Origin: a virus
IMG/VR virus record: IMGVR_UViG_3300045988_154953
Reading direction: 5' to 3' (one strand)
DNA length: 64,000 nt
In this document: one piece after another, positions 1-64,000 of the stretch
Layout of the letters: each line of letters opens with the position of its first letter
Position numbering within the stretch: the first letter of the stretch is position 1
The notes under the pieces: generated by a model
Databases searched by the model: none
Told to the model about the DNA's origin: nothing
What the model saw: the letters and a program-made list of their open reading frames with translations, nothing else
Program-made: the position numbers and the translations under genes

Positions 1-76
1 TTACGTCAGAGAAAATTATGATATGAGGAAGCTGATTTAAGTAGATAAAACTAAATTTCAACAGGAGGATTAATTT

Positions 77-493
77 ATGAAAAGACAAATTAGACGCGGA
101 GTATTTGAAACAAATTCATCAAGTACTCATTCACTTACAATCTGCACCGAAGAAGAATTTGAACAGTGGAAAGAAGGAAAACTCCTTTTTAATGAATATA
201 ATAATACGCATTTTGTAAAAGCAAATAAATTATCGGATTATGATAAGAAATGTGCCGCTCAGCATTATGAAGATAATAAAGATGAATTTTACAAAGATTG
301 GTCGGATTTATCTCAGTCAGAAAAAGAAAAATATTATACAAAATATGCAAAAGAGAATTACATTGCAAATGAGGATGATGAAACTTATGAAGAATGGAGG
401 CACGATGATTACCTTGAAATTTTTGTAAGTAAATATACAAGTAAAAGTGGTGATAAAATCGTTGCATTTGGTAAATATGGATACGATGGTTAA
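77..493 (+). CDS. hypothetical phage protein (N-terminal GVFETNSSSTHS motif)
   Basis: 138-aa ORF with SD-like caggagga upstream of the ATG. First gene of a tightly packed co-directional + strand block. No family recognised. Confidence 0.55.
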   Translation: MKRQIRRGVFETNSSSTHSLTICTEEEFEQWKEGKLLFNEYNNTHFVKANKLSDYDKKCAAQHYEDNKDEFYKDWSDLSQSEKEKYYTKYAKENYIANEDDETYEEWRHDDYLEIFVSKYTSKSGDKIVAFGKYGYDG

Positions 494-516
494 TTTAGAT
501 TAGGAAGATTTTGAGA

Positions 517-1407
517 ATGGAATTATTAGGGAGATATAAGAATGGTAATTTTACGACTACCATCTTGAGTAATGGAACAAAGATCAGAGAGACAGACGAG
601 GATGAATTTATTCCAACTTTTGCAGAAAATATGGATATAAAAATAACAAATTTTTGTGATATTGGATGCCCATTCTGTCATGAAGGTAGTACAACATATG
701 GAAAGTTTGGGGATATTCTGAATGAGAAATTCATTGATACACTTCATCTGTATCAAGAAGTTGCTCTTGGTGGTGGTGATGCTACAAGTCATCCTGATTT
801 AATTCCATTTTTACAGAAACTCAAAGATAGAAAAGTTATTGTAAACATGACTGTTAATCAGATCCATTTTGAGAAGAAACAGGAACTTATTAGAAAACTT
901 GTTAATGAAAAACTTATCTATGGTCTTGGTGTATCTCTTGTAAATCCCACAGAAAATTTTATTAAACTCATTAAACAATATCCAAATGCAGTTATCCATG
1001 TAATCAATGGTGTATTAAAGCTATCAGATGTAGAAGCTTTGGAGAATAATAATCTGAAGATGCTGATTCTTGGATACAAACATCTCAGGCGTGGTGGTGA
1101 CTTTTATACAGAAGATCACGACAATATTGTAACTAAACAGAACTGGTTATATGAAAATCTTGTTAATATTATTGATAAGTTCAAGGTCGTTAGTTTTGAT
1201 AATCTTGCAATTGACCAGTTAAATGTCAAAAGATTAATGACTGATGAAGAGTGGAACGAGTTTTATATGGGAGATGATGGCACAATGACTTACTACATTG
1301 ATATGGTAGAACGTAAATTTGCGAAAAGTTCAACGGCTGCATTTGATAAGAGATACAATTTATTGGATTCAGTTGACGATATGTTTCAAAAAATTGTATC
1401 TGAGTAA
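517..1407 (+). CDS. radical SAM domain protein
   Basis: CDIGCPFC is a CX3CX2C cluster motif near the N-terminus, with a glycine-rich LGGGD motif downstream. The track ORF opens at TTG 511, but ATG 517 is better spaced from aggaag. Confidence 0.7.
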   Translation: MELLGRYKNGNFTTTILSNGTKIRETDEDEFIPTFAENMDIKITNFCDIGCPFCHEGSTTYGKFGDILNEKFIDTLHLYQEVALGGGDATSHPDLIPFLQKLKDRKVIVNMTVNQIHFEKKQELIRKLVNEKLIYGLGVSLVNPTENFIKLIKQYPNAVIHVINGVLKLSDVEALENNNLKMLILGYKHLRRGGDFYTEDHDNIVTKQNWLYENLVNIIDKFKVVSFDNLAIDQLNVKRLMTDEEWNEFYMGDDGTMTYYIDMVERKFAKSSTAAFDKRYNLLDSVDDMFQKIVSE

Positions 1408-1437
1408 AATTGCAACAGATGGATTAAGGAGTATTAA

Positions 1438-1800
1438 ATGGATTGGAGAAATAGAAAATATTACGTTGTTACATTTTGTTATAATTCATTTGACATGAGA
1501 ATGAGTTATTTAAAACTTATTCCTAATATTAAGTTTACATATTATAAAAATATTCCAAAACAAATAGATGAGGCTGAGGAACGTGGTAATTATCAATTTA
1601 TGATTGGTGTCCCTCATGATTTTTCTTCCACTGTTGAGTATGAATTGGAAAAAGCAGAAAGAAAAGATCTATATTGTGAATGGAAAGAGATTAAACAAGA
1701 TTTGTCTAAGAAATATCTGGATGTATTTGGCAATCCAATGCCTTATAGAAGATGTGATATAAATCCGAACAAAATGTGTAATCATTGTATGAATTGTTAA
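1438..1800 (+). CDS. hypothetical protein (C-terminal Cys cluster CNHCMNC)
   Basis: 120-aa ORF with SD aaggag upstream, in the co-directional block. Confidence 0.5.
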   Translation: MDWRNRKYYVVTFCYNSFDMRMSYLKLIPNIKFTYYKNIPKQIDEAEERGNYQFMIGVPHDFSSTVEYELEKAERKDLYCEWKEIKQDLSKKYLDVFGNPMPYRRCDINPNKMCNHCMNC

Positions 1801-1845
1801 AATTATTTTTTCATGTAGCGTCATATTCAGACGCATAGAGAGAGT

Positions 1846-2031
1846 ATGAATAATATTAAGAAAAATTCGAGAGGACTTAGAGCAGAATTAAAAGTTTATG
1901 ATGATTTCATAGTTGACAAGGAAGAGTCCGATAAAATTATAGAAGCATTTGCGAATATACCTGAGAAGTATATTGTGACATATGATACGTTATTATATAT
2001 GAGTTCTGCATTGAAAGAAGGTGATGAATAG
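1846..2031 (+). CDS. hypothetical protein
   Basis: 61-aa ORF with SD-like gagagag upstream, abutting the next gene. Confidence 0.4.
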   Translation: MNNIKKNSRGLRAELKVYDDFIVDKEESDKIIEAFANIPEKYIVTYDTLLYMSSALKEGDE

Positions 2032-2457
2032 ATGGAGGTATTGGCAAATACGAAATATCAAGATGTTTATAGAATCACAGATGGTGTATTACTTATTGTG
2101 AACAAGTTTTTGTATAAAGATTATTCTAAGAAAACTAAACGTATTGTAGAAGTCAATAACACTGGAAGAGACAATTGTAAAACATACAATAAAGGATGTC
2201 AGTCTTGTCTGAAAGAGTTGAAAAAAGATTATCTTGACACATATGCAACAGTAACAATTCCTAAAGGTACAGTTCTGTATCATGGTTATCCAGTAGAACC
2301 TACAACTAAACCAGAGAATTATATCTATGAGATCAAAACCACAGGAAATTCATTTGGCGGTGATTATAGTGAAGTAATGGATATGATTAATAATGTTTGT
2401 GAAGTTATGGATGAGAATAATTTTGCTGACAATTCATGTTTGAAAGGTGAAAAATAA
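2032..2457 (+). CDS. hypothetical protein
   Basis: 141-aa ORF whose start directly follows the previous stop. Its stop overlaps the next start (ATAATG). Confidence 0.5.
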   Translation: MEVLANTKYQDVYRITDGVLLIVNKFLYKDYSKKTKRIVEVNNTGRDNCKTYNKGCQSCLKELKKDYLDTYATVTIPKGTVLYHGYPVEPTTKPENYIYEIKTTGNSFGGDYSEVMDMINNVCEVMDENNFADNSCLKGEK

Positions 2458-3014
2458 TGTCTGATTTATATGTATATCTAATTCTTTCAAGAAACAAAGA
2501 TAACAAAGATATTCCTAATTTCAAAGAACGCGCAAAAACTATTTTAGAATATAAAGAAAACGAAGATAGAGTAATCAAAGAATTTCATAAGTTTGCAGCA
2601 GATGGAGTTCCAGGTGAAAGAGCAAGATTGTATCGTTCTGTAAATTCTAGAAACGAAGAAAAGATAAGAGAAGAACTTATTATTAAATTGCTGAGAGACA
2701 AACCAAGTATGACAAAATTAAATAAAACGTTAGCTTCTGTTGCACAGCAAGTCTATAACCGAGACGAAAGTAAATGGTTATTTGATTTTGATGTGGACGA
2801 TGAAGAAAAAGTAGATGATTTTGTTGACGATATTTACTTTTATTCTGAAATAGAAAGTCATGAATTACATAAAACACCACATGGTTACGCAATTGTAGTT
2901 CCTTATGGTTTCGATACAAGAGAGCTTATGGAGAAGTGGAAAAATTATGATATTACGTTGAAGAAAGACGAGTTATTATTTTTAGATATGATTGTGAATG
3001 CTACAAAAGTATAG
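2457..3014 (+). CDS. hypothetical protein
   Basis: 185-aa ORF translationally coupled to the upstream gene. No family recognised. Confidence 0.55.
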   Translation: MSDLYVYLILSRNKDNKDIPNFKERAKTILEYKENEDRVIKEFHKFAADGVPGERARLYRSVNSRNEEKIREELIIKLLRDKPSMTKLNKTLASVAQQVYNRDESKWLFDFDVDDEEKVDDFVDDIYFYSEIESHELHKTPHGYAIVVPYGFDTRELMEKWKNYDITLKKDELLFLDMIVNATKV

Positions 3015-3026
3015 AGGTGAAACATA

Positions 3027-3233
3027 TTGGTAAGTTTACCTAAGAAACCAAGCGCAATACCTTTAGAATATAGAGATGATTGCTGTTTAAGATGCATAAA
3101 ATCTGATGTGTGTAAATACAAAGAACAATTCAAAAATGCTCGTTATATTATGAAAAAGGCACTAGAAGGAAACAATTCTTTCTCTCAGCTGTTAGATATT
3201 GTAGATATTACGTGTAAGAAAATAAAGTTTTGA
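3027..3233 (+). CDS. hypothetical Cys-rich small protein
   Basis: 68-aa ORF with a TTG start 6 nt after gaggtga. Confidence 0.4.
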   Translation: MVSLPKKPSAIPLEYRDDCCLRCIKSDVCKYKEQFKNARYIMKKALEGNNSFSQLLDIVDITCKKIKF

Positions 3234-3234
3234 G

Positions 3235-3471
3235 GTGATGAACGTTTTATATTACATAATTTTTGTAGTGGTAATGATTTATTTTATTTTAAAATGTTTA
3301 TACGTTGTTGCAGCACACAATAAGCATTTACAGAAATTTTATTGTAAAATTGGTTGGCACTGTTATTATGATGATTATATTTTTCTGGATTATGACGGTA
3401 AAAATTATTATTGTAAATGTAAATGGTGTGGTAAGGAAGGTATCCTGGATGATCAGGGTAAATTATTTTAG
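3235..3471 (+). CDS. small membrane-anchored Cys-rich protein
   Basis: 78-aa ORF with a hydrophobic N-terminal helix (YYIIFVVVMIYFIL) and a C-terminal CKCKWCG motif. Confidence 0.45.
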   Translation: MMNVLYYIIFVVVMIYFILKCLYVVAAHNKHLQKFYCKIGWHCYYDDYIFLDYDGKNYYCKCKWCGKEGILDDQGKLF

Positions 3472-3515
3472 ATAAAGCATGTGATACTAGAAAAGATATA
3501 CAAAAAATTTAATTT

Positions 3516-3555
3516 AAAAGGCGACTGTAAAGAGCTTTTGAACCAGTCGCCTTTT
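3516..3555 (+). terminator. rho-independent terminator
   Basis: The stem aaaaggcgactg / cagtcgcctttt pairs perfectly and ends in TTTT, just after the 3235..3471 gene. Confidence 0.65.
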
Positions 3556-3570
3556 GGAGAATATGTTACA

Positions 3571-3604
3571 TTGATAGTATAACATTTGAATAATATATTA
3601 TTCA
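3571..3604 (+). promoter_or_regulatory. sigma-A type promoter with overlapping palindromic operator
   Basis: TTGATA (3571-3576), a 17-nt spacer, then TATATT (3594-3599). A perfect 18-nt palindrome tgaataatatattattca (3587-3604) covers the -10. Confidence 0.5.
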
Positions 3605-3652
3605 ATAGAATTTCAAAATTACAATATAAGAAATGGTAAAGAAAGGAATAAT

Positions 3653-4159
3653 ATGAAGGTTGCATTAACTGGTCATAGACCAGAAAGATTGGGGATGCCT
3701 GATAATGAATTAGATGATAAATGGAATAAAATAAGAGATTGGATTGTAAATAATCTTATACAAATGTTTCAGACAACACTGCTAGAAGATGATTCATTAG
3801 ATGTATATTGCGGAATGGCTACTGGAAGCGACATCTTATTTGGAATGAGTTCTGTTTTTCTAAAAATAGATATTGTTCCTCTGAAGTTACATTGTGTGCT
3901 TCCATGTAAAAATTACAATTCTTCACACAAATATTATAACGATATTAAGCTTCTTGCAGACGAATGGATAGAACTGTCAGAAGAGTTCTATAAAGGTTGT
4001 GATAATGTGAGAGATCAGTACATGGTTGATCACTGTGATGTATTATTGGCTATTTGGGATGGTAATAAATCTGGTGGTGTTTGGTCTACAATTCGAAAAG
4101 TACAAAAAGCTGGAAAACAAATTATATATTGTCCTAAAGAAATAGTAACGGGAGAATAG
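3653..4159 (+). CDS. DUF1273/YoqJ-like SLOG-fold protein (tentative)
   Basis: N-terminal LTGHRPERLG motif and C-terminal LLAIWDGNKSGG motif resemble the DUF1273 family. Confidence 0.45.
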   Translation: MKVALTGHRPERLGMPDNELDDKWNKIRDWIVNNLIQMFQTTLLEDDSLDVYCGMATGSDILFGMSSVFLKIDIVPLKLHCVLPCKNYNSSHKYYNDIKLLADEWIELSEEFYKGCDNVRDQYMVDHCDVLLAIWDGNKSGGVWSTIRKVQKAGKQIIYCPKEIVTGE

Positions 4160-4162
4160 TAG

Positions 4163-4501
4163 ATGAAGAAAGAATTAATAAAAGTATGGAAAGCAAAAGA
4201 ATTTGTTGGAGATTCTTATATTTTGGAAGATGAAGACATTGTTCTGAATTCTATTAAAGTATATAAAAATGTTGATTTTAACATTATTGGTCTGATGTGT
4301 TTTGATATATCTTTTGATAATAAGAGCATGGGCTATAAAATAATTGTCAAAGGAATACCGAGTGCATACACAATTATATATCAGGTTGTTATAGAAGGAT
4401 ACAAAATAAACATATCCGCAAATGATTTACCAAAATATAAGGATAAAAACGATAACATTACAATATGTTTTGACAATGAATTGAATGTTATAGAAAGATG
4501 A
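4163..4501 (+). CDS. hypothetical protein
   Basis: 112-aa ORF, tightly spaced in the operon. Confidence 0.5.
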   Translation: MKKELIKVWKAKEFVGDSYILEDEDIVLNSIKVYKNVDFNIIGLMCFDISFDNKSMGYKIIVKGIPSAYTIIYQVVIEGYKINISANDLPKYKDKNDNITICFDNELNVIER

Positions 4502-4505
4502 AATA

Positions 4506-4973
4506 ATGTTTATATTAAAAATTGTTCTTTTAACACTGATTATATACTCTACAATTTCAACATTGGTTTTTATTCTGTCGAAAGAGAATGAGAAAATTAT
4601 TACATTCTTTGGTTTAGGAGTTGTTGGAACAATATTATATTTTATTTGCAGAACTATCTGTAAAATACGAAACTATTTCAAATATCATTATAAAAAACGA
4701 TCTATATTCCAGGATAAGACTGGTGATAAATATATTTGTAGTGTAGACGAAGCATCTGACATAATGTGCCTTCAATCATATAAAATGATAAAAAGATACG
4801 CCCATCAATCAGAGTGGGAGGGATTGCCAGAAATACCGAAGGATGTAATATTACAGAGTAAACGAACTTGTAAATACTGTAAATATGATGATATGTGTGG
4901 AGAAGAATATGATTATATTTTATGTAATCGCTCAGAAAATGGAATAGAATATGATAAATTTGAAAAGAAATGA
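4506..4973 (+). CDS. membrane-anchored Cys-rich hypothetical protein
   Basis: Two N-terminal hydrophobic helices and C-terminal CKYCKYDDMCG. Confidence 0.5.
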   Translation: MFILKIVLLTLIIYSTISTLVFILSKENEKIITFFGLGVVGTILYFICRTICKIRNYFKYHYKKRSIFQDKTGDKYICSVDEASDIMCLQSYKMIKRYAHQSEWEGLPEIPKDVILQSKRTCKYCKYDDMCGEEYDYILCNRSENGIEYDKFEKK

Positions 4974-4983
4974 GGTAGACTAT

Positions 4984-5313
4984 ATGCGACTTTTTTATTG
5001 TCCTAGATGCCAGCGAGAGCAGAAATTAACGTCCAATCCATATAAGAGGGAAGAAACGATAATAAATATCAGAGACGGCTATGGACGGCCAATACGGCAC
5101 TATAAATGCGAATGTGGCTACTATTTGGCGGGTAGCATGGACATAAGTGGGTACGATGAAAGTGATATTTCATACGCTAAAAATGTTATCTCTCTCTACA
5201 GTAATCTCAATTCTAACTCTGATTCTGGCTATGTTATTAGCAGCTTTTCTTTATCAAATACTAATCTATATGAACAGGCCAAAGCTGCCTATGAAAGAAG
5301 TCATCAAAAATAA
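4984..5313 (+). CDS. zinc-ribbon hypothetical protein
   Basis: CPRC..CEC motifs. ATG 4984 follows SD gaggtag, whereas the track start 4951 overlaps the upstream gene. Confidence 0.45.
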   Translation: MRLFYCPRCQREQKLTSNPYKREETIINIRDGYGRPIRHYKCECGYYLAGSMDISGYDESDISYAKNVISLYSNLNSNSDSGYVISSFSLSNTNLYEQAKAAYERSHQK

Positions 5314-5327
5314 GGAGACAATTTGTT

Positions 5328-5618
5328 ATGGGTTTTACTAAACAACAACGTATAAATGAAGCAATAGAACTACTCACAACACATGGCTATATTGTGAGGC
5401 AAGACTTCTCTTCATTTATTGGCAAATGGGTATCTTTTTTGAAACCAGGAATGTTACCGGTATTACATGGGAGAGTTATAGATGAAATTGGAAAAGATGA
5501 TGCTATATTCAAAGTTAAATGCAAGAATAGTTGTTATCGATTCGTACATATGGATAATGTAATCGAGTTTCATGATAATAAACAAGATTGCTATGCCATT
5601 AAAAATAAATGGAATTAA
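5328..5618 (+). CDS. hypothetical protein
   Basis: 96-aa ORF with SD aaggag upstream. The N-terminal EAIELLTTHGYIV motif recurs in the 6320..6493 ORF. Confidence 0.5.
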   Translation: MGFTKQQRINEAIELLTTHGYIVRQDFSSFIGKWVSFLKPGMLPVLHGRVIDEIGKDDAIFKVKCKNSCYRFVHMDNVIEFHDNKQDCYAIKNKWN

Positions 5619-5634
5619 GAGGATGTGATAAAAT

Positions 5635-5898
5635 ATGAGTTTTACTAAAAACTTTCCAGTTGATACTGGAACATTTGTAATTGTAGATTACGAAAATATT
5701 GATTTGAGAAATCCTAAAGAATTGCTTGGCAAAGTAGGTACAATAGCTGCTTATCAATGTGTAACAAAAAAAGAAGATATTTATATTGTAATGGTCTCTG
5801 GATATAAAGATTCATGGTGTGGCGAATATTTGCTTGATAAATGTTTGATAGCAACTGATGAACAAATTAAATTATATAAGAAAGAAATGGGAATATAA
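5635..5898 (+). CDS. hypothetical protein
   Basis: 87-aa ORF with SD-like gaggatg upstream. Confidence 0.5.
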   Translation: MSFTKNFPVDTGTFVIVDYENIDLRNPKELLGKVGTIAAYQCVTKKEDIYIVMVSGYKDSWCGEYLLDKCLIATDEQIKLYKKEMGI

Positions 5899-5900
5899 GT

Positions 5901-6137
5901 ATGGAAATAATTATTAAAGATGTGCCAGTATTTATTACAATAAGACAACGTTGTGATAAATGCAAAAAAGGTGATATGGAACGTACAAATCCGTATATTA
6001 CATTAACAACGTATCCAGCACAATATACACATAAATGTACTAATTGCGGCTGCGTTGAACATTATACAAAAAGTTATCCTTATTCTCAAGTTATTTCAGA
6101 AGCAGAATATAATAAAATAATGCATGATAAAGCTTGA
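5901..6137 (+). CDS. zinc-ribbon hypothetical protein
   Basis: CDKC..CTNCGC motifs, directly abutting the upstream gene. Confidence 0.45.
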   Translation: MEIIIKDVPVFITIRQRCDKCKKGDMERTNPYITLTTYPAQYTHKCTNCGCVEHYTKSYPYSQVISEAEYNKIMHDKA

Positions 6138-6147
6138 AGGAGTAAAT

Positions 6148-6336
6148 ATGTGTGAGTTATGTAATGATGAATCAAGTAGTTGTGAAGTATTTTATAATGA
6201 CATATTAGGAGAATACTATTTAGATGTTGAGACAATGCAATGGGATGATTATGATGATGAATTCTTACATATAAAAATAAATATTTCGTATTGTCCATAT
6301 TGCGGAAGGAAATTAAACAATGAGAGAAAAGAATAA
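6148..6336 (+). CDS. zinc-ribbon hypothetical protein
   Basis: CELC..CPYCG motifs. ATG 6148 lies 7 nt after aaggag, in frame with the track ORF at 6124. Confidence 0.45.
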   Translation: MCELCNDESSSCEVFYNDILGEYYLDVETMQWDDYDDEFLHIKINISYCPYCGRKLNNERKE

Positions 6337-6493
6337 AAATATTCTGGAGGCAATCGATCTATTAAAATCTAATGGATATTTTGTAATAAAGAAGCCGAAG
6401 AAAATATGTAAAACGGCTGAACGTTGCAGTGAGTTTGGTTGTGGTGAATGTTTAGATTGCAATTGTTTTGTATGTCTTTTAGGTAACGAGTAA
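6320..6493 (+). CDS. small Cys-rich hypothetical protein (57 aa, below the track cutoff)
   Basis: Hand translation gives MRENKNILEAIDLLKSNGYFVIKK...CGECLDCNCFVCLLGNE. It shares the EAIxLLxxxGY motif with the 5328 ORF and overlaps the preceding stop. Confidence 0.4.
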   Translation: MREKNKNILEAIDLLKSNGYFVIKKPKKICKTAERCSEFGCGECLDCNCFVCLLGNE

Positions 6494-6744
6494 AACATAT
6501 ATGAGGTAAAAAGAATCGAAAAGCTGCGATGCTGAAAAGATGAAGGTGAAGGCTAGATGTAAAGATCTAGTCAACTGATGAGCGTATGGATTGAAACTCT
6601 GATGAGAATATAATATCCAGGAACAACCCTCGACCTTAACATATAATGATGAAGGATAATGATGCTCTCATAGAATACAGAAAATGAATGTATTCTTAAT
6701 TAAAACTATAATGGAGGATTGGAATAGAGTTTTGGAAATTAGAA

Positions 6745-6776
6745 AACCACACTCATATTTTAGAGTGTGGTTATTG
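6745..6776 (+). terminator. terminator-like hairpin ending the early + block
   Basis: 10-bp stem aaccacactc / gagtgtggtt with an 8-nt loop, followed by ttatt. Confidence 0.45.
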
Positions 6777-7233
6777 AGAAAAAAGGAAACTAAATATGAC
6801 AATATATAGAATAGAATCATTTAGAATTGTGTTTATCTTTAGAAACCATGGTAGTTATGTATTTGACTTTCTCATCAGAAAGTTCAGGATGTTTACAGAT
6901 GTGGATTATTGTGAACATTTTCAATCCTAAATATCCTAAATAACAAATACTAACAGGTTCAAAGATTTTAATAATTTGTGTTAGTGTTTCTAACAACTCT
7001 ACCCTCCCTTCTTTATAGTATTTCATAAAAGTTGGGGAATTGTACGCCCAGAATAGGGCAAAGATATTTAATTTCCAAAGCGTACCATACTACAAACTGG
7101 TACTTCGTATGATATACAATATCGGGCATTCTGGCGTGCAACTTATAAAAGATACGATAGCTTCTATACGATCAGCTTGGTATTAGTATATCATACAGAA
7201 TAATCAAAGTGAAGAATTTAAAGGAGACGAACA

Positions 7234-7500
7234 ATGAAGAAATTTTTGCTTGGTACATTTTTAGTACTTTCGATTGGATTAACTGGTTGTCAAACGGCAG
7301 CTAAAAACTTTGGTGGCTCTATAACAATTGATCTTGATCCAAATCAGAAACTAGAAGAGATCACATGGAAAGATGATGATTTATGGTATCTTACAAGACC
7401 AATGACATCAGATGACAATGCAGAAACACATACATTTCAGCAGTCAAAAGATCTCGGTGTGTTTGAAGGAACTGTAACCATTGTAGAGCATAAGAAATAA
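7234..7500 (+). CDS. phage-encoded lipoprotein
   Basis: Signal peptide MKKFLLGTFLVLSIGLTGC carries the lipobox LTGC. SD aaaggaga upstream. Confidence 0.7.
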   Translation: MKKFLLGTFLVLSIGLTGCQTAAKNFGGSITIDLDPNQKLEEITWKDDDLWYLTRPMTSDDNAETHTFQQSKDLGVFEGTVTIVEHKK

Positions 7501-7539
7501 ACAAGAGAAGAAGGCTAATTTAAATATTAAAAATAAGAG

Positions 7540-8103
7540 GTGATTAAAATAGAGACAGAATGTTATATTAACTACGATACAGGAAGTACACATCAAGCAA
7601 ATTCTTATTGTTGTTCAAATGGAATTAAAATTATAAAAAACAACTATAATAAATCAAATTTAAGCGGAGTATTAGAATTACCGAAAAGAATTCGTACACT
7701 CTGTGAGAATTGTGATTCTGAGTTAGAGATTACAGAAAAAGACGCACATGTTGGATGGTTAGGATTGAAATATATTACTTGTCCATGTTGTGGCAAAGAA
7801 AGCTGCGTTGAAGAATTAGAAGAAACCAATATCACAAAAGATAATATTAAATTTCCTACACATTTTCGAAGAGTTGTAAAAACTAATCGTGGTACTGTCG
7901 ATATAAAAGAAGATGAGATAAATAAAAATATTCAAAAAGGGATAGAGTATCTTAGAAATAACAAAAATGAATTTTATTACTATACGCAATTTGGCGATTT
8001 ATTTCTAATTATATTCAGATATGAAGACGATGAAGAGTATACTATTATGATAACAAAAGATTACTATGAAGCTAACGCATCTTTTAAATATGAAGATTTT
8101 TAG
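7540..8103 (+). CDS. hypothetical zinc-ribbon protein
   Basis: 187-aa ORF with a GTG start after aagagg, and CENC..CPCCG motifs. Confidence 0.5.
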   Translation: MIKIETECYINYDTGSTHQANSYCCSNGIKIIKNNYNKSNLSGVLELPKRIRTLCENCDSELEITEKDAHVGWLGLKYITCPCCGKESCVEELEETNITKDNIKFPTHFRRVVKTNRGTVDIKEDEINKNIQKGIEYLRNNKNEFYYYTQFGDLFLIIFRYEDDEEYTIMITKDYYEANASFKYEDF

Positions 8104-8116
8104 AAAGTGTGATAAT

Positions 8117-8377
8117 ATGATTATGATTAATTTAGACTGTCTTGAAACAGCTAGTAAACTTGTATCAATGTGCGAAAAGTATAAAGATCAGATGGACATG
8201 GATGTGATATATGGTAGGTATGTTATTGATGCTTGTAGCATTCTTGCCGTAACCTCTCTTGTAGGAAATATTGTAAAAATTCAAGCAAATTGTAACGACA
8301 ATTCTTCACTTCAGTCTCTTAAAAATGATATTATTTCAATTGGCGGTTGGGTTCCAATACAATTCAAAAAAGAATGA
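8117..8377 (+). CDS. hypothetical protein, weak HPr-like resemblance
   Basis: DVIYGRYVIDACSILAVTSLVG resembles the KSIMGVMSLG region of the HPr family. The start is chosen at the first ATG after the upstream stop. Confidence 0.3.
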   Translation: MIMINLDCLETASKLVSMCEKYKDQMDMDVIYGRYVIDACSILAVTSLVGNIVKIQANCNDNSSLQSLKNDIISIGGWVPIQFKKE

Positions 8378-8406
8378 AAATTTTACAGAAATTGTGCGAC
8401 AACTTG

Positions 8407-8435
8407 TTGACAAACTATTATGTAAATGTTATAAT
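8407..8435 (+). promoter_or_regulatory. consensus sigma-A promoter
   Basis: TTGACA (8407-8412), a 17-nt spacer ending in TGT (extended -10), then TATAAT (8430-8435). Confidence 0.7.
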
Positions 8436-8472
8436 AACTATAACAGCATAAAGCTGTTAAATAAAACAACGG

Positions 8473-8490
8473 AAACTAATCAATATAATT
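8473..8490 (+). repeat. copy of recurring motif AAACTAATCAAT(A/T)TAAT
   Basis: aaactaatcaatataatt lies in the 5' UTR of the 8519 gene. Related copies are at 22175, 22263 and 22761. Confidence 0.6.
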
Positions 8491-8518
8491 TTACAACATT
8501 GAAAGAAAGGATGCTTTA

Positions 8519-8866
8519 ATGAAAAAAAATGAATTATTAACAGCCGATGTTGTTCTTAGCTCAAAGGGCAGCTATGGTATTGTACTTAAAAACACATCAA
8601 AAGGTGATTTGATCAAATGGTTTAGAAACAAGAAAGATGAAGTTATTCATAAATTTCGATCATTTGACATGTTAAATGATGACTTGTCTTTCAAATATGA
8701 TTCAGATAATAGAATCATCAAAGTATATAGAATTACAGATCCGCATGATATGACAACTCAGGCTGCTATTGATGATAAGTATTTGATCTGGGAAGAACAA
8801 ATTAAAGAAGTTACTATGGCTGAGCTTGAAGAAAAGTTTGGCTGCAAAGTAAAAATTGTAAAGTAG
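8519..8866 (+). CDS. hypothetical protein
   Basis: 115-aa ORF downstream of the consensus promoter, with SD aaagg 8 nt upstream. Confidence 0.55.
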   Translation: MKKNELLTADVVLSSKGSYGIVLKNTSKGDLIKWFRNKKDEVIHKFRSFDMLNDDLSFKYDSDNRIIKVYRITDPHDMTTQAAIDDKYLIWEEQIKEVTMAELEEKFGCKVKIVK

Positions 8867-8879
8867 AAAGGAAGAGATA

Positions 8880-9239
8880 ATTATTAGCACAGAAGTTTTA
8901 GAAACATTATTATCATCAATTGATGAAGACCCTACAATTGTTTTACCGGTAGTTAGAGAGTATATTAATAAATACAAACCTTTAGTATATGGTTTATTAA
9001 AAGAAGTTGTTGAAGTTTGTAAAGACTATTCAAATTACACCGAATATCAAGAAACAGTAGCAAAAGTAAAAAGAAATACATACGAAGCCTATCTCAATGT
9101 TGGTTTTACAGAAGATCAAGCACTTGCATTGATGTTAAATGATAATCTTCAACTCATGAAAAATTTCAAAACCAATTCTACAAAAACATCTAATAATTCT
9201 ATTACATCTAAATCAAAAATCCCATTAAGAAATAATTAA
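8880..9239 (+). CDS. hypothetical protein with a non-canonical (ATT/ATA) start
   Basis: The frame is open from 8862 to TAA 9237-9239 (about 120 codons). It has no in-frame ATG, GTG or TTG near its 5' end. The strong SD aaaggaagag ends 3-6 nt before ATA/ATT. The region is otherwise unassigned. Confidence 0.45.
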   Translation: MISTEVLETLLSSIDEDPTIVLPVVREYINKYKPLVYGLLKEVVEVCKDYSNYTEYQETVAKVKRNTYEAYLNVGFTEDQALALMLNDNLQLMKNFKTNSTKTSNNSITSKSKIPLRNN

Positions 9240-9370
9240 AAAATCTTTAAAAAATTCTCAAAAATTTTACTAGTTTAGGTGACGTATGAAAAATAAATAT
9301 ATTAGAAAGGGTAACAGAATAGTAAGTGTGCGTGACGCACCTTGGTTTGCCTTCGGAAAGGAGGTTGACC

Positions 9371-9595
9371 GTGAAAAATCCAGAACAACATAAAAAAATA
9401 TATCAAAATCATGAAATTAAATGCAATATGTGCGGTACATTTTATATTTCAGATGAAGAAATACATTTTGATGAACGTGGATATGGATACAGTACAAAAT
9501 ATTGCAATTGTCCAAAATGTGGAAAATTTATAATTTTAAAACATATTGAAGATTACGGATTTGATGTCAATTTTGACGAAAGATTTTACGAATAA
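9371..9595 (+). CDS. zinc-ribbon hypothetical protein
   Basis: CNMCG..CPKCG motifs. GTG 9371 lies 6 nt after aaaggagg, in frame with the track ORF at 9326. Confidence 0.5.
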   Translation: MKNPEQHKKIYQNHEIKCNMCGTFYISDEEIHFDERGYGYSTKYCNCPKCGKFIILKHIEDYGFDVNFDERFYE

Positions 9596-9721
9596 ATTTC
9601 ATGTCTAAAACTTATAGAATATCTGAAAATATCTCGTGTTAACTCCCGATTATTAAAAAATTACAAAATATAAAACATTTTAATAGAACTATATTATTCA
9701 AATTTAAAAGGAGAAATTTTA

Positions 9722-10672
9722 ATGAAAGAACTTAAAAATTTAGTATCAATCAAAGGAAAGTTAGTAAAAAATACAATTGAAGAATTTACTACAAAGAAGG
9801 GCGAAGATGCAATTGGCGGAAGTTTAACACTAAGAACAGCCGATGACAGTGAACATGAAGTTAATTTCTTTGCTTTTAAATATAAAAAAGATGAAAATAA
9901 AAATTTTACATCCGAAGAAAGTTATTTTTACAAAAAGTATATCGATGCTATGAATCTTAAAGATATTGAACATTGTGCAGATGGTGAAATGCCAGATATT
10001 ATTTCTATTGATGATGGTATGTTCATAGCAAATGATTTTAAAGGCAGCGATGGTAATGTTGTTTCAACTAACAAGATTTCAGCAAGATTTATTAACCGAG
10101 TTGAACCAAAGGATTACGAAAACACAATATTAGATGCAAAATTTGAAGTTGAGGGAATTATCGAATCAATTACAGATGAAGTGCGAAATGATATTTCTAC
10201 CGGAAATCTTATAATCCAGATGAATGCTATTAATCAGAGAGCAGATAAATTTGGGAAAGATGCAAATTATGAAGTTGATTCTCTTATTCCAATCAGAATG
10301 ACAGTTGATAAATCTATGGCAAATGATTTCAAGAGCGCTGGCTATTATGATGGTTGTTTCACAAAACTTACAGGTGTAATTGTCAACAATGTTGAAATTG
10401 AAAAAGTGACCGAAAAAGCAGCATTTGGCCCAGATATTGTCAAGACAGTGAAGAGAACAATTAGAAAAAATGATGTGAAGTCTGGTCTTGCCCCATCTAC
10501 AATTTTTGAACATGAACTTACACAAGATATCATTGATACATTACAGGCTAAGAGAAAAGCTAAATTAGCTGAAGTTAAAGCCGGTGAATCATCTAGTCAG
10601 ATTGCTGAAGGATTCCAGAAAAATACTAGTACACCAGCTCCCCAGACTACATATAATCCATTTGCACAGTAA
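9722..10672 (+). CDS. hypothetical protein, possible ssDNA-binding protein
   Basis: First gene of the replication module. It has a low-complexity C-terminal tail ending NPFAQ. The call rests on position only. Confidence 0.3.
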   Translation: MKELKNLVSIKGKLVKNTIEEFTTKKGEDAIGGSLTLRTADDSEHEVNFFAFKYKKDENKNFTSEESYFYKKYIDAMNLKDIEHCADGEMPDIISIDDGMFIANDFKGSDGNVVSTNKISARFINRVEPKDYENTILDAKFEVEGIIESITDEVRNDISTGNLIIQMNAINQRADKFGKDANYEVDSLIPIRMTVDKSMANDFKSAGYYDGCFTKLTGVIVNNVEIEKVTEKAAFGPDIVKTVKRTIRKNDVKSGLAPSTIFEHELTQDIIDTLQAKRKAKLAEVKAGESSSQIAEGFQKNTSTPAPQTTYNPFAQ

Positions 10673-10722
10673 AATAATATAGTTAAAAAAAACGAAAATT
10701 ATAAAAGGAGATAATATAAAAT

Positions 10723-11706
10723 ATGGTAGGAAATTTATTAGATTTACAACCAAATAAAGTGTCAGTGGACTTAACTCAATATTCTACAGTATGGATGGGT
10801 GATACTGGCGTTGGTAAAACAACAACACTTATGAAATTTTTAAAAGAACTTGTTCCAGATAAAGATCCATTTTTTTTAGAGTTTGAAGATAGATATCAGA
10901 ATATTCCTGGTATTATGGCTCAGAAAGTCAATAGCATGTCGGATTTCAAATCAATTATTGCACAGTTAAGAAATCCAGCATTAAAGCAAAAATTTTCATG
11001 TATTGTAATTGATACATTAGATAAATTTGAAGAAAGTTGTGAGAGATATGTACTTGAAAATAGAGATGCTGAAATCCTCAAAGATGTAGGTGCATTTGGC
11101 GAAGGATCTCTTCGTTTTAAAAGTGCTTTAAGAAATATTGGAATTATTCAGAGTCTTGGTTACACTGTTCATTTTATTGCTCAATCAACTCACAGTAAAG
11201 ATTTTGAGACAAAAAAAGAAAGTGATGCTCTCAAGCTCAATAAAAATACTTTTTCCTATTGTAGAGAAGCAGCATTTTTAGTTGGATATATGTATAAAGA
11301 AAAAGATGAACGATATATTACTTTCAAGAAATGTGAAAAATACCCAGATTTAAAAGATACGTTTGGACTTCCAGAAAAAATCAATGTTAAAGATTTAAAA
11401 AATGTTTGGACAAAATCTGTCGAAAGTTTAGGCGGAGAATTTATCACAAAAGAAAAGACTATTGATAAAACTATTCAAACAGAAGATTTTGATTCAATTA
11501 AAGCAAGAGGTGTCGAATTAGGCAGTCTGCTTGCTTCGAATGGTCATCTTCCTGAAGCAACAGCTGTTCTTCAGCGTAATCTTGGTTTGGATGATAATGG
11601 CAATGTTAAAATGTTCGATTCTCTTAGAGATACACAATTAGATCTTACAAAAGTCATTGTTATGGAACTTGAAGAATTGGTTCAGAAATACAAAATTAAA
11701 GCGTAA
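10723..11706 (+). CDS. AAA/RecA-like P-loop ATPase
   Basis: Walker A GDTGVGKTT and Walker B-like CIVIDTLD. Confidence 0.55.
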   Translation: MVGNLLDLQPNKVSVDLTQYSTVWMGDTGVGKTTTLMKFLKELVPDKDPFFLEFEDRYQNIPGIMAQKVNSMSDFKSIIAQLRNPALKQKFSCIVIDTLDKFEESCERYVLENRDAEILKDVGAFGEGSLRFKSALRNIGIIQSLGYTVHFIAQSTHSKDFETKKESDALKLNKNTFSYCREAAFLVGYMYKEKDERYITFKKCEKYPDLKDTFGLPEKINVKDLKNVWTKSVESLGGEFITKEKTIDKTIQTEDFDSIKARGVELGSLLASNGHLPEATAVLQRNLGLDDNGNVKMFDSLRDTQLDLTKVIVMELEELVQKYKIKA

Positions 11707-11711
11707 CATAA

Positions 11712-11737
11712 CGGAGGGATTTTCCCTCCGGTTATTT
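11712..11737 (+). terminator. rho-independent terminator-like hairpin
   Basis: cggaggga ttt tccctccg (8 bp) followed by gttattt. Confidence 0.45.
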
Positions 11738-11752
11738 ACAAGGTGGGTATGC

Positions 11753-12247
11753 ATGGGTAGATTATCAACATGTAGAGGCTGTGGAAAGAAATTAAAAAAA
11801 GAAGAAAAATTTATGCATTCATCAAAACCATATTGTGAGGAATGCTTTAAAAAAGTTGAAAGAGAATCTACTGAATATAAGCGATTGATTGAATTTATAT
11901 GTAATAATTATGAACTAGATAAACCAACAGGGTTCATTCTGAAACAAATTAAAGAATTAAAAAATGACTGTGGATACAATTATGCAGCAATGGAGTATAC
12001 ACTTTGGTATTGCAAAGAAGTCTTAAATAAACCTTTAAAAGAAAAATATGGTGTATCACTTATTAAATATTATTACGAAGATGCTAAAAATTATTATGCA
12101 CAACAGGAAAAATTAAAGAAACAAATTGATAAATTGTCAGATGCAAAGATTAAAACTAAAATCGTAAAACATATTTCGATGAATTCTGATAATCGATCAT
12201 CTTTGATAAATTTAGATGAATTACTAAAAGGTGGTGACTCAAATTAA
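11753..12247 (+). CDS. zinc-ribbon protein upstream of the helicase (possible loader or initiator)
   Basis: CRGCG..CEEC motifs. ATG 11753 is in frame with the track ORF 11657, which would otherwise overlap the upstream gene and terminator. Confidence 0.4.
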   Translation: MGRLSTCRGCGKKLKKEEKFMHSSKPYCEECFKKVERESTEYKRLIEFICNNYELDKPTGFILKQIKELKNDCGYNYAAMEYTLWYCKEVLNKPLKEKYGVSLIKYYYEDAKNYYAQQEKLKKQIDKLSDAKIKTKIVKHISMNSDNRSSLINLDELLKGGDSN

Positions 12248-13856
12248 TTTTGAACAACAAGTGGATAAAAAAGCAATATTCTTACTTTTTGGATGTTATT
12301 GTTTGAATCCAAGATATGTATTAGATGAGCGTTATTCAACAAATATAAATGATTATCCTGAAAATTTTCATAAAATGATATTTGGGTCAATTGTTAATAT
12401 TGCCAAAAAAGGCAACGTCGAAAAAATTACACCTATTGATATTGAAAACGACATTGCTCAGTTTGAAGCAGCAGTTTCATTGTGGAAAAATAATAATGGT
12501 TGGGATTATATTGAATCAGCCATCGAAATGACATCTGATAATACAATGAATATTGCAAAATATCATGATGATGTTCGTAAATATTCAATTGTACGGAACG
12601 CTATAGAATATCTAAAAATGGATATTACTTTTTTATATGATGAAAATGATGACGAAAAGCTAGAAAATTTTAATAAAATGACTAGCACAGATGTTTTAAA
12701 TGAAATAAATAATAAATTTATTGATTTTAAATCAATGTGGAAAAATATGTTTGGGGATAATTATTCATTTAAAGTAGGAGATGGTATTGAATGTAGATTA
12801 TTAGAACATAAAGAGCAGCAGAATGTATATGGCTATCCTTTCCAATCTGGATATTTAACAACAGTATATAGAGGTATGAGACCAAAAAAATACATATTAA
12901 GAAGTTCTGTATCTGGCGGTGGCAAATCAAGAAGTTCTCTTGCAGATGGATGTAATATGGTTTCTGATCGAATATATGATTGGAACAAAAAAGAATGGAT
13001 ATCAACAGGTGAAAGTAAGCCAGTATTATTTATTTCTACAGAATTGGAAAAAGAAGAAATACAAGATATCATACTTGCTCATGTGAGTGGAATTGAGCAA
13101 GACAGGATTGAAACTTGGGATAATATTACCTCTGAAGAAGAAGATATTTTAAATAAATCCACAAAATATATTGAATCATATGAATATTATGTCGAATATA
13201 TGCCAGATTTTACAATCGATCTCATTTCTCAGACAATTGAAAAATATATCTTAAATTATAAAATAGTCGCCTGTTTCTTTGACTATATAAATGATTCCCC
13301 CTCATTATATGAATATTATTACAATAAAACACATACACGACTTAGAACAGATCAGATTTTATTTTTGTTTAGTGCAGCTTTAAAGTCTGTTTGCAATAAA
13401 TTTGGTATATATCTTGGTTCAGCTACTCAGTTGAATGATAATTATAAAGAAGATAATAATAAAGATGCAGGTGCATTAAAAGGATCTAAAGCAATCATCG
13501 AAAAAGCTGATGGTGGTATTTTGGCATTACCTGTTACTCACAAAGATTTAAAAAGACTTAAACCAATACTTGAAAGTGATGGTAGTTTTGGAAAACTTGT
13601 TCCGAATATGTCGTATTATATTTTCAAAAATCGTGGTGGTAAGTGGAAATCAATTATTATTTGGACAAAGCTAAATATGGGAACAATGAGAGAAGTAGAT
13701 TGTTTTGTAACGGATTATAATTATGAAATTATAACAAATATTGAACAAACACTTATTGATTTTAAACTTGAAGATGTTGGTGATGTCGGAATTATTGAAT
13801 CAGATGTAGATGTTTTAGGATCTGACTTAGCAACACAATTATCAAAAACGTTTTAG
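12231..13856 (+). CDS. dnaB: DnaB-like replicative DNA helicase
   Basis: DnaB-type N-terminal region and a P-loop SVSGGGKSRS in a RecA-like C-terminal half. It sits next to the primase. Confidence 0.6.
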   Translation: MVTQINFEQQVDKKAIFLLFGCYCLNPRYVLDERYSTNINDYPENFHKMIFGSIVNIAKKGNVEKITPIDIENDIAQFEAAVSLWKNNNGWDYIESAIEMTSDNTMNIAKYHDDVRKYSIVRNAIEYLKMDITFLYDENDDEKLENFNKMTSTDVLNEINNKFIDFKSMWKNMFGDNYSFKVGDGIECRLLEHKEQQNVYGYPFQSGYLTTVYRGMRPKKYILRSSVSGGGKSRSSLADGCNMVSDRIYDWNKKEWISTGESKPVLFISTELEKEEIQDIILAHVSGIEQDRIETWDNITSEEEDILNKSTKYIESYEYYVEYMPDFTIDLISQTIEKYILNYKIVACFFDYINDSPSLYEYYYNKTHTRLRTDQILFLFSAALKSVCNKFGIYLGSATQLNDNYKEDNNKDAGALKGSKAIIEKADGGILALPVTHKDLKRLKPILESDGSFGKLVPNMSYYIFKNRGGKWKSIIIWTKLNMGTMREVDCFVTDYNYEIITNIEQTLIDFKLEDVGDVGIIESDVDVLGSDLATQLSKTF

Positions 13857-13870
13857 TAGGGAGGTATATA

Positions 13871-14947
13871 ATGACCGCCCAGGAATTGAAAAAACGACTA
13901 AAAGAAGATGATATTCGAAAGTTGTTGATAGAAATGGGAGCAACTTTCTATTATGAAGATGATGACATATGGATAACAGATACCATATGTCATCATGGAA
14001 CTAAACCGAAATTATATTTCTATAAAGATTCCATGTCATTTCATTGTTATACAGAATGTGGGCAAATGGACATTATCGGTGTAGTAATGGGATACAAAGA
14101 TTATGCTCAAGAAGATTTTCAAAAAGCTATCAATTGGATATGTAAAAAATTAAATATTGATAATTGTGAATATGGCTTTGGTAAACAGGAACAGATTTCA
14201 GATTGGGAATTTATTAGGAAATATAAAAGAAATAAAAAGGAAACAAAAGAAAAATCATTAATTCCATATAATAAGAGCATTTTGAATATTTTCCAAAAAT
14301 TCTATTCGAAACAATGGATTGATGAAGGAATTTCGATTAAGAGTATGAAAAAATACAATATTTTATATTCTACTTGGCAGCAAAAAATAATTATACCTCA
14401 TTATGATATGAATAATAGATTAGTTGGAGTTCGTGCAAGGTCAATGTTAGACGAAGATATTGAAATTTATGGTAAATATTCTCCATTTAAAGTGGGAAAT
14501 AAATTTTATAATCATTCTCTTGGTATGAATTTATTTGGATTAAATTATAACATAAACGCTATTCAAAAGAAAAGAAAAATAATGCTCGTTGAAGCCGAGA
14601 AATCTGTGCTTCAAACAGATACGATGTTCGGTGAAGATAACTTTACAGTCGCTTTGTGTGGAAGTAACTTAACAGATTATCAAAAGGGGATAATTTTAAT
14701 GCTCGGTGTAAGAGAAGTGATCATAGCATTAGATAAACAATATCAAACATTAGATTCAGAAGAATGTAAAAAATGGGCAAAACATATAAAGGATAAGATT
14801 ATTGATAAATTAAGTCCATTTTTTGTTGTATCTGTATTATGGGATACAAATGATTTACTTAAATATAAAGATAGTCCGACAGATAGAGGTAAAGAAACTT
14901 TACTTCAATTGATGGATAATAAAATATATGTAGGAACTAATCAATAA
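13871..14947 (+). CDS. dnaG: DnaG-like DNA primase
   Basis: CHC2-type zinc finger CHHG..HCYTECG and Toprim-like LVEAEKSV / IALDKQ motifs. Confidence 0.65.
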   Translation: MTAQELKKRLKEDDIRKLLIEMGATFYYEDDDIWITDTICHHGTKPKLYFYKDSMSFHCYTECGQMDIIGVVMGYKDYAQEDFQKAINWICKKLNIDNCEYGFGKQEQISDWEFIRKYKRNKKETKEKSLIPYNKSILNIFQKFYSKQWIDEGISIKSMKKYNILYSTWQQKIIIPHYDMNNRLVGVRARSMLDEDIEIYGKYSPFKVGNKFYNHSLGMNLFGLNYNINAIQKKRKIMLVEAEKSVLQTDTMFGEDNFTVALCGSNLTDYQKGIILMLGVREVIIALDKQYQTLDSEECKKWAKHIKDKIIDKLSPFFVVSVLWDTNDLLKYKDSPTDRGKETLLQLMDNKIYVGTNQ

Positions 14948-14962
14948 GGAAGGAGTGTAAAT

Positions 14963-16702
14963 TTGAGTTTCAAATATGACGTATTAGGTAAGGTTAGATT
15001 CGGAAATGAGTTAGAAGATATTTTGAAATTAAAAGGTATCAAAGATATAGACTCCTTTCTGAATCCTACTATCAAAAATACAGAGAGTGAATTACTTTTT
15101 GATAATATAGAAAAAGCAAGAGATTTGTTTATAAAGCATATAAGCAATAAAGATGTTATAGATTTACTGGTAGATTGTGATGTTGATGGATTTACATCAG
15201 CATCCAATATTTATCAGTATATAAAAAGATTAAGTCCTGACATTGAAGTTAGATGTTTTATTCACAAAGGTAAAACTCATGGATTATCCGAATTTGTGGA
15301 TAGTATGTGTGAAGACGATTCAAATCTTGTTATTGTTCCAGATGCAGGTTCAGGAAATTTTAAGGAATGTGAAAAACTTATAACACATGGAAAAGATGTA
15401 ATTATTTTAGATCATCATAGTATTGATGCAAGTGATAATCCTGCAATAGTTGTAAATAACCAACTTTCGGATAGAATAACAGACAAAGCTATGACTGGTG
15501 TTGGAATTACATATAAATTCACAAAGCTATTGGATAAGTATTATGGTGTGAATTATGCAGATGATTATTTGGACTTAGTTGCGTTGGGGATGATTGGAGA
15601 TAGGGCTGATACATTTAATCTTCAAACAAGATATCTTATATTAAAAGGATTGGAACAGATACAAAATAAAGTTAATAAAAATAAACTTATATCTGTTCTA
15701 GTAGATGCTCAAATGTATTCAATGAATAATAAAATCACAATAAATGGAATTGGATTTTATGTATGTCCTCTTATGAACTCAATGATTCGATTGGGAGAAT
15801 ATGAAGATAAGTGTTATATGTTTGAAGCATTATGTAACTCTGATAGAATGCTTGACAGAAAAGTACGAGGAAAAGGTGTAGTCAATATGACTATTCAAGA
15901 ATATGTTCTAAAAGCTTGTCAATCATCAAATAGAAAACAGAAAAAAATAACAGAGGAAAGTGCTGCTGTTTTATCTGAGGAAATTAAGAAGTTTAATATG
16001 GACAAATTACCTATTCTTGTATGTAATGCAAGAGATGATGTTGATAGTAATTCAACAGGACTTATTGCAAATAGATTGGCTGATCAATACAGAAGACCAT
16101 GCTTATTAATGAGACGGGTGGGAGATATTTGCAAAGGTAGTGGTAGAGGTAGTGATAAATGCGAAATATTAAATTTTAATCAATGGTGTAAAGATACAGA
16201 ATTATTTAACAAAGTGAAAGGGCATCCAGAAGCATTTGGATGTGAAATTACTTATGAGAATACTAATAAATTATTATATTTGTTATCTACAATGAGAAAA
16301 ATTGATGAACCAACTTATCATGTATATAACGTTTATGAAGCTGATAAGATTTACGATCAAATTATTAAAAATGTAGCTAAATGGGATTGTATATGGGGTA
16401 ATTCTGTAAGTGAACCTATTTTCTTAATTAAAAGTGTACCTTGTAATAAATATAATTTGTATCTTCTTGGTTCTAAACAAAATAAAATTGAATTTACATA
16501 TCATAATATAAAATTTGTAAAACAAACAAAAGGTAGTTCATTGGCTTCTTTATACAAAGAGATTGTATCGATTGGAGAAAATGTTGAATTTGATATCATT
16601 GGTAGATTTTCAATCGATTACAAATCTGGAAAAACAGCACAAGTATTAATTGAAGATTGGATGTTTTACAAAAGTGATAAAGCGCAAGGATTTTTTGGTT
16701 AA
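14963..16702 (+). CDS. DHH-family phosphoesterase, RecJ-like
   Basis: DHH motifs DCDVDG, VPDAGS, ILDHHS and GDRAD. TTG start after aaggaagga. Confidence 0.65.
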   Translation: MSFKYDVLGKVRFGNELEDILKLKGIKDIDSFLNPTIKNTESELLFDNIEKARDLFIKHISNKDVIDLLVDCDVDGFTSASNIYQYIKRLSPDIEVRCFIHKGKTHGLSEFVDSMCEDDSNLVIVPDAGSGNFKECEKLITHGKDVIILDHHSIDASDNPAIVVNNQLSDRITDKAMTGVGITYKFTKLLDKYYGVNYADDYLDLVALGMIGDRADTFNLQTRYLILKGLEQIQNKVNKNKLISVLVDAQMYSMNNKITINGIGFYVCPLMNSMIRLGEYEDKCYMFEALCNSDRMLDRKVRGKGVVNMTIQEYVLKACQSSNRKQKKITEESAAVLSEEIKKFNMDKLPILVCNARDDVDSNSTGLIANRLADQYRRPCLLMRRVGDICKGSGRGSDKCEILNFNQWCKDTELFNKVKGHPEAFGCEITYENTNKLLYLLSTMRKIDEPTYHVYNVYEADKIYDQIIKNVAKWDCIWGNSVSEPIFLIKSVPCNKYNLYLLGSKQNKIEFTYHNIKFVKQTKGSSLASLYKEIVSIGENVEFDIIGRFSIDYKSGKTAQVLIEDWMFYKSDKAQGFFG

Positions 16703-16716
16703 GGCGGTGAATTAAA

Positions 16717-19290
16717 ATAATAAACAAAAGTAAAATTTGGGGATACGATTTCGAAGTATATTCGGCTATTCCAGGTGGCGGATGGTTTTGTGTGACATTT
16801 ATTAATTATGAAGATAGAACAAATGAGATCGTAATTGTAAATAATAGAGCTGAATTGATTCAATTTTATAATAATCACAAAGATGATATTTTTATTTCAT
16901 ATAATGGTAGACAGTATGATACGGGTATTCTCAAAGGAATACTTGATGGAATGAATGTTGGATACGTAAATGATAAATTGATCAAAGAAGGTAAGAAACC
17001 GTTCCAAGTTGTTAAAAATGCAAAAAAATATCCATTTAATGACTATGATACAATTCTTAAAGATAAGTCACTTAAACAATTAGAAGCTTTTATGGGTGAC
17101 GACATTCGCGAGACAGAAGTAGACTTTAATATTTCCAGACCGCTAACAGATGTAGAAATACAACAAACATTGTATTATAATCATCATGATGTAATTGAGG
17201 TATTAAGAGTCTTAGATTATTGTTGGGATGATTTTGAAGGTCAATTAGATATCATTGAATTATATGGTCTAGACATGTCATATTTCACAAAAACAAAAGT
17301 TCAATTAGCTTCTAAAATTCTAAACGCTGTAAGTCAACATACTCTTGATGATGAATTTGAAATTCGAATTCCTGATACAATTAAATTATCAGATAAATAT
17401 AAATTTATTTCAGAATGGTATCTTAATCCTAAGAATTGGAGATATAAAGAATATTTACATTCAGAAGATGATCAACATAATAATCAATTATGTTGTATTG
17501 TTGCCGGTATTCCTCATGTGTTTGCATGGGGAGGATGTCATGGAGCAGATGATAAACAAGCTGTATTTGAAGGTATAATCCTCCACGCAGATGTTTCTTC
17601 GATGTATCCAACAACTGATATCGAATATGGATTATTAAGTAGGAAATTTAAGAATCCTGATGATTTTAGACAAATGCGAGATTTCAGATTGAAACTTAAA
17701 GCAGATGGTGATTCTAAAAATAAAGCATTGAAACCTATGATAAACGGTGTATACGGGGCTTCAAAAGATAGAAATAATCCATGTTATGATCCACTTATGG
17801 CTAATTTAACTTGTGTATTTGGTCAGATGTTTATTTTGGATTTAATTGATAAGCTAGAGCCTTATTGTAGATTATTACAAACTAATACAGATGGTATTTT
17901 TGTTCTTTGTAAAAATGAAGAAATGAAAAACAAAGTCATTGAAATTACAAACGAAGTAGGAAAACGACTCAGGATGGAGTTTGAAATAGATGAATACACA
18001 AAATTAATTCAAAAGGATGTAAACAATTATATCGCTGTTATGAAAAATGGTAAATTGGAATGTAAAGGTGCAATGGTTAAATTTAATAAACCAATTGACA
18101 ATGATTTACCTATTCTCAATGATGCTGTTAGAAATTATCTTGCTGAGGGAATTCCTGTTGAAGAAACAATTAATAATTGTACAGATTATATTAAATTCCA
18201 AAAAGTAATAAAATTATCGGCTAAATATAAAGAAATTTGGTATGGCAATGGTGTAGCTGCAAAAGATGGAAAGATTACTTCAATAAATGGAGAATTATTA
18301 AAGGGTAAAGTACATAGAGTATTTGCTAGTAAACGTCCATCGGATGGGTCAATTTACAAATTGAAGATTGAAAAAGGTGTTAAATCATATGAACAGTTTG
18401 CAAATACACCTGCTCATTTGTTTATAGATAATGAAGATATTCATAATAAAAACATCCCTGAATACTTGGATAAAGAATATTATGTCAATGAAGCAAAAAA
18501 GCGAATAGATATGTTTTTGACTAAAGATAAAGAAAAAGTTGATAAAAATCCAGTTATATTATTTAAATGTATGTCTGAAAGTCCTACATTTTATGATTTT
18601 TTAGAGAAGTGTTCGGAAAATAAGATAACAAAGAAAATTTTAGAACAATATTTAATAGCGGACTGTTGTTCTAATTATGGTAAAACCAAAAAATTGTTAT
18701 TATTTAGAGATTATTTTCTTTTATTATATAAAAAAGATAAAATTAACTTAACTACATTGAACAAAAAATTCTCTGATGATAAAATCAAATCTATCATTTT
18801 ATTAAATTCAGAATTATCAAAAACCGGAAAGTCTTATACAAATCTTGATTCTAAAAAATGTCTATTAGAAATTTTCGATATTATCCCAGATGAACATATA
18901 GATATATACGACATAATGGAGATGCAAATTAACAAGTTCGGAACAGTTCGATATAAAGATTCATTGATGGATAACAGGTACTTTGTATTAAACACAAGAA
19001 ATGTTATTGCTCCGAATTTAACTCTTTATAATATTGGAACAGGCGAAATAGAATATAGAAAAATAAAAAAAGAAATATTTAAAATTCTTCCATTGCAGGA
19101 CGGAGATATCATTGATGTTAAGAATTGTGAAAAACAATTTGATATGAAAATTATTGGCAAAGACGATGAAGGAAAAAATATTTTAGCTGCTAACATTGAT
19201 AAAGAATATGATGTGATCACACAATATGAAATTGTTTATAGAAAATATAATAAAAAGCATAGTCTTTTAATAGATCGTGAGGAATGTTGA
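16717..19290 (+). CDS. family B DNA polymerase (true start uncertain, non-canonical)
   Basis: Exo I YDFEV, Exo II YNGRQYD, Exo III YYNHHD, motif A DVSSMYP, motif B KPMINGVYG, motif C TNTDG. Exo I lies upstream of the track start GTG 16792, inside a frame open from 16711 that holds only ATT/ATA codons. Confidence 0.75.
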   Translation: MINKSKIWGYDFEVYSAIPGGGWFCVTFINYEDRTNEIVIVNNRAELIQFYNNHKDDIFISYNGRQYDTGILKGILDGMNVGYVNDKLIKEGKKPFQVVKNAKKYPFNDYDTILKDKSLKQLEAFMGDDIRETEVDFNISRPLTDVEIQQTLYYNHHDVIEVLRVLDYCWDDFEGQLDIIELYGLDMSYFTKTKVQLASKILNAVSQHTLDDEFEIRIPDTIKLSDKYKFISEWYLNPKNWRYKEYLHSEDDQHNNQLCCIVAGIPHVFAWGGCHGADDKQAVFEGIILHADVSSMYPTTDIEYGLLSRKFKNPDDFRQMRDFRLKLKADGDSKNKALKPMINGVYGASKDRNNPCYDPLMANLTCVFGQMFILDLIDKLEPYCRLLQTNTDGIFVLCKNEEMKNKVIEITNEVGKRLRMEFEIDEYTKLIQKDVNNYIAVMKNGKLECKGAMVKFNKPIDNDLPILNDAVRNYLAEGIPVEETINNCTDYIKFQKVIKLSAKYKEIWYGNGVAAKDGKITSINGELLKGKVHRVFASKRPSDGSIYKLKIEKGVKSYEQFANTPAHLFIDNEDIHNKNIPEYLDKEYYVNEAKKRIDMFLTKDKEKVDKNPVILFKCMSESPTFYDFLEKCSENKITKKILEQYLIADCCSNYGKTKKLLLFRDYFLLLYKKDKINLTTLNKKFSDDKIKSIILLNSELSKTGKSYTNLDSKKCLLEIFDIIPDEHIDIYDIMEMQINKFGTVRYKDSLMDNRYFVLNTRNVIAPNLTLYNIGTGEIEYRKIKKEIFKILPLQDGDIIDVKNCEKQFDMKIIGKDDEGKNILAANIDKEYDVITQYEIVYRKYNKKHSLLIDREEC

Positions 19291-21647
19291 TGGAAGAAAA
19301 TATTTTAAAAGAAGAAAATATTTTAAAATTTGAATGCGTTTTGGATAGAATTTTCTATCCAAAATATTCTAAAAAAGTAAATTCTGGTGAGTTCGCCATA
19401 TTTAATGCTGCTATTACGAAATGGTTAGATAATAAAGTAGAAAATTTAGATTTAATTAAATTAAAAGGTATATCTCCTTGTCTAGAGTATGGAACTACAT
19501 ATAAAGTATTCTGCAAATTAGCTGACACACATGAAAAGTTTGGAGATACATATCAACTTATATATATTAGCAAATGTATTGATATTTCAAGTAAAGATAA
19601 GCAAAAAGAATTTTTAAAAAGTATATTGCCGGAAATTACGGTAGAGAGATTATTTGAGAAATATGACGATGTTATACAACTTTTAGAAAATAGAGATGTG
19701 AAATCTCTTATGGAAGTAAAAGGTATTGGTAATCAAGTAGCTTTAAGAATAATTGATGAATACGAAGAATCTAAAGACTATAGTTCTATTTATATGGAAC
19801 TTGGTAAATTGGGTTTAACTCACACATTCATAAAAAAATTAGTAGATTTTTATAATTCTCCAGATACAGTTATTGATGTCATAAGAAACAATCCATATGA
19901 TTTAATACGTATAGATGGAATAGGATTTAAAAGAGCGGATGAAATTGCATGTAAAGTTGGAATAGGACAATACGACATTACACGAGTTAAAGGTTTTTTG
20001 ATGTATCATTTGAATGAACAAGGTGAAGCCGGTAAAAGTTTTTTAAATTACCAAGAATTAATGAAGGCACTCTACGATACACTTGGATATATTCCAGAGA
20101 ATATTGTTAATAGTACAGCTAAACAAATGATCGAAAACACAGATGTGATAGTACTTGACAATGGATCAAAAATCGCCTTAAAAAAATTTTATAATCTGGA
20201 AAATAACATAATGAGAGAACTTGTACGTCTTCAAATTGGAAGAGTAAAAGTAATAGAAAATAATCACGACAATGAAAGTGATTCTTGCGAATATATTCCA
20301 AAATCATTTAATATCTATGATTGGGAATCAACGATAAAAAGAGTAGAAGAAAATCAAGGTTTTACTTTCACAGATGAACAGAGAGCTGCTATTAAATTAA
20401 GTCTTGACAATAATGTAATTGAAATAACAGGATCTGCTGGCTGTGGTAAAACTAGTACAGCAAATGGTATTTGTTCACTATATGATGATTATAATATTCT
20501 GGCTTGTGCGTTATCTGGTAAAGCAAGTGTAAGAATTACAGAAGCAACTGGATTACCAGCATCTACAATTCATAAAGCATTAGAATATCAGAATGGTGCT
20601 TTTTCTAGAAATAAATACAATAAATTATGTGTGGATATTGTTCTTATCGATGAAGCAACGATGATAAATGGTAGTTTGTTTTTGGCGTTATTAGAATCTA
20701 TTCCAACAGGAGCAAAGGTGATCATTATGGGTGACGTACAACAGCTTACTCCAATTGGTAATTGCCAGGTATTTGCAGATATTCTCGATAGTGATGTATT
20801 ACCAGTCGCTAGACTTACAAAACCTCATAGACAAGCTCTTAAAAGTGGTATAATTCCAACATCTATAAAAATAGCAAATCAAGAACAAATTTTTAGTGGC
20901 AGCTTCGTTGGAAATACTATTCTTGGGGAATTAAAAGATATGGAATTAGATATTTCAAATCCAAAAGAAACAATTCAAGATTGTATCATCAAACATTTTC
21001 AAACTGAAATGAATAAATTTAACGATGTGATGGAAGTACAAATATGCGTTCCAATGAAGCTAAGAGGAGATTTATCTTGTTATAATCTTAATACTAAAAT
21101 TCAGAATATATACAATCCAAAATTAAATGACTGTAACGAAATAGAAATTATTTTAGATAAGAAAAATGACGAATTTAAAAAATATGTAATTAGAGAAAAT
21201 GACAAAGTAATCAACACCAAAAATAATTACAAATGTTTTAATTCTAATGGTGAAGTAACTCCTGTATTTAATGGTAATATTGGAATCGTAAAAAAGATTG
21301 AAGATGATGGATATTGCTTAATTGATTTTGTGGGAATTGGAGAAGTATTATTTAGTAAAAGTGATACAAATAATCTTGAATTAGCATATGCTTGTACCAC
21401 ACATCGTCTCCAAGGATCTGGATTTACTGTAACAATTGTAGGAATGGATTCTAGTAGTTATATAATGAATAATTCTGAATTACTTTATACAGCTATCACA
21501 AGAGCTAAAAAATATTGTGTTTTAGTTGGTGATAATCATGCTATTAGAAAAGCAATTCAAACAAAAGAAGCAAATACTAAACAAACATTTTTAAAGAAAA
21601 TGTTACTTGAAAATGCATATAAATTAAAAGAAAAGGAGAATAATTAA
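19284..21647 (+). CDS. RecD2-like SF1B DNA helicase
   Basis: HhH-like GIG motifs, Walker A GSAGCGKTS, Walker B LIDEATM, MGDVQQLTPIG and THRLQGSG. Confidence 0.75.
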   Translation: MLMEENILKEENILKFECVLDRIFYPKYSKKVNSGEFAIFNAAITKWLDNKVENLDLIKLKGISPCLEYGTTYKVFCKLADTHEKFGDTYQLIYISKCIDISSKDKQKEFLKSILPEITVERLFEKYDDVIQLLENRDVKSLMEVKGIGNQVALRIIDEYEESKDYSSIYMELGKLGLTHTFIKKLVDFYNSPDTVIDVIRNNPYDLIRIDGIGFKRADEIACKVGIGQYDITRVKGFLMYHLNEQGEAGKSFLNYQELMKALYDTLGYIPENIVNSTAKQMIENTDVIVLDNGSKIALKKFYNLENNIMRELVRLQIGRVKVIENNHDNESDSCEYIPKSFNIYDWESTIKRVEENQGFTFTDEQRAAIKLSLDNNVIEITGSAGCGKTSTANGICSLYDDYNILACALSGKASVRITEATGLPASTIHKALEYQNGAFSRNKYNKLCVDIVLIDEATMINGSLFLALLESIPTGAKVIIMGDVQQLTPIGNCQVFADILDSDVLPVARLTKPHRQALKSGIIPTSIKIANQEQIFSGSFVGNTILGELKDMELDISNPKETIQDCIIKHFQTEMNKFNDVMEVQICVPMKLRGDLSCYNLNTKIQNIYNPKLNDCNEIEIILDKKNDEFKKYVIRENDKVINTKNNYKCFNSNGEVTPVFNGNIGIVKKIEDDGYCLIDFVGIGEVLFSKSDTNNLELAYACTTHRLQGSGFTVTIVGMDSSSYIMNNSELLYTAITRAKKYCVLVGDNHAIRKAIQTKEANTKQTFLKKMLLENAYKLKEKENN

Positions 21648-22172
21648 ATGGCTAATATATATGATTTAACAGGTGAATTTCTTCAGCTTTTGGATATGTT
21701 AGAAGATGAAGAAGTAGATGAACAAGTGATTATGGATACTTTGGAATCAGTTGAATGTGAAATTGAAGATAAAGCAGATGGATACGCTAAGATCATAAAA
21801 TCACTTGAATCTGATATAAATGGTTTTCAGAAAGAAATTGAACGACTTACTTCTCGTAAAAAGACGTATGAAAACAGAATTAAATGGTTAAAACAAAATC
21901 TTGAACTGTGTATGAGAGCGATAGGAAAGAAGAAATTTACGACAAATCTATTTTCATTTAATATTCAGAAAAACGGTGGAAAAAGAAAACTTACGATAGA
22001 TGTTGATATTAAAAACATTCCAGAAGAATACAGAATAAAACAACCAGATGCTGTAGATGGTGAAAAATTGAGAGAATATTTAAAAGAAAATGGACTCGAA
22101 GGAAAAGATGGATCTATTAACTGTGAGTGGTGTCATTTGGAACCACAGGGTGAAAGCTTGAGAATCAGATAA
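21648..22172 (+). CDS. siphovirus Gp157-like protein
   Basis: The N-terminal YDLTGEFLQLLDMLEDEE pattern and coiled-coil middle are typical of the Gp157 family. It sits at the end of the replication module. Confidence 0.5.
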   Translation: MANIYDLTGEFLQLLDMLEDEEVDEQVIMDTLESVECEIEDKADGYAKIIKSLESDINGFQKEIERLTSRKKTYENRIKWLKQNLELCMRAIGKKKFTTNLFSFNIQKNGGKRKLTIDVDIKNIPEEYRIKQPDAVDGEKLREYLKENGLEGKDGSINCEWCHLEPQGESLRIR

Positions 22173-22192
22173 TTAAACTAATCAATTTAATT
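22171..22192 (+). repeat. copy of recurring motif (aattaaactaatcaatttaatt)
   Basis: Identical 22-nt copy at 22259-22280, with related copies at 8473 and 22757. Confidence 0.6.
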
Positions 22193-22200
22193 AAAGCATA

Positions 22201-22229
22201 TTGACAAAATACAAATATGATGATATAGT
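22201..22229 (+). promoter_or_regulatory. sigma-A type promoter
   Basis: TTGACA (22201-22206), a 17-nt spacer ending in TGA (extended -10), then TATAGT (22224-22229). Confidence 0.6.
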
Positions 22230-22322
22230 ATATACAGATTCAAGTGGAGTATAACAAAAATTAAACTAATCAATTTAATTTTTATTATACAAGTAAGATA
22301 TGCTATATCATCATATTTTTTT
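22217..22322 (+). terminator. long-range hairpin plus U-tract overlapping the promoter -10
   Basis: atgatgatatagtatat (22217-22233) pairs with atatgctatatcatcat (22298-22314). That is 17 bp with one G-U, followed by attttttt. Confidence 0.35.
22259..22280 (+). repeat. copy of recurring motif (aattaaactaatcaatttaatt)
   Basis: Exact repeat of 22171-22192, located in the 5' UTR of the 22333 gene. Confidence 0.6.
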
Positions 22323-22332
22323 GGGGTGAGAA

Positions 22333-22762
22333 ATGTATAAACAGATTATTATAGTTAGAAAAGACTTGAACATGTCAATTGGGAAAATTTGCAGTCAAGT
22401 ATCACACGGCTCTATGGCGTTTTTAACAACGTTTATTCGAAATAATACCGACTTAGATGGTCATGTTGATGGATATATAAATGAATGTATATACCATAAA
22501 TGGATCAACGGGTCTTTTACAAAAGTAGTATTAGAATCAAAAAAACAAAAATCAATTACTCAAAGCTGTTAAAATGGCAGAAGATATGGGAATGAATGAA
22601 GGAGTAGATTTCTTTCTTATAAAAGATAATTGTCTTACAGAACTTAAACCAGAAGAATATGATGAAAATGGAGTCGGAAGAACGTTGACATGTATTGGAT
22701 TCCGGCCAATGGATTCAGAAATAATAGATAAAATAGGTAAAAAATTTCAGTTATACAATTAA
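22333..22762 (+). pseudogene. PTH2-type peptidyl-tRNA hydrolase split by a frameshift at an A7 run
   Basis: ORF1 has IIVRKDLNMSIGKICSQVSHGS. ORF2 has DFFLIKDNCLTELKPE..TLTCIGFRP. Together they form one PTH2-like protein. Removing one A from 22539-22545 gives a continuous ..VVLESKNKNQLLKAVKMAEDMG.. Confidence 0.6.
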
Positions 22763-22777
22763 ACTAATCAATATAAT
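22757..22777 (+). repeat. copy of recurring motif (aattaaactaatcaatataat)
   Basis: Lies upstream of the nicotinamidase gene and overlaps the preceding stop codon. Confidence 0.55.
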
Positions 22778-22821
22778 ATTACATAGTTAATTAAAACTCA
22801 AAAGAATATAGGAGGACTAAA

Positions 22822-23367
22822 ATGAAAAAACGGATTCTTTGTGTAATTGATGTCCAAAATGATTTCATTGATGGGTCACTAGGAACACCAGAAGCACAAG
22901 CTATTATTCCTAATGTTGAGAAAAAGATTGATGAGTATATCACCAATGGTAATCCAATTATTTTTACAAGAGATACACATTTCTTAAATTATTCTAAAAC
23001 TCAGGAAGGTAAAAAACTTCCTATACACCATTGTATTAAAGATACTCATGGATGGCAAATTGGTATTAAAACAACACCTGGATCGTATGAAATTATTAAT
23101 AAATTATCAGTTGGATATTACGATTGGAAGTCATTTCTGAATAAATTTATTAATACATATTTTATAGATGATGAAGATTTGATAATAGAATTAATCGGTC
23201 TTGATACAGATATCTGTGTAATATCAAATGCTATTATTATCAAGGCTGCATATCCAGAAACAAATATTGTTGTTGATGCGTCTTGCTGTGCCGGTTCTAC
23301 ACCAGAAAAACATAAAGCTGCATTAGAAGTTATGAAGAGTTGTCAAATAGATGTGATTGGAGAGTAA
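22822..23367 (+). CDS. pncA: isochorismatase-family nicotinamidase
   Basis: ILCVIDVQNDF, the catalytic-type GLDTDICV motif, size and the NAD gene context. Confidence 0.65.
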   Translation: MKKRILCVIDVQNDFIDGSLGTPEAQAIIPNVEKKIDEYITNGNPIIFTRDTHFLNYSKTQEGKKLPIHHCIKDTHGWQIGIKTTPGSYEIINKLSVGYYDWKSFLNKFINTYFIDDEDLIIELIGLDTDICVISNAIIIKAAYPETNIVVDASCCAGSTPEKHKAALEVMKSCQIDVIGE

Positions 23368-24000
23368 ATGGATAAATATTTAAGCGTTATAACAAATTTT
23401 GGCTGCCATTATACTTGCCCATATTGCATTGTAAAGAACAACAATCTTCATATCCCAAAAACAACAATCGAAGGCTTAGATAACTTAGAGGAAGAAATAA
23501 AGAAAAATAATTGTAATTGGGTATCTATCTCTGGTGGCGGTGATCCACTGTGGAATTTCGAACGAAATAGATTTTGGTATTATAAATTTGCTGCGATTAT
23601 TACTGGATTGGATGTTAATATTGAACTGCATACAAGTATTATTAATCCGCCTTCTTACATTGCATTATTTAAAAGAATAGTTTACCATTTACATAATTTT
23701 GAACAATTATCATTAATTTATCGTTTGAATGATGAAATAGTTAGAGTTGTATTCGTAGTCACAGAAGACTTTACAGAAGAATTAATCGACAAAATAGCAG
23801 CATTTTGTAAAGAATCTAAACAAATTGATGAACTCAGTTTTAGACAAATGGTTGATGATAACTATCAGAACACAGATTATTACAGAGATTATTTACGAGC
23901 TGGCCATCAAAAGGATTGGTGGTACATAGAACAATGTGATTACAATTTATATTACTGTGAGAACAAAATATATACAGAATACAGAATGATTGGAGAGTAA
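23368..24000 (+). CDS. radical SAM domain protein (second copy)
   Basis: ITNFGCHYTCPYC is a CX3CX2C motif, plus SISGGGDPL. The N-terminus resembles the 517..1407 protein (ITNFCDIGCPFC). Confidence 0.65.
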   Translation: MDKYLSVITNFGCHYTCPYCIVKNNNLHIPKTTIEGLDNLEEEIKKNNCNWVSISGGGDPLWNFERNRFWYYKFAAIITGLDVNIELHTSIINPPSYIALFKRIVYHLHNFEQLSLIYRLNDEIVRVVFVVTEDFTEELIDKIAAFCKESKQIDELSFRQMVDDNYQNTDYYRDYLRAGHQKDWWYIEQCDYNLYYCENKIYTEYRMIGE

Positions 24001-24002
24001 AC

Positions 24003-24839
24003 ATGATAAAAATTGATGACGAGATTGTACAGATTGAAAAGTTTCCAGATGGTACACCTAGAATTAATATTGATACGAACGATATTTTAGAAAAGTATAA
24101 TGTTGGTTGCGGATTTATTATAATCACATGGTTGTATGAAAATGATGCTGAGATGTTCTATCTGTTATTAGTTAAGAAACACCTTGAAAGATTTTTTACT
24201 AATGTTGATTACTATTTATATCTTTCATATATACCAAATGCGAGGATGGATAGAACTAAATCAAATGATGAAGTCTTTACATTAAAGTATTTCTGTGACT
24301 TTATCAATTGGTTAAAATTTTCTGTTGTTTATGTATTAGATGCTCATAGTGATGTTTCAGTAGCATTAATTAATAACTGCTTCAATGAAAATCCAAAGAC
24401 TTATATCAATAATGCGCTTACTATAATCGCAAATAATGATATAATTCTATATTTCCCTGATGCTGGTGCAGCTAAACGCTACTCTGGATTATTCCCAGAG
24501 ATTCCTTATTGCTATGGTGAGAAGAATAGAGATTGGAAAACAGGTAAAATCCTTGGACTTAACGTCAGAACTAATGGTATTAAGCTTAAAGGAAAAGATA
24601 TTCTGATTATTGATGATATTTGCAGCTACGGTGGTTCAATATTTTATAGTGCTAAAACATTAAAAGAACTTGGTGTTAATAAAATTTATGCTTATGCAAC
24701 ACATACTGAAAATTCAGTTCTTGACCATGAGAAAGGTACACTTATTAAATCATTAGAAGATGGTACAGTAGAATGTCTATTTACAACCAATAGTTTATTT
24801 ACTGGTAAGCATAACAAAATCAGTGTTATGGAGGTTTAA
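24003..24839 (+). CDS. ribose-phosphate pyrophosphokinase (Prs)-like protein; candidate ADPR-pyrophosphate synthetase
   Basis: N-terminal FPDGT and the PRPP-binding loop ILIIDDICSYGGS. It overlaps the start of the Nampt-like gene. Confidence 0.6.
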   Translation: MIKIDDEIVQIEKFPDGTPRINIDTNDILEKYNVGCGFIIITWLYENDAEMFYLLLVKKHLERFFTNVDYYLYLSYIPNARMDRTKSNDEVFTLKYFCDFINWLKFSVVYVLDAHSDVSVALINNCFNENPKTYINNALTIIANNDIILYFPDAGAAKRYSGLFPEIPYCYGEKNRDWKTGKILGLNVRTNGIKLKGKDILIIDDICSYGGSIFYSAKTLKELGVNKIYAYATHTENSVLDHEKGTLIKSLEDGTVECLFTTNSLFTGKHNKISVMEV

Positions 24840-24840
24840 A

Positions 24841-26310
24841 ATGAATAATATCTCATTTATGTTGATGGCAGATACATATAAAAATACAAATCCAGATGCA
24901 ATGCCTCAAGGATTAACAAAATTAACATCATATATTACACCGAGAAAATCTATGTTTAAAAATATTGATAAAGTAGTTTTCTTTGGTTTACAGGGATTTA
25001 TTAAAGAATTCTTGATTGATTTGGTGAATGATTCTTTCTTTAATAGAGATAGAAAAGAAGTTCTTAATGAATATAAAACATACCTTGATGCACAGATTGG
25101 TTCTCATAGTTATGATATCCAACGAATCGCAGATTTATATGATTTGGGATATCTACCAATTGAGATGAAGGCGCTGCCAGAAGGTTCATTAGTATCAATG
25201 GGTGTTCCATGTATCGAACTTACAAATACTCATCCAGATTTTGCTTGGGTTGTGCAATGGATCGAATGTATATGTCAGTCAGAAACTTTTGGTACATGTA
25301 ATTGGGCTACTATGGCTCATGAGTATCGTAAATTAGCAAATGTATTCTACAACAAAACAACAGACTCTAATCCTGCAATGGCAATGGCCGATTTTGGATT
25401 TAGAGGACTTGGTGTAGATAATGGTATTAGAGCTAGTAGTTCATGGTTGCTGTCATTTAACAAAACTTCTACAATCCCGGCAATGCAGTATATTGATAAA
25501 ATGTATTCTGCAGAATGCGCTAAAAATCATATTGGTATTGGTGCTGTAAGTCTTGAACATGCAACAGTTTGTGCTAATCTTGCTGTATGTGAAACAGAAG
25601 AAAATCTATTAAGAAGATTACTTACAACAGTTTATAAAGATACTTCGTTTAGTTACGTTTCTGATACATTCGATTACTGGTCTCTTATCAATGATACTCT
25701 CCCTAAACTTCGAAAAGAAATTGAAGAACATAATGGTAAATTCCTTGTTCGTCCAGATAGCGGTGATATTGTAGATATTTCTGTTAAAACAGTACAGAGA
25801 TTATGGAAAATTTTTGGTGGAACAGTCAATCTAAAAGGTTATAAAGAATTAGATCCTAAAGTTGGCATCATTTATGGTGATGGTTGTCAATATGAGAAAA
25901 TTAAAGAAATTTGGACAAAGCTTGAAAGTTTAGGTTTTGCTGCAAATACAATTCTTTTTGGTGTTGGTGCATTCTCATTTACAGCTATGTGTACTCCAGA
26001 TGATGGTATGGTTTGTCTCACAAGAGATACATTTGGTTTCGCAATGAAAAGTACAGATTGTGTAATAGATGATCGTGAACATACTATCCAAAAAAATCCT
26101 AAAACTGATCAGAATCATCTAAAAAAATCGCATAAAGGTTTATGTTGTGTAACAAAAGAAGATGATAAATTTGTTTGTCATGATGGTTACACATCCGAAA
26201 CCATTCCAGAAGATAATCTTCTTACAACAGTATTTAAAGATGGAAAACTTGTACGAGAAGATATATTTATAAATATTCGTAATAGATTAAATGGAGAAAA
26301 TGATGATTAA
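24841..26310 (+). CDS. nadV: nicotinamide phosphoribosyltransferase family protein (NadV/Nampt-like)
   Basis: ADTYK, FGFRG, RPDSGD and IYGDG motifs. ATG 24841 follows ggagg, and the track start 24823 lies upstream in frame. Confidence 0.8.
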   Translation: MNNISFMLMADTYKNTNPDAMPQGLTKLTSYITPRKSMFKNIDKVVFFGLQGFIKEFLIDLVNDSFFNRDRKEVLNEYKTYLDAQIGSHSYDIQRIADLYDLGYLPIEMKALPEGSLVSMGVPCIELTNTHPDFAWVVQWIECICQSETFGTCNWATMAHEYRKLANVFYNKTTDSNPAMAMADFGFRGLGVDNGIRASSSWLLSFNKTSTIPAMQYIDKMYSAECAKNHIGIGAVSLEHATVCANLAVCETEENLLRRLLTTVYKDTSFSYVSDTFDYWSLINDTLPKLRKEIEEHNGKFLVRPDSGDIVDISVKTVQRLWKIFGGTVNLKGYKELDPKVGIIYGDGCQYEKIKEIWTKLESLGFAANTILFGVGAFSFTAMCTPDDGMVCLTRDTFGFAMKSTDCVIDDREHTIQKNPKTDQNHLKKSHKGLCCVTKEDDKFVCHDGYTSETIPEDNLLTTVFKDGKLVREDIFINIRNRLNGENDD

Positions 26311-26830
26311 AATTATAGACGGTGATTTATTTAATACGAATGCTAAGTTCATCTGTCATCAAGTAAATTGTCAAGGACAGATGAATTCCGGTGTAGCTTT
26401 ACAAATTAAACAGAAATATCCACATGCATACGAAGAATATATAAAACTTTTAAATCAAACATCTGGTGATGTACTTAGTAAGATTCAAATCATACCAGTT
26501 AAATCAGAATATTTAGAATATGATTGTGGTAGTCTTGCGGTTCCATATACTGAGCAGTGGATTTGTAATATGTTTGCTCAAGATAAATATGGTTATGATG
26601 GAAAAATGTATACATCTCTAGAAGCATTACAGAATTGTTTTACTCAATTGTATTGGCTTACATGTGAGAGGAATAATAATTTCAATGCTAAAATTGCTAT
26701 GCCTTATGGGATTGGTTGCGTAAGAGGCGGAGCTGATTGGAACGTAGTATATAAAATGATAGAGGATACGTTCGTTAATAGAGAAGTAGAATTGTGGAGG
26801 TATGATAAAGATAATAGTAACAGAAGATGA
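26291..26830 (+). CDS. macro domain protein (ADP-ribose binding or hydrolase)
   Basis: IIDGDLFNTNAKFICHQVNCQGQMNSGVALQIK is typical of macro domains. Alternative starts lie at 26300 and 26303. Confidence 0.65.
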   Translation: MEKMMIKIIDGDLFNTNAKFICHQVNCQGQMNSGVALQIKQKYPHAYEEYIKLLNQTSGDVLSKIQIIPVKSEYLEYDCGSLAVPYTEQWICNMFAQDKYGYDGKMYTSLEALQNCFTQLYWLTCERNNNFNAKIAMPYGIGCVRGGADWNVVYKMIEDTFVNREVELWRYDKDNSNRR

Positions 26831-27768
26831 AATTGGAAAAATATATGGATGTTATAAAGTAATAGGTATTGCTAACGATAGAATTTCTCCTCAAGGTCAA
26901 ATTAAAAAGTATTATAAATGTAAATGCATAAATTGTGGAAATACAAAAGAACTTAATGCTTATAAGGTTCGCCATAACAATTATAAATATTGTGAAAAAT
27001 GCAGACCGAAACATAAAGAAACAAAAACTAAAATTGGGAAAAAATTTGGTCATTTAACTGTAGTTGAACGAGCAGATAATTATATTCAACCAAACGGTTC
27101 TATAAAAGTTGTATGGAAATGTTTATGCGAGTGTGGAAATACAATTAATGTTACGGATACACATTTAAAATCTGGCCATACAACAAGTTGTGGTTGTTTT
27201 CACAAAAAGATAATGCAGGATTTTTTAATAAAAGATATTAGCGGTCAAAAATTTGGCAAATTGACAGTATTGGAAAAAGCATATATAAAAAACGGGAGAC
27301 AGTATTGGCATTGTAAATGTGATTGTGGGAAAACTTGCATTGCATATACGACATCTTTGTTATCTGGGAAAAGAAAATCCTGTGGTTGCCTCATATCTAA
27401 AGCAGAATATGAATTAAGTTTATATTTAGACAAATAATATTCCATATGAATCACAATATAAATTTGACGATTGTAAAGATATAAGATGTTTACCTTTTGA
27501 TTTTGTTATATTTGATAAAAATAAAAATATAACAATGGCTATCGAATTAAATGGTGCACAACATTATCATCCTTTTACATATTCCAATGAAGATAAAGTA
27601 ACTCAAATATTGAATTTAAAAGACAGGCAGAAAAAAGATAAAATTAAACGAGATTATTGTCTCAAAAATAATATTCCGTTATTAGTAGTTAAATACACAA
27701 ACTTTAATAAAAAAGAAGAACTTTTTGATAATTTCTATAAAAATATTGTAGGGGAAAAATATGCATAA
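26802..27768 (+). pseudogene. zinc-ribbon-repeat plus PD-(D/E)XK-like endonuclease gene, split by a 1-nt frame change
   Basis: It has three repeats of GxxFGxLTVxExA..WxCxCxCG. The downstream frame is open from 27430 and encodes ..YKFDDCKDIRCLPFDFVIFD..IELNGAQHY. Skipping one base around 27432-27437 fuses the two parts. Confidence 0.45.
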
Positions 27769-28507
27769 CTTTAACGTAAAAAATGTGACAGATGATGTTG
27801 TTAAATGGGTTAAAAATTTATTTGAAAAAAACTTTCCTGAAAAAAATTGTTGCATTGCTTTATCTGGAGGGAAAGATTCTAGTGTTGTAGCCGCTATTAG
27901 TGTGAATGCATTAGGGAGAGATAAGGTTAAAGCTATAATGTTGCCGCAGCACGAACAAGCAGATATTGATTATAGTATTTTATGTGCAGAACATTTAGGA
28001 ATTGAATACAAAATTATTAATATTGGAGAAACTGTAGATTCTATTATATCTGAAATGAAATCCAACGGAGTAAATATTACAGAACAAGCAATTACTAATG
28101 TTCCTGCAAGAATACGAATGGCAGAATTGTACTTCTATGCTCAATGTAACAACGGCATTCCCAGTTGTAATTGCAATCTTTCAGAAGATTGGGTTGGATA
28201 TGCAACTTATGGTGGTGATGGATTTGGATCTTTTGCACCATTGTCAAATCTTACTGTAACAGAAGTCAAAGCAATTGGCAGAGAGCTTGGACTTCCAAAA
28301 GAACTGATTGAAAAAATACCAACAGATGGCTTATGCGGGAAAACAGATGAAGATAACCTTGGATTTACATACGATGTACTGGATAAATATATCAGAACCG
28401 GTAAAATTGACGATTTGTCAGTAAAAGAAAAGATTGATTCTATGCATGAAAAGAATCTGTTTAAGTTACAACCAATGCCATACTTTAAATATACGCCAAA
28501 TAATTAG
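27761..28507 (+). CDS. nadE: NH3-dependent NAD+ synthetase
   Basis: PP-loop ALSGGKDSSV, size about 248 aa and the NAD gene context. Confidence 0.75.
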   Translation: MHNFNVKNVTDDVVKWVKNLFEKNFPEKNCCIALSGGKDSSVVAAISVNALGRDKVKAIMLPQHEQADIDYSILCAEHLGIEYKIINIGETVDSIISEMKSNGVNITEQAITNVPARIRMAELYFYAQCNNGIPSCNCNLSEDWVGYATYGGDGFGSFAPLSNLTVTEVKAIGRELGLPKELIEKIPTDGLCGKTDEDNLGFTYDVLDKYIRTGKIDDLSVKEKIDSMHEKNLFKLQPMPYFKYTPNN

Positions 28508-28522
28508 TCCAGGTAGTTTATT

Positions 28523-28723
28523 ATGACAGAAGAAAAGTTTAAGAAATGTAAAGATTTAGACAATGATATAAGAATAATGAACAAACTTTTCGAAGAAAGA
28601 AACTATTCAAATTATGATCTTCTTGTGAACATTGCACATTTTTCTTCGAGGTTTAAAGATGAATTTTTCGAGTGGTTAGATGAAACACAACGAAAATATA
28701 TGAAAGAATTCAAGGAGTTATAA
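28523..28723 (+). CDS. hypothetical protein
   Basis: 66-aa ORF in the operon. Confidence 0.45.
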   Translation: MTEEKFKKCKDLDNDIRIMNKLFEERNYSNYDLLVNIAHFSSRFKDEFFEWLDETQRKYMKEFKEL

Positions 28724-28915
28724 ATGACTATAACAAATGTATTGTTTGTAATGATTATGACATTGTTCATATCTTCAGGTATCGCAACAATTATTATTGA
28801 ACTTTTTTATGAAGACGAAAACGTAATCGCGTTGTTTGGCTTTGGAATAACGGGAAATCTCATAGCGTTAGTTTTATATGTAATAAGAGGAATGTATGAA
28901 AGATTTAAAAATTAA
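28724..28915 (+). CDS. small membrane protein
   Basis: Two hydrophobic helices, abutting the previous stop. Confidence 0.45.
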   Translation: MTITNVLFVMIMTLFISSGIATIIIELFYEDENVIALFGFGITGNLIALVLYVIRGMYERFKN

Positions 28916-29375
28916 AAAATATGAAAAACCTTTAGATATAATAATTCATAAAATTGATTATTCTGAGGGTGGAAAAGAATCTGATGTATATTGGATGAAT
29001 CAAGGATTAGGTAATGCACATACTCATGGAATGGGGCAATATGGTTTTATTGATATATGTTTAGGTATAGATTTAGAAGAAAGAAGAACATACTTTATTT
29101 TGAATACGATTTGTGAATTAATTTGCGATCCAAATGAAGAATTTGATTTTTCAGTAAAACATATTGTTTATGACAAAAATGATGAGATACAATTTGAATT
29201 CCATTTAATTCCAGCATTTTGTTATAATGAACCAAGTTTTTTAGTTATACTCGCTGATGAAGATGGTCATTATCCAACTGATTTAATCTGTAAAGAACCT
29301 TATAATTTACAATACGTAAATCATTGTGATATTGAAATAATCCATAAAAATTACATGTATAGCTGCAATAATTGA
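28896..29375 (+). CDS. hypothetical protein
   Basis: 159-aa ORF. No confident family. Confidence 0.5.
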   Translation: MKDLKIKKYEKPLDIIIHKIDYSEGGKESDVYWMNQGLGNAHTHGMGQYGFIDICLGIDLEERRTYFILNTICELICDPNEEFDFSVKHIVYDKNDEIQFEFHLIPAFCYNEPSFLVILADEDGHYPTDLICKEPYNLQYVNHCDIEIIHKNYMYSCNN

Positions 29376-29391
29376 TTACAAGGAGAAGAAT

Positions 29392-30048
29392 ATGATTAAA
29401 CTATTTACTCATAGTGACAGAGATGGACAAGGGTGCGCTGTTTTAGCTAAATTAGCTTTTGAAGACAATGTAGACATTGAATATTGTAACTATGACGATA
29501 TTAATGATAAAGTAAAAGATTTTTGCGCTAATTATTGTAGAGATAGAAACGTTAGAGAAAAATATGAACATGTTTATATTACAGACATTTCTATTACAGA
29601 AGAATTAGCTAGAAAAATAAATAATTTATCTCTATTTGAACATATCACATTATTAGACCATCATCCCACAGCTTTAAAATTGAATAAATTCAGTTGGTGC
29701 AAAGTTTCTGTTGATAATTCAGAAGGATTAAAGACATCTGGTACAGAATTGTTCTACCAGTGTCTACTTTCAACAAACTGCTTTTCTGATAAATTAAAAA
29801 GCAGTGAATACTTGAAAAGATTCGTTGAATTGACAAGGGATTATGATACCTGGAGATGGACAACTCTTGGTGAAAACGGGCTTATTTGTAAACAGTTAAA
29901 TGACCTGATGTACATTTATGGTATGGATAACTTTACTGATTGGTGTATAAAAGGAATATTAAATAAATCATTTCCTAGATTATCATTAGAAGATCAAATT
30001 GTTCTCAGTATTAGACAGCAGGAGATTGAAAATTTATTTAGGAAATAA
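29392..30048 (+). CDS. DHH-domain-only phosphoesterase-like protein
   Basis: HSDRDG, ITDIS and LLDHHPT motifs in DHH order. At 218 aa it lacks a DHHA1 domain. Confidence 0.5.
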   Translation: MIKLFTHSDRDGQGCAVLAKLAFEDNVDIEYCNYDDINDKVKDFCANYCRDRNVREKYEHVYITDISITEELARKINNLSLFEHITLLDHHPTALKLNKFSWCKVSVDNSEGLKTSGTELFYQCLLSTNCFSDKLKSSEYLKRFVELTRDYDTWRWTTLGENGLICKQLNDLMYIYGMDNFTDWCIKGILNKSFPRLSLEDQIVLSIRQQEIENLFRK

Positions 30049-30107
30049 TGAGTATAAAAATGAAATTATTCAACAACTGGATTAAAGCCACAGTATAGAG
30101 GTGTAAC

Positions 30108-31370
30108 ATGAAAAGTAATATTTTTATTCCAAAAACGATTAATGTTGGATATCAAAATCGAAATGATACATATACTGGTAAACTTGCTTATGTTATTTAT
30201 TACGATGAGAAAGGTAAGTTGAGAAAAGAGACATCTTGGAATAGTTGGCGTAATAAAGATATTCCAAATGATGAGTTTGAAAATGTTCCAACTGAAGGTT
30301 TTGTTCTCAATAAGAAAGCAGGTGATTACTCTACAGGATGGGATCACAGACATGCATATTGCAGAGTATATGACCCAAGAGGATTTGAATTTGAAATTAC
30401 CATTGAGAATTTATTGTACATTCTTGAAAATGCAACTTGTATTCCAGGCAAAGGATTACAAGGCGAATTTGTGTATGGATGGGATGGTACAGATTTAGTT
30501 CTTATGCCAGTTGTTGCACCTGACTATAAGCAAATCGCAGCTTATAACAAGATTGTGCATAATAACGAATCTATAAAGACAAGGGACTTGCTTCTAGGTG
30601 CCACATATCTTACGAAAGAAAATACTGAATGGATCTATATGGGACGTTTTGAAACATATGGATATGGATACAAATTTGTGCAAGATGGTAAAATTATGAG
30701 AACTAAGCGATACAGTGATCTCCCGACAGAAGGAAGTTATATGGGACGCAAAGTAATTTCTCATAAAAGTATTAACAATCTTCCATATGGGAAGATGCAT
30801 TGGTTCGCAATATTATACAATGATAAATATGTATTTGAGCAATTCAAAAGTGTTCCTAAAAATAAACTTATCAGTTGTGTTGATGATAAATGCACTTCTA
30901 AATATTCTGAAATCTATGATGAAATGGAATCATCTTATCAGTTTTCTCCAATAGATGACAGTAAGGATAAAATCATAAATATTCCATTTGAAGATTTTTA
31001 TGCAAAAGCAGTTAATACATACGTATATGACGATGAAACAAGAAAATATGTTGATGTGCAGTTTATGGCTAATGCTAATGGAGAATACACCAAATATGAA
31101 ATGAGAACGCCATATAGATCAGAAGATAATGGTAAATATATTGTTTATAAATATAGAAAAACAAATATGTATTATGGTGATGAAGAACTTATTGATATCT
31201 TCCCGACACAAGAGAAGGAAGTAACAGATTCTTATGGAATAAAGAGAATAGAAACGCATATGATTCCAGTTTCTATTGAAACAGTTTTTGAAAAATTAAA
31301 GCCAGTGTGCAAACAAAAATATTTAGCAAATGGCAGGGAATATAACAAGGAGTTTTTGTTTAATGAGTAA
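30108..31370 (+). CDS. hypothetical protein
   Basis: 420-aa ORF with SD agaggtg upstream. Confidence 0.55.
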   Translation: MKSNIFIPKTINVGYQNRNDTYTGKLAYVIYYDEKGKLRKETSWNSWRNKDIPNDEFENVPTEGFVLNKKAGDYSTGWDHRHAYCRVYDPRGFEFEITIENLLYILENATCIPGKGLQGEFVYGWDGTDLVLMPVVAPDYKQIAAYNKIVHNNESIKTRDLLLGATYLTKENTEWIYMGRFETYGYGYKFVQDGKIMRTKRYSDLPTEGSYMGRKVISHKSINNLPYGKMHWFAILYNDKYVFEQFKSVPKNKLISCVDDKCTSKYSEIYDEMESSYQFSPIDDSKDKIINIPFEDFYAKAVNTYVYDDETRKYVDVQFMANANGEYTKYEMRTPYRSEDNGKYIVYKYRKTNMYYGDEELIDIFPTQEKEVTDSYGIKRIETHMIPVSIETVFEKLKPVCKQKYLANGREYNKEFLFNE

Positions 31371-31779
31371 AAATGATGATAGAATTTTAGAACTAAAGAA
31401 GCAGATTGATGAAAAGAAAAAACTATTGGCAGATAAAAATACAAGATTTGTACCAGAGACAAATTGCGTATTAACGATGAATAAAAATAGTACAAATATT
31501 AATGTGTGTTCTAACGAAGAATTGAAGTTGCTATTAATTTCATTGAATGCATATTTAATGTCCGCAAAAGACCTTGGTATGAACGACTTCGAAATCTCTG
31601 GATATAGCGTAACATCATGGATCAAAGATATTAAAAATAAATTAGATATTTTTAATTTGAAGAAACAGCAGTCAGATTTGAAAACAATGGAACAAAAGCT
31701 AGATAAACTTCTTTCTGATGATAAGAAAACTGAGCTTGAATTAAATGACATTGCTGCGCTGTTAAAATTGGAGAAATAA
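31363..31779 (+). CDS. coiled-coil hypothetical protein
   Basis: ATG 31363 lies after aaggag and overlaps the upstream stop, in frame with the track ORF 31330. Confidence 0.5.
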   Translation: MSKNDDRILELKKQIDEKKKLLADKNTRFVPETNCVLTMNKNSTNINVCSNEELKLLLISLNAYLMSAKDLGMNDFEISGYSVTSWIKDIKNKLDIFNLKKQQSDLKTMEQKLDKLLSDDKKTELELNDIAALLKLEK

Positions 31780-31849
31780 TATGACCAAAAATAAAGAAAA
31801 TTTTATATTCTGATGGAACGATAAAATTATATGAAAGTGGTGATTTGAC

Positions 31850-32017
31850 TTGAATCCTATTATGTATTTAATAGTTATTGTGGATGCTATTATAGTTTGG
31901 TTTCTATTAACGATTGTGTTTAAACCATTAGGATCAATTATTTCTAAGATATGGGATGACACATCTAAAACATTAAATGAAAAAGAAGAGAAAGAAGAGG
32001 ATAACAAGAATGGCTAA
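31850..32017 (+). CDS. small membrane protein coupled to the SPFH gene (below the track cutoff)
   Basis: Hand translation gives LNPIMYLIVIVDAIIVWFLLTIVFKPLG..EKEEKEEDNKNG. TTG 31850 follows ggtga, or ATG 31862 could be the start. Its stop overlaps the ATG of the next gene (ATGGCTAA). Confidence 0.4.
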   Translation: MNPIMYLIVIVDAIIVWFLLTIVFKPLGSIISKIWDDTSKTLNEKEEKEEDNKNG

Positions 32018-32951
32018 AAGAAAAGGATTAATCGGTGGCGTTGGATTGGCAGTATTAATCATTGGTGGTTTGTTTGTTGGAATTTCCTGTACAGAGAAAA
32101 TTCCGGCGGGTTATGTCGGTGTAGTTTATAACTCACTAAACGGTGGTGTTGATGGAGAGGTTATCACACAGGGATGGCATCTCGTATCACCTACAAAGAA
32201 AGTCACTACATATTCAATCGGTATTGAACAGTCTTATCTCACATCAGAAGAGAAAGGTGATTCGCCAGTTGACGAAAGTTTTTCAACACCAACATCTGAC
32301 GGTAAATCATTAACAGTTGATTTGGAATTTTCATACAAGTTTGATCAGGATAAGATCGCTGATACATTCATAAAATTCAAGGGGCAATCTGGAAACACTG
32401 TTAAAGATACATTTATTAAACCTAAGATGAGAGCTTGGACACAGGAAGTTACAGCAAAATATCCTGTTACTGATGTTTTTGGTGATAAGAGACAGGAATT
32501 AAACGAAGCACTTGATGTGTATCTAAAGCAGAAGTTTGAACCATATGGTATTATTATTGACACTGTGAACTTCACAAATATCTCCACTGATTCAGAAACT
32601 GCAGAAGCAATTCAGAAGAAAGTTACAGCGCAGCAGGAATTAGAACTGGCAACTATTGAAGCTAAAACAGCTAAAGTACAGGCAGATAAAGACAAAGAAG
32701 TAGCTCTTATTGCAGCTGAACAGGAAAAAGAAAAAGCAGCTATTGTTGCAGAGCAGAAGAAAATTCAGGCAGAAGGCGAAGCACAGGCTACAAAGATTAA
32801 AGCTGATGCAGAAGCAGAAGCAAATGTAAAGATTGCTAAATCACTTACACCGGAGCTGATTGAAAAGCAGAAGATCGAAAAATGGAATGGTTCTGTTCCT
32901 ACAGTCCAGGGTAGTTCAACACCTATTGTCAATATGAGTGATGATAAATAG
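32010..32951 (+). CDS. SPFH/band-7 (prohibitin-like) domain protein
   Basis: An N-terminal TM helix, then IPAGYVGVVYN..GWHLVSP and a long Ala/Glu/Lys-rich coiled coil. ATG 32010 is in frame with the track start 31977. Confidence 0.7.
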   Translation: MAKRKGLIGGVGLAVLIIGGLFVGISCTEKIPAGYVGVVYNSLNGGVDGEVITQGWHLVSPTKKVTTYSIGIEQSYLTSEEKGDSPVDESFSTPTSDGKSLTVDLEFSYKFDQDKIADTFIKFKGQSGNTVKDTFIKPKMRAWTQEVTAKYPVTDVFGDKRQELNEALDVYLKQKFEPYGIIIDTVNFTNISTDSETAEAIQKKVTAQQELELATIEAKTAKVQADKDKEVALIAAEQEKEKAAIVAEQKKIQAEGEAQATKIKADAEAEANVKIAKSLTPELIEKQKIEKWNGSVPTVQGSSTPIVNMSDDK

Positions 32952-32968
32952 TTTTAGAAAACGAATTT

Positions 32969-33132
32969 GTTTGGTTATGGATTAAAATTTGATTCATAAC
33001 CAAACGATAAAGTAATCAGTATATTAAGTATTATTACTTGATATCTGCAGGTGATTTTGCACCTGAAAAGTGAGGTTAATAACACTCACTAAAATCTGTG
33101 TAATTAGATTCGAAATGTACATGTGAATTTGA
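32969..33132 (+). ncRNA. tracrRNA-like structured RNA, module A (boundaries approximate)
   Basis: Hairpins at 32969-33005, 33010-33039, 33048-33065 (caggtg/cacctg) and 33069-33090 (agtgag/ctcact). Next come taaaat and the anti-repeat ctgtgtaatt (33096-33105), which is the exact reverse complement of repeat bases aattacacag. A second partial anti-repeat lies at 33117-33130. Confidence 0.5.
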
Positions 33133-33236
33133 GGTTTTAGAGATATATTAAATTACATAGATACAAAACTCATGGACTCTATAAGATAAGTATGGTGTGG
33201 TTTTAGAGATATATTAAATTACACAGGTACATAAAT
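33133..33236 (+). CRISPR. mini CRISPR array A: 2 repeats, 1 spacer
   Basis: R1 33133-33170 ggttttagagatatattaaattacatagatacaaaact. Spacer 33171-33198 catggactctataagataagtatggtgt. R2 33199-33236 is 34/38 identical to R1. Period 66 nt. Confidence 0.55.
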
Positions 33237-33247
33237 AAGTCTATAGA

Positions 33248-33276
33248 TTTACATAATTATAAAATAATTATAAATA
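33248..33276 (+). promoter_or_regulatory. candidate promoter of the nuclease gene
   Basis: TTTACA, a 17-nt spacer, then TAAATA, about 20 nt upstream of ATG 33296. The background is AT-rich, so the call is weak. Confidence 0.3.
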
Positions 33277-33295
33277 TGAAGGATAACAAATAGCA

Positions 33296-35026
33296 ATGAA
33301 TACAATAAAAAATACATATATACGAACATTAAAATTTAATTTAAATTTAACACCAAAATTCGAAACAGAAGAAGATAATAAAAAATATATAAATGATGTG
33401 TATTCATATCTAAGAGATGCTATATGGGCACAAAATAGAGCTATGAATATTGTTCTTGATCGAACTAAAGAAGCTTATACACTTGGACGAGGGATGAACA
33501 GGGTTAAAGAAATATATTATTCATATTCCCATCAAAAACCAATTAGTAATGACAAAAAAGAAAGCTTCTTAGAATCATTGTTGCAGTATGCACCTATAGA
33601 CGATCAATTTGTAAAAAATGAAGTTAAAAAATTACGTAAATTCTATGAATCTAAAAAGAAACCACCAAAAGAAGAAACTGTTTCTAAAAATTGTGAAGCT
33701 TTAAAAAATAAGTACATAAAATATGTTGGTAAATCAAAAGATGATGTCAAACGAGAATTAGATTTACTTGAAAATTATTGTGCATATCCAGAAGATATTT
33801 ATGAAAAATTTGCTAACGGATTAAGCACACCTGCATATATAAAACAGAAAGTAGAATCTTATTGGAAACAGGATGGAATAAAAACAAAAGTTATTTACTC
33901 GATGGATGAAAATCTCAGACGAATAAAAGATGCTCCATTGTTCATACCACCAAATGTTTTTTACAATAAAAAAGATGAATTAATCGGTTTGGTATATGAT
34001 TATACTGACTATATATCTTTTTTAGAAGATTTAGAAAATAAACGAAATGTAAATATATATTTAAGTATTCCATATAAAAAAGGTGAAGATAAATTAAAAT
34101 TCAAATTAGTTCTAGGGAATCCACATAAGTCTCGTGATTCTAGATTATCCATAAAAAGAATTTTTGAAGAAGAATATAGAATTAAAGGCAGCAGTATTGG
34201 ATTTACGAAGAATAAAGAAACTGGCAAAAATACAAATTTAACTTTATATCTTACTGTTGAAGTCCCACAAAATAAAGATAATACTCTTGATGAGAATGTA
34301 GTTGTTGGAGTAGATGTCGGCATCGCTATTCCATGTGTATGTGCTTTAAATAACGATAAATATACAAGAGAAAATATTGGAAGTTATGATACTTTATTTG
34401 CTAAAAGAACCCAGTTTAAAATGCAGAGAAGTAGATTGAATAGTCAATTAAAATTATCAAAGGGTGGACATGGAAGAAAAAGAAAGTTAAAGAAATTAGA
34501 ATTACTTTCAGGAAAAGAGAAAAATTACGTTGATACAGAATGTAGAAAGTATGCAAGTGATGTAATTAAATTTTGTTTAAAACATCATGCTAAATATATT
34601 AATTTAGAGCACCTAAAAGGATATCGAGAGAATCCTAAAGTATTAGCTGGATGGAGTTTTTATAAAATCCAAACATATATTGAACAAGCAGCTGAAAAAC
34701 ATGGAATTATTGTAAGGAAAATTAATCCATGTTATACATCACAGATTTGTAGCGTATGTGGAAATTGGCATCCAGAGAATAGACCAAAGGGTAAATTAGG
34801 GCAAGCATATTTTAATTGTCATAATATTGATTGTAAAACTCATAATACAGATTTGTATAAATATGGTATTAATGCAGACTTTAATGCTGCTAGGAATATA
34901 GCAATGTCAACATTATTTATTACCGATTCTGATGAGATCACAAAGAAACATTGGAAAGAAGCCAGAGAATATTATGGTATAGATGAATCGGATGATAAAG
35001 AAGAAAAATTAAATAAAGTAGCCTAA
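33296..35026 (+). CDS. cas12: compact type V CRISPR effector / TnpB-like RuvC nuclease (Cas12f-like)
   Basis: RuvC-I VVGVDVGIAIP, GGHGRKRKLKKL, RuvC-II YINLEHLKG, WSFYKIQTYIEQAAEKHGI, zinc ribbon CYTSQICSVCG..FNCHNIDCKTH, and RuvC-III INADFNAARNIA. Repeat arrays flank it on both sides. Confidence 0.8.
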   Translation: MNTIKNTYIRTLKFNLNLTPKFETEEDNKKYINDVYSYLRDAIWAQNRAMNIVLDRTKEAYTLGRGMNRVKEIYYSYSHQKPISNDKKESFLESLLQYAPIDDQFVKNEVKKLRKFYESKKKPPKEETVSKNCEALKNKYIKYVGKSKDDVKRELDLLENYCAYPEDIYEKFANGLSTPAYIKQKVESYWKQDGIKTKVIYSMDENLRRIKDAPLFIPPNVFYNKKDELIGLVYDYTDYISFLEDLENKRNVNIYLSIPYKKGEDKLKFKLVLGNPHKSRDSRLSIKRIFEEEYRIKGSSIGFTKNKETGKNTNLTLYLTVEVPQNKDNTLDENVVVGVDVGIAIPCVCALNNDKYTRENIGSYDTLFAKRTQFKMQRSRLNSQLKLSKGGHGRKRKLKKLELLSGKEKNYVDTECRKYASDVIKFCLKHHAKYINLEHLKGYRENPKVLAGWSFYKIQTYIEQAAEKHGIIVRKINPCYTSQICSVCGNWHPENRPKGKLGQAYFNCHNIDCKTHNTDLYKYGINADFNAARNIAMSTLFITDSDEITKKHWKEAREYYGIDESDDKEEKLNKVA

Positions 35027-35038
35027 GTGCTACTAAAC

Positions 35039-35183
35039 CAGTCGAAAGACTGCGGTGTGTTTTGGTGTGTTTATATAGCCTCAAATATAAACACCGCTAT
35101 TGTGGATACAATAGTACGCCGAAAGGTGAGGATTCGTCACTCACTAAAATCCATGTTAAAACTTGTATCTATGGTAATTTGGG
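35039..35183 (+). ncRNA. tracrRNA-like structured RNA, module B (boundaries approximate)
   Basis: Hairpins cagtc-gaaa-gactg (35039-35052), gtgtttatat/atataaacac (35067-35094), ctattgt/acaatag (35097-35114) and gtgag/ctcac (35126-35144). Next come taaaat and the anti-repeat ccatgttaaa (35151-35160), the exact reverse complement of repeat bases tttaacatgg. Confidence 0.55.
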
Positions 35184-35352
35184 GATTAAGAAGTATATCA
35201 TTTAACATGGGTACAAAACTCTATAGAGATACACTGTATATTTAGTTATGATTAAGAAGTATATCATTTAACATGGGTACAAAACTCAGCACTGCATTTA
35301 TTTTTAGGCAGGCACGATTAAGAAGTATATCATTTAACACGAATATAAAAAT
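35184..35352 (+). CRISPR. mini CRISPR array B: 3 repeats, 2 spacers
   Basis: The repeat gattaagaagtatatcatttaacatgggtacaaaact lies at 35184-35220 and 35250-35286 (identical). A third copy at 35316-35352 is degenerate at its 3' end. Spacers: ctatagagatacactgtatatttagttat and cagcactgcatttatttttaggcaggcac. Period 66 nt. Confidence 0.7.
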
Positions 35353-35369
35353 GAAACGGAGACAACTAA

Positions 35370-35918
35370 TTGATTATTATTATTGGTAAAACCGCATCTG
35401 GTAAAGACACAATTGTAAAAGAGTTATGTCTAAATCATAATTTCAAAAAGATTGTTACATATACAACCAGACCAATGCGAGAAAATGAAATTGATGGCAC
35501 TACATACCATTATATATCAAATGAAGAATTTAAGGGAAAAATTAATGAAGGATTTTTTGTAGAATATAAATCCTACCAATCTGAATTCGGTGAATGGTTC
35601 TATGGAACATCTGAAGAGAGCATTCTAAATTCTGATGACAAATCTATTATAATTCTTACACCTCAAGGGTACAAAGATATCTTATCTAAATATCCCAATC
35701 TTAATTATAAATCCATTTATTTATATGCAAGTAATAGAACAATTAGAAAACGTTTAATACAGCGTGGAGACGATGAGGCAGAAGCAAAGCGAAGAGTTAG
35801 ACATGATAAGAAAGATTTTAGAGGTATTTATAAAATAGTAGATAAAGTTATTTGTAATAATCAAAATAAACAATTTGAGAAGGTAATAAAAGAAATATTG
35901 GATGTGATTAAAGAATGA
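35370..35918 (+). CDS. gmk: guanylate kinase-like nucleotide kinase
   Basis: P-loop GKTASGKDT and the signature TTRPMRENEIDGTTYHYIS. TTG start. Confidence 0.75.
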   Translation: MIIIIGKTASGKDTIVKELCLNHNFKKIVTYTTRPMRENEIDGTTYHYISNEEFKGKINEGFFVEYKSYQSEFGEWFYGTSEESILNSDDKSIIILTPQGYKDILSKYPNLNYKSIYLYASNRTIRKRLIQRGDDEAEAKRRVRHDKKDFRGIYKIVDKVICNNQNKQFEKVIKEILDVIKE

Positions 35919-36352
35919 TAAATAAAATGACAAATAGAATAAACGTATATCTTTCTGGAGCAATTAAGAATACAGACTATAAATTCCAAGATTGGAGAGA
36001 ATATTGTTCTGATTCCATTTTAGCTGGTTTTTATCCACATTTAAATATTATTGATCCCAATAAATTTTTCAATTATACCGATAAACAACCAAAAACAGAT
36101 AAACAATGTATGGATTTGTTTATGTATCTATTAAAGAAAAGTGATGTTTTATTGGTTAATTTGGATCAATCGAATAGTAGCGTAGGTACCGGCATGGAAG
36201 TAGAATATGCAATTTGTAATAACATTCCTATTATTGCATTTGGTAATAAACCAGAGACTTGGTATAAGTGGGTTGAGATAAGTGCAGCAGTTATATTAGA
36301 AGATGCAGAGGAAGCATTAGAGTATATTGATAACTCATACGGAGTTATTTAG
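35915..36352 (+). CDS. nucleoside 2-deoxyribosyltransferase-like protein
   Basis: VYLSGAI..DWR and GTGMEVEYA motifs resemble the NDT/Rcl fold. It sits in the nucleotide-metabolism context. Confidence 0.4.
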   Translation: MINKMTNRINVYLSGAIKNTDYKFQDWREYCSDSILAGFYPHLNIIDPNKFFNYTDKQPKTDKQCMDLFMYLLKKSDVLLVNLDQSNSSVGTGMEVEYAICNNIPIIAFGNKPETWYKWVEISAAVILEDAEEALEYIDNSYGVI

Positions 36353-36400
36353 TATAAATGAAACATGATGATTATAAATAAATTAAGAAAGGATGATTAA

Positions 36401-37276
36401 ATGAAAGTAGTCAAGAGAGATTGTACGCTGGTAGATTTTGATAAAAATAAAATTTACACAGCGATAATGAAAGCGATGAAGGATGGATCAGGAATTGTGA
36501 AGCCGAAGGTAGCAGAAGACATCTCAAATGAGATATATGAAATGCACAAAAATGACGATGAAATCGACATTTCAACCATCGAATCAGAGGTCTTCGATAA
36601 ATTGATTACAAAAAAACAAAGACTTACTGCCAGAGCTTATGAAGGATATAGAAGTAAACGAGAGCTGCAACGAGAATATAACACTATAGATGATGAAATA
36701 ATCGGCCTTGTCGAAGATAAAAATGAATATTGGAAAGATGAAAATGCAAACAAAAATCCAATATTAAATCCAACGAAAAGAGATTATATTGCCGGTTCAG
36801 TAAGTACAGATGCAACAAAAAGATATTTATTATCACCAGAAATAGTACAAGCTCATATGGATGGTATTATTCACTTTCATGATGCAGATTATTTTATTCA
36901 ACATATGCATAATTGTGATCTAGTTAATCTTGAAGATATGTTACAAAATAACACTGTAATTAGTGGAGTATTAATTGAAAAACCACATTCTTTTTCTACT
37001 GCTTGTAATATAGCTACACAAGCCATTTCACAAATAGCAAGTAATCAATATGGGGGTCAAAGTGTTTCTTTGGCACATCTCGCTCCTTTCGTAGATATTT
37101 CAAGACAAAAAATAAGAGAAGAATTAGTAGAAGAATTTTCTTTATTGGGTTTCTCTAAGGGTGGAATTATAGACGAAGATTTTAATGCAGTTGTAGAAAA
37201 ACGTTTAAAGAAAGAAATTGAAAAAGGTGTTCAGACTATTCAATATCAATTAGTTACACTTATGACAACAAACGGT
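36401..37276 (+). CDS. nrdD: anaerobic ribonucleoside-triphosphate reductase, exon 1
   Basis: ATP-cone N-terminus (VVKRDCTLVDFDKNKI) and class III RNR body. The reading frame continues as ..LMTTNG | QAPFITIF.. when joined to 38332. Confidence 0.8.
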
Positions 37277-38331
37277 TAATTTTGGCTGTTGTAAAATCTT
37301 GTGAACCATGCCAATGGGTGTCTAATAAATTAGGCTAACGGTCAACTAACCTCAAGGGTAAGGTGGTAAGAGAACCTAAGTCCTGTAATAAGGATATGGT
37401 AATACCGTGTTAAGCGTTTTGTTTATAAAAATAAAAAAAGAAAGGGGGGGAATGAAAAATGTATGGATATATATATTTAACTACAAATCTAATCAACGAT
37501 CGAAAATATATAGGAAAACATAAAAGTGAATTTTATGACGATAAATATTATGGGAGTGGAAAGATTCTTTTGCAGGCTATATCAAAATATGGTATTGAAA
37601 ATTTTACGAATGAAATATTATACGAAGCGGATTACGCAGAAGAATTAAATAAAAAAGAAAAAGAATATATTTCATTATATAGAGGAAAATATGGAAAACA
37701 AATGTATAATATAGCGTCTGGAGGAGACGGGGGAGATACATACTCATCTAAATCTGAAGAAGAAAAAGAAGATTTTGTTAAGAAAATGGAGAAAATAAAT
37801 AGAGACAGATGTTCTTCGAAAGAATTTAAGATACAAGCTTCTGAACGTTTAACTAAAAAATATTCCAACATTGAAGAAAGAAAATTACAATCCGAAAGAA
37901 TTAAAAAAGCTTGGGATAATGAGCAATTAAAGGAAGATCAGAGCGAGCGATTAAAAAATTATTATAAAACACATAAAAAAGAAAATTCATATAATAACAT
38001 TCCATGTGGGATTAAATTTAATGGGGTAAAATATGAATTTGAAAGTGTTAAGCAATTAAAAAAATTCATAAAAGAAGAGTTTAATTTTGTCCCAGGAAAT
38101 TCAAAGATAAAACAGATGATGATTGATGGGACTAATGGTATTCCATATGTTTCTTTCTTTAAAAAATACAGTAATTTGAATGGCGCGTTACTTTATTATA
38201 AACAAAACGAAAATGTAGAGACTATGGGTGATGAATGTAGCCCAGTAGAGCATGAGATAGGCACATGCTCCAAGTGCAAGACTGAAATAGAAGAGATAGT
38301 CCGCTCTGCATAGAAATATGCAGATGGGGTG
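37277..38331 (+). mobile_element. group I intron interrupting nrdD
   Basis: The 5' exon ends in U (37276), which pairs as U-G in a P1 helix aacggu/gcuguu (37271-37276 with 37085-type guide at 37285-37290). The intron ends in G (38331). It has a GC-rich structured 5' core (37300-37420) and a conserved-looking aagagatagtcc near the 3' end. It contains a homing endonuclease ORF. Confidence 0.75.
37459..38313 (+). CDS. GIY-YIG homing endonuclease (intron-encoded)
   Basis: N-terminal GYIYLTTNLINDRKYIGKH..YYGSG is a GIY-YIG motif. It lies inside the nrdD intron. Confidence 0.8.
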   Translation: MYGYIYLTTNLINDRKYIGKHKSEFYDDKYYGSGKILLQAISKYGIENFTNEILYEADYAEELNKKEKEYISLYRGKYGKQMYNIASGGDGGDTYSSKSEEEKEDFVKKMEKINRDRCSSKEFKIQASERLTKKYSNIEERKLQSERIKKAWDNEQLKEDQSERLKNYYKTHKKENSYNNIPCGIKFNGVKYEFESVKQLKKFIKEEFNFVPGNSKIKQMMIDGTNGIPYVSFFKKYSNLNGALLYYKQNENVETMGDECSPVEHEIGTCSKCKTEIEEIVRSA

Positions 38332-39699
38332 CAAGCCCCTTTTATTACAATTTTCATGTATCTTAATGAAGCCAAAAACGAACAAGAAAAACACGATTTA
38401 GCTTTATTAATCGAAGAAATGCTTCATCAAAGAATCAAAGGAGTAAAAAATAAAGAAGGAGTTTATGTAGCACCTGCATTTCCTAAACTAATTTATGTTT
38501 TGGAAGAAGATAATATTCATGAAGATTCAAAATATTGGTATTTGACAAAATTAGCTGCGGAGTGTTCTTCTAAACGTTTAGTTCCAGATTATATTTCAGA
38601 AAAAATTATGCTTGAAACAAAAGGTGATGTATACACCTGTATGGGATGTAGATCATTTTTAACAGTAGATAGATTTTCTGATAAAGTTTCTAACATTGCC
38701 AATGCGAAAAATTACGAACCTGACAAACACAAATATTACGGACGCTTCAATCAAGGTGTAGTTACACTTTCACTACCAGATATTGCTTTATCTTCAGAAG
38801 GTGATTTCGATACATTTTGGAAAATTTTTGAAGAAAGAACTGAATTGTGTCATAAAGCACTTAGAATCAGACATGAAAGATTGCGCGGTACATTATCTGA
38901 TGTTGCTCCTATATTGTGGCAAGATGGTGCTCTTGCTCGATTAAAAGAACATGAAAAAATCGATAAACTTCTTTATGATGGTTATTCAACTATATCTTTG
39001 GGATATGCCGGTTTATATGAATGTGTAAAATATATGACTGGACATTCTCATTCTGATGAAGGTATTGGCGAAGAGTTTGGATTAAAAGTTATGCAAGCTC
39101 TTAATGATAAGTGTGCTCAGTGGAAAAATGCTGAAAATATAGATTATAGTTTGTATGGTACGCCTCTCGAAAGTACAACGTATAAATTTGCAAAATGCTT
39201 AAAGGCTCGTTTTGGTAAAGATGTATTTATTAGATTGGATGGATTTGATAGAAATTATATAACTAATTCATATCATATTCCAGTGTTTGAGCCAATTACA
39301 GCGTTTGAAAAACTTAGAATAGAAGCAAAATTCCAATTATTAAGTCCTGGTGGAGCCATTTCTTATGTAGAAGTACCAAGCATGTCTCATAATATTAATG
39401 CTTTGATCGAAGTTATCAAATTCATTTACTATCACATTCAGTATGCAGAAATTAATACTAAAAGTTGCTACTGTGAAAAATGTGGCTATGATGGAGATAT
39501 TCCTCTTGTACTAGATGAAAATGGTAAATATAGATGGGAGTGTCCACAATGTGGCAATATAGATAATACTACCATGGATATTGCTTTTAGAGTCTGTGGT
39601 TACATTGGTACTGCAAAAAATGGTGGTAATCAAGGACGATATGGTGATGTACATGATCGTGTATATCACTTAGATGATATAGAATATAATGAGAAATAG
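38332..39699 (+). CDS. nrdD: anaerobic ribonucleoside-triphosphate reductase, exon 2
   Basis: Continues the class III RNR. A C-terminal zinc site CYCEKCG..CPQCG is followed by a glycyl-radical-type RVCGY motif. Confidence 0.8.
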   Translation, partial: QAPFITIFMYLNEAKNEQEKHDLALLIEEMLHQRIKGVKNKEGVYVAPAFPKLIYVLEEDNIHEDSKYWYLTKLAAECSSKRLVPDYISEKIMLETKGDVYTCMGCRSFLTVDRFSDKVSNIANAKNYEPDKHKYYGRFNQGVVTLSLPDIALSSEGDFDTFWKIFEERTELCHKALRIRHERLRGTLSDVAPILWQDGALARLKEHEKIDKLLYDGYSTISLGYAGLYECVKYMTGHSHSDEGIGEEFGLKVMQALNDKCAQWKNAENIDYSLYGTPLESTTYKFAKCLKARFGKDVFIRLDGFDRNYITNSYHIPVFEPITAFEKLRIEAKFQLLSPGGAISYVEVPSMSHNINALIEVIKFIYYHIQYAEINTKSCYCEKCGYDGDIPLVLDENGKYRWECPQCGNIDNTTMDIAFRVCGYIGTAKNGGNQGRYGDVHDRVYHLDDIEYNEK

Positions 39700-39701
39700 T
39701 T

Positions 39702-40175
39702 ATGAATATAAATTATAATTTTAGAAATATACACAATACATACAAAAAATGTTCCATTTTAACATATGATGAAGATGAAAATTATGAAGAATATGACGGA
39801 AACGAAGAAAATTACGAAACTTTTACAATTACGTCACATCACAGAGAAGTAATCTTAACGAATGAGAAGCATCATCAATCTATAATTTTTCATGAATATA
39901 GATATAATGACGAGTCTAAATTAGATGATGTTTGTGATATTGCAAATTACATTAATGATAAAGCATATACGTATCTTTGTAATGTTTTGAACACAACTGA
40001 TAGCGTGACTGTATTCTGGAGTCAAATATTTGGAACAACAAGTGATTATACAATTATCTATGATAATTATTTTACTGATGGTGAAGAATGTAGAAATTAT
40101 TTAGAACAAAACTATGATTATTGCTCTTATAAGTATGTTGAAATATTAGGAAATGAACGTAGAAAATGTTTTTAG
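39702..40175 (+). CDS. hypothetical acidic protein
   Basis: 157-aa ORF between nrdD and nrdG. Confidence 0.5.
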   Translation: MNINYNFRNIHNTYKKCSILTYDEDENYEEYDGNEENYETFTITSHHREVILTNEKHHQSIIFHEYRYNDESKLDDVCDIANYINDKAYTYLCNVLNTTDSVTVFWSQIFGTTSDYTIIYDNYFTDGEECRNYLEQNYDYCSYKYVEILGNERRKCF

Positions 40176-40187
40176 GAGAAAAAGTAA

Positions 40188-40766
40188 ATGAGATTTGCAA
40201 GTATCAGATCCATGGACATTAGCAATGGAGAGGGTGTGGGTGTCGCCCTCTTCGTTCAAGGATGTCATTTGCATTGTTATAATTGTTTCAATCAAGAGAC
40301 ATGGGATTTTAACGGTGGCAAGGAATGGACAGAAGATATAAAAAATAAATTTATAAAACTAATTGATCATCCATACATAAGTCGAGTTAGCTTTCTTGGC
40401 GGTGAACCATTGGCGGATGAAAATGTAGAAACTGTATTCAAAATTATAGAAGAGATTCAATCTATATATCCAAACAAGAAAATTTGGATATATACAGGAT
40501 ATACCTTAGAAACTATTAAGCAAACACTTGATAGTTATACTAAAATACCTGATTATTTATCTCTTTGTTTAGAACCAATACCAGTAAACGCAATTTATGA
40601 TATCAAACGTTGGAAAACAATCGAATTATGTGATGTATTAGTAGATGGTCAATTTATTGATAGTCAAAAAAATATGAATTTAAGATTTAAAGGATCATCT
40701 AACCAAAGAATTATTGATGTTCAGAAATCATTAAAACAGAATAAAGTAGTTTTATATTACAATTAA
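40188..40766 (+). CDS. nrdG: anaerobic RNR activating protein (radical SAM)
   Basis: GEGVGVALFVQGCHLHCYNCFN is a CX3CX2C motif in the typical NrdG context, downstream of nrdD. Confidence 0.8.
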   Translation: MRFASIRSMDISNGEGVGVALFVQGCHLHCYNCFNQETWDFNGGKEWTEDIKNKFIKLIDHPYISRVSFLGGEPLADENVETVFKIIEEIQSIYPNKKIWIYTGYTLETIKQTLDSYTKIPDYLSLCLEPIPVNAIYDIKRWKTIELCDVLVDGQFIDSQKNMNLRFKGSSNQRIIDVQKSLKQNKVVLYYN

Positions 40767-40770
40767 TAGG

Positions 40771-41478
40771 GTGATAAACATGTCAAGATATTTAATGAAA
40801 TTTGTCGGTAAATATCGTGTAAAAGCCAATCTTGATTTAGAAACAAATGATGTACCAAGAGATGAGCATGGAGTAATTGATCCAGACTTTGATGACATCT
40901 ACATCAAGTGTGCTAAAAATGCACAGATATATCATTATGGTGATGATGTCATTATTGGTTATATTCCATCTCTTGGGCGCGCACATAATATACTTATTGC
41001 AATGGCAAAAGATTTACACCTTATTCCAGAAGAGTCTATATCTCGTGATTATGAGGCATTGTACTCTATATTAAATCAAGATGGAACAATATATGATATA
41101 CGTGAGAATTCAGAAGAAATAGAATTTAAATTCAAAGATGAAAATATAGAATTTGTAGCAAAATATTTACAACCGCAAACATCTGGCGCTAGTATTTCCC
41201 CATTTTCTTCAAAGAACCTTCCTAAAACATCCTATGTAATTCCTACAGAAGATTTAGAAGAATATTTAAATATTACAAGTGTAATTCAAAAAGAGGATAA
41301 GCTAAAGGTTGGTCGTTTACAAAATCAATTTCTCAGAAATATTCTCTCAAATGAAGAACAGTATAAAGATATTGATTTTAAGTCCGATATGAAGAAGAAG
41401 ATGTTAAAAGGAAAGGAATATATTCATTCAATTGGTGCATGGGATAAATATCTAAAATATTTGCAGCAGGAATTATAA
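40771..41478 (+). CDS. hypothetical protein
   Basis: 235-aa ORF. GTG 40771 or ATG 40780 could be the start. Confidence 0.5.
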   Translation: MINMSRYLMKFVGKYRVKANLDLETNDVPRDEHGVIDPDFDDIYIKCAKNAQIYHYGDDVIIGYIPSLGRAHNILIAMAKDLHLIPEESISRDYEALYSILNQDGTIYDIRENSEEIEFKFKDENIEFVAKYLQPQTSGASISPFSSKNLPKTSYVIPTEDLEEYLNITSVIQKEDKLKVGRLQNQFLRNILSNEEQYKDIDFKSDMKKKMLKGKEYIHSIGAWDKYLKYLQQEL

Positions 41479-41490
41479 GGGGAAATATTT

Positions 41491-41688
41491 ATGAAAAAGA
41501 TTTCAAAAATATTTGAGGCGATACTACAAGCATTAATATATTTTGTAATTGTGATGTTCATTGTTGGCTTTTATTATTTGTTAGTTTATTGCCTTACATT
41601 TTTTGTTGGTAAGCTAATAGCGAATATCATTCTCAGCATATTAGTGTTTGTATTTATCGTATGGTGTATATATCAAAATAACAAGTGA
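41491..41688 (+). CDS. small membrane protein
   Basis: Two hydrophobic helices. Confidence 0.45.
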   Translation: MKKISKIFEAILQALIYFVIVMFIVGFYYLLVYCLTFFVGKLIANIILSILVFVFIVWCIYQNNK

Positions 41689-41701
41689 AAGGTGATAAAA
41701 T

Positions 41702-42325
41702 TTGAAAACAATTTTTAATTGGATTGGTGATGATTGGAAAAGAGTAAAAAATCATTGCCGTACTACAGATAATAAAGAATTTACCGAAAAAGATGCAACT
41801 GATACATTTAAGAAAAAGTTACTTATTTCAGAGCATTCACCCATCAGATTACTAGAATTTGATTGGTCTTGGAAGAATATTTTTTACTGGGTTTCTACAG
41901 AATGGAGTCGTCATAAATTTGAAAAGTTTATTAGCACTCAAAGAGATGATCGTTTAAAAGATAATACTCCAAGAGGAAAGAAAACGCAAGATACATTGGT
42001 TAATTTTGATGGATACGCGAATATGCAAAATGCTATTGATGGTTGGCGTAAAAGATTATGCAGAATGGCTACTGATGATGCAAGAGAACTAGGAGAAGAT
42101 TTTAAAATAGAATTACATAAAACACATCCGTATGAATCTGATGTTCTGGTTCCAAATTGTATATATAGAGCAGGTTGTCCAGAATTTAGTTGTTGTGGCT
42201 TTATTTCTGAATTTATTAAATGGGCAAAAGATAGTGGGAAAGAAATTAATTGGTTAAATATTCAGGATAGATATGATTTATATAATGAATATTTTTATGA
42301 ATTACATAAGGAGGAAACATGTTAG
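41702..42325 (+). CDS. ThyX-like (flavin-dependent thymidylate synthase family) protein, divergent
   Basis: SEHSPIRLLEFDWSW..WSRHKFEKFISTQR resembles the ThyX HSP..RHR..S.R core. It sits next to the dUTPase gene. TTG start. Confidence 0.45.
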   Translation: MKTIFNWIGDDWKRVKNHCRTTDNKEFTEKDATDTFKKKLLISEHSPIRLLEFDWSWKNIFYWVSTEWSRHKFEKFISTQRDDRLKDNTPRGKKTQDTLVNFDGYANMQNAIDGWRKRLCRMATDDARELGEDFKIELHKTHPYESDVLVPNCIYRAGCPEFSCCGFISEFIKWAKDSGKEINWLNIQDRYDLYNEYFYELHKEETC

Positions 42326-42852
42326 ATATTACAAAAATAAACTATACACCGACTGGTATACACAATAAAAGACTACGTGGATTTGAAGTAATTAGTCCAA
42401 AAGAATACAATCGTTCATTTGAACCAGACGAAGAAATTCAGGTTAAGTTACCAAAACGTTCTACAAAAAAGGCAGCAGGATATGATTGTTTTTCTCCATT
42501 CGATTTTACTTTGCAGCCAGGAGAAGATATTAATATTCCAACTGGTATAAAGGCTTATATGCAGGATGGAGAAGTACTTATGGTATTTCCTAGAAGCGGA
42601 TTGGGATTTAAATATTATACAAGACTTTCAAATTCGACAGGTATTGTGGATGGAGATTACTATTCTAATCCAAATAATGATGGTCATATTCATGTAAAGA
42701 TTCGTAATGAAGGTACTAAACCATTAACAGTTAAACAAGGTGAAGCATTTTGTCAGTTTATCTTTATGCCGTTTCTTATTGCCGATGGAGACAATTTTAA
42801 TACAGGAGATGATAGAATTGGCGGATTTGGAAGTACAACAAGAGAAAAATAA
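42319..42852 (+). CDS. dut: trimeric dUTPase
   Basis: Motifs AAGYDCFSP, PRSGLGFKY, GIVDGDYY and RIGGFGST. Confidence 0.8.
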   Translation: MLDITKINYTPTGIHNKRLRGFEVISPKEYNRSFEPDEEIQVKLPKRSTKKAAGYDCFSPFDFTLQPGEDINIPTGIKAYMQDGEVLMVFPRSGLGFKYYTRLSNSTGIVDGDYYSNPNNDGHIHVKIRNEGTKPLTVKQGEAFCQFIFMPFLIADGDNFNTGDDRIGGFGSTTREK

Positions 42853-43048
42853 TTTAATAGAACAAAAGAAATTTTTAAGTTTAAATGACCTATATGATGT
42901 ACTTCCTTTTGGAAAGACTAAAATTTTAAAATTGATCGCTGCCAATGAGTTACCTGTTATGAAAGTTGGTAAAGATTACATTACAACATATAATATATTA
43001 GAAAAATGGGTTGAAGAACATATAGGTGATGAAATATATTTTGAATAA
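42809..43048 (+). CDS. xis: excisionase-type helix-turn-helix DNA-binding protein
   Basis: LSLNDLYDVLPFGKTKILKLIAANELPVMKVGKDYI resembles the MerR/excisionase HTH. It lies immediately upstream of int. The start is uncertain. Confidence 0.45.
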   Translation: MIELADLEVQQEKNNLIEQKKFLSLNDLYDVLPFGKTKILKLIAANELPVMKVGKDYITTYNILEKWVEEHIGDEIYFE

Positions 43049-43056
43049 TTAAGTAA

Positions 43057-43086
43057 TTGTGAATAATGTAAGGTGTGTGCTATAAT
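43057..43086 (+). promoter_or_regulatory. promoter upstream of the integrase gene
   Basis: TTGTGA, an 18-nt spacer ending in TGC (extended -10), then TATAAT (43081-43086). Confidence 0.5.
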
Positions 43087-43091
43087 TAAAT

Positions 43092-43111
43092 TATAATTAA
43101 GTATGCCCTTG
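43092..43111. repeat. left copy of the 20-bp perfect inverted repeat
   Basis: tataattaagtatgcccttg has its exact reverse complement at 44676-44695. Confidence 0.85.
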
Positions 43112-43139
43112 CATTATTCTATTTTGGAGGTGTTTTTTA

Positions 43140-44327
43140 TTGAATAATGTGAAAGCAATTATAAAAGGAATGACATTATATAAACGCAGCGATGGCCGAT
43201 ATGAAGGCCGTATCACGGTTAATGGCAAGCGTAAGAGTTTTTATGGTACAACGAAAGTTGAGGTGAAGAATAAAGCCAAAGAGTATTTAACAAAAGTTGA
43301 AAACGGCTATGTTGAGCCTACTAAAATTATATTCAATGAATACATAGAATACTGGCTGAAAACTTATAAGAAGAATAAGATTCAAGATTCGTCATACAGT
43401 CGTCTGTACACAACATATTTACATCAAATTAAACCAACAATAGGTCAAATGAAGATGGGGAACATTAAGACGAAAGACATCCAAAATCTGATTGATGAAT
43501 ATGCTAATCCAACCAGTGCTGATGTAAAACCTTTGTCGCTGTCTGGCTTAAAGAAGCTTACGCATCTTATAAGGCCATGTATGCAAATGGCTGTTACAGA
43601 AGGACTGTTGCAAAAGAATCCCTGTGATAATGTGGTCTTTCCGCAAGAAGACTGTATTCAAGTAGATACAAAGCAGCAGTACAGTTTGTCAGATGATGAA
43701 TTGAAAAGAATTAGAATGGCAGCGTTGACGAAGTATAAAAATGGACGGTATCGCAGTCGGGATTGGATTGTTCTTTTGATTATGTTGAACACAGGTTTAC
43801 GTGTCGGTGAAATGTTGGCTCTGACATGGAAGGATATTGATTTTGAGAATCGAACAATGCATATCTGTAAGACGCTTCAAAGTAACATTAGAAACTATGA
43901 TGATTTAGAACATGTTGTTTATTATTCGAAGATTAAGAAGTCTGCAAAGACAAAGAACGGTGTCAGATATATTTCATTGAATACGCAGGTTCTTCAGTAT
44001 CTTCAGATGTTAAGGGGCTTTGATGAAGAGAATAAAATCAAATCCGATTATGTTGCATGTACAACTGTAGGGACTATGAATTGTTCAAGAAATCTACAAA
44101 GAAGTCTTGACAGATTAGTAAAATTTGCAGGAATACAACCAGAGTCACATGTATCATTACATACTTTAAGACATACGTTTGGATCAACATTATTAAGACA
44201 TGGGATAGGTATCGAAGTTATTAGCAAACTAATGGGACATGCAAATATTACTATTACATATAACAAATATATCCATGTCATACAGGAAGAGCAGGCCAAA
44301 GCAATGAATTTAGTTAATGTGTGCTGA
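43140..44327 (+). CDS. int: tyrosine integrase
   Basis: C-terminal catalytic pattern GLRVGE..HTLRHTFGS..LMGHANITITYNKYIHV. TTG start 7 nt after ggaggtg. Confidence 0.85.
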   Translation: MNNVKAIIKGMTLYKRSDGRYEGRITVNGKRKSFYGTTKVEVKNKAKEYLTKVENGYVEPTKIIFNEYIEYWLKTYKKNKIQDSSYSRLYTTYLHQIKPTIGQMKMGNIKTKDIQNLIDEYANPTSADVKPLSLSGLKKLTHLIRPCMQMAVTEGLLQKNPCDNVVFPQEDCIQVDTKQQYSLSDDELKRIRMAALTKYKNGRYRSRDWIVLLIMLNTGLRVGEMLALTWKDIDFENRTMHICKTLQSNIRNYDDLEHVVYYSKIKKSAKTKNGVRYISLNTQVLQYLQMLRGFDEENKIKSDYVACTTVGTMNCSRNLQRSLDRLVKFAGIQPESHVSLHTLRHTFGSTLLRHGIGIEVISKLMGHANITITYNKYIHVIQEEQAKAMNLVNVC

Positions 44328-44340
44328 AAAGGTACATTTT

Positions 44341-44360
44341 TGTGGTCAAAATGTGGTCAC
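44341..44360 (+). repeat. tandem TGTGGTCA(AAA) motifs (candidate integrase arm sites, left)
   Basis: tgtggtcaaaa and tgtggtcac lie adjacent. The same motif is repeated at 44557-44580. Confidence 0.5.
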
Positions 44361-44422
44361 GTCAAAATGCAATGTTTAAAAAATACAGATATTATAAGGG
44401 GTTTAAGGGTTGGACGGTTATC

Positions 44423-44441
44423 TCGACTCCCCGCAGGTCCA
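44423..44441 (+). other. candidate attP core mimicking a tRNA 3' end
   Basis: tcgactccccgcaggtcca reads as T-loop remnant, then T-stem 3' strand CCCCG, acceptor 3' strand CAGGTCC and discriminator A. No 5' tRNA half is present. Confidence 0.4.
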
Positions 44442-44451
44442 TCGACCTAAA

Positions 44452-44487
44452 CCTCTGTAAATCGCGTATTTACAGGGGTTTTTCTTT
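44452..44487 (+). terminator. rho-independent terminator following the tRNA-like fragment
   Basis: cctctgtaaat / atttacagggg stem followed by tttttcttt. Confidence 0.6.
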
Positions 44488-44516
44488 GCTTAAAATGCGA
44501 AAAATAGTCGTTTTAG

Positions 44517-44546
44517 ACCGTTTTGAACCGTTTCAGACCGTTTCAG
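44517..44546 (+). repeat. three tandem ~10-nt ACCGTTT(T/C)NN units
   Basis: accgttttga accgtttcag accgtttcag. Confidence 0.55.
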
Positions 44547-44556
44547 ACTGCTGGAA

Positions 44557-44580
44557 GTGTGGTCAAAAGTGTGGTCAAAA
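44557..44580 (+). repeat. tandem GTGTGGTCAAAA x2 (candidate integrase arm sites, right)
   Basis: Perfect 12-nt tandem duplication of the same core motif as 44341-44360. Confidence 0.6.
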
Positions 44581-44675
44581 AATTGAACTATTTTTAGCAG
44601 AAAAATCACCCGTTTTACAACTTTTAACTCTTAAATAACAACTTTTTACAAGTTTTTGGACGAAAATGCTAATTT

Positions 44676-44695
44676 CAAGGGCATACTTAATTATA
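44676..44695. repeat. right copy of the 20-bp perfect inverted repeat
   Basis: caagggcatacttaattata is the reverse complement of 43092-43111. Confidence 0.85.
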
Positions 44696-45026
44696 CATCA
44701 ATATACATCTTGAATTATACGTTATATTAGCTTTAATGAATTTCCATGGAAAGATTTATCCGGTTATTAAAATAACATTTTGTAATCATTATATAAGACG
44801 TTAATTTATCTATCTCTTCCTGAGAGATGATTTGAGACATTTTAATTATTGATATTATAATTTATTCGAATGTAATATAAAAACGTCTCAAGTCGAAGAT
44901 TAGAAGCCTTGTAATTAATTTTATTGATATTTTATATAATTATTACAATCATTCACAAAGAATATGTTTATCTTTTAGATTCTTGGTCATATTACAATTA
45001 TAAGAATCAAGGAGGCTAATATAATT

Positions 45027-45299
45027 ATGTCTAGAGTAAGACGTACAAAAATAGAAGTTGTACAGCAGAAGATAGCAGATATTGAATTGAAGATTAAAAG
45101 TACGGAAGATAAATTAATTGGTTACAAGAAACAGCTCAACGAATTAAATAACGAGATGAAAAAGATTATAGCAGCAGAAGAGAAGTCTAAAGAAAAAGAA
45201 AAACTCAATGAGATTATGAATCTGATTAAAAATAGTTCTATGAATTTAGATGAAATTAAGATCATGATCAGTAAAGAAATACACGATGTACAGGAGTAA
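45027..45299 (+). CDS. coiled-coil hypothetical protein
   Basis: 90-aa ORF with the strong SD aaggagg 9 nt upstream. Last + strand gene. Confidence 0.55.
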   Translation: MSRVRRTKIEVVQQKIADIELKIKSTEDKLIGYKKQLNELNNEMKKIIAAEEKSKEKEKLNEIMNLIKNSSMNLDEIKIMISKEIHDVQE

Positions 45300-45331
45300 A
45301 AAAATGGGAGAGTCCGTAATTGGATTCTCCC
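45298..45331 (-). terminator. terminator at the convergence point
   Basis: The stem gggagagtcc / ggattctccc is 10 bp with one G-U. It is followed on the - strand by T7. Confidence 0.6.
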
Positions 45332-45341
45332 TATAATTATT

Positions 45342-46322
45342 TTATATAATTTCTGCGTAAATATTTTTCCAGTAATTAAATCTACCTTTTACAGACTGTG
45401 AGCTACGTGTACCGCCTTTAGAGTAGATTTCCTTGTATGCTGTATTATCCTTATATGTATCTGAAAATTCTTTAATTGCTGCTACAAGTTTATCAAAATT
45501 TTTTCCATCTCTCAAACACTGTACACCGATGTAAAGAATCATTGGAATAGAAGCATATAGGTAAGGTGTCTTATCCATCTTTTCATCCAATAAATCGAGA
45601 ACATCTACTATAGCAGTTGCGTCAGATTCATCAATATTACCTGCATACCAAACTACAAACTTGTCAAGTGTCGGTTTAGAGAAGCTTAACGTTTCTTTAT
45701 CATCTGTTATACTAAGTAACATAAGCGTTTCTCGTATAAGATCTCTGTTGTTATCGCCCAATAGTTGTTTTGGACTCAAAATCTTCTTGAAGAATGGATG
45801 TTCAGCAAGTGGAAATACAATATCACTAACTACTTTAGGTTCAATAGCTGTACGTTTCTGAGTAGCGGTGAGTGCTTTACCGTTGTTTTGTCTTCGGTAC
45901 ATCTCTCTGATTTCTTCGTCAGTTGCATTTGTGAATATGTAAAGTGTGATTTCAAAATTTAATATTTTGTCTTGGAGTACAGGATCCAATTCAGAAAATT
46001 TCTTACCAGCTGTATCATACGGAACATTATCTATAAGAACTGGTAGATTGTTATTGGATAATGCAAATCCATCCTCTATATATTCTGCAAAAGACGTACT
46101 ACGTTGTATACCATCAAATATACACCTAATATCATCTAATACAGCAGCTCTTATTGGATCGATTAAGAAATCACGAAAGATAGAATCTATCAAAAGACAT
46201 TTCTGAGGTTTTGTCCATTGATCTTCTTTTCTCTGCAAATAATGATGTAGATTATATTTCTTTTCATCTCGAATATCTTTAGTAAAATTTGCTAATAGTC
46301 GTTTTTCACTTTTACACTCCAT
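45342..46322 (-). CDS. DUF262 (ParB/GmrSD N-terminal-like) domain protein
   Basis: YLQRKEDQWTKPQKCLLIDSIFRDFLI and DGIQRST match the DUF262 QR..W..LIDS and DGQQR pattern. Strong SD ggaggtg. Confidence 0.65.
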   Translation of the reverse strand: MECKSEKRLLANFTKDIRDEKKYNLHHYLQRKEDQWTKPQKCLLIDSIFRDFLIDPIRAAVLDDIRCIFDGIQRSTSFAEYIEDGFALSNNNLPVLIDNVPYDTAGKKFSELDPVLQDKILNFEITLYIFTNATDEEIREMYRRQNNGKALTATQKRTAIEPKVVSDIVFPLAEHPFFKKILSPKQLLGDNNRDLIRETLMLLSITDDKETLSFSKPTLDKFVVWYAGNIDESDATAIVDVLDLLDEKMDKTPYLYASIPMILYIGVQCLRDGKNFDKLVAAIKEFSDTYKDNTAYKEIYSKGGTRSSQSVKGRFNYWKNIYAEII

Positions 46323-46359
46323 AGATACACCTCCAAAAATTTTAAAATTTTATAAAATA

Positions 46360-46388
46360 TAAATATCATAAAATTTTTTAAAAGTCAA
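46360..46388 (-). promoter_or_regulatory. candidate promoter of the DUF262 gene
   Basis: On the - strand: TTGACT, a 17-nt spacer ending in TGA, then TATTTA, about 38 nt upstream of the ATG. Confidence 0.4.
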
Positions 46389-46414
46389 TGATCGATTTTA
46401 CATTTTTTGAGAGT

Positions 46415-46454
46415 AAAAAAATAGGGGAAATAACTGGTTATAGTCATTTCCCCT
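46415..46454 (-). terminator. rho-independent terminator after the second recombinase gene
   Basis: aggggaaat / atttcccct stem, followed on the - strand by attttttt. Confidence 0.6.
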
Positions 46455-46545
46455 ATATGTAATATTCGGTTTTATAAGTATGAGAACACTAAGCTGAATT
46501 AAATAAGTACCTCGTCAAATTTATTGTTTTAAGGAATAATGTACG

Positions 46546-47553
46546 TTAAATGCCAAACATTGAATTTATTGTATCTTCCGAATGATCTTTTAAATATCCT
46601 TGTGTAGTACTTGGATCTGAATGATGTGCAAATATCTGTATCTGCTCTAATGGATATTTTTTAGGATTTCCATTTTCGTCAAGCAATCTTAAATCAGTTC
46701 CTTGCGAAAGACATTCCAATCTACTATGTCGCATTGTATGAGTAAATATATTGCATGGTTCACCACGTACTTCTGATAAAATTTTAGATATACTTACGAT
46801 TCTATCATATAATACATTCGAATTTGAAATAGGCTCTTTGTGATCTCCTGAACCTTTAATCCACAATGAATCAATATCATCATCACCACGCCATTCAAGA
46901 TATTTCTTAATTAATTCTCTTGTATCATCTAAATATACAAGAGGAAATTTTTTCCCACGTTTACCGATAACAATATTGGTTTTATTTCCGTCAAGTAACC
47001 CATGCTTTTGGATTTGAAATAATTCATTTTTTCGCCCAGCAGAATCAAAACCAATACTCCATAATACGGCTAGCTGCCATTTTTCTTCAGCAACAAGAAT
47101 ATCTCTAACCTTAACAAATTCATCATATGTAAAAAAGAAATCATCTTCATCATCTTTAACACGAGACTTTGGAATACCTTTTACCTTTTTCGCATAGTTA
47201 ATTTCATATTCATAATCATCATCATCTTCACAGAACGTAAGAAGACTATTGATTGCACTTTTGAGTCTATTTGTTCTGGCAGCAGACATTTCACATTCTT
47301 CTGTGAAATATAAACTAAGATTACGAAAATCCTTCTTTTTTAAATCGAGAATACAACGGTTATCTAACTCTCGAAGCACATAAATCAAGATGATTCTTAG
47401 ATCGTTACGATAGCCTGATATCGTTCCTTTGCTCTTTTTTCTCTGTTTATACTCTTGAAGGAAATCGTCCATTATTCTTTTATTCTCTTTGTTTACCTGT
47501 TCCCACAATTCTTCTGTATAAAAATTATGATAGATACGTCCTCTAGTAGCCAT
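46546..47553 (-). CDS. tyrosine recombinase (XerC/D or integrase family), second copy
   Basis: HTMRHSRLE and FAHHSDPSTTQGYL catalytic-type motifs, with an N-terminal SAM-like domain. Confidence 0.7.
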   Translation of the reverse strand: MATRGRIYHNFYTEELWEQVNKENKRIMDDFLQEYKQRKKSKGTISGYRNDLRIILIYVLRELDNRCILDLKKKDFRNLSLYFTEECEMSAARTNRLKSAINSLLTFCEDDDDYEYEINYAKKVKGIPKSRVKDDEDDFFFTYDEFVKVRDILVAEEKWQLAVLWSIGFDSAGRKNELFQIQKHGLLDGNKTNIVIGKRGKKFPLVYLDDTRELIKKYLEWRGDDDIDSLWIKGSGDHKEPISNSNVLYDRIVSISKILSEVRGEPCNIFTHTMRHSRLECLSQGTDLRLLDENGNPKKYPLEQIQIFAHHSDPSTTQGYLKDHSEDTINSMFGI

Positions 47554-47574
47554 TAAATCACTGTCCTTTCAATC

Positions 47575-47614
47575 AAAATAAAAAAAAGAATAGGAGAGTA
47601 ATTCATCCTATTCT
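47575..47614 (-). terminator. rho-independent terminator
   Basis: agaatagga / tcctattct stem, followed on the - strand by a T8 run. Confidence 0.6.
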
Positions 47615-47687
47615 AAAAATCCTACTGCCAGCTATTACACCGACAGTAGATAAAATTTAATTCCATTAAAATTACACTATTTTTACA

Positions 47688-48156
47688 CTATTTTCTCTTC
47701 GGTAGCCAGAATAATATCTTTCTATTCAGTAAATGATAATGAGGTCTTTCATTATCAGTTCTCAACACGTAATAAACCAAACAATCCTGTAATACAATAC
47801 AAACAATTGATAAAATTGCCCATGCTACACAGAAAAAGACATTACATTGTCCAAAGAAGAATGTACCCCAAAGATTAGAATAATCCCATATATCTAATCC
47901 CAGGAATACATTCAAAATAATACCTGCAACTCCCTCAAACACTGTTGCAAAATATGTTCCAACAAGTATCTGTAAATCTAATGGCATTTCATACGAGAAA
48001 GTATCATTTAACCCACCTATTAAGACCGCGATGATCCCTGTCAAAACAACCATCGCCCAATGACTATATCCTCTATATAAGATTTCAACACCATAATACA
48101 TTAATCCAAATACAACGAACGTAGAAATGCTTACTAATAATTTTTTTATAATTCAT
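47688..48156 (-). CDS. multi-pass membrane protein, apparent frameshift at a homopolymer
   Basis: The track ORF is 47688..48101. The upstream ATG 48156 encodes MNYKK, then is out of frame. Removing one T from the T7 run 48141-48147 gives MNYKKLLVSISTFVVFGLMYYGVEIL.., a continuous first TM helix. Confidence 0.5.
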
Positions 48157-48166
48157 AAAACAAATC

Positions 48167-48475
48167 TTAAGACTCCTTAGAGCCTCCAAATTGGCCTATA
48201 GCTTGTTTAACCTTGTCAAATCCGACCATACTAACAAGACCGCTAGAAAGCCCCATCAGAACCATATAAATAATATTATTAGTTGTGAATGGTATGGTAT
48301 TTAACTGATAATATAAGCCGCAACCAACACCACCAACAATCAAAGCTACGATTAGTGCTAATACGTTATATGAAAAGTTTGTTTTCTCTACAATAAGTTT
48401 CTTAATTGCTTCTGTAACTAATCCACTAATAACTGAAAAAGCTGTTAATAAAAATAAAAAATCTGTTGTTGTCAT
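48167..48475 (-). CDS. holin-like small membrane protein
   Basis: 102 aa with three hydrophobic segments. The GLVTEAIKK motif resembles LC3-type holins. Confidence 0.5.
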   Translation of the reverse strand: MTTTDFLFLLTAFSVISGLVTEAIKKLIVEKTNFSYNVLALIVALIVGGVGCGLYYQLNTIPFTTNNIIYMVLMGLSSGLVSMVGFDKVKQAIGQFGGSKES

Positions 48476-48477
48476 AT

Positions 48478-48828
48478 CTAATTGTCCTCACTTTCATTAT
48501 TTTCTGTTATATCAATATCATCACTCTGTGTTTCATCACAGCTATCATTTTGTCCAGATTCAATCTGGAATTTTTCACGGTCAAATTCTAATTGTTTTTC
48601 TGCTTTAGTTTCAAGAAAACTTTTTGCACAATAAACAGCAAACTCAAGTACAAGAGTTAAACAAGAGCCAATAGCAGTGGTAATTAATACGTCTAAGGCT
48701 TCGAGATTGTCCAATACAAACATTGCGTACATTGCATAGAATTCAATCATTAAGCTATTGACTAAAATAAATACCATAAGAATAGCAGCAATAATTTTAG
48801 TCGTTTGTATTTTCTTTTTATTGTTCAT
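48478..48828 (-). CDS. membrane protein with an acidic C-terminus
   Basis: 116-aa ORF with TM helices, abutting its neighbours. Confidence 0.5.
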   Translation of the reverse strand: MNNKKKIQTTKIIAAILMVFILVNSLMIEFYAMYAMFVLDNLEALDVLITTAIGSCLTLVLEFAVYCAKSFLETKAEKQLEFDREKFQIESGQNDSCDETQSDDIDITENNESEDN

Positions 48829-48829
48829 T

Positions 48830-49408
48830 TTAATCGGCTCCTAAAATTTCTTGATTGTATTTTGCACGAATAAATTTAATAGATTCTTCTACAAATCCAT
48901 TTGTACGGTTTAATTCTTTGATAATTTTTTCATAATCATCATAATCGCGAAACACATTTTCATATCGTTCCCTGTCAACATAACAACTATTGTGTCTGAT
49001 TTCATCAGCAAGATTTAAAATATTCCATCTTTTACGTTCCATTTTTTCTTCTAAAATATCTACTTTTATTTCTGATAATACGTTCGACATAGCCGAAAGA
49101 TTATCCATTAAATTTTTCTGTATTTCGAAGCTTTGTTCACGATCATGCACACGATTATCAACAAATTGTTTATCATTTTTTCTAAGTTCTTTTATTTCTT
49201 GTTTTAAATCATCAATCTTTTGTTTAAAATCTTTGATATCTTCATCGCGTTTTTTTTCTTTTAGTGTCTGTTTTGTTTCTATTCCGAAGAAATCATGAAT
49301 ATAACGCAGAGATTGTAATAATCCAATTATAAGAACAATAAGAAAAAGGAATATTACAACAACATTTCCCCATCCAATATTTGTTAAATTTTGAAATGCT
49401 TCTATCAT
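48830..49408 (-). CDS. membrane-anchored coiled-coil protein
   Basis: N-terminal TM helix VVIFLFLIVLIIGLL followed by a charged coiled coil. Confidence 0.5.
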   Translation of the reverse strand: MIEAFQNLTNIGWGNVVVIFLFLIVLIIGLLQSLRYIHDFFGIETKQTLKEKKRDEDIKDFKQKIDDLKQEIKELRKNDKQFVDNRVHDREQSFEIQKNLMDNLSAMSNVLSEIKVDILEEKMERKRWNILNLADEIRHNSCYVDRERYENVFRDYDDYEKIIKELNRTNGFVEESIKFIRAKYNQEILGAD

Positions 49409-49440
49409 GTCATAATTCCCGTTCCTTTCTTAATTAGAAT

Positions 49441-49911
49441 TTACGCAAGTTTAACAACACTATAGCCAACATAAGCATTAAGCTTTGTTCCGCTAGTTTG
49501 TTTAACGTTAACATAATATGTTGTTGTCGATGTCGGTGTAAGAATTATAGGAAAAGAATTCTTTACTGTGTCTCCATTTACAGGTGGGAATGTTACTGTA
49601 TTAAATCTATTCTCATTATGATTTCTTCCAGAAGCATCGCTTATTCCTACGTATCTTATACCAGATGAGTTATTAGAAAAACCACCAGTTACAATAACTA
49701 AATAAATACCTGCCTCCAACGAAAAATCCATAAGTTTAGTCCATGTATTATTTGAGGTCTCAACTGTATCTGAAGGACTTTGATTTTTTATTAATTTTAA
49801 TTTAGTATTATATTTATCTTTGAGATTTGTCCCGTTTTCTTGTATAGTAGTAGCAGATAACACATCAGCAGTTAATGTGCCATCTACAGTTGTATCTTTT
49901 AATTGAGCCAT
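49441..49911 (-). CDS. hypothetical fibre-associated or structural protein
   Basis: 156-aa ORF with the strong SD aaggaggaag. It has a fibre-like N-terminus (DTTVDGTLTADVL). Confidence 0.5.
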   Translation of the reverse strand: MAQLKDTTVDGTLTADVLSATTIQENGTNLKDKYNTKLKLIKNQSPSDTVETSNNTWTKLMDFSLEAGIYLVIVTGGFSNNSSGIRYVGISDASGRNHNENRFNTVTFPPVNGDTVKNSFPIILTPTSTTTYYVNVKQTSGTKLNAYVGYSVVKLA

Positions 49912-49926
49912 AACTTCCTCCTTTTC

Positions 49927-49958
49927 AAATAAAAAGAGTTGTATTAGTCTACAACTCT
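49927..49958 (-). terminator. rho-independent terminator
   Basis: agagttgta / tacaactct stem, followed on the - strand by ttttattt. Confidence 0.55.
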
Positions 49959-50091
49959 ATGTCGAATATTGCGATATATGATTATTTACCATCATTGATT
50001 CTCATGGTATGCTATACATGATTTAACATTTTACCTCTCGCAACACGCCCCACGAAAGCAACGTGTGTATAATTTTTGTGGGGCGTTTCGA

Positions 50092-50700
50092 CTATCGTAA
50101 ACATATATTAAAATAACCAGTAAACTTATCTATATATTTTTGCCATCCCATAAAATTATAACGTTTATGAAAATCTGGTTTTAAAATAGTAGATTCTTCA
50201 ATAGTTTCCGGTTCTGTTTCGATTACCGTTTCTGATTCAGTTTCCTGTACATCAGATTCTGTTTCTTTCGCCAAATCAATCGGATGTTCTTCTAACCATT
50301 TCTTAGCAGCATTTTCACATGCTTTGTCAATATCTTTACTAGGTTTATATTTAATTTCTGATGGAGGGGTTAAATCACCCCAAATATTTGAATAATCATA
50401 CTGCGGTGTACAACCGAATACTGGAGCTGTCGATGCAATCTGAGCTTCTGTTTCAGTTTCGGTTTCGATAGTTGTTTCAGTTTCTTTTGTTTCTTCAAGT
50501 TCTGTTTCTATTTCAGTTTCAGATGATGGACTTGAAATCTTAATATTCTTAGCAGTGTTTTTGCCTGCTTCATATGCCGCATCATACGCACTTTGAAGAT
50601 CTGGCATCTTCAAATCAAGTCGTGGGGTACAAGCTAACGCTGGCATCGCAATTGTAACCATAATAGCAGCAGTTAAAAAAATTCCTATTAATTTTCTCAT
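50092..50700 (-). CDS. secreted protein or lipoprotein with acidic ETE repeats
   Basis: Signal peptide MRKLIGIFLTAAIMVTIAMPALAC (lipobox-like LAC) and ETETE-rich linkers. Confidence 0.55.
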   Translation of the reverse strand: MRKLIGIFLTAAIMVTIAMPALACTPRLDLKMPDLQSAYDAAYEAGKNTAKNIKISSPSSETEIETELEETKETETTIETETETEAQIASTAPVFGCTPQYDYSNIWGDLTPPSEIKYKPSKDIDKACENAAKKWLEEHPIDLAKETESDVQETESETVIETEPETIEESTILKPDFHKRYNFMGWQKYIDKFTGYFNICLR

Positions 50701-50713
50701 AATTCATTCTCCT

Positions 50714-52021
50714 TTATTTCTCTATTAATTCTGTAAATTTAAAATTATTTTTACTAATACTCATTACGCTTCCTTCGATAAATTCCGGTGCAACTATTGT
50801 TCCAGTTGAATAAAAAGCAATTGTATCACCTTCTATAAAATCCATTGCTTTGCATTTTCCAGAAGAATAAATCAATATATCAGTATTAGCGTATATGGCA
50901 TATAAGGTTATGGTTCCTCCATTTTGAATTACATCAAATGAAGACAATGGATAATATGATTTTCCAGTACCATCAGATTTTGTATTCCATCTTTTAAAAA
51001 TATAATTGGTTTTAGTTGGTTTTGTTTCAGGAATTTGGATAGGAATATCACCAGATTTAGTTACACTTGATGGAGCACCAGTGCCTCCATTTGCATCAAA
51101 TGTTAAAGTATAAGTCCAAGGTGTCCATACGGCATACAGAATTAATCCTGCGTCTTTAGAATATGTTGCACCAGGATTATAAGCAACTGTTGTCGAAGTA
51201 GAAGAGGTTGCCCATCCTTTAAATGTATATCCTGCTCTTGTTGGTTTGGTGTTTGACAAAGTAATAGAAGTTCCTTCTTTTTTGAATTGAGCAGCAGGAG
51301 CACCAGTACCTCCGTTTGCATTATAAGAAATTCTATAAAGAACTACAGTTGTGGTTTTCCTCCATACAGCATATAATGTAACAGACTTATTTGCTTTATA
51401 TATTCCACCGGCTTCATAATTAACAGTCGAACTATCACTAGATTCACTCCAACCGTCAAATGTATAGGTATTACCGTTATCATCCTTTGATCTAGTTGGT
51501 TTAGTAGTACTCAAAGTAAGATCTACGCCATATTTTTTTGTTTGAGCAGCAGGAGCACCAGTGCCTCCATTTGCATTATAAGAAACAGTATAAGTAGCAG
51601 TAGAAAGCGCGAGAGTAGATGAAGTTAATGTACCTTGCGGATTATAAGATACAGATGTTTCTTTGAATTGCCACGAGAATTTTATACTTCTTGCACCATC
51701 TGAACCGTGTACAATGTTAACAGTTTTGGTAAATAATTTATAATATGAATTTGTAGATCGTGTATCATATTTAGTTTTGAACGAAGCGGAATATTGTGTT
51801 TTATTATCTTCATCTATAATTTTTAATGTGTTGGAAGCACCATTTTCTAGGTTATATGCACCATAAGAACTATTGATACTTCTTATGTATCCAATCATTT
51901 TTACATCTGTTGAATTATTGTCTTTTTTTGTTGTACTAACTTCTAATTTTAATTCATAAGTATTAGATATTGTTGAACTACTCGAAACAGCATTAATTTT
52001 AGTTGTATAAGTTGTTGCCAA
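50714..52021 (-). CDS. receptor-binding-type protein with three Listeria-Bacteroides (Flg_new-like) repeats
   Basis: Three copies of the Y..NANGGTGAP....K.....L...KPTR.GYTF.GW......Y.....Y......LYAVW pattern. Confidence 0.6.
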   Translation of the reverse strand: MATTYTTKINAVSSSSTISNTYELKLEVSTTKKDNNSTDVKMIGYIRSINSSYGAYNLENGASNTLKIIDEDNKTQYSASFKTKYDTRSTNSYYKLFTKTVNIVHGSDGARSIKFSWQFKETSVSYNPQGTLTSSTLALSTATYTVSYNANGGTGAPAAQTKKYGVDLTLSTTKPTRSKDDNGNTYTFDGWSESSDSSTVNYEAGGIYKANKSVTLYAVWRKTTTVVLYRISYNANGGTGAPAAQFKKEGTSITLSNTKPTRAGYTFKGWATSSTSTTVAYNPGATYSKDAGLILYAVWTPWTYTLTFDANGGTGAPSSVTKSGDIPIQIPETKPTKTNYIFKRWNTKSDGTGKSYYPLSSFDVIQNGGTITLYAIYANTDILIYSSGKCKAMDFIEGDTIAFYSTGTIVAPEFIEGSVMSISKNNFKFTELIEK

Positions 52022-52034
52022 ATTTTTTCACCTC

Positions 52035-52379
52035 CTATACAAAAGAAATTATAAGAGTATTTTCAGAGGAATTATAAGTTAAAACAGCATTTCCTACTTT
52101 AAATGACGTTGCGGTTAAACGTCCAGCAATTCTATCTAAATAAACACCTGTGTCAAAAATCTGTGTTCCTGTATTAGTAGAAGAGGAAGTTGTACCTGTA
52201 ACGTATGCTTTAGTAGTTGTGTTGAGTGTATTTGTTACCTTAGTATCGGCATCTGATTGTTCAGGTGTCATATAAATTTCATTTTCGTTGATTTCACCAT
52301 TTGATAAAGCCGTTTTATAAGCCGATTCAGATAGATAATTTATTTTTAAAGTTGATATATCTGTTTCTGTTTTTGCCAT
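52035..52379 (-). CDS. short tail-fibre module protein
   Basis: It shares the block KVTNTLNTTTKAYVTGTT..NTGTQIFDTGVYLD with the 884-aa fibre. The DNA is 56/58 identical between 52190-52247 and 59515-59572. Confidence 0.55.
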   Translation of the reverse strand: MAKTETDISTLKINYLSESAYKTALSNGEINENEIYMTPEQSDADTKVTNTLNTTTKAYVTGTTSSSTNTGTQIFDTGVYLDRIAGRLTATSFKVGNAVLTYNSSENTLIISFV

Positions 52380-52403
52380 TTATTAATACTCCTTTTATTC
52401 GTT

Positions 52404-53549
52404 TTATGTACCAAATGCATACCATGTATAACCAGAAGAAACAGTAGTACTTCCTTTAAATAATGCATTTTTTAACTCAGTTGCAGTATATGTTACTGTC
52501 CCTCCATTTGTACTAAATGTTCCAGCACTTGAAGAAGGATTTGAAAGATAACTAGATGTACTAATACCAGATCCTCTAGCTTTTTCACCGTCCCATATTA
52601 AAACATTCGTACCATTAGACCCTGTATTAAAAGAATCTTTTATAATGATTACTTTTTCTACACTTGTAAGACCAGTATCAAAACTTACTGGATTAGTTGT
52701 CCCAGTTCCTGTTATTTGTCCTGTAGTATATCTTGTAGATTGTACAATACCTGTACCAGTTACTTTAATGCCTGCGGCAGAAGTAAATGTTTTGCCAGCA
52801 GCTACATCAGCAGTTGTTGCATCACCAAGATTGGTCAGAGGTGTTTTTAATGTTTGCCAACTTCCGATGCGACAAAGAACATCTTCCGTTCGTTTAAAGT
52901 TAAATTTAATAACATCAGCACCATCATTTGTTATTGTTGCATTTGATAAAATGTCACTATAATTACTTTTGACTTCTTTTACTGTACCAGTTATTTTTTT
53001 GCCATTTACATAGCTTGTTTTACCTTCAGCTATATCGCTAGATGTTGCTGTTGCATCAGAAGTATCAACACCTGACCCAGATCCACTTCCGACATATGTA
53101 CCAGTTACACCAAATATAGAAGTTCCATTTTTAATATTTTCGGCTATTAAATTTGAGTCACCTTTGATTGTTTGAGTTCCGGTAAGATATGTTCCAGATG
53201 CGATAGTTTGAGAAAATGTAGAAGGAGTAATAGTTGTGGTAGATTTTGTTGTAAGTTGTTTTGTACTATTTTTCGTACCAGATGTAACGTAGCCAGCTGA
53301 TTGAGTGGAAGATGCTGTGATTAATCCAGAATTAGAAATAGAAATGGATGGAGTTGCTTGAGTAACAGTGTTAATTGCGTTAACAGTAACACTAGACAAG
53401 CCGTCATAATTATTATCTGCTTTTATGGTTTGTATACTTGTTGATGGAGTAACAGTTTTATCTTGTAATGATATATCACTTAGTAATACTTTTGTGCCAC
53501 CTTTCGTACAAACTTTATTTTCACCTAAGTAAACTGCCATTAATTCCAC
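52404..53549 (-). CDS. tail fibre or structural protein
   Basis: Ser/Thr/Gly-rich with repeated VTP..IQTI..G..VTV style segments. It overlaps the upstream stop. Confidence 0.55.
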   Translation of the reverse strand: MELMAVYLGENKVCTKGGTKVLLSDISLQDKTVTPSTSIQTIKADNNYDGLSSVTVNAINTVTQATPSISISNSGLITASSTQSAGYVTSGTKNSTKQLTTKSTTTITPSTFSQTIASGTYLTGTQTIKGDSNLIAENIKNGTSIFGVTGTYVGSGSGSGVDTSDATATSSDIAEGKTSYVNGKKITGTVKEVKSNYSDILSNATITNDGADVIKFNFKRTEDVLCRIGSWQTLKTPLTNLGDATTADVAAGKTFTSAAGIKVTGTGIVQSTRYTTGQITGTGTTNPVSFDTGLTSVEKVIIIKDSFNTGSNGTNVLIWDGEKARGSGISTSSYLSNPSSSAGTFSTNGGTVTYTATELKNALFKGSTTVSSGYTWYAFGT

Positions 53550-55045
53550 CTCACAATCTTTACCCCTGTACTAGGCATTGTAATTTTACCTGTTGTATCA
53601 TTACCTTTTGTATACGTAATATCTTGTCCATTTACAGATAAATTTTTAATATATGTAGAAGAAATTGTTTGATTTTTATCATCTTTACTTGCTTTCCCGG
53701 CAAGAATATTACTAGTAGATATTGATCCTAATTCATAACCATTCCAAGATGCTAACCAAGAAGTTGATGTTTGAGCAGCTTTAGAATATGTAATAGAAAT
53801 GTCTTTATTGTTATTTGAATCCTTAACTTTTATAGCTCTATCAGAAAGACTTGCACTTTGAACGAAACCAGCATCAGATCCAGCAACGATATTCGTATAA
53901 TCTTGAGAGTGAATAGCAGTACCAGCAGCTGCAATTGTTGCATAACATTCTGTAGACGTTTTTGCGTCAGATGTCGTTGTATTATTTGCTTCTGATGAAT
54001 TAACTAGAACTATTTTATTTCTCCCTATATTCGCACGTTTTCCCTCTAAAGCTCTAACGCTAAAGCCTGCGTATGTACCGTCGGATTTATAGAAAATATC
54101 TGCATATGTTGCACCGTTAACGTTATATAAACCCACTTGTATAGAATCCGTAGCTAATCCTTTTCTGATCAACCATTCTGCATTTGCGGTAGATACATTA
54201 GATCCACTATTTGTTCTAATTGAAACTCTAATTAATCCAAAACCACCACCAACATAATCTTGTGTTACATAAAATAGAGCGGTATTATCTTCAAAATTAT
54301 TTGTAATTACATCTGTTTTAGCAATCCTATGATAAGGATAGTTGTTGGTATTGTTGACACTTGCTGTACAATTATAAATATAACTATTAACTGTAATGTC
54401 TTTACTTCCATCAAAAGAATAAGATCCCGTTAAATCGCCGCTATTTGAAATAGTTCTGGCTGTAGCTAATTTTGTTGTGGTTGCTGCTTTTCCGTTATAA
54501 TCTGAAGCTGTTAAACCTAAAACACTACTTATTTTATTTTTTATATAATCCCATAATGCTGTCATTGAACGTCTGTGATAAGTTGTAGTTGTAGTTCCAC
54601 CACCAGCATATTGAGATATATAATAATCGTTATCAGTTGGAGTAGCACTAGCTGTATCTAAACTATTGATAAAGTAATTAGCACTATCTTTAGCATTTGT
54701 ATGTCCTGTACCACCATTGAAAATTGGAAGAGTACCAGTTATACCAGGTGTGATATTAGCAGAACCATCAAATGAAGCAGTAGATGTAGAACTTAAATTT
54801 GTTTGTATTGTCCGTGCTGTAGCTAATGTGGTAGCAGTGGCTGAATTGCCAGTGCAGCTAGAAGCATTATTCGCATTGTTGTAATACAATTTACTCCATT
54901 TTGTTGATCCATCACCAATTTTAAAAGCTCGTTTGTCGCTGCTAATGGCAATTTCTCCAAGTAACAGTACTGGATCAACTGATTTCCAATTGGCTTCGGT
55001 ATCAGTTTTTTGTTTAATTTGTACATTTAAAACATTATTCGCCAT
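53540..55045 (-). CDS. tail fibre protein with a conserved fibre N-terminal domain
   Basis: The N-terminus KTDTEANWKSVDPVLLLGEIAISSDKRAFKIGDGSTKWSKLYY parallels that of the 59051 gene and known HylP/Mtd_N-type fibre N-termini. Confidence 0.6.
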   Translation of the reverse strand: MANNVLNVQIKQKTDTEANWKSVDPVLLLGEIAISSDKRAFKIGDGSTKWSKLYYNNANNASSCTGNSATATTLATARTIQTNLSSTSTASFDGSANITPGITGTLPIFNGGTGHTNAKDSANYFINSLDTASATPTDNDYYISQYAGGGTTTTTYHRRSMTALWDYIKNKISSVLGLTASDYNGKAATTTKLATARTISNSGDLTGSYSFDGSKDITVNSYIYNCTASVNNTNNYPYHRIAKTDVITNNFEDNTALFYVTQDYVGGGFGLIRVSIRTNSGSNVSTANAEWLIRKGLATDSIQVGLYNVNGATYADIFYKSDGTYAGFSVRALEGKRANIGRNKIVLVNSSEANNTTTSDAKTSTECYATIAAAGTAIHSQDYTNIVAGSDAGFVQSASLSDRAIKVKDSNNNKDISITYSKAAQTSTSWLASWNGYELGSISTSNILAGKASKDDKNQTISSTYIKNLSVNGQDITYTKGNDTTGKITMPSTGVKIVRWN

Positions 55046-55078
55046 TTACAAACCTCCTTTTATTGTTTTTACATAATT

Positions 55079-55103
55079 AAAAAAGAGAGCACTAGGCTCT
55101 CTT
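55079..55103 (-). terminator. rho-independent terminator
   Basis: aagagagc / gctctctt stem, followed on the - strand by T6. Confidence 0.55.
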
Positions 55104-55142
55104 ACATTGCGTATTTCATATGCGATGTTTTTACATCATTCT

Positions 55143-57806
55143 TTATTTTTTTTGAATTAATTGGTACAGGGCATTTCCAAATTCTTCTGGAGATCCGGTA
55201 TAACCAGCCTTGGCAGCACCAATGTAGATGCTTCCAGCAATATCTACTTTCACACCTTTCAAATCATAACAGTACATTCCACCTTTTTCAGTTATATATA
55301 AAGCGTTTCGCATCTTCGATGGGGTAAGTTCTTCCTGCTTCTCGTTAATTCTGCAAAGACGCAATGATGCATTGGTAGAATCTTTTCCTCGTATAGATAC
55401 TTCTTCTCCCAGATCATACATATACACATCTTTGAGGGATAGCGTCACTGTAGTCGCAAATCCGTAGCTTTGAAAACCTATAACCAAGCTGGTCGCATCA
55501 TTTGGAATCGTATACTTCAAACAGCATATTTTTTCGCCATCCCAAACCGCTGATTTATTCTGAGTATTCGCATACAACCGTACCGTATTAGGGTTATCGG
55601 TATTTACGCCAATTCCAAACGCATAGTTTACCCATCCATTTGCAGTATTTCCCACACCTGTCTGTCCATTTGAAAATGCCATTGACGTACAGCCAAGCTC
55701 TATCGTATGTCCTCTTAAGGCTATTAATTCATCACCTGTATATTTATATTTTGTCCATCCCCATGCATTTGTATGAGATACCAGAAAATCATATACCTTC
55801 CATCCCTGCTTTTCGGCAACCGTCATTTTTGCAGTCATGGCTGATGAATTATTAAAATTTGTCGGGAATATATTCGTATACCATTTCTTCGATATCTCGT
55901 CCGAGTGTTCCCCTAGATCAATCAGATATACATTTTTAAGCGTAACAGTGCCGTTAAAATACTTTCCTTCTGGCGCATGAAACCAAACTCGGATATTATA
56001 AGAAGTAAATATATCTTTGGAAGTTTTCGTATAATGCCCGGTTGACGTGCCGAGGTCGCTGCCTATGCCGTCAATTTTATATTCCGCAACTGTTTCCCCA
56101 TTTAACGGCGACTTTTCTGTATAAATATAAAAAGATGGTGTTGACCACAACCATTTTGCATCATAGACGGTACCATTAGGAAGTGTCCAACTGTCGTCAG
56201 ACATATCAAATATGACGTCCGAAAAACCAAACTCCAGGCCTTCTCCTGTTTGTTCAAAATCCTCATAATTCGAAGGACGTATCACACTCAGGTAGATTCC
56301 GCCCTGGCTTAATTCTGTATAAGTACATACGATATCACACGTTCCATCAGAATTACGCACTAATCGCATGGTTCCTCCAGAAATATCATGTATCTCCGGA
56401 TCTACTGGTATCAAGTTTGTGTAATCAGAAAATGTCAGTGATGCGTTCCAGTCATCTATGCTCATTCTCCAGTAAGAAATTGCATTTTTTCGGTTGTCGT
56501 CACTAACTGTATCCAATCGCTCAGATACATTATCAATTCTCTTCGATAATTCCTGCTCGACCACTGGTGCTGTCAGAAATCCATTATTGAAAACTTTCCC
56601 ATCCAAAATATAGTAGTTCTTGTCAGCCGTTTCTTTTGATACTTGCCCAGACAGGCTTTTCCACTGATGAACTTCTAAGGTATGAGTATTTACCTTTAGT
56701 TGATATATGTTGTCATCTATCTTTTTTATAGTTTTCTGATTGCCATTAGAAAATAAATCTACAAATGCCGGCTTTTCAATGCATTTGAATGCTCCCATTG
56801 ATACATACCCACCACCACAGGCAAGTGTCATAGCACACAGATACGTAAGAACAATTTCCTTATAATCTTCCGCATTGCTCGGAAAATAATTCAAAGTCCA
56901 CAGCTTTGCTTTGCACTTTCCATTGGAATACCAGTTTGCATAATAATCGTATACTTTTTTCTGGCCTGCTTGCCATGTGAAATCATCTTTATAGTTCACT
57001 GATGAAATCAGGCAGGATTCCAGACATATGATGTCATTCTCATCAAGGTATGTATACCAGTCTCCAACGCTAAAAGGCATACCCCCATTAGTGATAAGAA
57101 ACAGCCCTCTGTCATGACAGGCATCTATCAACATGATCCATTTTTGATTTAAGGCTACATTTTTATCCGTATAGTCATTCAAAGACAGTCCCATCTGGTA
57201 ACAGATATCTTCCTTTGTGAAGTCATATCCCCAATCATCAAAAAACACTCCATCCGTTCCTGACTCTTTAAAATAATCCAACCAGTCACATATTTGCTGA
57301 TAAGTATATATTCTTGTGCATCCAGACAAATCTGCTGTTGATCCTTCCCAAGAACCGTCTGAATTCAGATGTGCATGGTCTCCATTATATGTAAAATCTG
57401 TACGTCCACTCTCTGACTGGAGATATTCAAATGTTCTTAACTTTGGGTTCAGTTCTTTGGCACGTTTCAATATCTTTACAGTATTTTCTGTAAACAGTGG
57501 TTTTGAGTCTGCCAGACTGTACAAATTTAACCTCTGCATTCCTACGATGTCATGCTTCGAAAACATAATTGCATCATTTTCAATACCGTTCCCACGTTCA
57601 ATATTATTGCTCCATCCCAGCCATGCTAGACCTAATCCTTGATCTTCAGGTTGTTTCGTTCTTAATATATCATAATTTAATATTTCATCTAATCTAGTAC
57701 CTTCATCGTCTGCTTGTACCGAATGTGCTGATATGAGAGGAAAGTCTTGATTATTTGCTGGAGTAATACCAGAAATTAATTCTATTGAACCTTTGTATTT
57801 TGCCAT
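55143..57806 (-). CDS. tail spike, putative polysaccharide depolymerase (TIM-barrel glycosidase-like middle domain)
   Basis: 887 aa. The N-terminus IELISGITPANNQDFPLISAHSV is fibre-like. The central GTDGVFFDDWGYDF..LIDACHDRGLFLITNGG..ICLESC resembles GH114-type hydrolases. Confidence 0.45.
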   Translation of the reverse strand: MAKYKGSIELISGITPANNQDFPLISAHSVQADDEGTRLDEILNYDILRTKQPEDQGLGLAWLGWSNNIERGNGIENDAIMFSKHDIVGMQRLNLYSLADSKPLFTENTVKILKRAKELNPKLRTFEYLQSESGRTDFTYNGDHAHLNSDGSWEGSTADLSGCTRIYTYQQICDWLDYFKESGTDGVFFDDWGYDFTKEDICYQMGLSLNDYTDKNVALNQKWIMLIDACHDRGLFLITNGGMPFSVGDWYTYLDENDIICLESCLISSVNYKDDFTWQAGQKKVYDYYANWYSNGKCKAKLWTLNYFPSNAEDYKEIVLTYLCAMTLACGGGYVSMGAFKCIEKPAFVDLFSNGNQKTIKKIDDNIYQLKVNTHTLEVHQWKSLSGQVSKETADKNYYILDGKVFNNGFLTAPVVEQELSKRIDNVSERLDTVSDDNRKNAISYWRMSIDDWNASLTFSDYTNLIPVDPEIHDISGGTMRLVRNSDGTCDIVCTYTELSQGGIYLSVIRPSNYEDFEQTGEGLEFGFSDVIFDMSDDSWTLPNGTVYDAKWLWSTPSFYIYTEKSPLNGETVAEYKIDGIGSDLGTSTGHYTKTSKDIFTSYNIRVWFHAPEGKYFNGTVTLKNVYLIDLGEHSDEISKKWYTNIFPTNFNNSSAMTAKMTVAEKQGWKVYDFLVSHTNAWGWTKYKYTGDELIALRGHTIELGCTSMAFSNGQTGVGNTANGWVNYAFGIGVNTDNPNTVRLYANTQNKSAVWDGEKICCLKYTIPNDATSLVIGFQSYGFATTVTLSLKDVYMYDLGEEVSIRGKDSTNASLRLCRINEKQEELTPSKMRNALYITEKGGMYCYDLKGVKVDIAGSIYIGAAKAGYTGSPEEFGNALYQLIQKK

Positions 57807-57814
57807 ATTTCCTC

Positions 57815-58555
57815 CTATGTTACTTTAATAGTTTGATTTCCTAAATTACAATTATCTGAACGATAAATTGCATATGATTCTATATATCCATTTGAATTTT
57901 GAAACTCTAACGTTGATATTTTTGAGAATCCACCACTAAATCCACCGACATTAAATACAGGCGTTCCATACTTATTTGGGATACCATACCACACATATTG
58001 ATTTTCTCCACTACTTATAGAAAACGTTTTACTTCTATTCTTTTGTAAAGATTTGGTCAAAGTATTTACAAAAGCACTGTTTATGTTTTCTGGGATAACT
58101 GAAGTACCATAATAAACACCGTTACAAAATATAATGCTTGTATCTTTTTTGTCTATTTTTCCCTTTTCGTCAGTAACCGATAAAGTAAATATTTTATCTG
58201 TATTTAAAGCAGCATTTTTAATTATTGCTGATTGCTCAATTTTTAATTCCATGTTATCTATAGGAACATTATTTATATTTACTTTTGTTGGAATTTTATT
58301 TAAATTCCACGTTAATAAGACTTCGTTTATAACCCCACCAATTTCAAAAACATTTATATTATTCATAAATGACAATATTTTGATTGGTGTATATTCCAAA
58401 TCAAATAATCTATTTTCTAATTGTTCAATAGATATTTCTAATGAGTTTATATTATTTTCTATTGTATTAACACTTGTTCTAACATATTTATCAACAATTT
58501 CAAAAATAGGAGAATCATTAATTTGAAATGAGGACATTGTTTTATTTAAACTCAT
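57815..58555 (-). CDS. hypothetical tail-associated protein
   Basis: 246-aa ORF. The N-terminal FQINDSPIFEIVDKY motif is shared with the next gene upstream. Confidence 0.5.
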   Translation of the reverse strand: MSLNKTMSSFQINDSPIFEIVDKYVRTSVNTIENNINSLEISIEQLENRLFDLEYTPIKILSFMNNINVFEIGGVINEVLLTWNLNKIPTKVNINNVPIDNMELKIEQSAIIKNAALNTDKIFTLSVTDEKGKIDKKDTSIIFCNGVYYGTSVIPENINSAFVNTLTKSLQKNRSKTFSISSGENQYVWYGIPNKYGTPVFNVGGFSGGFSKISTLEFQNSNGYIESYAIYRSDNCNLGNQTIKVT

Positions 58556-58569
58556 AACTATTAATCTCC

Positions 58570-59020
58570 TTACTCATATTTTAAAATTATATTATTAACC
58601 TGCTCTATATTTTCAGCTTTCTTATCAAATTCTGTAGCAACTGGATAAGCTGTACCATCATCGTAACGTTTATAGTTACAGTAACACCACTCGAATAAAG
58701 GATAATGACCATTAAGGTAATCATCCTTTCCTTCCACAGTATCGATTGATGGAACAAATTCTAATCCTGCATTATCTAACAGTTTTTCACCTGTTGATGT
58801 AGGATTCGTTGCAAATTTCCAAATTTTTGTTTGATACACTTTACCAGTACGTTGCATATTGTAATATTCAGATGTTGTTGCAACGTGTGGGGGGGTTCTT
58901 TTGCATATCACAGATTGCACTAATTGGTGCCTTATCTGTTTGAAGAGATGAGATGGCAGTTCTTGCCACCTCATCAGTAATTTCATAAATAGGAGAGTTA
59001 TTGATTGAAAACGTTTTCAT
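58570..59020 (-). CDS. hypothetical tail-associated protein, apparent frameshift at a G7/C7 run
   Basis: ATG 59020 encodes MKTFSINNSPIYEITDEVARTAISSLQTDKAPISAICDMQKNPP, then leaves the frame. Removing one base of 58889-58895 joins it to HVATTSEYYNMQRTGK.. of the track ORF 58570..58986. Confidence 0.5.
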
Positions 59021-59050
59021 TTGTTTCAATGCCAATTAAATCCATCACCT

Positions 59051-61705
59051 TTACATATGTAAAACAACATTACCTCGGCCATCGTCCATTACAGATATAT
59101 TTTCTCCTAAAATATTTGTTGTTCCATCCGCATCATTTACAGTAGATTCTCTTGTGCTATTTACAACAACATTTCCGTCATTGTTAGATACAAGAGTTGA
59201 GACATTGGCAGAAGCTGTACCACAATCAAGAATAAGAACATTATCTCCATTTACAAGATAATCTGTATTAACAGAAGATACAGGAATAGATATATCTTTA
59301 GTTCCGTCAAATGCCTGAGCAGTACCATTAACACCGCCACTAAGACTAATATTTCTTGCTGTTGTCAACTGATCTGCCTTTGTCGCTTTTGAGGCTGTAG
59401 AAGCATTACCGCTTAAGTTACCCTTGAATGTAGAAGCAACAAGTGTTCCTGCTGTAGTATCCAGGTAAACGCCTGTATCAAAAATCTGAGTACCAGTGTT
59501 TGTTGTAGCGTTTGTTGTACCTGTAACGTATGCTTTTGTAGTTGTGTTGAGTGTGTTTGTTACCTTAGTATCTGTATTAGTATCTGTATTGATATCACCA
59601 ACTAATTCGTAGTTTGTACCATCATATACAAATTCATAAATTCTCTTAGCAGCAAGAACACCAGTAGAAATAATAGCACCTCTGTACATAATTGCCTTAG
59701 CACCAGTGTTATTGATGTTTAGAGTTGGAGAAGCAGCAGTATTTGTTACTGTAAACTTAACCATTGCTTTTGCACCTGTAGCAAGCGTGAAGCCTGTTAA
59801 ACTAACTACTTTTGCGGCAACAGCAGCCTCAGTGTTACATGTACCATAATGTGTAATAGCATCTGTACCATTGAAAGATACGCCATCTATTGTTCGTGCC
59901 GTTTGTAATTTAGTTGCACTTCCTGCGTTACCAGTTATGGTAGAAGGAGCAGCAGGCATTGTCATTGTAGTTGTACCCTTACCTGTAATATGACCCTGAG
60001 CATCATATGAAACAGTAGGCACTGTAAATGTTCCACCAAATGCTAAAGTTTTACTAGCATCGCCCTGAGCTGTACCTGCGGTTACACTATTTGTATGCTT
60101 AATAACAGTGCCGTCTACTTTGATACCTGTGTTTGCTGTATAAGTTGTATCTTTTGCGGAGATAGTGATTTTCTTGTCAGTTGCATCTGGTGTAATTGTA
60201 ACATTAGAACCTGCAACTACGTTTAAAGTGTCTGTTTTTGTTCCAGCTGAAACAGTAGTGGAGCCAATAGTTACTTTACTAAAAGCATTTTGATTGACTT
60301 CTGCACCTGCTGCAATACCAGAGAGTTTTGTTCTTTCATCAGCTGTAATATGCACATTACTATTACCAACATGATCAGAGATTGTTTTGTTAACAGTTGT
60401 AATTTGATCATCAACTAATACTGCAACTGCCTTAGATGTTGGAAGTTTAGTTGAAGTTGAGCCAGATGCAATAGAAGAATCAATCTGTTTTGTAGCTGCT
60501 TCACCTAAAATAATAGAGCCAGTTTTAGCAGAAGTAGTCAAATTTTGTGTTGTGGTACTATATGAAATTGTTGTTTCATTTTCATTACCAGATGGTACAT
60601 AAGCCCAGTTATCTGCAGTTGCTTTTGGAGAACCACTTGTTAATGCAATGATTAAATCACCAACTTTACATGCTGAACCAGCATATGTACCGGCTGTAAT
60701 AATCTTGTATGTATCACCTTTTACAACGTTTGTAGTAGGGACTTCAGTAATTGTACCGTTTGTACCTAATGTACCTTTAAATACCATTGCATCAGATGCG
60801 GCAATCTTAGATGTAATTTGAGAATCAACATACTGTTTTGTTGCGGCACCAAGATTTGCAGTAGGATCTGCATTTAACGTAACGTCTCCTGTAAATGTGC
60901 CACCAGATTTTGGCATAGCGTTATCTGCTTTTTTACCCTGTGTGGCTGTAGCGTATGCAGAACTATCTGTGTATGCTGCACTTCTAAGTCCCTTTACAGC
61001 AATGTTATCTGTAGCAGTACCATCAACGGTAAGTTTTACTGTACCATTGTTTGTACCAGAAGCTAAAGATACAGAACCAACTTTACTATCAGCGGTTTTC
61101 TGAGCCGCAGCAGCTGCTTTGTTTGCAGTATCGGCCAAATCATAGGCTTTCTTAACAGCAGCAGGAGTAGCAGCAGTTGAAGTTGATGTACTTGCTACAC
61201 CATCTGTTAACTGAACTAAACCTTTTTCAGATGTAGAACCATTTGCAACACCGATTGTTATTTTATCGTTTGTGACATCTGGAGTGATTGTTACGTTAGA
61301 GCCAGCGAGAGTTAATGTATCTGTAGCTGTATCAGCTTCAATTGTTGTATTTCCAACAACAACTTTGCTAAATGCGTTCTGGTTAACCTGTGCACCAGCA
61401 GAAATACCATTTAACTTATTTAACAGAGCTTCTGTAAACGATGCTGTAGTTGCATCAAGAATAGCTTTGTTGCTATGAGAGTGTTTAGAATCATTTAATC
61501 CCGCAATGATAGTATTGATTTCTTCTGGTGTAAGAGTCATATATTTTAAGTCTTTGTAAGTGTTTACACCGTCTCCGAGTTTGCATTTTCTAGAATCTTT
61601 CTCAATACATAATTCTCCAGCAAGAGGGATTAATGTGCTGGCAGCCCAATTTGCAGCTGTGTCATTTTTTAATATAATTCTAGTATTAAGAGTATTTGTG
61701 GCCAT
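59051..61705 (-). CDS. large tail fibre protein
   Basis: 884 aa. It has the conserved fibre N-terminus (KNDTAANW..PLAGELCIEKDSRKCKLGDGVNTYKDLKY), internal duplicated segments (..GIAAGAEVNQNAFSKV..) and a Thr/Gly/Ala-rich beta-type composition. Confidence 0.7.
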   Translation of the reverse strand: MATNTLNTRIILKNDTAANWAASTLIPLAGELCIEKDSRKCKLGDGVNTYKDLKYMTLTPEEINTIIAGLNDSKHSHSNKAILDATTASFTEALLNKLNGISAGAQVNQNAFSKVVVGNTTIEADTATDTLTLAGSNVTITPDVTNDKITIGVANGSTSEKGLVQLTDGVASTSTSTAATPAAVKKAYDLADTANKAAAAAQKTADSKVGSVSLASGTNNGTVKLTVDGTATDNIAVKGLRSAAYTDSSAYATATQGKKADNAMPKSGGTFTGDVTLNADPTANLGAATKQYVDSQITSKIAASDAMVFKGTLGTNGTITEVPTTNVVKGDTYKIITAGTYAGSACKVGDLIIALTSGSPKATADNWAYVPSGNENETTISYSTTTQNLTTSAKTGSIILGEAATKQIDSSIASGSTSTKLPTSKAVAVLVDDQITTVNKTISDHVGNSNVHITADERTKLSGIAAGAEVNQNAFSKVTIGSTTVSAGTKTDTLNVVAGSNVTITPDATDKKITISAKDTTYTANTGIKVDGTVIKHTNSVTAGTAQGDASKTLAFGGTFTVPTVSYDAQGHITGKGTTTMTMPAAPSTITGNAGSATKLQTARTIDGVSFNGTDAITHYGTCNTEAAVAAKVVSLTGFTLATGAKAMVKFTVTNTAASPTLNINNTGAKAIMYRGAIISTGVLAAKRIYEFVYDGTNYELVGDINTDTNTDTKVTNTLNTTTKAYVTGTTNATTNTGTQIFDTGVYLDTTAGTLVASTFKGNLSGNASTASKATKADQLTTARNISLSGGVNGTAQAFDGTKDISIPVSSVNTDYLVNGDNVLILDCGTASANVSTLVSNNDGNVVVNSTRESTVNDADGTTNILGENISVMDDGRGNVVLHM

Positions 61706-61788
61706 ATTTTCCTCCTTATTTTAATTTGTAGTTTCAGAAACAATAGACAATGAACCAAACCTATTTAAATATCAAATAAATTTAAATA

Positions 61789-62070
61789 TTAATCAGTACT
61801 ATTACCACCATCTATCATGTCAATTTCGTTATAATCAGAACCAATGCAATAATATTTTATTTCATTATCATCCCAACGATAGGTTTTATTTGCTGACTTA
61901 TCTATATAAATATAATTTGAGTTACCAACATTTGGGAAGTTATAGATAGAATCATAATAAGTAATAATTTCTGAAACTTTTTTGTCAGTATAATCTTTTA
62001 AACATTCAACAATTTTATCTTTTAAATAGGAAGTACCGAGCAGATCTAGAAATTTCTTTTCCTCTGCCAT
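61789..62070 (-). CDS. hypothetical protein (possible fibre chaperone by position)
   Basis: 93-aa ORF with the strong SD aaaggagg. Confidence 0.45.
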   Translation of the reverse strand: MAEEKKFLDLLGTSYLKDKIVECLKDYTDKKVSEIITYYDSIYNFPNVGNSNYIYIDKSANKTYRWDDNEIKYYCIGSDYNEIDMIDGGNSTD

Positions 62071-62147
62071 TTATAAAAGCCTCCTTTCTTTGGAAAACAT
62101 TGGAACATTATCTTATTTAATGATTTCTATATAATTTGGATGTTTAT

Positions 62148-62181
62148 ATAAAATAAGAGTATAGAAATCTATACTCTTATT
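62148..62181 (-). terminator. hairpin terminator
   Basis: 13-bp perfect stem aataagagtatag / ctatactcttatt with loop aaat. The flanking T-tract is weak. Confidence 0.45.
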
Positions 62182-62188
62182 AAAAATA

Positions 62189-64000
62189 TTATATTTCCGC
62201 CGTAAATAAAGCATCGATATCCTCTTTGGTAATTGCTGTAATTGCCCCGACAGATTTCTGAAGTGCACTAATGGCATCAGAATTTGATGTGATATTTTTT
62301 TCTGCGGTTGCTAATTTTGTATTCAATCCAGATATAGCGGTAGTATTTGTCTTTACTGCACCATTCGCTAATGTATCTGTATAAGATTTTGCAGCAGTGA
62401 GTGTTTCTGTGTCTTTTCCATCAGCATAATCTTTAGCCTGTTTAAGAATACCAGTCGTTGGATTATTTATAGCTGTTATTGCGTCTGTATTCTTTTTGAT
62501 ATCTGCTTTGATTTCTGTATCATTGTATTTGGCAGCTTCTTTAGCCGCATTAGCTTTTGCATCAATATATTCAACGATTGTTGTCTCTTCACCAACAGGT
62601 GTAAATGTACCAACATATGTTTCAAGTGAATCTACATCTTTCTGTGCAGTGTCAGCAACTTTCTTTGCATTATCAGCACTTGTTTTTGCTTCGCTTGCTG
62701 CTTTTTTTGCACCATAAACTGTATTTTTATCCGAAGTATCGCTTTCTGAACCTAATACTTCAGCAGCAGCTCCAGATCTATCATATGCTGAAGATTCTGT
62801 ATATGCGGCTGAACCTAAGCCTTTAATAGCTACTTCTTCTCCATCCACAGAGATTGTTCCGTTTGTTTTGCCGGTTTTTATTTCTTGAACAGCACTATTT
62901 GCTTTAGTGAGAGATGCTTGAACTGTAGCTTCTAATTTATCTTTGGTTACATTTCCATTAGCAATCTTTGCTGTAGTAACAACTTCATTACCTAACTCTT
63001 TTGTACCGATAGATCCTTCAAGAAGTACAGCACTAATTTCTCTTGTTGAATTATCAACAGTAATTTGCACTTGCGTTGCATTTGCTTTAGCGTTGTAAAT
63101 ATCAACTAATGAACCAACATTAATAAATAAAGGTTTTGAAGAATTCGCAATTACAAGTTTAATATACGTACCTTCTGGCATATCTTCAGGATTGGTTACA
63201 ACAGAACCTTCTTGTACAACAAGATCTTTCGGAATATCAATTGTTCCAATTGTATTCTCACCCTGTTTAATTGTATAAGATTTTAAATAACCATCTGTTG
63301 TTTTACTTGTATCGATAGATATAAGAGCTTCTGTACCACCTGCCGAAACTGCAGCTCGTACCTCATTGATAGCACTTACAAGATCAGTCTTTGCATTTGT
63401 TGCAAGTTTAGAAAAGTCACCTTCAGCGCCTTTGGCTCTTGTAACTTCTGCTTCAATACTACTTTTGTTTGCAGCAATACTTGCTTTTATGGCCGTGTCA
63501 TTATATGTAGCTGCTTTTTGAGCGTCAGAAATCATTTCAACAACTGTTTTTCCTTCAGTTACGTTTCCAATTTTTCCACTGATTTCATCCACTCCAGTTT
63601 TAGCTGTATTTGCAGTAGATTGTGCTGCTTTAGCGGCTGCTTTTGCACCATATACAGTATTGGCATCTTTATCATCCATATCCGTACCAAGAATCGCATC
63701 CGCTGCACCTTTGACATCAAATGAATCAACATCTTTATAAGCAGCTGTCCCAAGATTTTTTACTTTAACATCTGTACCATCTACAGAAATAGTACCGTTT
63801 GCACCACCAGTTGTAATTGTTTGTACAGCTGTATCTGCTTTCTTACCTTGAGCAGTTGTAGCAAAATCTGAAATTTTCTTTCCTGAATCAACAACCTGTC
63901 CATGTGCATCTAATGTAGCAATATTACCAGCTGTAGCTGATTCAACAAGTTTCATTACAGTACTTAAATCTGTTTCTGGAAGAGTGATTTGATAAGCAGG
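62189..64000 (-). CDS. tail fibre-like repeat protein, 5' end outside the window
   Basis: Internally duplicated segments (KAD.AVQ.I.TG..NGTISVDG..V..K.LG.AAY; NTVYGAK.AA). The frame stays open upstream of the first Met to the window edge. Confidence 0.6.
   Translation of the reverse strand, partial: PAYQITLPETDLSTVMKLVESATAGNIATLDAHGQVVDSGKKISDFATTAQGKKADTAVQTITTGGANGTISVDGTDVKVKNLGTAAYKDVDSFDVKGAADAILGTDMDDKDANTVYGAKAAAKAAQSTANTAKTGVDEISGKIGNVTEGKTVVEMISDAQKAATYNDTAIKASIAANKSSIEAEVTRAKGAEGDFSKLATNAKTDLVSAINEVRAAVSAGGTEALISIDTSKTTDGYLKSYTIKQGENTIGTIDIPKDLVVQEGSVVTNPEDMPEGTYIKLVIANSSKPLFINVGSLVDIYNAKANATQVQITVDNSTREISAVLLEGSIGTKELGNEVVTTAKIANGNVTKDKLEATVQASLTKANSAVQEIKTGKTNGTISVDGEEVAIKGLGSAAYTESSAYDRSGAAAEVLGSESDTSDKNTVYGAKKAASEAKTSADNAKKVADTAQKDVDSLETYVGTFTPVGEETTIVEYIDAKANAAKEAAKYNDTEIKADIKKNTDAITAINNPTTGILKQAKDYADGKDTETLTAAKSYTDTLANGAVKTNTTAISGLNTKLATAEKNITSNSDAISALQKSVGAITAITKEDIDALFTAEI

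What the first reader, a model, noticed from the sequence alone, without database searches (positions are those of the whole stretch)
33066..35210. Compensatory co-variation between two diverged repeats and their cognate anti-repeats
The two repeat families align end to end at 27 of 37 positions and share the 3' end GTACAAAACT, so they are paralogs. In the aligned 10-nt window that pairs with the anti-repeat they differ at 5 positions (AATTACACAG versus TTTAACATGG). Each anti-repeat (CTGTGTAATT versus CCATGTTAAA) carries exactly the complementary changes. The protein-facing scaffold block (gtgagg hairpin plus cactcactaaaat) is conserved between modules, whereas hairpin loops and distal stems differ while keeping their pairing. 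This pattern is what is expected of two functional, orthogonal guide scaffolds serving one effector. It is hard to explain by chance.
Basis: seen in the sequence. Interest (0 to 1): 0.85.

Follow-up and report, generated by a model that had tools for sequence, protein, structure and literature searches.

The report
Phage Cas12f with two tracrRNA–array cassettes
A gut-phage genome carries a miniature Cas12f-type CRISPR nuclease gene flanked by two self-contained guide-RNA cassettes (scaffold RNA plus a tiny spacer array). Base-pairing inside each cassette has been kept by matched mutations, and the same design, with 2–6 cassettes per gene, recurs in about 190 related phage contigs.

Summary
ORF 33296-35026 is a 576-aa Cas12f-fold nuclease. 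Its best solved relative is CnCas12f1, and the RuvC triad is invariant. It is flanked on its own strand by two paralogous cassettes, each a tracrRNA-like scaffold followed by a mini-array of 36-nt repeats and 30-nt spacers.

Inside the window alone the evidence is modest: a 10-nt complement arises in 0.7-2.5% of shuffles. Comparative data settle it. In 99 distinct cassettes from related phages, 95% of cells pair, against 32-44% when the partner is slid, and 14 of 20 pairs show compensatory changes. The pseudoknot co-varies too (TTTTG/CAAAA, TTTCG/CGAAA, TTCAG/CTGAA and others).

Both window cassettes have positional orthologues in phages whose nucleases are only 40-50% identical, so both are maintained. 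One window spacer has a perfect 30/30 target with a 5' TTTA flank.

"Orthogonal" is only partly supported. Cognate duplexes are predicted at about -14 kcal/mol and crossed ones at -5 to -7, but the pseudoknot is shared. Whether the scaffold acts in cis or in trans is unresolved.

Verdict: a new multi-cassette variant of type V-F.

The parts
33048..33065 (+). Cassette A, stem S1 (CAGGTG / CACCTG). Its 6-nt loop ATTTTG (33054-33059) is the pseudoknot anti-repeat, complementary to the repeat tail CAAAA(C). This is the 'short' scaffold form.
   Evidence: S1a pairs with S1b at 5 or more of 6 positions in 104 of 107 cassettes, using more than 15 different stem sequences. Pseudoknot covariation.
33070..33089 (+). 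Cassette A, hairpin H2: GTGAGGtt aat aaCaCTCAC with a bulged A. The base is conserved and the distal 3 bp are variable.
   Evidence: The base pairs are near-invariant. The distal pairs show 4-6 pair types each.
33094..33105 (+). Cassette A, anti-repeat (ATCTGTGTAATT). It pairs with repeat positions 18-29.
   Evidence: the minimum-free-energy fold pairs it in cis with A1; 12/12 pairs.: -13.4 kcal/mol.
33134..33169 (+). Repeat A1 (36 nt). The duplex segment is 33151-33162 and the pseudoknot tail CAAAAC is 33164-33169.
33170..33199 (+). Spacer A (30 nt), TCATGGACTCTATAAGATAAGTATGGTGTG. No target was found.
   Evidence: no second copy of its 28-nt core (33172-33199) in the window; no match in GenBank phages; no match in IMG/VR.
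33200..33235 (+). Repeat A2, the terminal repeat. The duplex segment is intact (AATTACACAG) and the tail is degenerate (CATAAA).
33296..35026 (+). Cas12f-type effector, 576 aa. The RuvC triad D340/E438/D528 and the zinc-finger cysteines C485/C488/C508 are invariant among 21 homologues.
   Evidence: Pfam Cas12f1-like_TNB. NCBIfam. CnCas12f1 (8hr5) E = 3e-47; invariant columns. AlphaFold2 pLDDT 83.6; the top 21 Foldseek hits are all Cas12f.
35017..35034 (+). Hairpin with the effector's stop codon in its loop (AGTAGC CTAAGT GCTACT). It marks the boundary between the mRNA and cassette B.
   Evidence: It is conserved with compensatory changes in L003, L016, L019, L024 and L039.
35039..35052 (+). 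Cassette B, 5' hairpin S0 (CAGTC GAAA GACTG).
   Evidence: GNRA-loop hairpins occupy the same place in L004, L012, L019, L024 and L039.
35053..35121 (+). Cassette B, stem S1 (CGGTGT 35053-35058 / ACGCCG 35116-35121). It encloses the pseudoknot anti-repeat GTTTTG (35059-35064) and a 51-nt insert of two hairpins (35065-35115). This is the 'long' scaffold form.
35126..35144 (+). Cassette B, hairpin H2: GTGAGGA UUCG UCaCTCAC.
35149..35160 (+). Cassette B, anti-repeat (ATCCATGTTAAA).
   Evidence: 12/12 pairs.: -14.6 kcal/mol.
35184..35219 (+). Repeat B1 (36 nt).
35220..35249 (+). Spacer B1 (30 nt). No target was found.
35250..35285 (+). Repeat B2 (36 nt, identical to B1).
35286..35315 (+). Spacer B2 (30 nt). 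It has a perfect 30/30 protospacer in metagenome contig L173 1359-1388, with 5' flank TTTA.
35316..35351 (+). Repeat B3, the terminal degenerate repeat. Both the duplex segment and the tail are mutated; the predicted duplex with its own anti-repeat is only -5.0 kcal/mol.

Best explanation
The locus is a phage-borne, adaptation-less type V-F (Cas12f) CRISPR system in which one effector gene is served by two self-contained guide cassettes on its own strand.

Each cassette reads 5'-[S0 hairpin]-[stem S1 presenting a 6-nt pseudoknot anti-repeat, with or without an inserted stem-2-like hairpin]-GAAAG-[conserved hairpin H2]-UAAAAU-[12-nt anti-repeat]-[10-45-nt linker]-[36-nt repeat - 30-nt spacer]n-[degenerate terminal repeat].

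Shown:
- the anti-repeat pairs with repeat positions 18-29;
- the S1 loop pairs with the last 5-6 nt of the repeat, directly 5' of the spacer.

Together these give the guide-pseudoknot-stem architecture that TnpB ωRNA and Cas12f sgRNAs share.

Inferred:
- The cassette is transcribed as one RNA. Cassette B may be read through from the effector mRNA across the stop-codon hairpin.
- The scaffold pairs with the adjacent repeat in cis, and with the further repeats in trans.
- Host RNases trim the RNA, and a Cas12f dimer binds the conserved H2/pseudoknot core.
- The complex cuts DNA that carries a 5'-TTTR PAM and belongs to competing mobile elements.

The compensatory changes are the trace of purifying selection on both helices in each cassette since an old duplication. 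Sequence divergence between cassettes makes each scaffold prefer its own repeat. It should also limit recombination between direct copies that flank the gene; that last point is inferred and was not tested.
For: Effector:
- Cas12f by sequence (8hr5 CnCas12f1 E = 3e-47, Al3Cas12f 5e-42).
- Cas12f by fold (the top 21 hits are all Cas12f, aligned along the full length).
- The catalytic and zinc-finger residues are invariant.

RNA duplex and H2:
- 95% of cells paired against 32-44% when slid; 14 of 20 pairs with double changes; 0/500 shuffles as good.

Pseudoknot:
- The complement of a cassette's own repeat tail is present upstream in 107 of 109 cassettes and is rare for foreign tails: TTTCG 8/8 against 1/101; TTCAG 10/10 against 8/98; TTTTG 65/65 against 5/44.
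- It always lies directly 3' of a 6-nt segment that pairs with S1b.
- With its position fixed from S1 alone: 85% paired against 74% in shuffles, 33 compensatory cells, 0/500 shuffles.

Architecture:
- 221 covariance-model hits and 228 nhmmer hits, all on the gene strand, 2-6 per locus. There are only two in the window's 64 kb.

Maintenance of both cassettes:
- Positional orthologues exist across phages with effectors only 40-50% identical.

Interference function:
- Spacer B2 has a 30/30 protospacer with TTTA.
- A relative's spacer hits rival phages' effector gene with TTTG.

Published parallel:
- The guide-PK-stem architecture of ωRNA and Cas12f sgRNA is described in PMC10097598.

Other:
- No terminator lies between scaffold and array.
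- No Cas1/2/4 among ORFs of at least 110 aa.
Against: - There are no expression data. Transcript ends, processing sites and cis or trans use are all inferred.
- Only two protospacers support the PAM, and one of the two comes from a relative.
- Two of the three window spacers have no known target.
- The NCBIfam Cas12f2 model scores far below its cut-off (84.8 against 450). Residues 1-250 have no sequence match to solved Cas12f, so this is a divergent clade.
- The covariance-model alignment (A3) is fitted to the structure, and many cassettes are close relatives. Cell counts therefore overstate the number of independent events. The MAFFT seed alignment and the position-free k-mer test do not have the fitting problem.
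- A2 keeps a perfect duplex segment although it is the terminal repeat, so the idea that terminal repeats are disabled holds only through its tail.
Confidence: 0.85

Rival explanations
1. Selected orthogonality. The two scaffolds were driven apart so that each tracrRNA loads only its own crRNAs. This would give two insulated guide channels for one effector, perhaps with different properties, because B carries a stem-2-like insert and A does not.
For: - Cognate duplexes are predicted to be about twice as stable as crossed ones: -13.4 and -14.6 against -7.3 and -5.1 kcal/mol.
- Cognate pairing averages 10.8 of 12 pairs against 8.6 of 12 for non-cognate pairs within the same locus.
- In multi-cassette loci such as L018, the pseudoknot also differs between neighbouring cassettes: TTTCG, CTTTG, TTTTG, TTTCA.
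Against: - In this window the pseudoknot pair is the same in both cassettes.
- Crossed duplexes keep 8-9 of 12 pairs.
- Drift plus maintenance of each helix predicts the same pattern without any selection for insulation.
- There is no functional test.
Confidence: 0.3
2. Each cassette is a natural single-guide RNA. Scaffold, linker, first repeat and first spacer form one ωRNA-like molecule that folds in cis, and there is no free tracrRNA. The additional repeat-spacer units are recent tandem copies that borrow scaffolds in trans or are poorly used.
For: - Scaffold and repeat are collinear, 23-28 nt apart in the window and as little as about 10 nt apart elsewhere, with no terminator between them.
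- Single-strand folds pair them in cis.
- 23 of 150 cassettes have a single repeat.
- The order matches ωRNA, which has been described as a 'natural sgRNA' (PMC10097598).
Against: - 127 of 150 cassettes have 2-5 repeats.
- Spacer B2, the second spacer of its array, is the one with a perfect target. Downstream units therefore seem to be in use, which needs pairing in trans.
Confidence: 0.35
3. This is a TnpB/IS200-IS605-type transposon remnant. The protein would be a TnpB, the downstream scaffold its ωRNA, and the 'repeats' duplicated transposon-end sequence rather than a CRISPR array.
For: - NCBIfam guided_TnpB scores above its cut-off (126 against 100).
- JGI names some homologues 'IS605 OrfB family transposase'.
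- Cassette B starts right after the stop codon, where ωRNAs lie.
Against: - The arrays are regular, with 36-nt repeats and 30-nt unique spacers, and up to 5 repeats.
- Spacers match foreign DNA next to TTTR.
- A second cassette lies upstream of the gene.
- The closest solved relatives by sequence and by fold are all Cas12f. TnpB structures rank 23rd and 32nd.
- Pfam reported no match to the IS200-like transposase family among the families listed (25 of 33).
Confidence: 0.03
4. The complementarity is chance, arising in an AT-rich sequence (31% G+C).
For: A single 10-nt complement is not rare in the window alone: 2.5% and 0.7% of shuffles.
Against: - The complement lies at the same position relative to a conserved block in both cassettes.
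- It is maintained with compensatory changes in 99 distinct cassettes.
- A second, independent helix co-varies as well.
Confidence: 0.01

Closest known systems
Type V-F1 CRISPR-Cas12f with tracrRNA (CnCas12f1, PDB 8HR5; Al3Cas12f, 9NZO; AsCas12f; Un1Cas12f1)
   Same: - Miniature RuvC plus zinc-finger (TNB) nuclease. It is the best match by sequence and by fold.
- The guide is built from a long scaffold RNA that pairs with the repeat in a distal duplex and in a guide-adjacent pseudoknot (PMC10097598).
- Scaffold stems are variable and can be dispensed with (stem 2 and stem 4; PMC13186708).
- The inferred PAM is T-rich.
   Different: - It is 576 aa, and its first 250 residues have no sequence match to solved Cas12f. 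Identity to CnCas12f1 over the fold alignment is 28%.
- It is encoded by phages without Cas1/2/4.
- One gene is served by 2-6 scaffold-plus-mini-array cassettes, each with its own anti-repeat and repeat variant, placed on both sides of the gene.
- My literature searches found no description of such multi-scaffold loci.
TnpB ωRNA (ISDra2) and the 'split ωRNA' model for the origin of tracrRNA and crRNA
   Same: - The order is collinear: scaffold, then the crRNA-like segment, then the guide.
- The guide-PK-stem core is shared.
- One cassette begins right at the 3' end of the nuclease gene.
   Different: - The crRNA-like segment plus guide is tandemly repeated, with different 30-nt spacers.
- The connector is 40-60 nt rather than a tetraloop.
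- No transposon features were seen.
- The protein is nearer to Cas12f than to TnpB.
Cas12p ('Cas12 hacker'), a phage-encoded miniature Cas12 with tracrRNA (bioRxiv 10.1101/2025.01.20.633832; PDB 9JFS)
   Same: It is phage-encoded, 500-700 aa, dependent on a tracrRNA, and proposed to target rival nucleic acids.
   Different: - It is a different family. 9JFS ranks only 22nd in the fold search, at 13% identity, and is absent from the sequence hits.
- Cas12p uses a GTN PAM; here the flanks are TTTR.
Virus-borne CRISPR mini-arrays and phage-encoded CRISPR systems used in conflicts between viruses (reviewed in PMC11656645)
   Same: - The arrays are very short (1-4 spacers) and there is no adaptation module.
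- Spacers target other mobile elements. One relative's spacer targets the homologous nuclease gene of rival phages.
   Different: These arrays come with their own effector and, unusually, each with its own scaffold RNA.
Co-evolution of tracrRNA and repeat, and orthogonality among Cas9 systems (my own knowledge: Chylinski et al. 2013/2014, Fonfara et al. 2014, Faure et al. 2019)
   Same: The anti-repeat tracks the repeat by compensatory change, and the protein-binding modules are conserved.
   Different: In Cas9 the divergence is between loci or species, each with its own effector. Here diverged pairs coexist in one locus and share one effector.

Membership tests
Type V-F / Cas12f | Small (about 400-700 aa) single effector with a C-terminal RuvC split by a zinc-finger TNB domain, and an intact catalytic triad | tested here: met
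   - 576 aa.
- Pfam Cas12f1-like_TNB scores 50.8 bits against a cut-off of 26.3.
- D340, E438, D528 and C485, C488, C508 are invariant in 21 homologues. Assigning these residues to the RuvC triad rests on motif context and on the alignment to 8hr5.
Type V-F / Cas12f | Closest relatives by sequence and by fold are experimentally characterised Cas12f proteins | tested here: met
   - Sequence: 8hr5 (CnCas12f1) 3e-47 and 9nzo/9nzr (Al3Cas12f) 5e-42.
- Fold: Foldseek ranks 1-21 are all Cas12f, with TM-score (target-normalised) 0.66-0.73. TnpB and other Cas12 types rank lower.
Type V-F / Cas12f | Curated NCBIfam Cas12f model above its cut-off | tested here: not met
   - NF049972 (Cas12f2) scores 84.8 bits against a cut-off of 450.
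- Only the superfamily model guided_TnpB passes (126 against 100).
- No Cas12f1-specific NCBIfam model was among the families reported.
- The protein is therefore a divergent clade and not an equivalog of the curated subfamily.
Type V-F / Cas12f | Guide made of a crRNA plus a tracrRNA-like scaffold, forming a repeat:anti-repeat duplex and a guide-adjacent pseudoknot | tested here: met
   Both helices are supported by covariation. The evidence is from sequence only, with no RNA data.
Type V-F / Cas12f | Adjacent CRISPR array with unique spacers, and a 5' PAM on targets | tested here: met
   - 36-nt repeats and 30-nt spacers.
- Two protospacers with 5' TTTA and TTTG. With n = 2 the PAM is a hint only.
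Type V-F / Cas12f | Asymmetric homodimer on one guide RNA | not testable with these tools
   This needs biochemistry or a structure of the complex.
Type V-F / Cas12f | Adaptation genes (cas1, cas2, cas4) in the locus. These are typical of V-F1 but are not required. | tested here: not met
   - No Cas1/2/4 family among 59 window ORFs of at least 110 aa (Pfam, PADLOC).
- None in the neighbours of homologues.
- ORFs under 110 aa, the size of Cas2, were not scanned.
TnpB / IS200-IS605 (OMEGA) | Single ωRNA with one guide set by the transposon end, and transposon ends or tnpA nearby | tested here: not met
   - There are multi-spacer arrays and a second cassette upstream of the gene.
- No match to the IS200-like transposase family among the families listed by Pfam (which shows 25 of 33).
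- LE/RE ends were not searched for specifically.
Cas12p ('hacker') | Sequence and fold membership in the Cas12p family | tested here: not met
   9jfs is absent from the sequence hits. In the fold search it ranks 22nd, with E = 1e-10 and 13% identity.

The most novel reading that the evidence does not exclude
The cassettes are modular, exchangeable 'guide cartridges'. Each is a near-ωRNA-like transcript that carries its own scaffold, so it works wherever it lands. The scaffolds are mutually insulated by divergence in two helices, the duplex and the pseudoknot. Phages of this clade stack 2-6 such cartridges around one Cas12f gene and swap them in conflicts between phages.

On this reading the clade would be a living intermediate between the single ωRNA of TnpB and the split tracrRNA plus CRISPR array of canonical type V. 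The short and long scaffold forms could also load the asymmetric Cas12f dimer differently.
Probability: 0.25. Interest if true: 0.75.

Novelty: new variant of a known kind. Interest (0 to 1): 0.58.

Why it matters
- It provides about a hundred natural, evidently functional variants of one Cas12f guide scaffold. They show which positions are fixed (the H2 base, the bulged A, the linkers GAAAG and UAAAAU) and which are free so long as pairing holds (S1, distal H2, both repeat contacts). They also show that a whole stem-2-like insert can be present or absent for the same protein. That is direct design information for miniature genome editors and for multiplexing with orthogonal scaffolds.
- The collinear arrangement of scaffold, repeat and spacer, repeated as a cassette, is the layout predicted for the step from ωRNA to tracrRNA plus array. 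It makes that model testable in a living system.
- It adds a phage-specific Cas12f clade, with about 190 IMG/VR contigs of 50-210 kb. The clade has evidence of phage-against-phage targeting, including attack on a rival's own nuclease gene.

Tried and rejected
- Rfam scan of 32000-36500 at E up to 10: only three chance-level hits and no known RNA family.
- DNA similarity of the locus to GenBank phages: none.
- Spacer targets. The 28-nt cores of the three window spacers have no second copy in the window. 34 spacers of the window and close relatives have no match in GenBank phages. 20-mers of the three window spacers have no match in IMG/VR. Only the metagenome scan gave a hit.
- The target contig L173 could not be identified. 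PHROGs gave nothing useful. IMG/VR has no relative of the targeted ORF. Only its first 54 nt match a human-faecal 'Bacteriophage sp.' record.
- My first attempt to place the S1 5' strand purely by complementarity failed for the short form, because of an off-by-one search range and ties. I replaced it with a position-free k-mer test and a corrected S1-anchored test.
- The sigma-70 promoter scan found fewer sites than shuffles give, so no promoter can be called.
- Cas12p membership was considered and rejected, as were the TnpB-transposon and chance explanations.
- Literature searches for multi-tracrRNA or dual-cassette Cas12f loci found nothing. The library lacks many subscription papers, for example Al-Shayeb et al. 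2022 and the TranC paper, so absence is not proof.


Full report
**What is at the coordinates**

The window (31% G+C) carries an ORF at 33296-35026 on the + strand, 576 aa. Diverged direct repeats with 66-nt spacing flank it on the same strand:
- two copies upstream, at 33134 and 33200;
- three copies downstream, at 35184, 35250 and 35316.

Repeat A1 and repeat B1 agree at 27 of 37 positions. The anti-repeats CTGTGTAATT (33096) and CCATGTTAAA (35151) are the exact complements of AATTACACAG (33217) and TTTAACATGG (35201 and 35267). GTGAGG and CACTCACTAAAAT occur in both flanks.

Four corrections apply.
1. AATTACACAG is found only in the terminal repeat A2. A1 has AATTACATAG, which gives one G·U pair.
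2. GTACAAAACT is found only in the B repeats.
3. The repeat is 36 nt and the spacer 30 nt (see Function below).
4. The helix is 12 bp long.

**Chance**

In the window alone, a perfect flank-repeat complement of at least 10 nt arises in 2.5% (A) and 0.7% (B) of shuffles. The comparative evidence below removes the doubt.

**The protein**

- Pfam finds the Cas12f1-like TNB domain.
- NCBIfam finds the TnpB-superfamily model above its cut-off, and Cas12f2 far below its cut-off.
- The best solved relatives by sequence are 8hr5 (E = 3e-47), 9nzo/9nzr (5e-42), and then AsCas12f, SpCas12f1 and Un1Cas12f1. All of these align to residues ~250-550 only.
- PMC13186708 identifies 8HR5 as CnCas12f1 and 9NZO/9NZR as Al3Cas12f.
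- An AlphaFold2 model (pLDDT 83.6) matches Cas12f structures along its full length in Foldseek ranks 1-21. Cas12p ('hacker', 9jfs) ranks 22nd at 13% identity, and TnpB structures rank 23rd and 32nd.
- D340, E438, D528 and the zinc-finger cysteines are invariant in 21 homologues.

It is therefore a divergent, probably active Cas12f.

**Context**

- The window is phage DNA: Sipho_Gp157, Mtd_N, tail-fibre repeat, integrase, NrdD, dUTPase and NAD-salvage genes.
- No Cas1/2/4 was found among ORFs of at least 110 aa.
- The protein has 437 homologues at E no greater than 1e-10.
- It has 193 relatives in IMG/VR, on contigs of mostly 50-210 kb.
- The best bacterial-genome hits reach only 36-43% identity and come from Clostridia and Erysipelotrichaceae assemblies. 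Three of them carry the same RNA cassette.

**The architecture is conserved**

Loci of homologues at 98, 74, 59, 57, 53 and 50% identity all carry a scaffold plus a mini-array on both sides of the gene. L004 carries three cassettes.

A covariance model built from 12 MAFFT-aligned cassettes found 221 matches in 88 sources. Every match is on the gene strand, and only the two expected ones lie in the 64-kb window. An nhmmer recount gave 228 matches. The number per IMG/VR locus (±1.5 kb of flank) was:

| Cassettes per locus | 0 | 1 | 2 | 3 | 4 | 6 |
|---|---|---|---|---|---|---|
| Loci (of 80) | 3 | 6 | 30 | 36 | 3 | 2 |

At least 53 of the 80 loci have cassettes on both sides of the gene. L018 shows five cassettes in tandem downstream of the gene. 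Arrays hold 1-5 repeats, and 23 of 150 cassettes have a single repeat.

**Covariation: the duplex and hairpin H2**

| Alignment | Cells paired | Pairs with changes on both sides | Shuffles as good | Paired when partner is slid |
|---|---|---|---|---|
| 12 seed cassettes, not fitted to a structure | 94.4% | 12 of 20 | 0/500 | 33-45% |
| 99 distinct model-aligned cassettes | 95.4% | 14 of 20 (284 cells) | 0/500 | 32-44% |

The five base pairs at the foot of H2 are nearly invariant. Its three distal pairs use 4-6 pair types each.

The last five to six nucleotides of the repeat lie directly 5' of the spacer. They are complementary to a hexamer in the 5' part of the scaffold. That hexamer tracks the repeat tail:
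- TTTTG/CAAAA
- TTTCG/CGAAA
- TTCAG/CTGAA
- CTTTG/CAAAG
- TTTTA/TAAAA
- TTTGA/TCAAA
- TTTGG/CCAAA
- TTTAG/CTAAA
- TTCTG/CAGAA

The complement of a cassette's own tail is present upstream in 107 of 109 cassettes. It is rare for foreign tails, for example TTTCG 8/8 against 1/101.

The hexamer always lies immediately 3' of six nucleotides that pair with the six nucleotides preceding GAAAG-H2. This stem, S1, pairs at 5 or more of 6 positions in 104 of 107 cassettes and uses more than 15 different stem sequences.

When the hexamer's position is fixed from S1 alone, the hexamer-tail helix is 85% paired against 74% in shuffles, with 33 compensatory cells and 0/500 shuffles as good.

There are two scaffold forms.
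- Short: the hexamer is the whole S1 loop. Window A is of this form (33048-33065).
- Long: a 35-56-nt hairpin insert follows the hexamer. Window B is of this form (35053-35121).

This is the guide-pseudoknot-stem core described for ISDra2 ωRNA and for Cas12f sgRNA (PMC10097598). The variable insert recalls the dispensable or protein-docking 'stem 2' of Cas12f guides (PMC13186708).

**Are both cassettes maintained, and are they orthogonal?**

Window A's nearest relatives are upstream cassettes of other phages (77-86% identity). Window B's nearest relatives are downstream cassettes (72-84%). A and B are 66% identical. The duplication is therefore old and both copies have been kept.

On orthogonality the evidence is mixed.
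- Cognate anti-repeat and repeat pairs form 10.8 of 12 pairs on average. Non-cognate pairs within the same locus form 8.6 of 12. In the window the figures are 12 against 8-9.
- Predicted duplex energies are -13.4 and -14.6 kcal/mol for cognate pairs, against -7.3 and -5.1 for crossed pairs.
- The pseudoknot pair is the same in both window cassettes.

Preference for the cognate partner is therefore plausible, but insulation is unproven. The covariation does not require it.

**Cis or trans**

The scaffold lies 23-28 nt 5' of the first repeat with no terminator-like site between them. Single-strand folds pair the two in cis.

Cassette B starts 13 nt after the stop codon. The stop codon itself sits in the loop of a conserved, co-varying hairpin.

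Single-repeat cassettes fit an ωRNA-like natural sgRNA. Arrays with 2-4 spacers need pairing in trans, and the targeted spacer B2 is the second in its array. I infer one primary transcript per cassette, used both ways. Only RNA data can decide.

**Function**

Spacer B2 (35286-35315) has a 30/30 protospacer in a 2.9-kb metagenome contig, L173 1359-1388. The site lies inside a 110-aa ORF, has no repeats nearby and carries a 5' TTTA flank. The match includes the 'TC' that follows CAAAAC, which fixes the repeat-spacer boundary.

A spacer of phage L081 matches the effector gene of phages L055-L063 and L090, with 1-3 mismatches and a 5' TTTG flank.

Two cases suggest a TTTR PAM and conflict between mobile elements. 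This is the role proposed for phage CRISPR systems and mini-arrays (PMC11656645). The other window spacers have no target in the collections I searched.

**Comparison and novelty**

The system works like type V-F, and I file it as a divergent Cas12f clade.

What I could not find described is the multi-cassette organisation. One effector gene is surrounded by 2-6 scaffold-plus-mini-array units, each with its own co-varying duplex and pseudoknot, and short and long scaffolds serve the same protein.

Co-evolution of tracrRNA and repeat is itself expected. The finding therefore confirms function rather than revealing a new principle.

I rate it a new variant of a known kind, of moderate to good interest.

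Noticed in passing
window 35286-35315; L173 1359-1388: Spacer B2 has a perfect 30/30 match in a 2.9-kb metagenome contig (ERZ1673752), inside a 110-aa ORF of unknown function, with a 5' flank of TTTA. The first 54 nt of that contig match a human-faecal 'Bacteriophage sp.' record (MT835751.1).
   Followed up: partly
L081 3067-3096 against L060/L057/L058/L062/L063/L090 at about 1946-1975 (minus strand): A spacer of one phage targets the RuvC-II region ('AKYINIENL') of the homologous Cas12f gene in a rival phage group, with 1-3 mismatches and a 5' TTTG flank. In effect, one phage's CRISPR system targets another's.
   Followed up: partly
window 35017-35034: A hairpin carries the effector's TAA stop codon in its loop. 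It is conserved with compensatory changes in L003, L016, L019, L024 and L039. It may be a processing or attenuation signal between the mRNA and cassette B.
   Followed up: no
window 35039-35052; also L004, L012, L019, L024, L039: A small GNRA-loop hairpin (for example CAGTC-GAAA-GACTG) lies directly 5' of stem S1 in many cassettes. It is weak or absent in window A and in the upstream cassette of L003.
   Followed up: no
window 35161-35183; L003, L004 and L008 downstream cassettes: The linker motif GTATCTATRG changes together with the first bases of the anti-repeat (CYATG). It may be an alternative hairpin that masks the anti-repeat, or a relic of a repeat.
   Followed up: no
window 33200-33235 and 35316-35351: The terminal repeats are degenerate mainly at their 3' ends, in the pseudoknot tail and, in B3, also in the duplex segment. 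This would keep the sequence downstream of the array from being used as a guide. A2 nevertheless keeps a perfect duplex segment.
   Followed up: partly
L004 2361-2495 and 22 other cassettes: Some cassettes have a single repeat and no second repeat. In the upstream cassette of L004, the would-be guide is the 5' UTR and ribosome-binding site of the effector gene itself. This may be a decayed array or an autoregulatory guide.
   Followed up: no
L033 ~1113-1142 against L021/L023/L025/L026 1162-1188: A spacer in one phage's array is the reverse complement of a spacer in related phages' arrays. This suggests protospacers taken from the same target on opposite strands.
   Followed up: no
window 33170, 35220, 35286: All three window spacers begin with TC. 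This was not seen in the closest relative, L003, and may be chance (about 1 in 256 for the second and third to match the first).
   Followed up: no
window 36401-39699: The anaerobic ribonucleotide reductase gene (NrdD) is split into two ORFs (36401-37279 and 38329-39699) by a GIY-YIG homing-endonuclease ORF (37459-38313). This is probably an intron or an intein-like insertion.
   Followed up: no
window, not mapped (Pfam hits): The phage encodes NAD-salvage and NAD-synthesis enzymes (NAPRTase/NAMPT_N, NAD synthase, isochorismatase) and a DarG-like protein. These may be countermeasures against NAD-depleting host defences.
   Followed up: no
L098-L114 (genome contigs): Bacteroidales genomes hold a separate group of Cas12f-like genes, about 35-39% identical over the RuvC half, that lack this RNA cassette apart from one marginal match (L105, E = 0.013). 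They may be the exapted dCas12f transcription factors described in PMC13472631. This was not checked.
   Followed up: no

What the first reader, a model, noticed from the sequence alone, without database searches (positions are those of the whole stretch)
35027..35369. Downstream guide module B starts immediately after the nuclease stop codon
The 157 nt between the stop (35026) and the first repeat (35184) are markedly more GC-rich than the surroundings. They form at least four hairpins, including a GAAA tetraloop hairpin at 35039-35052. Then come the same conserved block gaaaggtgagg..cactcactaaaat and the anti-repeat ccatgttaaa (35151-35160). Three repeats follow (two identical, the third degenerate in its last ~14 nt) with two 29-nt spacers. 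No obvious promoter lies between gene and RNA, so it may be co-transcribed or start inside the ORF 3' end, as TnpB omega-RNAs do. The track ORF 35027..35245 is almost certainly an artefact of this RNA region.
Basis: partly seen in the sequence, partly recalled or inferred. Interest (0 to 1): 0.7.

Follow-up and report, generated by a model that had tools for sequence, protein, structure and literature searches.

The report
Phage Cas12f tracrRNA plus mini-CRISPR array
The stretch just after the nuclease gene encodes a scaffold RNA (tracrRNA) and a three-repeat CRISPR array that arm a miniature Cas12f-type nuclease carried by a large gut phage; this is a known kind of system, but here each nuclease gene has two or more separate, mutually mismatched scaffold-plus-array cassettes.

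Summary
Window 35027-35351 carries a structured, relatively GC-rich 157-nt leader followed by three 36-nt repeats and two 30-nt spacers.

The leader is a Cas12f-type tracrRNA:
- stem 1, a GAAA hairpin (35039-35052);
- stem P1 (35053-58 / 35116-21), enclosing a single-stranded GUUUUG and two inserted hairpins;
- the conserved stem GUGAGG..CACUCAC (35126-35144);
- UAAAAU, then the anti-repeat CCAUGUUAAA (35151-35160).

GUUUUG pairs with the repeat's 3' end CAAAAC as a pseudoknot. The anti-repeat pairs with UUUAACAUGG in the repeat. Both pairings, and the hairpins, show compensatory changes across dozens of related phage loci.

A covariance model trained only on upstream-type modules finds module B at E = 2e-8, with no other new hit in the window.

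The adjacent 576-aa protein is closest in sequence and predicted fold to CnCas12f1 and Al3Cas12f. The RNA layout matches published Al3Cas12f/MG119 guide RNAs.

Spacer 2 has a 30/30 protospacer with a TTTTA 5' flank in human-gut contigs. ORF 35027-35245 is an artefact.

What may be new: this phage clade usually carries 2-5 tracrRNA-array cassettes per effector, and each tracrRNA matches only its own repeats.

The parts
33296..35026 (+). cas12f-like effector gene (576 aa). RuvC residues D340, E438 and D528 and the CxxC..CxxxxC zinc-finger cysteines are conserved.
   Evidence: Pfam Cas12f1-like_TNB 1.9e-13; NCBIfam guided_TnpB 2e-36. Best PDB sequence hit is CnCas12f1 8hr5 at 3e-47. AF2 model pLDDT is 83.6; Foldseek top hits are 8hr5 (8.6e-25) and Al3Cas12f. 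Invariant catalytic columns.
35017..35034 (+). Hairpin AGUAGC-CUAAGU-GCUACU with the cas12f stop codon in its loop. It may be a 5' extension of tracrRNA B or a processing site.
   Evidence: It resembles the extra 5' hairpin of the 152-nt Al3Cas12f guide RNA. Its function is inferred.
35039..35052 (+). tracrRNA B stem 1: CAGUC-GAAA-GACUG
   Evidence: An equivalent hairpin with a different sequence sits directly 5' of P1 in most modules and in Al3Cas12f sgRNA (CCCC-UUCG-GGGG).
35053..35121 (+). tracrRNA B three-way junction. P1 is 35053-58 (CGGUGU) with 35116-21 (ACGCCG). The single-stranded pseudoknot strand GUUUUG is at 35059-64. Hairpin a is 35065-95 and hairpin b is 35096-115.
   Evidence: MFE fold. 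RNAalifold on 17 module-B-type tracrRNAs gives 11 of 24 pairs with compensatory changes. The covariance model places a 52-nt insertion in the P1 loop.
35126..35144 (+). tracrRNA B conserved stem P2: GUGAGG-AUUCGU-CACUCAC, with an A bulge
   Evidence: Two matches in the window against 0.00 expected. In related loci the motif occurs on the + strand only: 68 loci against 0 on the - strand. The distal pair covaries (pair 27-32).
35145..35160 (+). Linker UAAAAU and anti-repeat CCAUGUUAAA (35151-35160). The anti-repeat pairs with UUUAACAUGG of each repeat.
   Evidence: Cognate duplex is -14.4 kcal/mol. 7 of 11 pairs covary. The closest relative L008 has CUAUGUUAAA paired with UUUAACAUAG.
35161..35183 (+). 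Spacer region between the anti-repeat and the first repeat. It ends in AATTTGGGG, a variant of the ATTTGAGG motif conserved before the first repeat in most modules.
   Evidence: Function unknown.
35184..35219 (+). Repeat B1 (36 nt): GATTAAGAAGTATATCATTTAACATGGGTACAAAAC. The 3' CAAAAC pairs with the tracrRNA GUUUUG as a pseudoknot.
   Evidence: The pseudoknot helix is 100% paired and 3 of 5 pairs are compensatory.
35220..35249 (+). Spacer B1: TCTATAGAGATACACTGTATATTTAGTTAT
   Evidence: No target found in IMG/VR, INPHARED or PLSDB.
35250..35285 (+). Repeat B2, identical to B1
35286..35315 (+). Spacer B2: TCAGCACTGCATTTATTTTTAGGCAGGCAC
   Evidence: 30/30 match in human-gut contig L170, and 29/30 in L171 (a 101-kb contig) and L172. 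The flanks are not repeats. The 5' flank is ATTTTA.
35316..35351 (+). Repeat B3, the terminal repeat. It is degenerate in its 3' third, so the anti-repeat and pseudoknot partners are lost.
33017..33105 (+). tracrRNA A of the upstream sister module. Stem 1 is 33017-47. P1 is CAGGUG (33048-53) with CACCUG (33060-65), and its loop AUUUUG is the pseudoknot strand. P2 is 33070-89. The anti-repeat CUGUGUAAUU is at 33096-105.
   Evidence: z = -7.7. Covariance model hit 33030-33107, 82.5 bits.
33134..33235 (+). Array A: repeat 33134-69, spacer 33170-99, degenerate repeat 33200-35

Best explanation
Window about 35017/35035 to 35351 (+ strand) is a self-contained guide cassette for the adjacent phage-encoded Cas12f-type nuclease. 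It consists of a roughly 130-145-nt tracrRNA followed, on the same strand, by a three-repeat, two-spacer CRISPR mini-array.

Shown by sequence and comparative analysis:
- The tracrRNA folds into stem 1, stem P1 enclosing an unpaired GUUUUG plus two inserted hairpins, and the conserved stem P2.
- Its anti-repeat forms about 11 bp with the middle of each repeat.
- Its GUUUUG forms a 5-6-bp pseudoknot with the repeat's 3' end.
- Module B and the upstream module A each match their own repeats and pair only weakly with the other's.

Inferred from the Cas12f family:
- The pre-crRNA is cut to repeat-3'-part plus spacer.
- A Cas12f dimer binds one tracrRNA:crRNA pair.
- The complex cuts double-stranded DNA that matches the spacer next to a 5' T-rich PAM.

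Inferred from the targets: the phage uses this against competing mobile elements in its gut Firmicutes host.

Unresolved: transcription may read through from cas12f or start in the last codons of the ORF.
For: Effector identity:
- Pfam, NCBIfam and PDB sequence hits point to Cas12f.
- The AF2 model's best Foldseek matches are CnCas12f1, Al3Cas12f, AsCas12f, SpCas12f1 and Un1Cas12f.
- The RuvC D/E/D residues and the zinc-finger cysteines are invariant in 16 homologues.

RNA structure:
- The fold scores z = -3.5.
- RNAalifold on 17 module-B-type sequences predicts P1, hairpins a and b, and P2, with 11 of 24 pairs compensatory.
- In the pair count over 26 modules, 96.3% of cells pair against 81.0 +/- 1.0 in shuffles (0/500). 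Cells changed on both sides number 109 against 33.5 +/- 4.8 (0/500). Slid controls pair at 31-52%. The pseudoknot helix is 100% paired with 3 of 5 pairs compensatory, and the anti-repeat:repeat helix has 7 of 11 compensatory.
- Cognate anti-repeat:repeat duplexes average -13.4 kcal/mol against -7.5 for non-cognate pairs, with 0 of 20000 permutations as low.

Independent detection:
- A covariance model built without module B finds it at 35035-35162, 44.9 bits, E = 2.4e-8. The training member (module A) is the only other hit in the 64 kb.
- The same model gives 193 hits in 92 related loci, all on the effector strand.

Match to known guide RNAs:
- The order of elements is the same as in published Al3Cas12f and MG119-3 sgRNAs. 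Those even share GGUGU..ACGCC and UGAGG..CACUCA.
- In SpCas12f1 and AsCas12f1 the tracrRNA also lies between the gene and the array (PMC8548392).

Use:
- Spacer B2 has a 30/30 protospacer with a TTTTA flank.
- A family spacer hits Lachnospiraceae phages 29/29 with a TTTTT flank.
- Spacers differ between the window and L008, although the cassette DNA is 93% identical.
Against: - There is no expression data, so the RNA ends, the processing and the promoter are unknown. The promoter scan was uninformative.
- Only one of the window's three spacers has a detectable target. That target is an unannotated small ORF on a contig of unknown nature.
- The PAM rests on two protospacers.
- Dimerisation and cleavage were not tested.
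- In the pair-count alignment, I located the P1 and pseudoknot strands of the long-type modules by eye. Only the short-type modules have fixed, unbiased positions.
- Two families with a one-base shift in register were left out of that alignment.
Confidence: 0.86

Rival explanations
1. Natural single-guide RNA acting in cis. The tracrRNA and the first repeat-spacer unit stay on one transcript. The anti-repeat folds back onto repeat 1, which lies only 23 nt downstream, so spacer 1 is used without trans pairing or RNase III. Later repeats use free tracrRNA. This refines the best explanation rather than excluding it.
For: - The minimum-free-energy fold of 35027-35221 pairs the anti-repeat with repeat 1 in cis.
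- In related loci (L077, L068, L063) the anti-repeat is followed directly by a truncated repeat 3' part plus a 30-nt spacer. These are fused, single-guide-like forms.
Against: - The window keeps a full 36-nt first repeat, as ordinary arrays do.
- Characterised Cas12f systems yield separate tracrRNA and 40-50-nt crRNAs (PMC8548392).
- There is no RNA data here.
Confidence: 0.25
2. Decaying or purely regulatory remnant. Module B would be a duplicated, no-longer-used copy of module A, or its hairpins would serve only as a 3' UTR or terminator for cas12f.
For: - The array is tiny and its last repeat is degenerate.
- The stem 1 hairpin, followed by a U-rich tract, was flagged as terminator-like.
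- Two of the three window spacers have no detectable target.
Against: - Every helix is maintained by compensatory changes across loci whose effectors are down to about 40% identical.
- The anti-repeat co-changed with its repeat even in the 98%-identical relative.
- Spacer B2 has a perfect protospacer.
- Spacer content has turned over between close relatives.
Confidence: 0.06
3. TnpB transposon with an omega-RNA. The nuclease would be a transposon-borne TnpB, and the downstream structured RNA its omega-RNA, with the guide set by the transposon end rather than by a CRISPR array.
For: - NCBIfam guided_TnpB scores 2e-36.
- The RNA abuts or overlaps the ORF 3' end.
- The cassette 33029-35219 sits in a different gene context in the 98%-identical relative.
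Against: - True repeat-spacer arrays with variable 30-nt spacers are present on both sides.
- The scaffold pairs with the repeats through a separate anti-repeat.
- The best sequence and fold matches are CRISPR-associated Cas12f proteins, ahead of TnpB.
- No TnpA gene is among the neighbours tested.
Confidence: 0.03
4. ORF 35027-35245 encodes a real 72-aa protein.
For: It is an open frame with a GTG start directly after the nuclease stop codon.
Against: - It has no family match.
- It runs through a tracrRNA, a repeat and a variable spacer.
- In L008 a 1-nt indel shifts the frame and introduces stop codons.
Confidence: 0.01

Closest known systems
Type V-F1 CRISPR-Cas12f systems of the CnCas12f1 / Al3Cas12f (MG119) clade, with their tracrRNA:crRNA guides (PDB 8HR5, 9NZO/9NZR; PMC13186708)
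   Same: - The effector is closest in sequence (3e-47 and 5e-42 over the C-terminal half) and in predicted fold (8.6e-25, 28% identity over 549 columns).
- The RNA has the same order of elements: stem 1 hairpin, P1 hairpin whose loop pairs with the repeat 3' end, short A-rich linker, UGAGG..CACUCA stem, AAAAU-type linker, anti-repeat.
- The repeat tail has the same layout: anti-repeat complement, then 4 nt, then pseudoknot complement (UCAAGUGA-AUAU-CCAAC against UUUAACAUGG-GUAC-AAAAC).
- The tracrRNA lies between cas12f and the array.
- Both use or appear to use a T-rich PAM; here that is suggested by only two protospacers.
   Different: - The protein is longer (576 aa against 433-508 aa), and its N-terminal 250 residues have no sequence-level PDB match.
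- The extra hairpins sit in the P1 loop rather than in the P2 loop.
- The system is carried by a large phage, with no cas1, cas2 or cas4 among the neighbouring ORFs tested.
- The arrays have only 1-3 spacers.
- Each effector has two or more tracrRNA-array cassettes with mutually mismatched anti-repeats.
Phage-encoded CRISPR-Cas systems of huge phages, including V-F subtypes (Al-Shayeb et al. 2020, PMC7162821)
   Same: - Phage-borne, with no spacer-acquisition genes.
- Compact arrays.
- Catalytic residues intact.
- Spacers target other mobile elements or phages.
   Different: That paper mentions V-F subtypes only briefly. The passages I searched in it do not describe tracrRNAs or several cassettes per effector. 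The contigs here are about 50-210 kb gut phages rather than the >200-kb clades defined there.
Cas12p / 'Cas12 hacker' (type V-P), a phage-encoded miniature Cas12 with tracrRNA and TrxA cofactor (bioRxiv 10.1101/2025.01.20.633832; PDB 9JFS)
   Same: - Phage origin and a size of 500-700 aa.
- tracrRNA plus crRNA.
- A pseudoknot between the tracrRNA and an AAAC repeat end.
   Different: - The fold match is weak: Foldseek 4.9e-10, 12% identity, rank 28, against rank 1-21 for Cas12f entries. There is no sequence-level hit.
- Cas12p works as a monomer with TrxA and uses a GTN PAM.
- The protospacer flanks here are T-rich.
TnpB omega-RNA and TranC systems (transposon-to-CRISPR intermediates; LaTranC PDB 9JFQ; the 'RNA splitting' model is recalled from my own knowledge of Jin et al., Cell 2025, which is not held in the library)
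   Same: - The scaffold RNA lies directly 3' of, and perhaps overlaps, the nuclease ORF.
- The core has a pseudoknot plus stems.
- Some related loci carry fused scaffold-repeat-guide forms next to split forms.
   Different: - Real repeat-spacer arrays are present, and there is a discrete anti-repeat.
- No transposon ends or TnpA gene were found.
- Fold similarity to TnpB and TranC is much lower than to Cas12f.

Membership tests
Type V-F (Cas12f) CRISPR-Cas | Miniature (400-700 aa) effector with a TnpB-like RuvC domain split by a zinc-finger (TNB) insert and an intact D-E-D catalytic triad | tested here: met
   576 aa. Pfam Cas12f1-like_TNB 1.9e-13. D340, E438, D528 and the zinc-finger cysteines are invariant in 16 homologues.
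Type V-F (Cas12f) CRISPR-Cas | Closest characterised relatives are Cas12f proteins rather than other Cas12 subtypes or TnpB | tested here: met
   Sequence search of PDB: CnCas12f1 3e-47 and Al3Cas12f 5e-42, ahead of all others. Foldseek ranks 1-21 are all Cas12f entries. Cas12m, TnpB, Cas12e, Cas12p and Cas12k score 1e-10 or worse.
Type V-F (Cas12f) CRISPR-Cas | Long tracrRNA encoded between cas12f and the array, with an anti-repeat complementary to the repeat | tested here: met
   Anti-repeat 35151-60 pairs with repeat positions 18-27. The cognate duplex is -14.4 kcal/mol. 7 of 11 pairs covary across 26 modules. The position matches SpCas12f1 and AsCas12f1. Expression was not tested.
Type V-F (Cas12f) CRISPR-Cas | Pseudoknot between a 5' tracrRNA segment and the 3' end of the repeat | tested here: met
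   GUUUUG (35059-64) pairs with CAAAAC (35214-19). Across modules the pairs are UUUUG:CAAAA, UUUCG:CGAAA, UUUGG:CCAAA, UUCAG:CUGAA and GUUUGA:UCAAAC. The helix is 100% paired and 3 of 5 pairs are compensatory.
Type V-F (Cas12f) CRISPR-Cas | Guide RNA architecture homologous to structurally solved Cas12f guide RNAs | tested here: met
   The order of elements and the motifs match by eye with Al3Cas12f and MG119-3 sgRNAs (GGUGU..ACGCC, UGAGG..CACUCA, A-rich linkers). The automatic MAFFT alignment is reliable only for the 5' part.
Type V-F (Cas12f) CRISPR-Cas | Adjacent CRISPR array with variable spacers | tested here: met
   Three repeats and two spacers downstream; two repeats and one spacer upstream. 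Spacers differ from those of the 98%-identical relative.
Type V-F (Cas12f) CRISPR-Cas | 5' T-rich or C-rich PAM and RNA-guided double-stranded DNA cleavage | tested here: inconclusive
   Two protospacers have 5' flanks TTTTA and TTTTT. Cleavage cannot be tested here.
Type V-F (Cas12f) CRISPR-Cas | Asymmetric homodimer on one guide RNA | not testable with these tools
   Only a monomer model was predicted.
Type V-F (Cas12f) CRISPR-Cas | Adaptation genes cas1/cas2/cas4 in the locus (present in some V-F1 loci, so not strictly defining) | tested here: not met
   The neighbours are SPFH, guanylate kinase, nucleoside deoxyribosyltransferase, NrdD, a DHH phosphoesterase and unknowns. Their absence is usual for phage-borne systems (PMC7162821).
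Cas12p / Cas12 hacker (type V-P) | Effector homologous to Cas12p, with a thioredoxin-binding insertion and a Cas12k-like PI domain | tested here: not met
   9JFS scores only 4.9e-10 at 12% identity. There is no sequence-level hit at E <= 1.
TnpB / omega-RNA (IS200/IS605) | A single scaffold-plus-guide RNA ending at the transposon end, with no CRISPR repeats, often with TnpA | tested here: not met
   Repeat-spacer arrays and a separate anti-repeat are present. No TnpA gene is among the neighbours. Transposon ends were not searched for specifically.
Any Rfam family | Match to a curated RNA model | tested here: not met
   No credible hit in 32000-36500, even at E <= 10.

The most novel reading that the evidence does not exclude
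A phage-borne clade of Cas12f may supply its guides from several self-contained cassettes, each a tracrRNA plus a 1-3-spacer array. There are usually 2-3 and up to 5 per effector, placed on both sides of the gene. The cassettes are kept mutually mismatched by compensatory changes in the anti-repeat:repeat duplex and, in some phages, also in the pseudoknot. Fused single-guide-like forms coexist with split forms in the same clade.

If this arrangement is functional and selected, three readings follow:
- One nuclease naturally works with several non-interchangeable tracrRNA:crRNA pairs.
- The cassettes could be units that phages lacking Cas1-Cas2 exchange or replace.
- The fused forms could be present-day intermediates between omega-RNA-like single guides and split tracrRNA/crRNA.
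Probability: 0.35. Interest if true: 0.7.

Novelty: new variant of a known kind. Interest (0 to 1): 0.55.

Why it matters
For this finding alone, the result is a clean annotation. A stretch that gene callers read as a 72-aa ORF is in fact a tracrRNA plus a mini-array that arm a phage Cas12f.

Three wider points follow.

1. Detection. A 2025 survey of 741,692 phage genomes reported only one phage Cas12, a Cas12a (PMC12676247). One family search here returned 185 relatives on viral contigs. Of the 80 loci kept, 79 gave tracrRNA hits.

2. Design rules. The family is a natural experiment in guide-RNA design for a compact, probably mesophilic, T-rich-PAM nuclease. It offers dozens of covarying scaffold variants: short ones of about 75 nt, long ones of about 130 nt, and fused single-guide forms. 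That variation shows which parts of the scaffold can change.

3. An open question. Several mismatched tracrRNA-array cassettes around one effector is an arrangement I could not find described in the library. It raises a testable question about how phages without adaptation genes renew their spacers.

Tried and rejected
- Rfam scan of 32000-36500 at E <= 10 gave only noise.
- blastn of the cassette against INPHARED phages found no match.
- The sigma-70 promoter and terminator scan found no more hits than shuffles do. It cannot decide how the RNA is transcribed.
- Cas12p ('hacker') membership was considered because that family is phage-borne, of similar size, and has an AAAC:UUUG pseudoknot. It was rejected on fold and sequence.
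- The TnpB/omega-RNA reading was rejected because arrays and an anti-repeat are present.
- The translated-ORF reading was rejected because of the frameshift in L008.
- Spacer searches:
  - None of the 155 family spacers hits the window outside its own arrays.
  - Spacers A1 and B1 have no exact 22-nt match in IMG/VR.
  - The window and L008 spacers have no match in PLSDB.
  - Only one family spacer matches INPHARED phages.
- The nature of the spacer B2 target was not resolved. Only the neighbouring resolvase gene matches phage or plasmid records. PHROGs and Pfam give nothing for the targeted ORF. The 10-kb target piece shares no protein-level similarity with the window.
- The automatic MAFFT alignment of module B with published Al3Cas12f and MG119-3 tracrRNAs is unreliable past the P1 region, because the insertions sit in different loops. 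The correspondence was made by eye.
- My automatic search for the P1 5' strand in long-type modules picked wrong registers, so those were set by hand.
- Al-Shayeb et al. 2022 (Cell) is not held. I therefore could not check whether multi-tracrRNA V-F loci are described there.
Full report
**1. What is in the sequence**

The 576-aa ORF 33296-35026 ends with TAA at 35024-35026. Downstream lie 157 nt of non-repeat sequence, then three direct repeats starting at 35184, 35250 and 35316 with a 66-nt period (TRF score 191).

Comparison with related arrays places the repeat at 36 nt, GATTAAGAAGTATATCATTTAACATGGGTACAAAAC. The spacers are therefore 30 nt, at 35220-35249 and 35286-35315. The third repeat diverges from about position 24.

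The 157 nt have 39.5% GC, against 27.6% in the ORF and 28% in the array. That puts them in the top 6% of 157-nt windows of this 31%-GC window. The only corrections concern spacer length and the strength of the GC contrast.

**2. The neighbouring protein**

- Pfam finds the Cas12f1-like TNB domain, and NCBIfam finds guided_TnpB and Cas12f2.
- The best solved-structure sequence hits are CnCas12f1 (8hr5, 3e-47) and Al3Cas12f (9nzo/9nzr, 5e-42). They cover residues about 250-549.
- An AlphaFold2 model (pLDDT 83.6) matches Cas12f entries at Foldseek ranks 1-21. CnCas12f1 scores 8.6e-25 with 28% identity over 549 columns.
- Cas12m, TnpB, Cas12e and Cas12p (9jfs, 4.9e-10, 12% identity) follow far behind.
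- D340, E438, D528 and the zinc-finger cysteines are invariant in an alignment of 16 homologues.

The effector is therefore a Cas12f-clade nuclease with an intact active site. It is not the phage 'Cas12 hacker' (Cas12p) described in bioRxiv 10.1101/2025.01.20.633832.

**3. The RNA fold**

The 157 nt fold into the following elements:
- stem 1 (35039-52, GAAA loop);
- stem P1 (35053-58 with 35116-21), closing a three-way junction that holds an unpaired GUUUUG (35059-64) and two hairpins (35065-95 and 35096-115);
- a short linker;
- stem P2, GUGAGG-AUUCGU-CACUCAC (35126-44), with a bulged A;
- UAAAAU, then the anti-repeat CCAUGUUAAA (35151-60).

When the first repeat is added, the anti-repeat pairs with UUUAACAUGG of the repeat. 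The fold is then better than all 200 shuffles (z = -3.5).

The upstream module A (33017-33235) has the same plan without the two inserted hairpins. Its elements are P1 CAGGUG-AUUUUG-CACCUG, P2 GUGAGGUUAAUAACACUCAC and the anti-repeat CUGUGUAAUU, which faces the repeat sequence AAUUACA(U/C)AG.

The P2 motif occurs only at these two places in the 64 kb, against 0.00 expected.

**4. Related loci**

The protein has hundreds of unnamed metagenomic relatives. The closest lie on contigs of 50-230 kb.

I fetched loci for the 98%, 74% and 53% relatives. I also fetched 80 viral-contig loci and 80 cellular-genome loci found with a profile. The relatives with the highest identity (47-53%, matched over nearly the whole protein) are on viral contigs. 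The best cellular hits reach 40-46% over partial matches, in Anaerotignum, Lachnospiraceae, Erysipelotrichaceae and Pseudobutyrivibrio.

The P2 motif occurs in 68 loci on the effector strand and in none on the opposite strand.

Inspection of the flanks shows the same plan everywhere: stem 1, P1 with a loop, a linker, P2, an A-rich linker, the anti-repeat, about 20-60 nt, then the array.

The loop or junction strand is always complementary to the repeat's 3' end, and it changes together with it:
- UUUUG:CAAAA in most modules;
- UUUCG:CGAAA in L016 and L039;
- UUUGG:CCAAA in L048, downstream module;
- UUCAG:CUGAA in L048 (upstream module) and the L068 family;
- CCUUU:AAAGG in the L068 downstream family;
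- GUUUGA:UCAAAC in L092;
- UUUUA:UAAAA in L005, downstream module.

This is the tracrRNA-repeat pseudoknot known from Cas12f and TnpB guide RNAs.

**5. Formal tests**

*RNAalifold.* On 17 module-B-type tracrRNAs it predicts P1, hairpin a, hairpin b and P2. Compensatory changes occur in 11 of 24 pairs.

*Pair counts.* I built an ungapped 95-column alignment of 26 distinct modules from pieces cut at fixed anchors: the P1 strands, the pseudoknot strand, the two P2 halves, 20 nt after P2, and the first repeat. Repeats were located by array periodicity and repeat-to-repeat homology only. On this alignment:
- 96.3% of cells pair, against 81.0 +/- 1.0 in shuffles (0/500).
- 109 cells have changes on both sides, against 33.5 +/- 4.8 (0/500).
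- Slid controls pair at 31-52%.
- The pseudoknot helix is 100% paired, with 3 of 5 pairs compensatory.
- The anti-repeat:repeat helix is 92% paired, with 7 of 11 compensatory.

There are two caveats. For long-type modules I set the P1 5' strand and the pseudoknot strand by hand. Two families with a one-base register shift were left out. The short-type modules, which supply most of the pseudoknot covariation, have fixed positions.

*Duplex energies.* Cognate anti-repeat:repeat pairs average -13.4 kcal/mol and non-cognate pairs -7.5 over 34 classes. None of 20000 permutations reaches the observed mean.

*Covariance model.* I built it from 21 short-type tracrRNAs only, so module B was not in the training set. 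It finds two hits in the whole window at E <= 10. One is the training member at 33030-33107. The other is module B at 35035-35162 (44.9 bits, E = 2.4e-8), aligned end to end with a 52-nt insertion in the P1 loop.

**6. Comparison with known guide RNAs**

Supplementary Data 1 of PMC13186708 lists active guide RNAs.

- Al3Cas12f sgRNA1 reads CAAA-CCCCUUCGGGG-GA-GGGCGC-GUUGGA-GCGCCU-UAG-UUUGAGG[..]CACUCAAA-AAAU-UCACUUGA, then a GAAA linker, then UCAAGUGA-AUAU-CCAAC.
- MG119-3 has GGGUGU-GUUGGA-ACGCC-UUAG-UUUGAGG..CACUCAAA.
- Module B reads AAAC-CAGUCGAAAGACUG-CGGUGU-GUUUUG[two hairpins]ACGCCG-AAAG-GUGAGG[..]CACUCAC-UAAAAU-CCAUGUUAAA. Its repeat tail is UUUAACAUGG-GUAC-AAAAC.

The order of elements is the same, the P1 and P2 motifs are shared, and the repeat tail has the same layout. 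The differences are where the extra hairpins are inserted (P1 loop here, P2 loop there) and the scaffold length.

In SpCas12f1 and AsCas12f1 the tracrRNA also lies between the gene and the array, and the crRNAs are 40-50 nt (PMC8548392). Module B is thus the canonical Cas12f arrangement.

A further hairpin at 35017-35034 has the stop codon in its loop. It resembles the extra 5' hairpin of the 152-nt Al3Cas12f guide RNA. In one group of related loci (L051-L058, L081) the stop codon lies about 6 nt before P1. The RNA therefore either starts within the last codons of the ORF or is cut from a read-through transcript. This is inference only.

**7. Evidence of use**

The window and L008, whose effectors are 98% identical, share 93%-identical DNA only from 33029 to 35219. 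That span runs from tracrRNA A to the end of the first repeat of array B. The spacers and the flanking genes differ.

A gene 70% identical between the two phages lies on opposite sides of the cassette.

In L008 the anti-repeat is CUAUGUUAAA and the repeat UUUAACAUAG. This is a compensatory pair of changes at very short evolutionary distance.

Spacer B2 matches a human-gut contig 30/30 (L170). It matches two others 29/30 (L171, 101 kb, and L172), with the mismatch at position 24. The flanks are not repeats, and the 5' flank is ATTTTA. The target lies in an unannotated small ORF next to a DUF6809 gene and a serine recombinase. Whether that contig is a phage, a plasmid or a chromosome could not be decided.

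A spacer of a 46%-identical relative (L048) matches six Lachnospiraceae, Agathobacter, Coprococcus and Dorea phages 29/29, with a 5' flank TTTTT.

Both cases fit a 5' T-rich PAM and targeting of other mobile elements in gut Firmicutes. Two protospacers do not define a PAM.

**8. Context**

The window is part of a large phage genome. It encodes a DnaB-like helicase, a RecJ-like exonuclease, a DNA polymerase, an exonuclease V/Dda-like helicase, NAMPT, anaerobic ribonucleotide reductase and a tail fibre protein. No cas1, cas2 or cas4 is among the neighbours tested. This is usual for phage CRISPR systems (PMC7162821).

**9. The unusual feature**

Module B is one of two cassettes, and the two do not cross-match. 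The predicted duplex energies are:

| tracrRNA | repeat A | repeat B |
|---|---|---|
| A | -13.4 | -7.3 |
| B | -4.1 | -14.4 |

(kcal/mol)

The same holds in all seven loci where two modules could be compared. Cognate pairs average -13.4 and cross pairs -5.6 kcal/mol. In L068 and L069 the pseudoknot pairing also differs between the two modules.

The covariance model gives 193 hits in 92 loci, all on the effector strand. By my tally, about 60 of the 80 viral loci have two or more tracrRNA copies within 1.5 kb of the matched part of the gene. Three is typical and five the maximum (L014, L047). The three cellular loci with hits have one each.

A cruder detector, which needs at least two repeats, finds arrays on both sides of the gene in 38 of 89 loci.

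Many of these loci are near-duplicates from one IMG/VR data set, so the counts overstate the number of independent observations.

Some modules are fused. In L077, L068 and L063 the anti-repeat runs straight into a truncated repeat 3' part plus a 30-nt spacer.

I found no description of natural multi-tracrRNA Cas12f loci in the library. The most relevant paper, Al-Shayeb et al. 2022 in Cell, is not held.

Why the cassettes diverge is not known. Possible reasons, all inference:
- neutral compensatory drift after duplication;
- selection against recombination between direct repeats that would delete the gene;
- exchange of whole cassettes between phages.

**10. The ORF**

ORF 35027-35245 has no family hit. 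It runs through the tracrRNA, a repeat and part of a spacer. In L008 a 1-nt insertion in the loop of hairpin a breaks the frame. It is an artefact.

**11. Verdict**

The element is a Cas12f-type tracrRNA plus mini-array, a known kind of element whose closest characterised relatives are CnCas12f1 and Al3Cas12f. I rate it a new variant of a known kind rather than a plain new member, for four reasons:
- the effector subfamily is phage-borne and distant, at 28% identity to the nearest characterised protein;
- the scaffold has its own insertion pattern;
- each effector is served by several mutually mismatched tracrRNA-array cassettes;
- fused single-guide-like forms occur alongside the split forms.

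Interest is moderate, at 0.55.

Noticed in passing
window 36401-39699: The anaerobic ribonucleotide reductase gene nrdD is split. The N-terminal part is 36401-37279 (ATP-cone plus NRDD) and the C-terminal part is 38329-39699. Between them lies a 284-aa ORF (37459-38313) that matches homing endonucleases (phrog_314, 1.7e-31). This probably reflects an intron or a free-standing homing endonuclease insertion.
   Followed up: partly
L077 2627-2700; L068 2630-2700; L063 2441-2480: In some related loci the tracrRNA anti-repeat is followed directly by a truncated repeat 3' part and a 30-nt spacer. An example is GATATAGTAAATTACA|TATATCTAAAGG|spacer|full repeat. These look like natural single-guide RNAs sitting in front of an ordinary array.
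   Followed up: partly
L029 1113-1142 and L017 1158-1187 (also L019, L021, L022): Two related phages carry spacers that are reverse complements of each other over 27 nt. The same target region was therefore sampled on opposite strands with a 3-4-nt offset. This looks like independent acquisition rather than inheritance, even though no adaptation genes were seen.
   Followed up: no
window 33029-35219 versus L008 2754-4931: The 93%-identical DNA shared with the closest relative stops exactly at the edges of the cassette. A DHH phosphoesterase-like gene (window 29392-30048), 70% identical in L008, lies upstream of the cassette in the window and downstream of it in L008. The cassette therefore sits in a rearranging region, or moves.
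   Followed up: partly
window 33125-33133 and 35175-35183; most related modules: A conserved ATTTGAGG-like motif (aatttgagg and aatttgggg in the window) lies immediately 5' of the first repeat of nearly every array. It is absent before later repeats. Its function is unknown; it could be a processing site, the tracrRNA 3' end, or a leader element.
   Followed up: no
L051, L052, L055, L057, L058, L081, around locus positions 2385-2400 or 2530-2545: In this subgroup the effector stop codon lies only about 6 nt before the first tracrRNA stem. A TAAATAT or TAAAATAT box, which resembles a -10 promoter element, precedes P1 in both downstream modules. This suggests a promoter embedded in the end of the ORF.
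   Followed up: no
window 32967-33006: A near-perfect 18-bp inverted repeat lies right after the SPFH/Band 7 gene (31977-32951). It is outside the DNA shared with L008. It is probably the terminator of that gene rather than part of tracrRNA A.
   Followed up: no
L014 and L047 (five covariance-model hits each); L017-L037 (three each): Some phages carry up to five tracrRNA copies around one effector, including two tandem upstream modules. The second of these has a variant P2 stem (CGUGAGCGCAAUGCGACUCA).
   Followed up: partly
L171 8583-9764 (contig carrying the spacer B2 target) and window 31977-32951: Both the phage and the contig targeted by its spacer carry an SPFH/Band 7 gene within a few kb of the relevant site. 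In L171 that gene is fused to a double zinc ribbon. No sequence similarity was detected between the two regions, so this may be coincidence.
   Followed up: no
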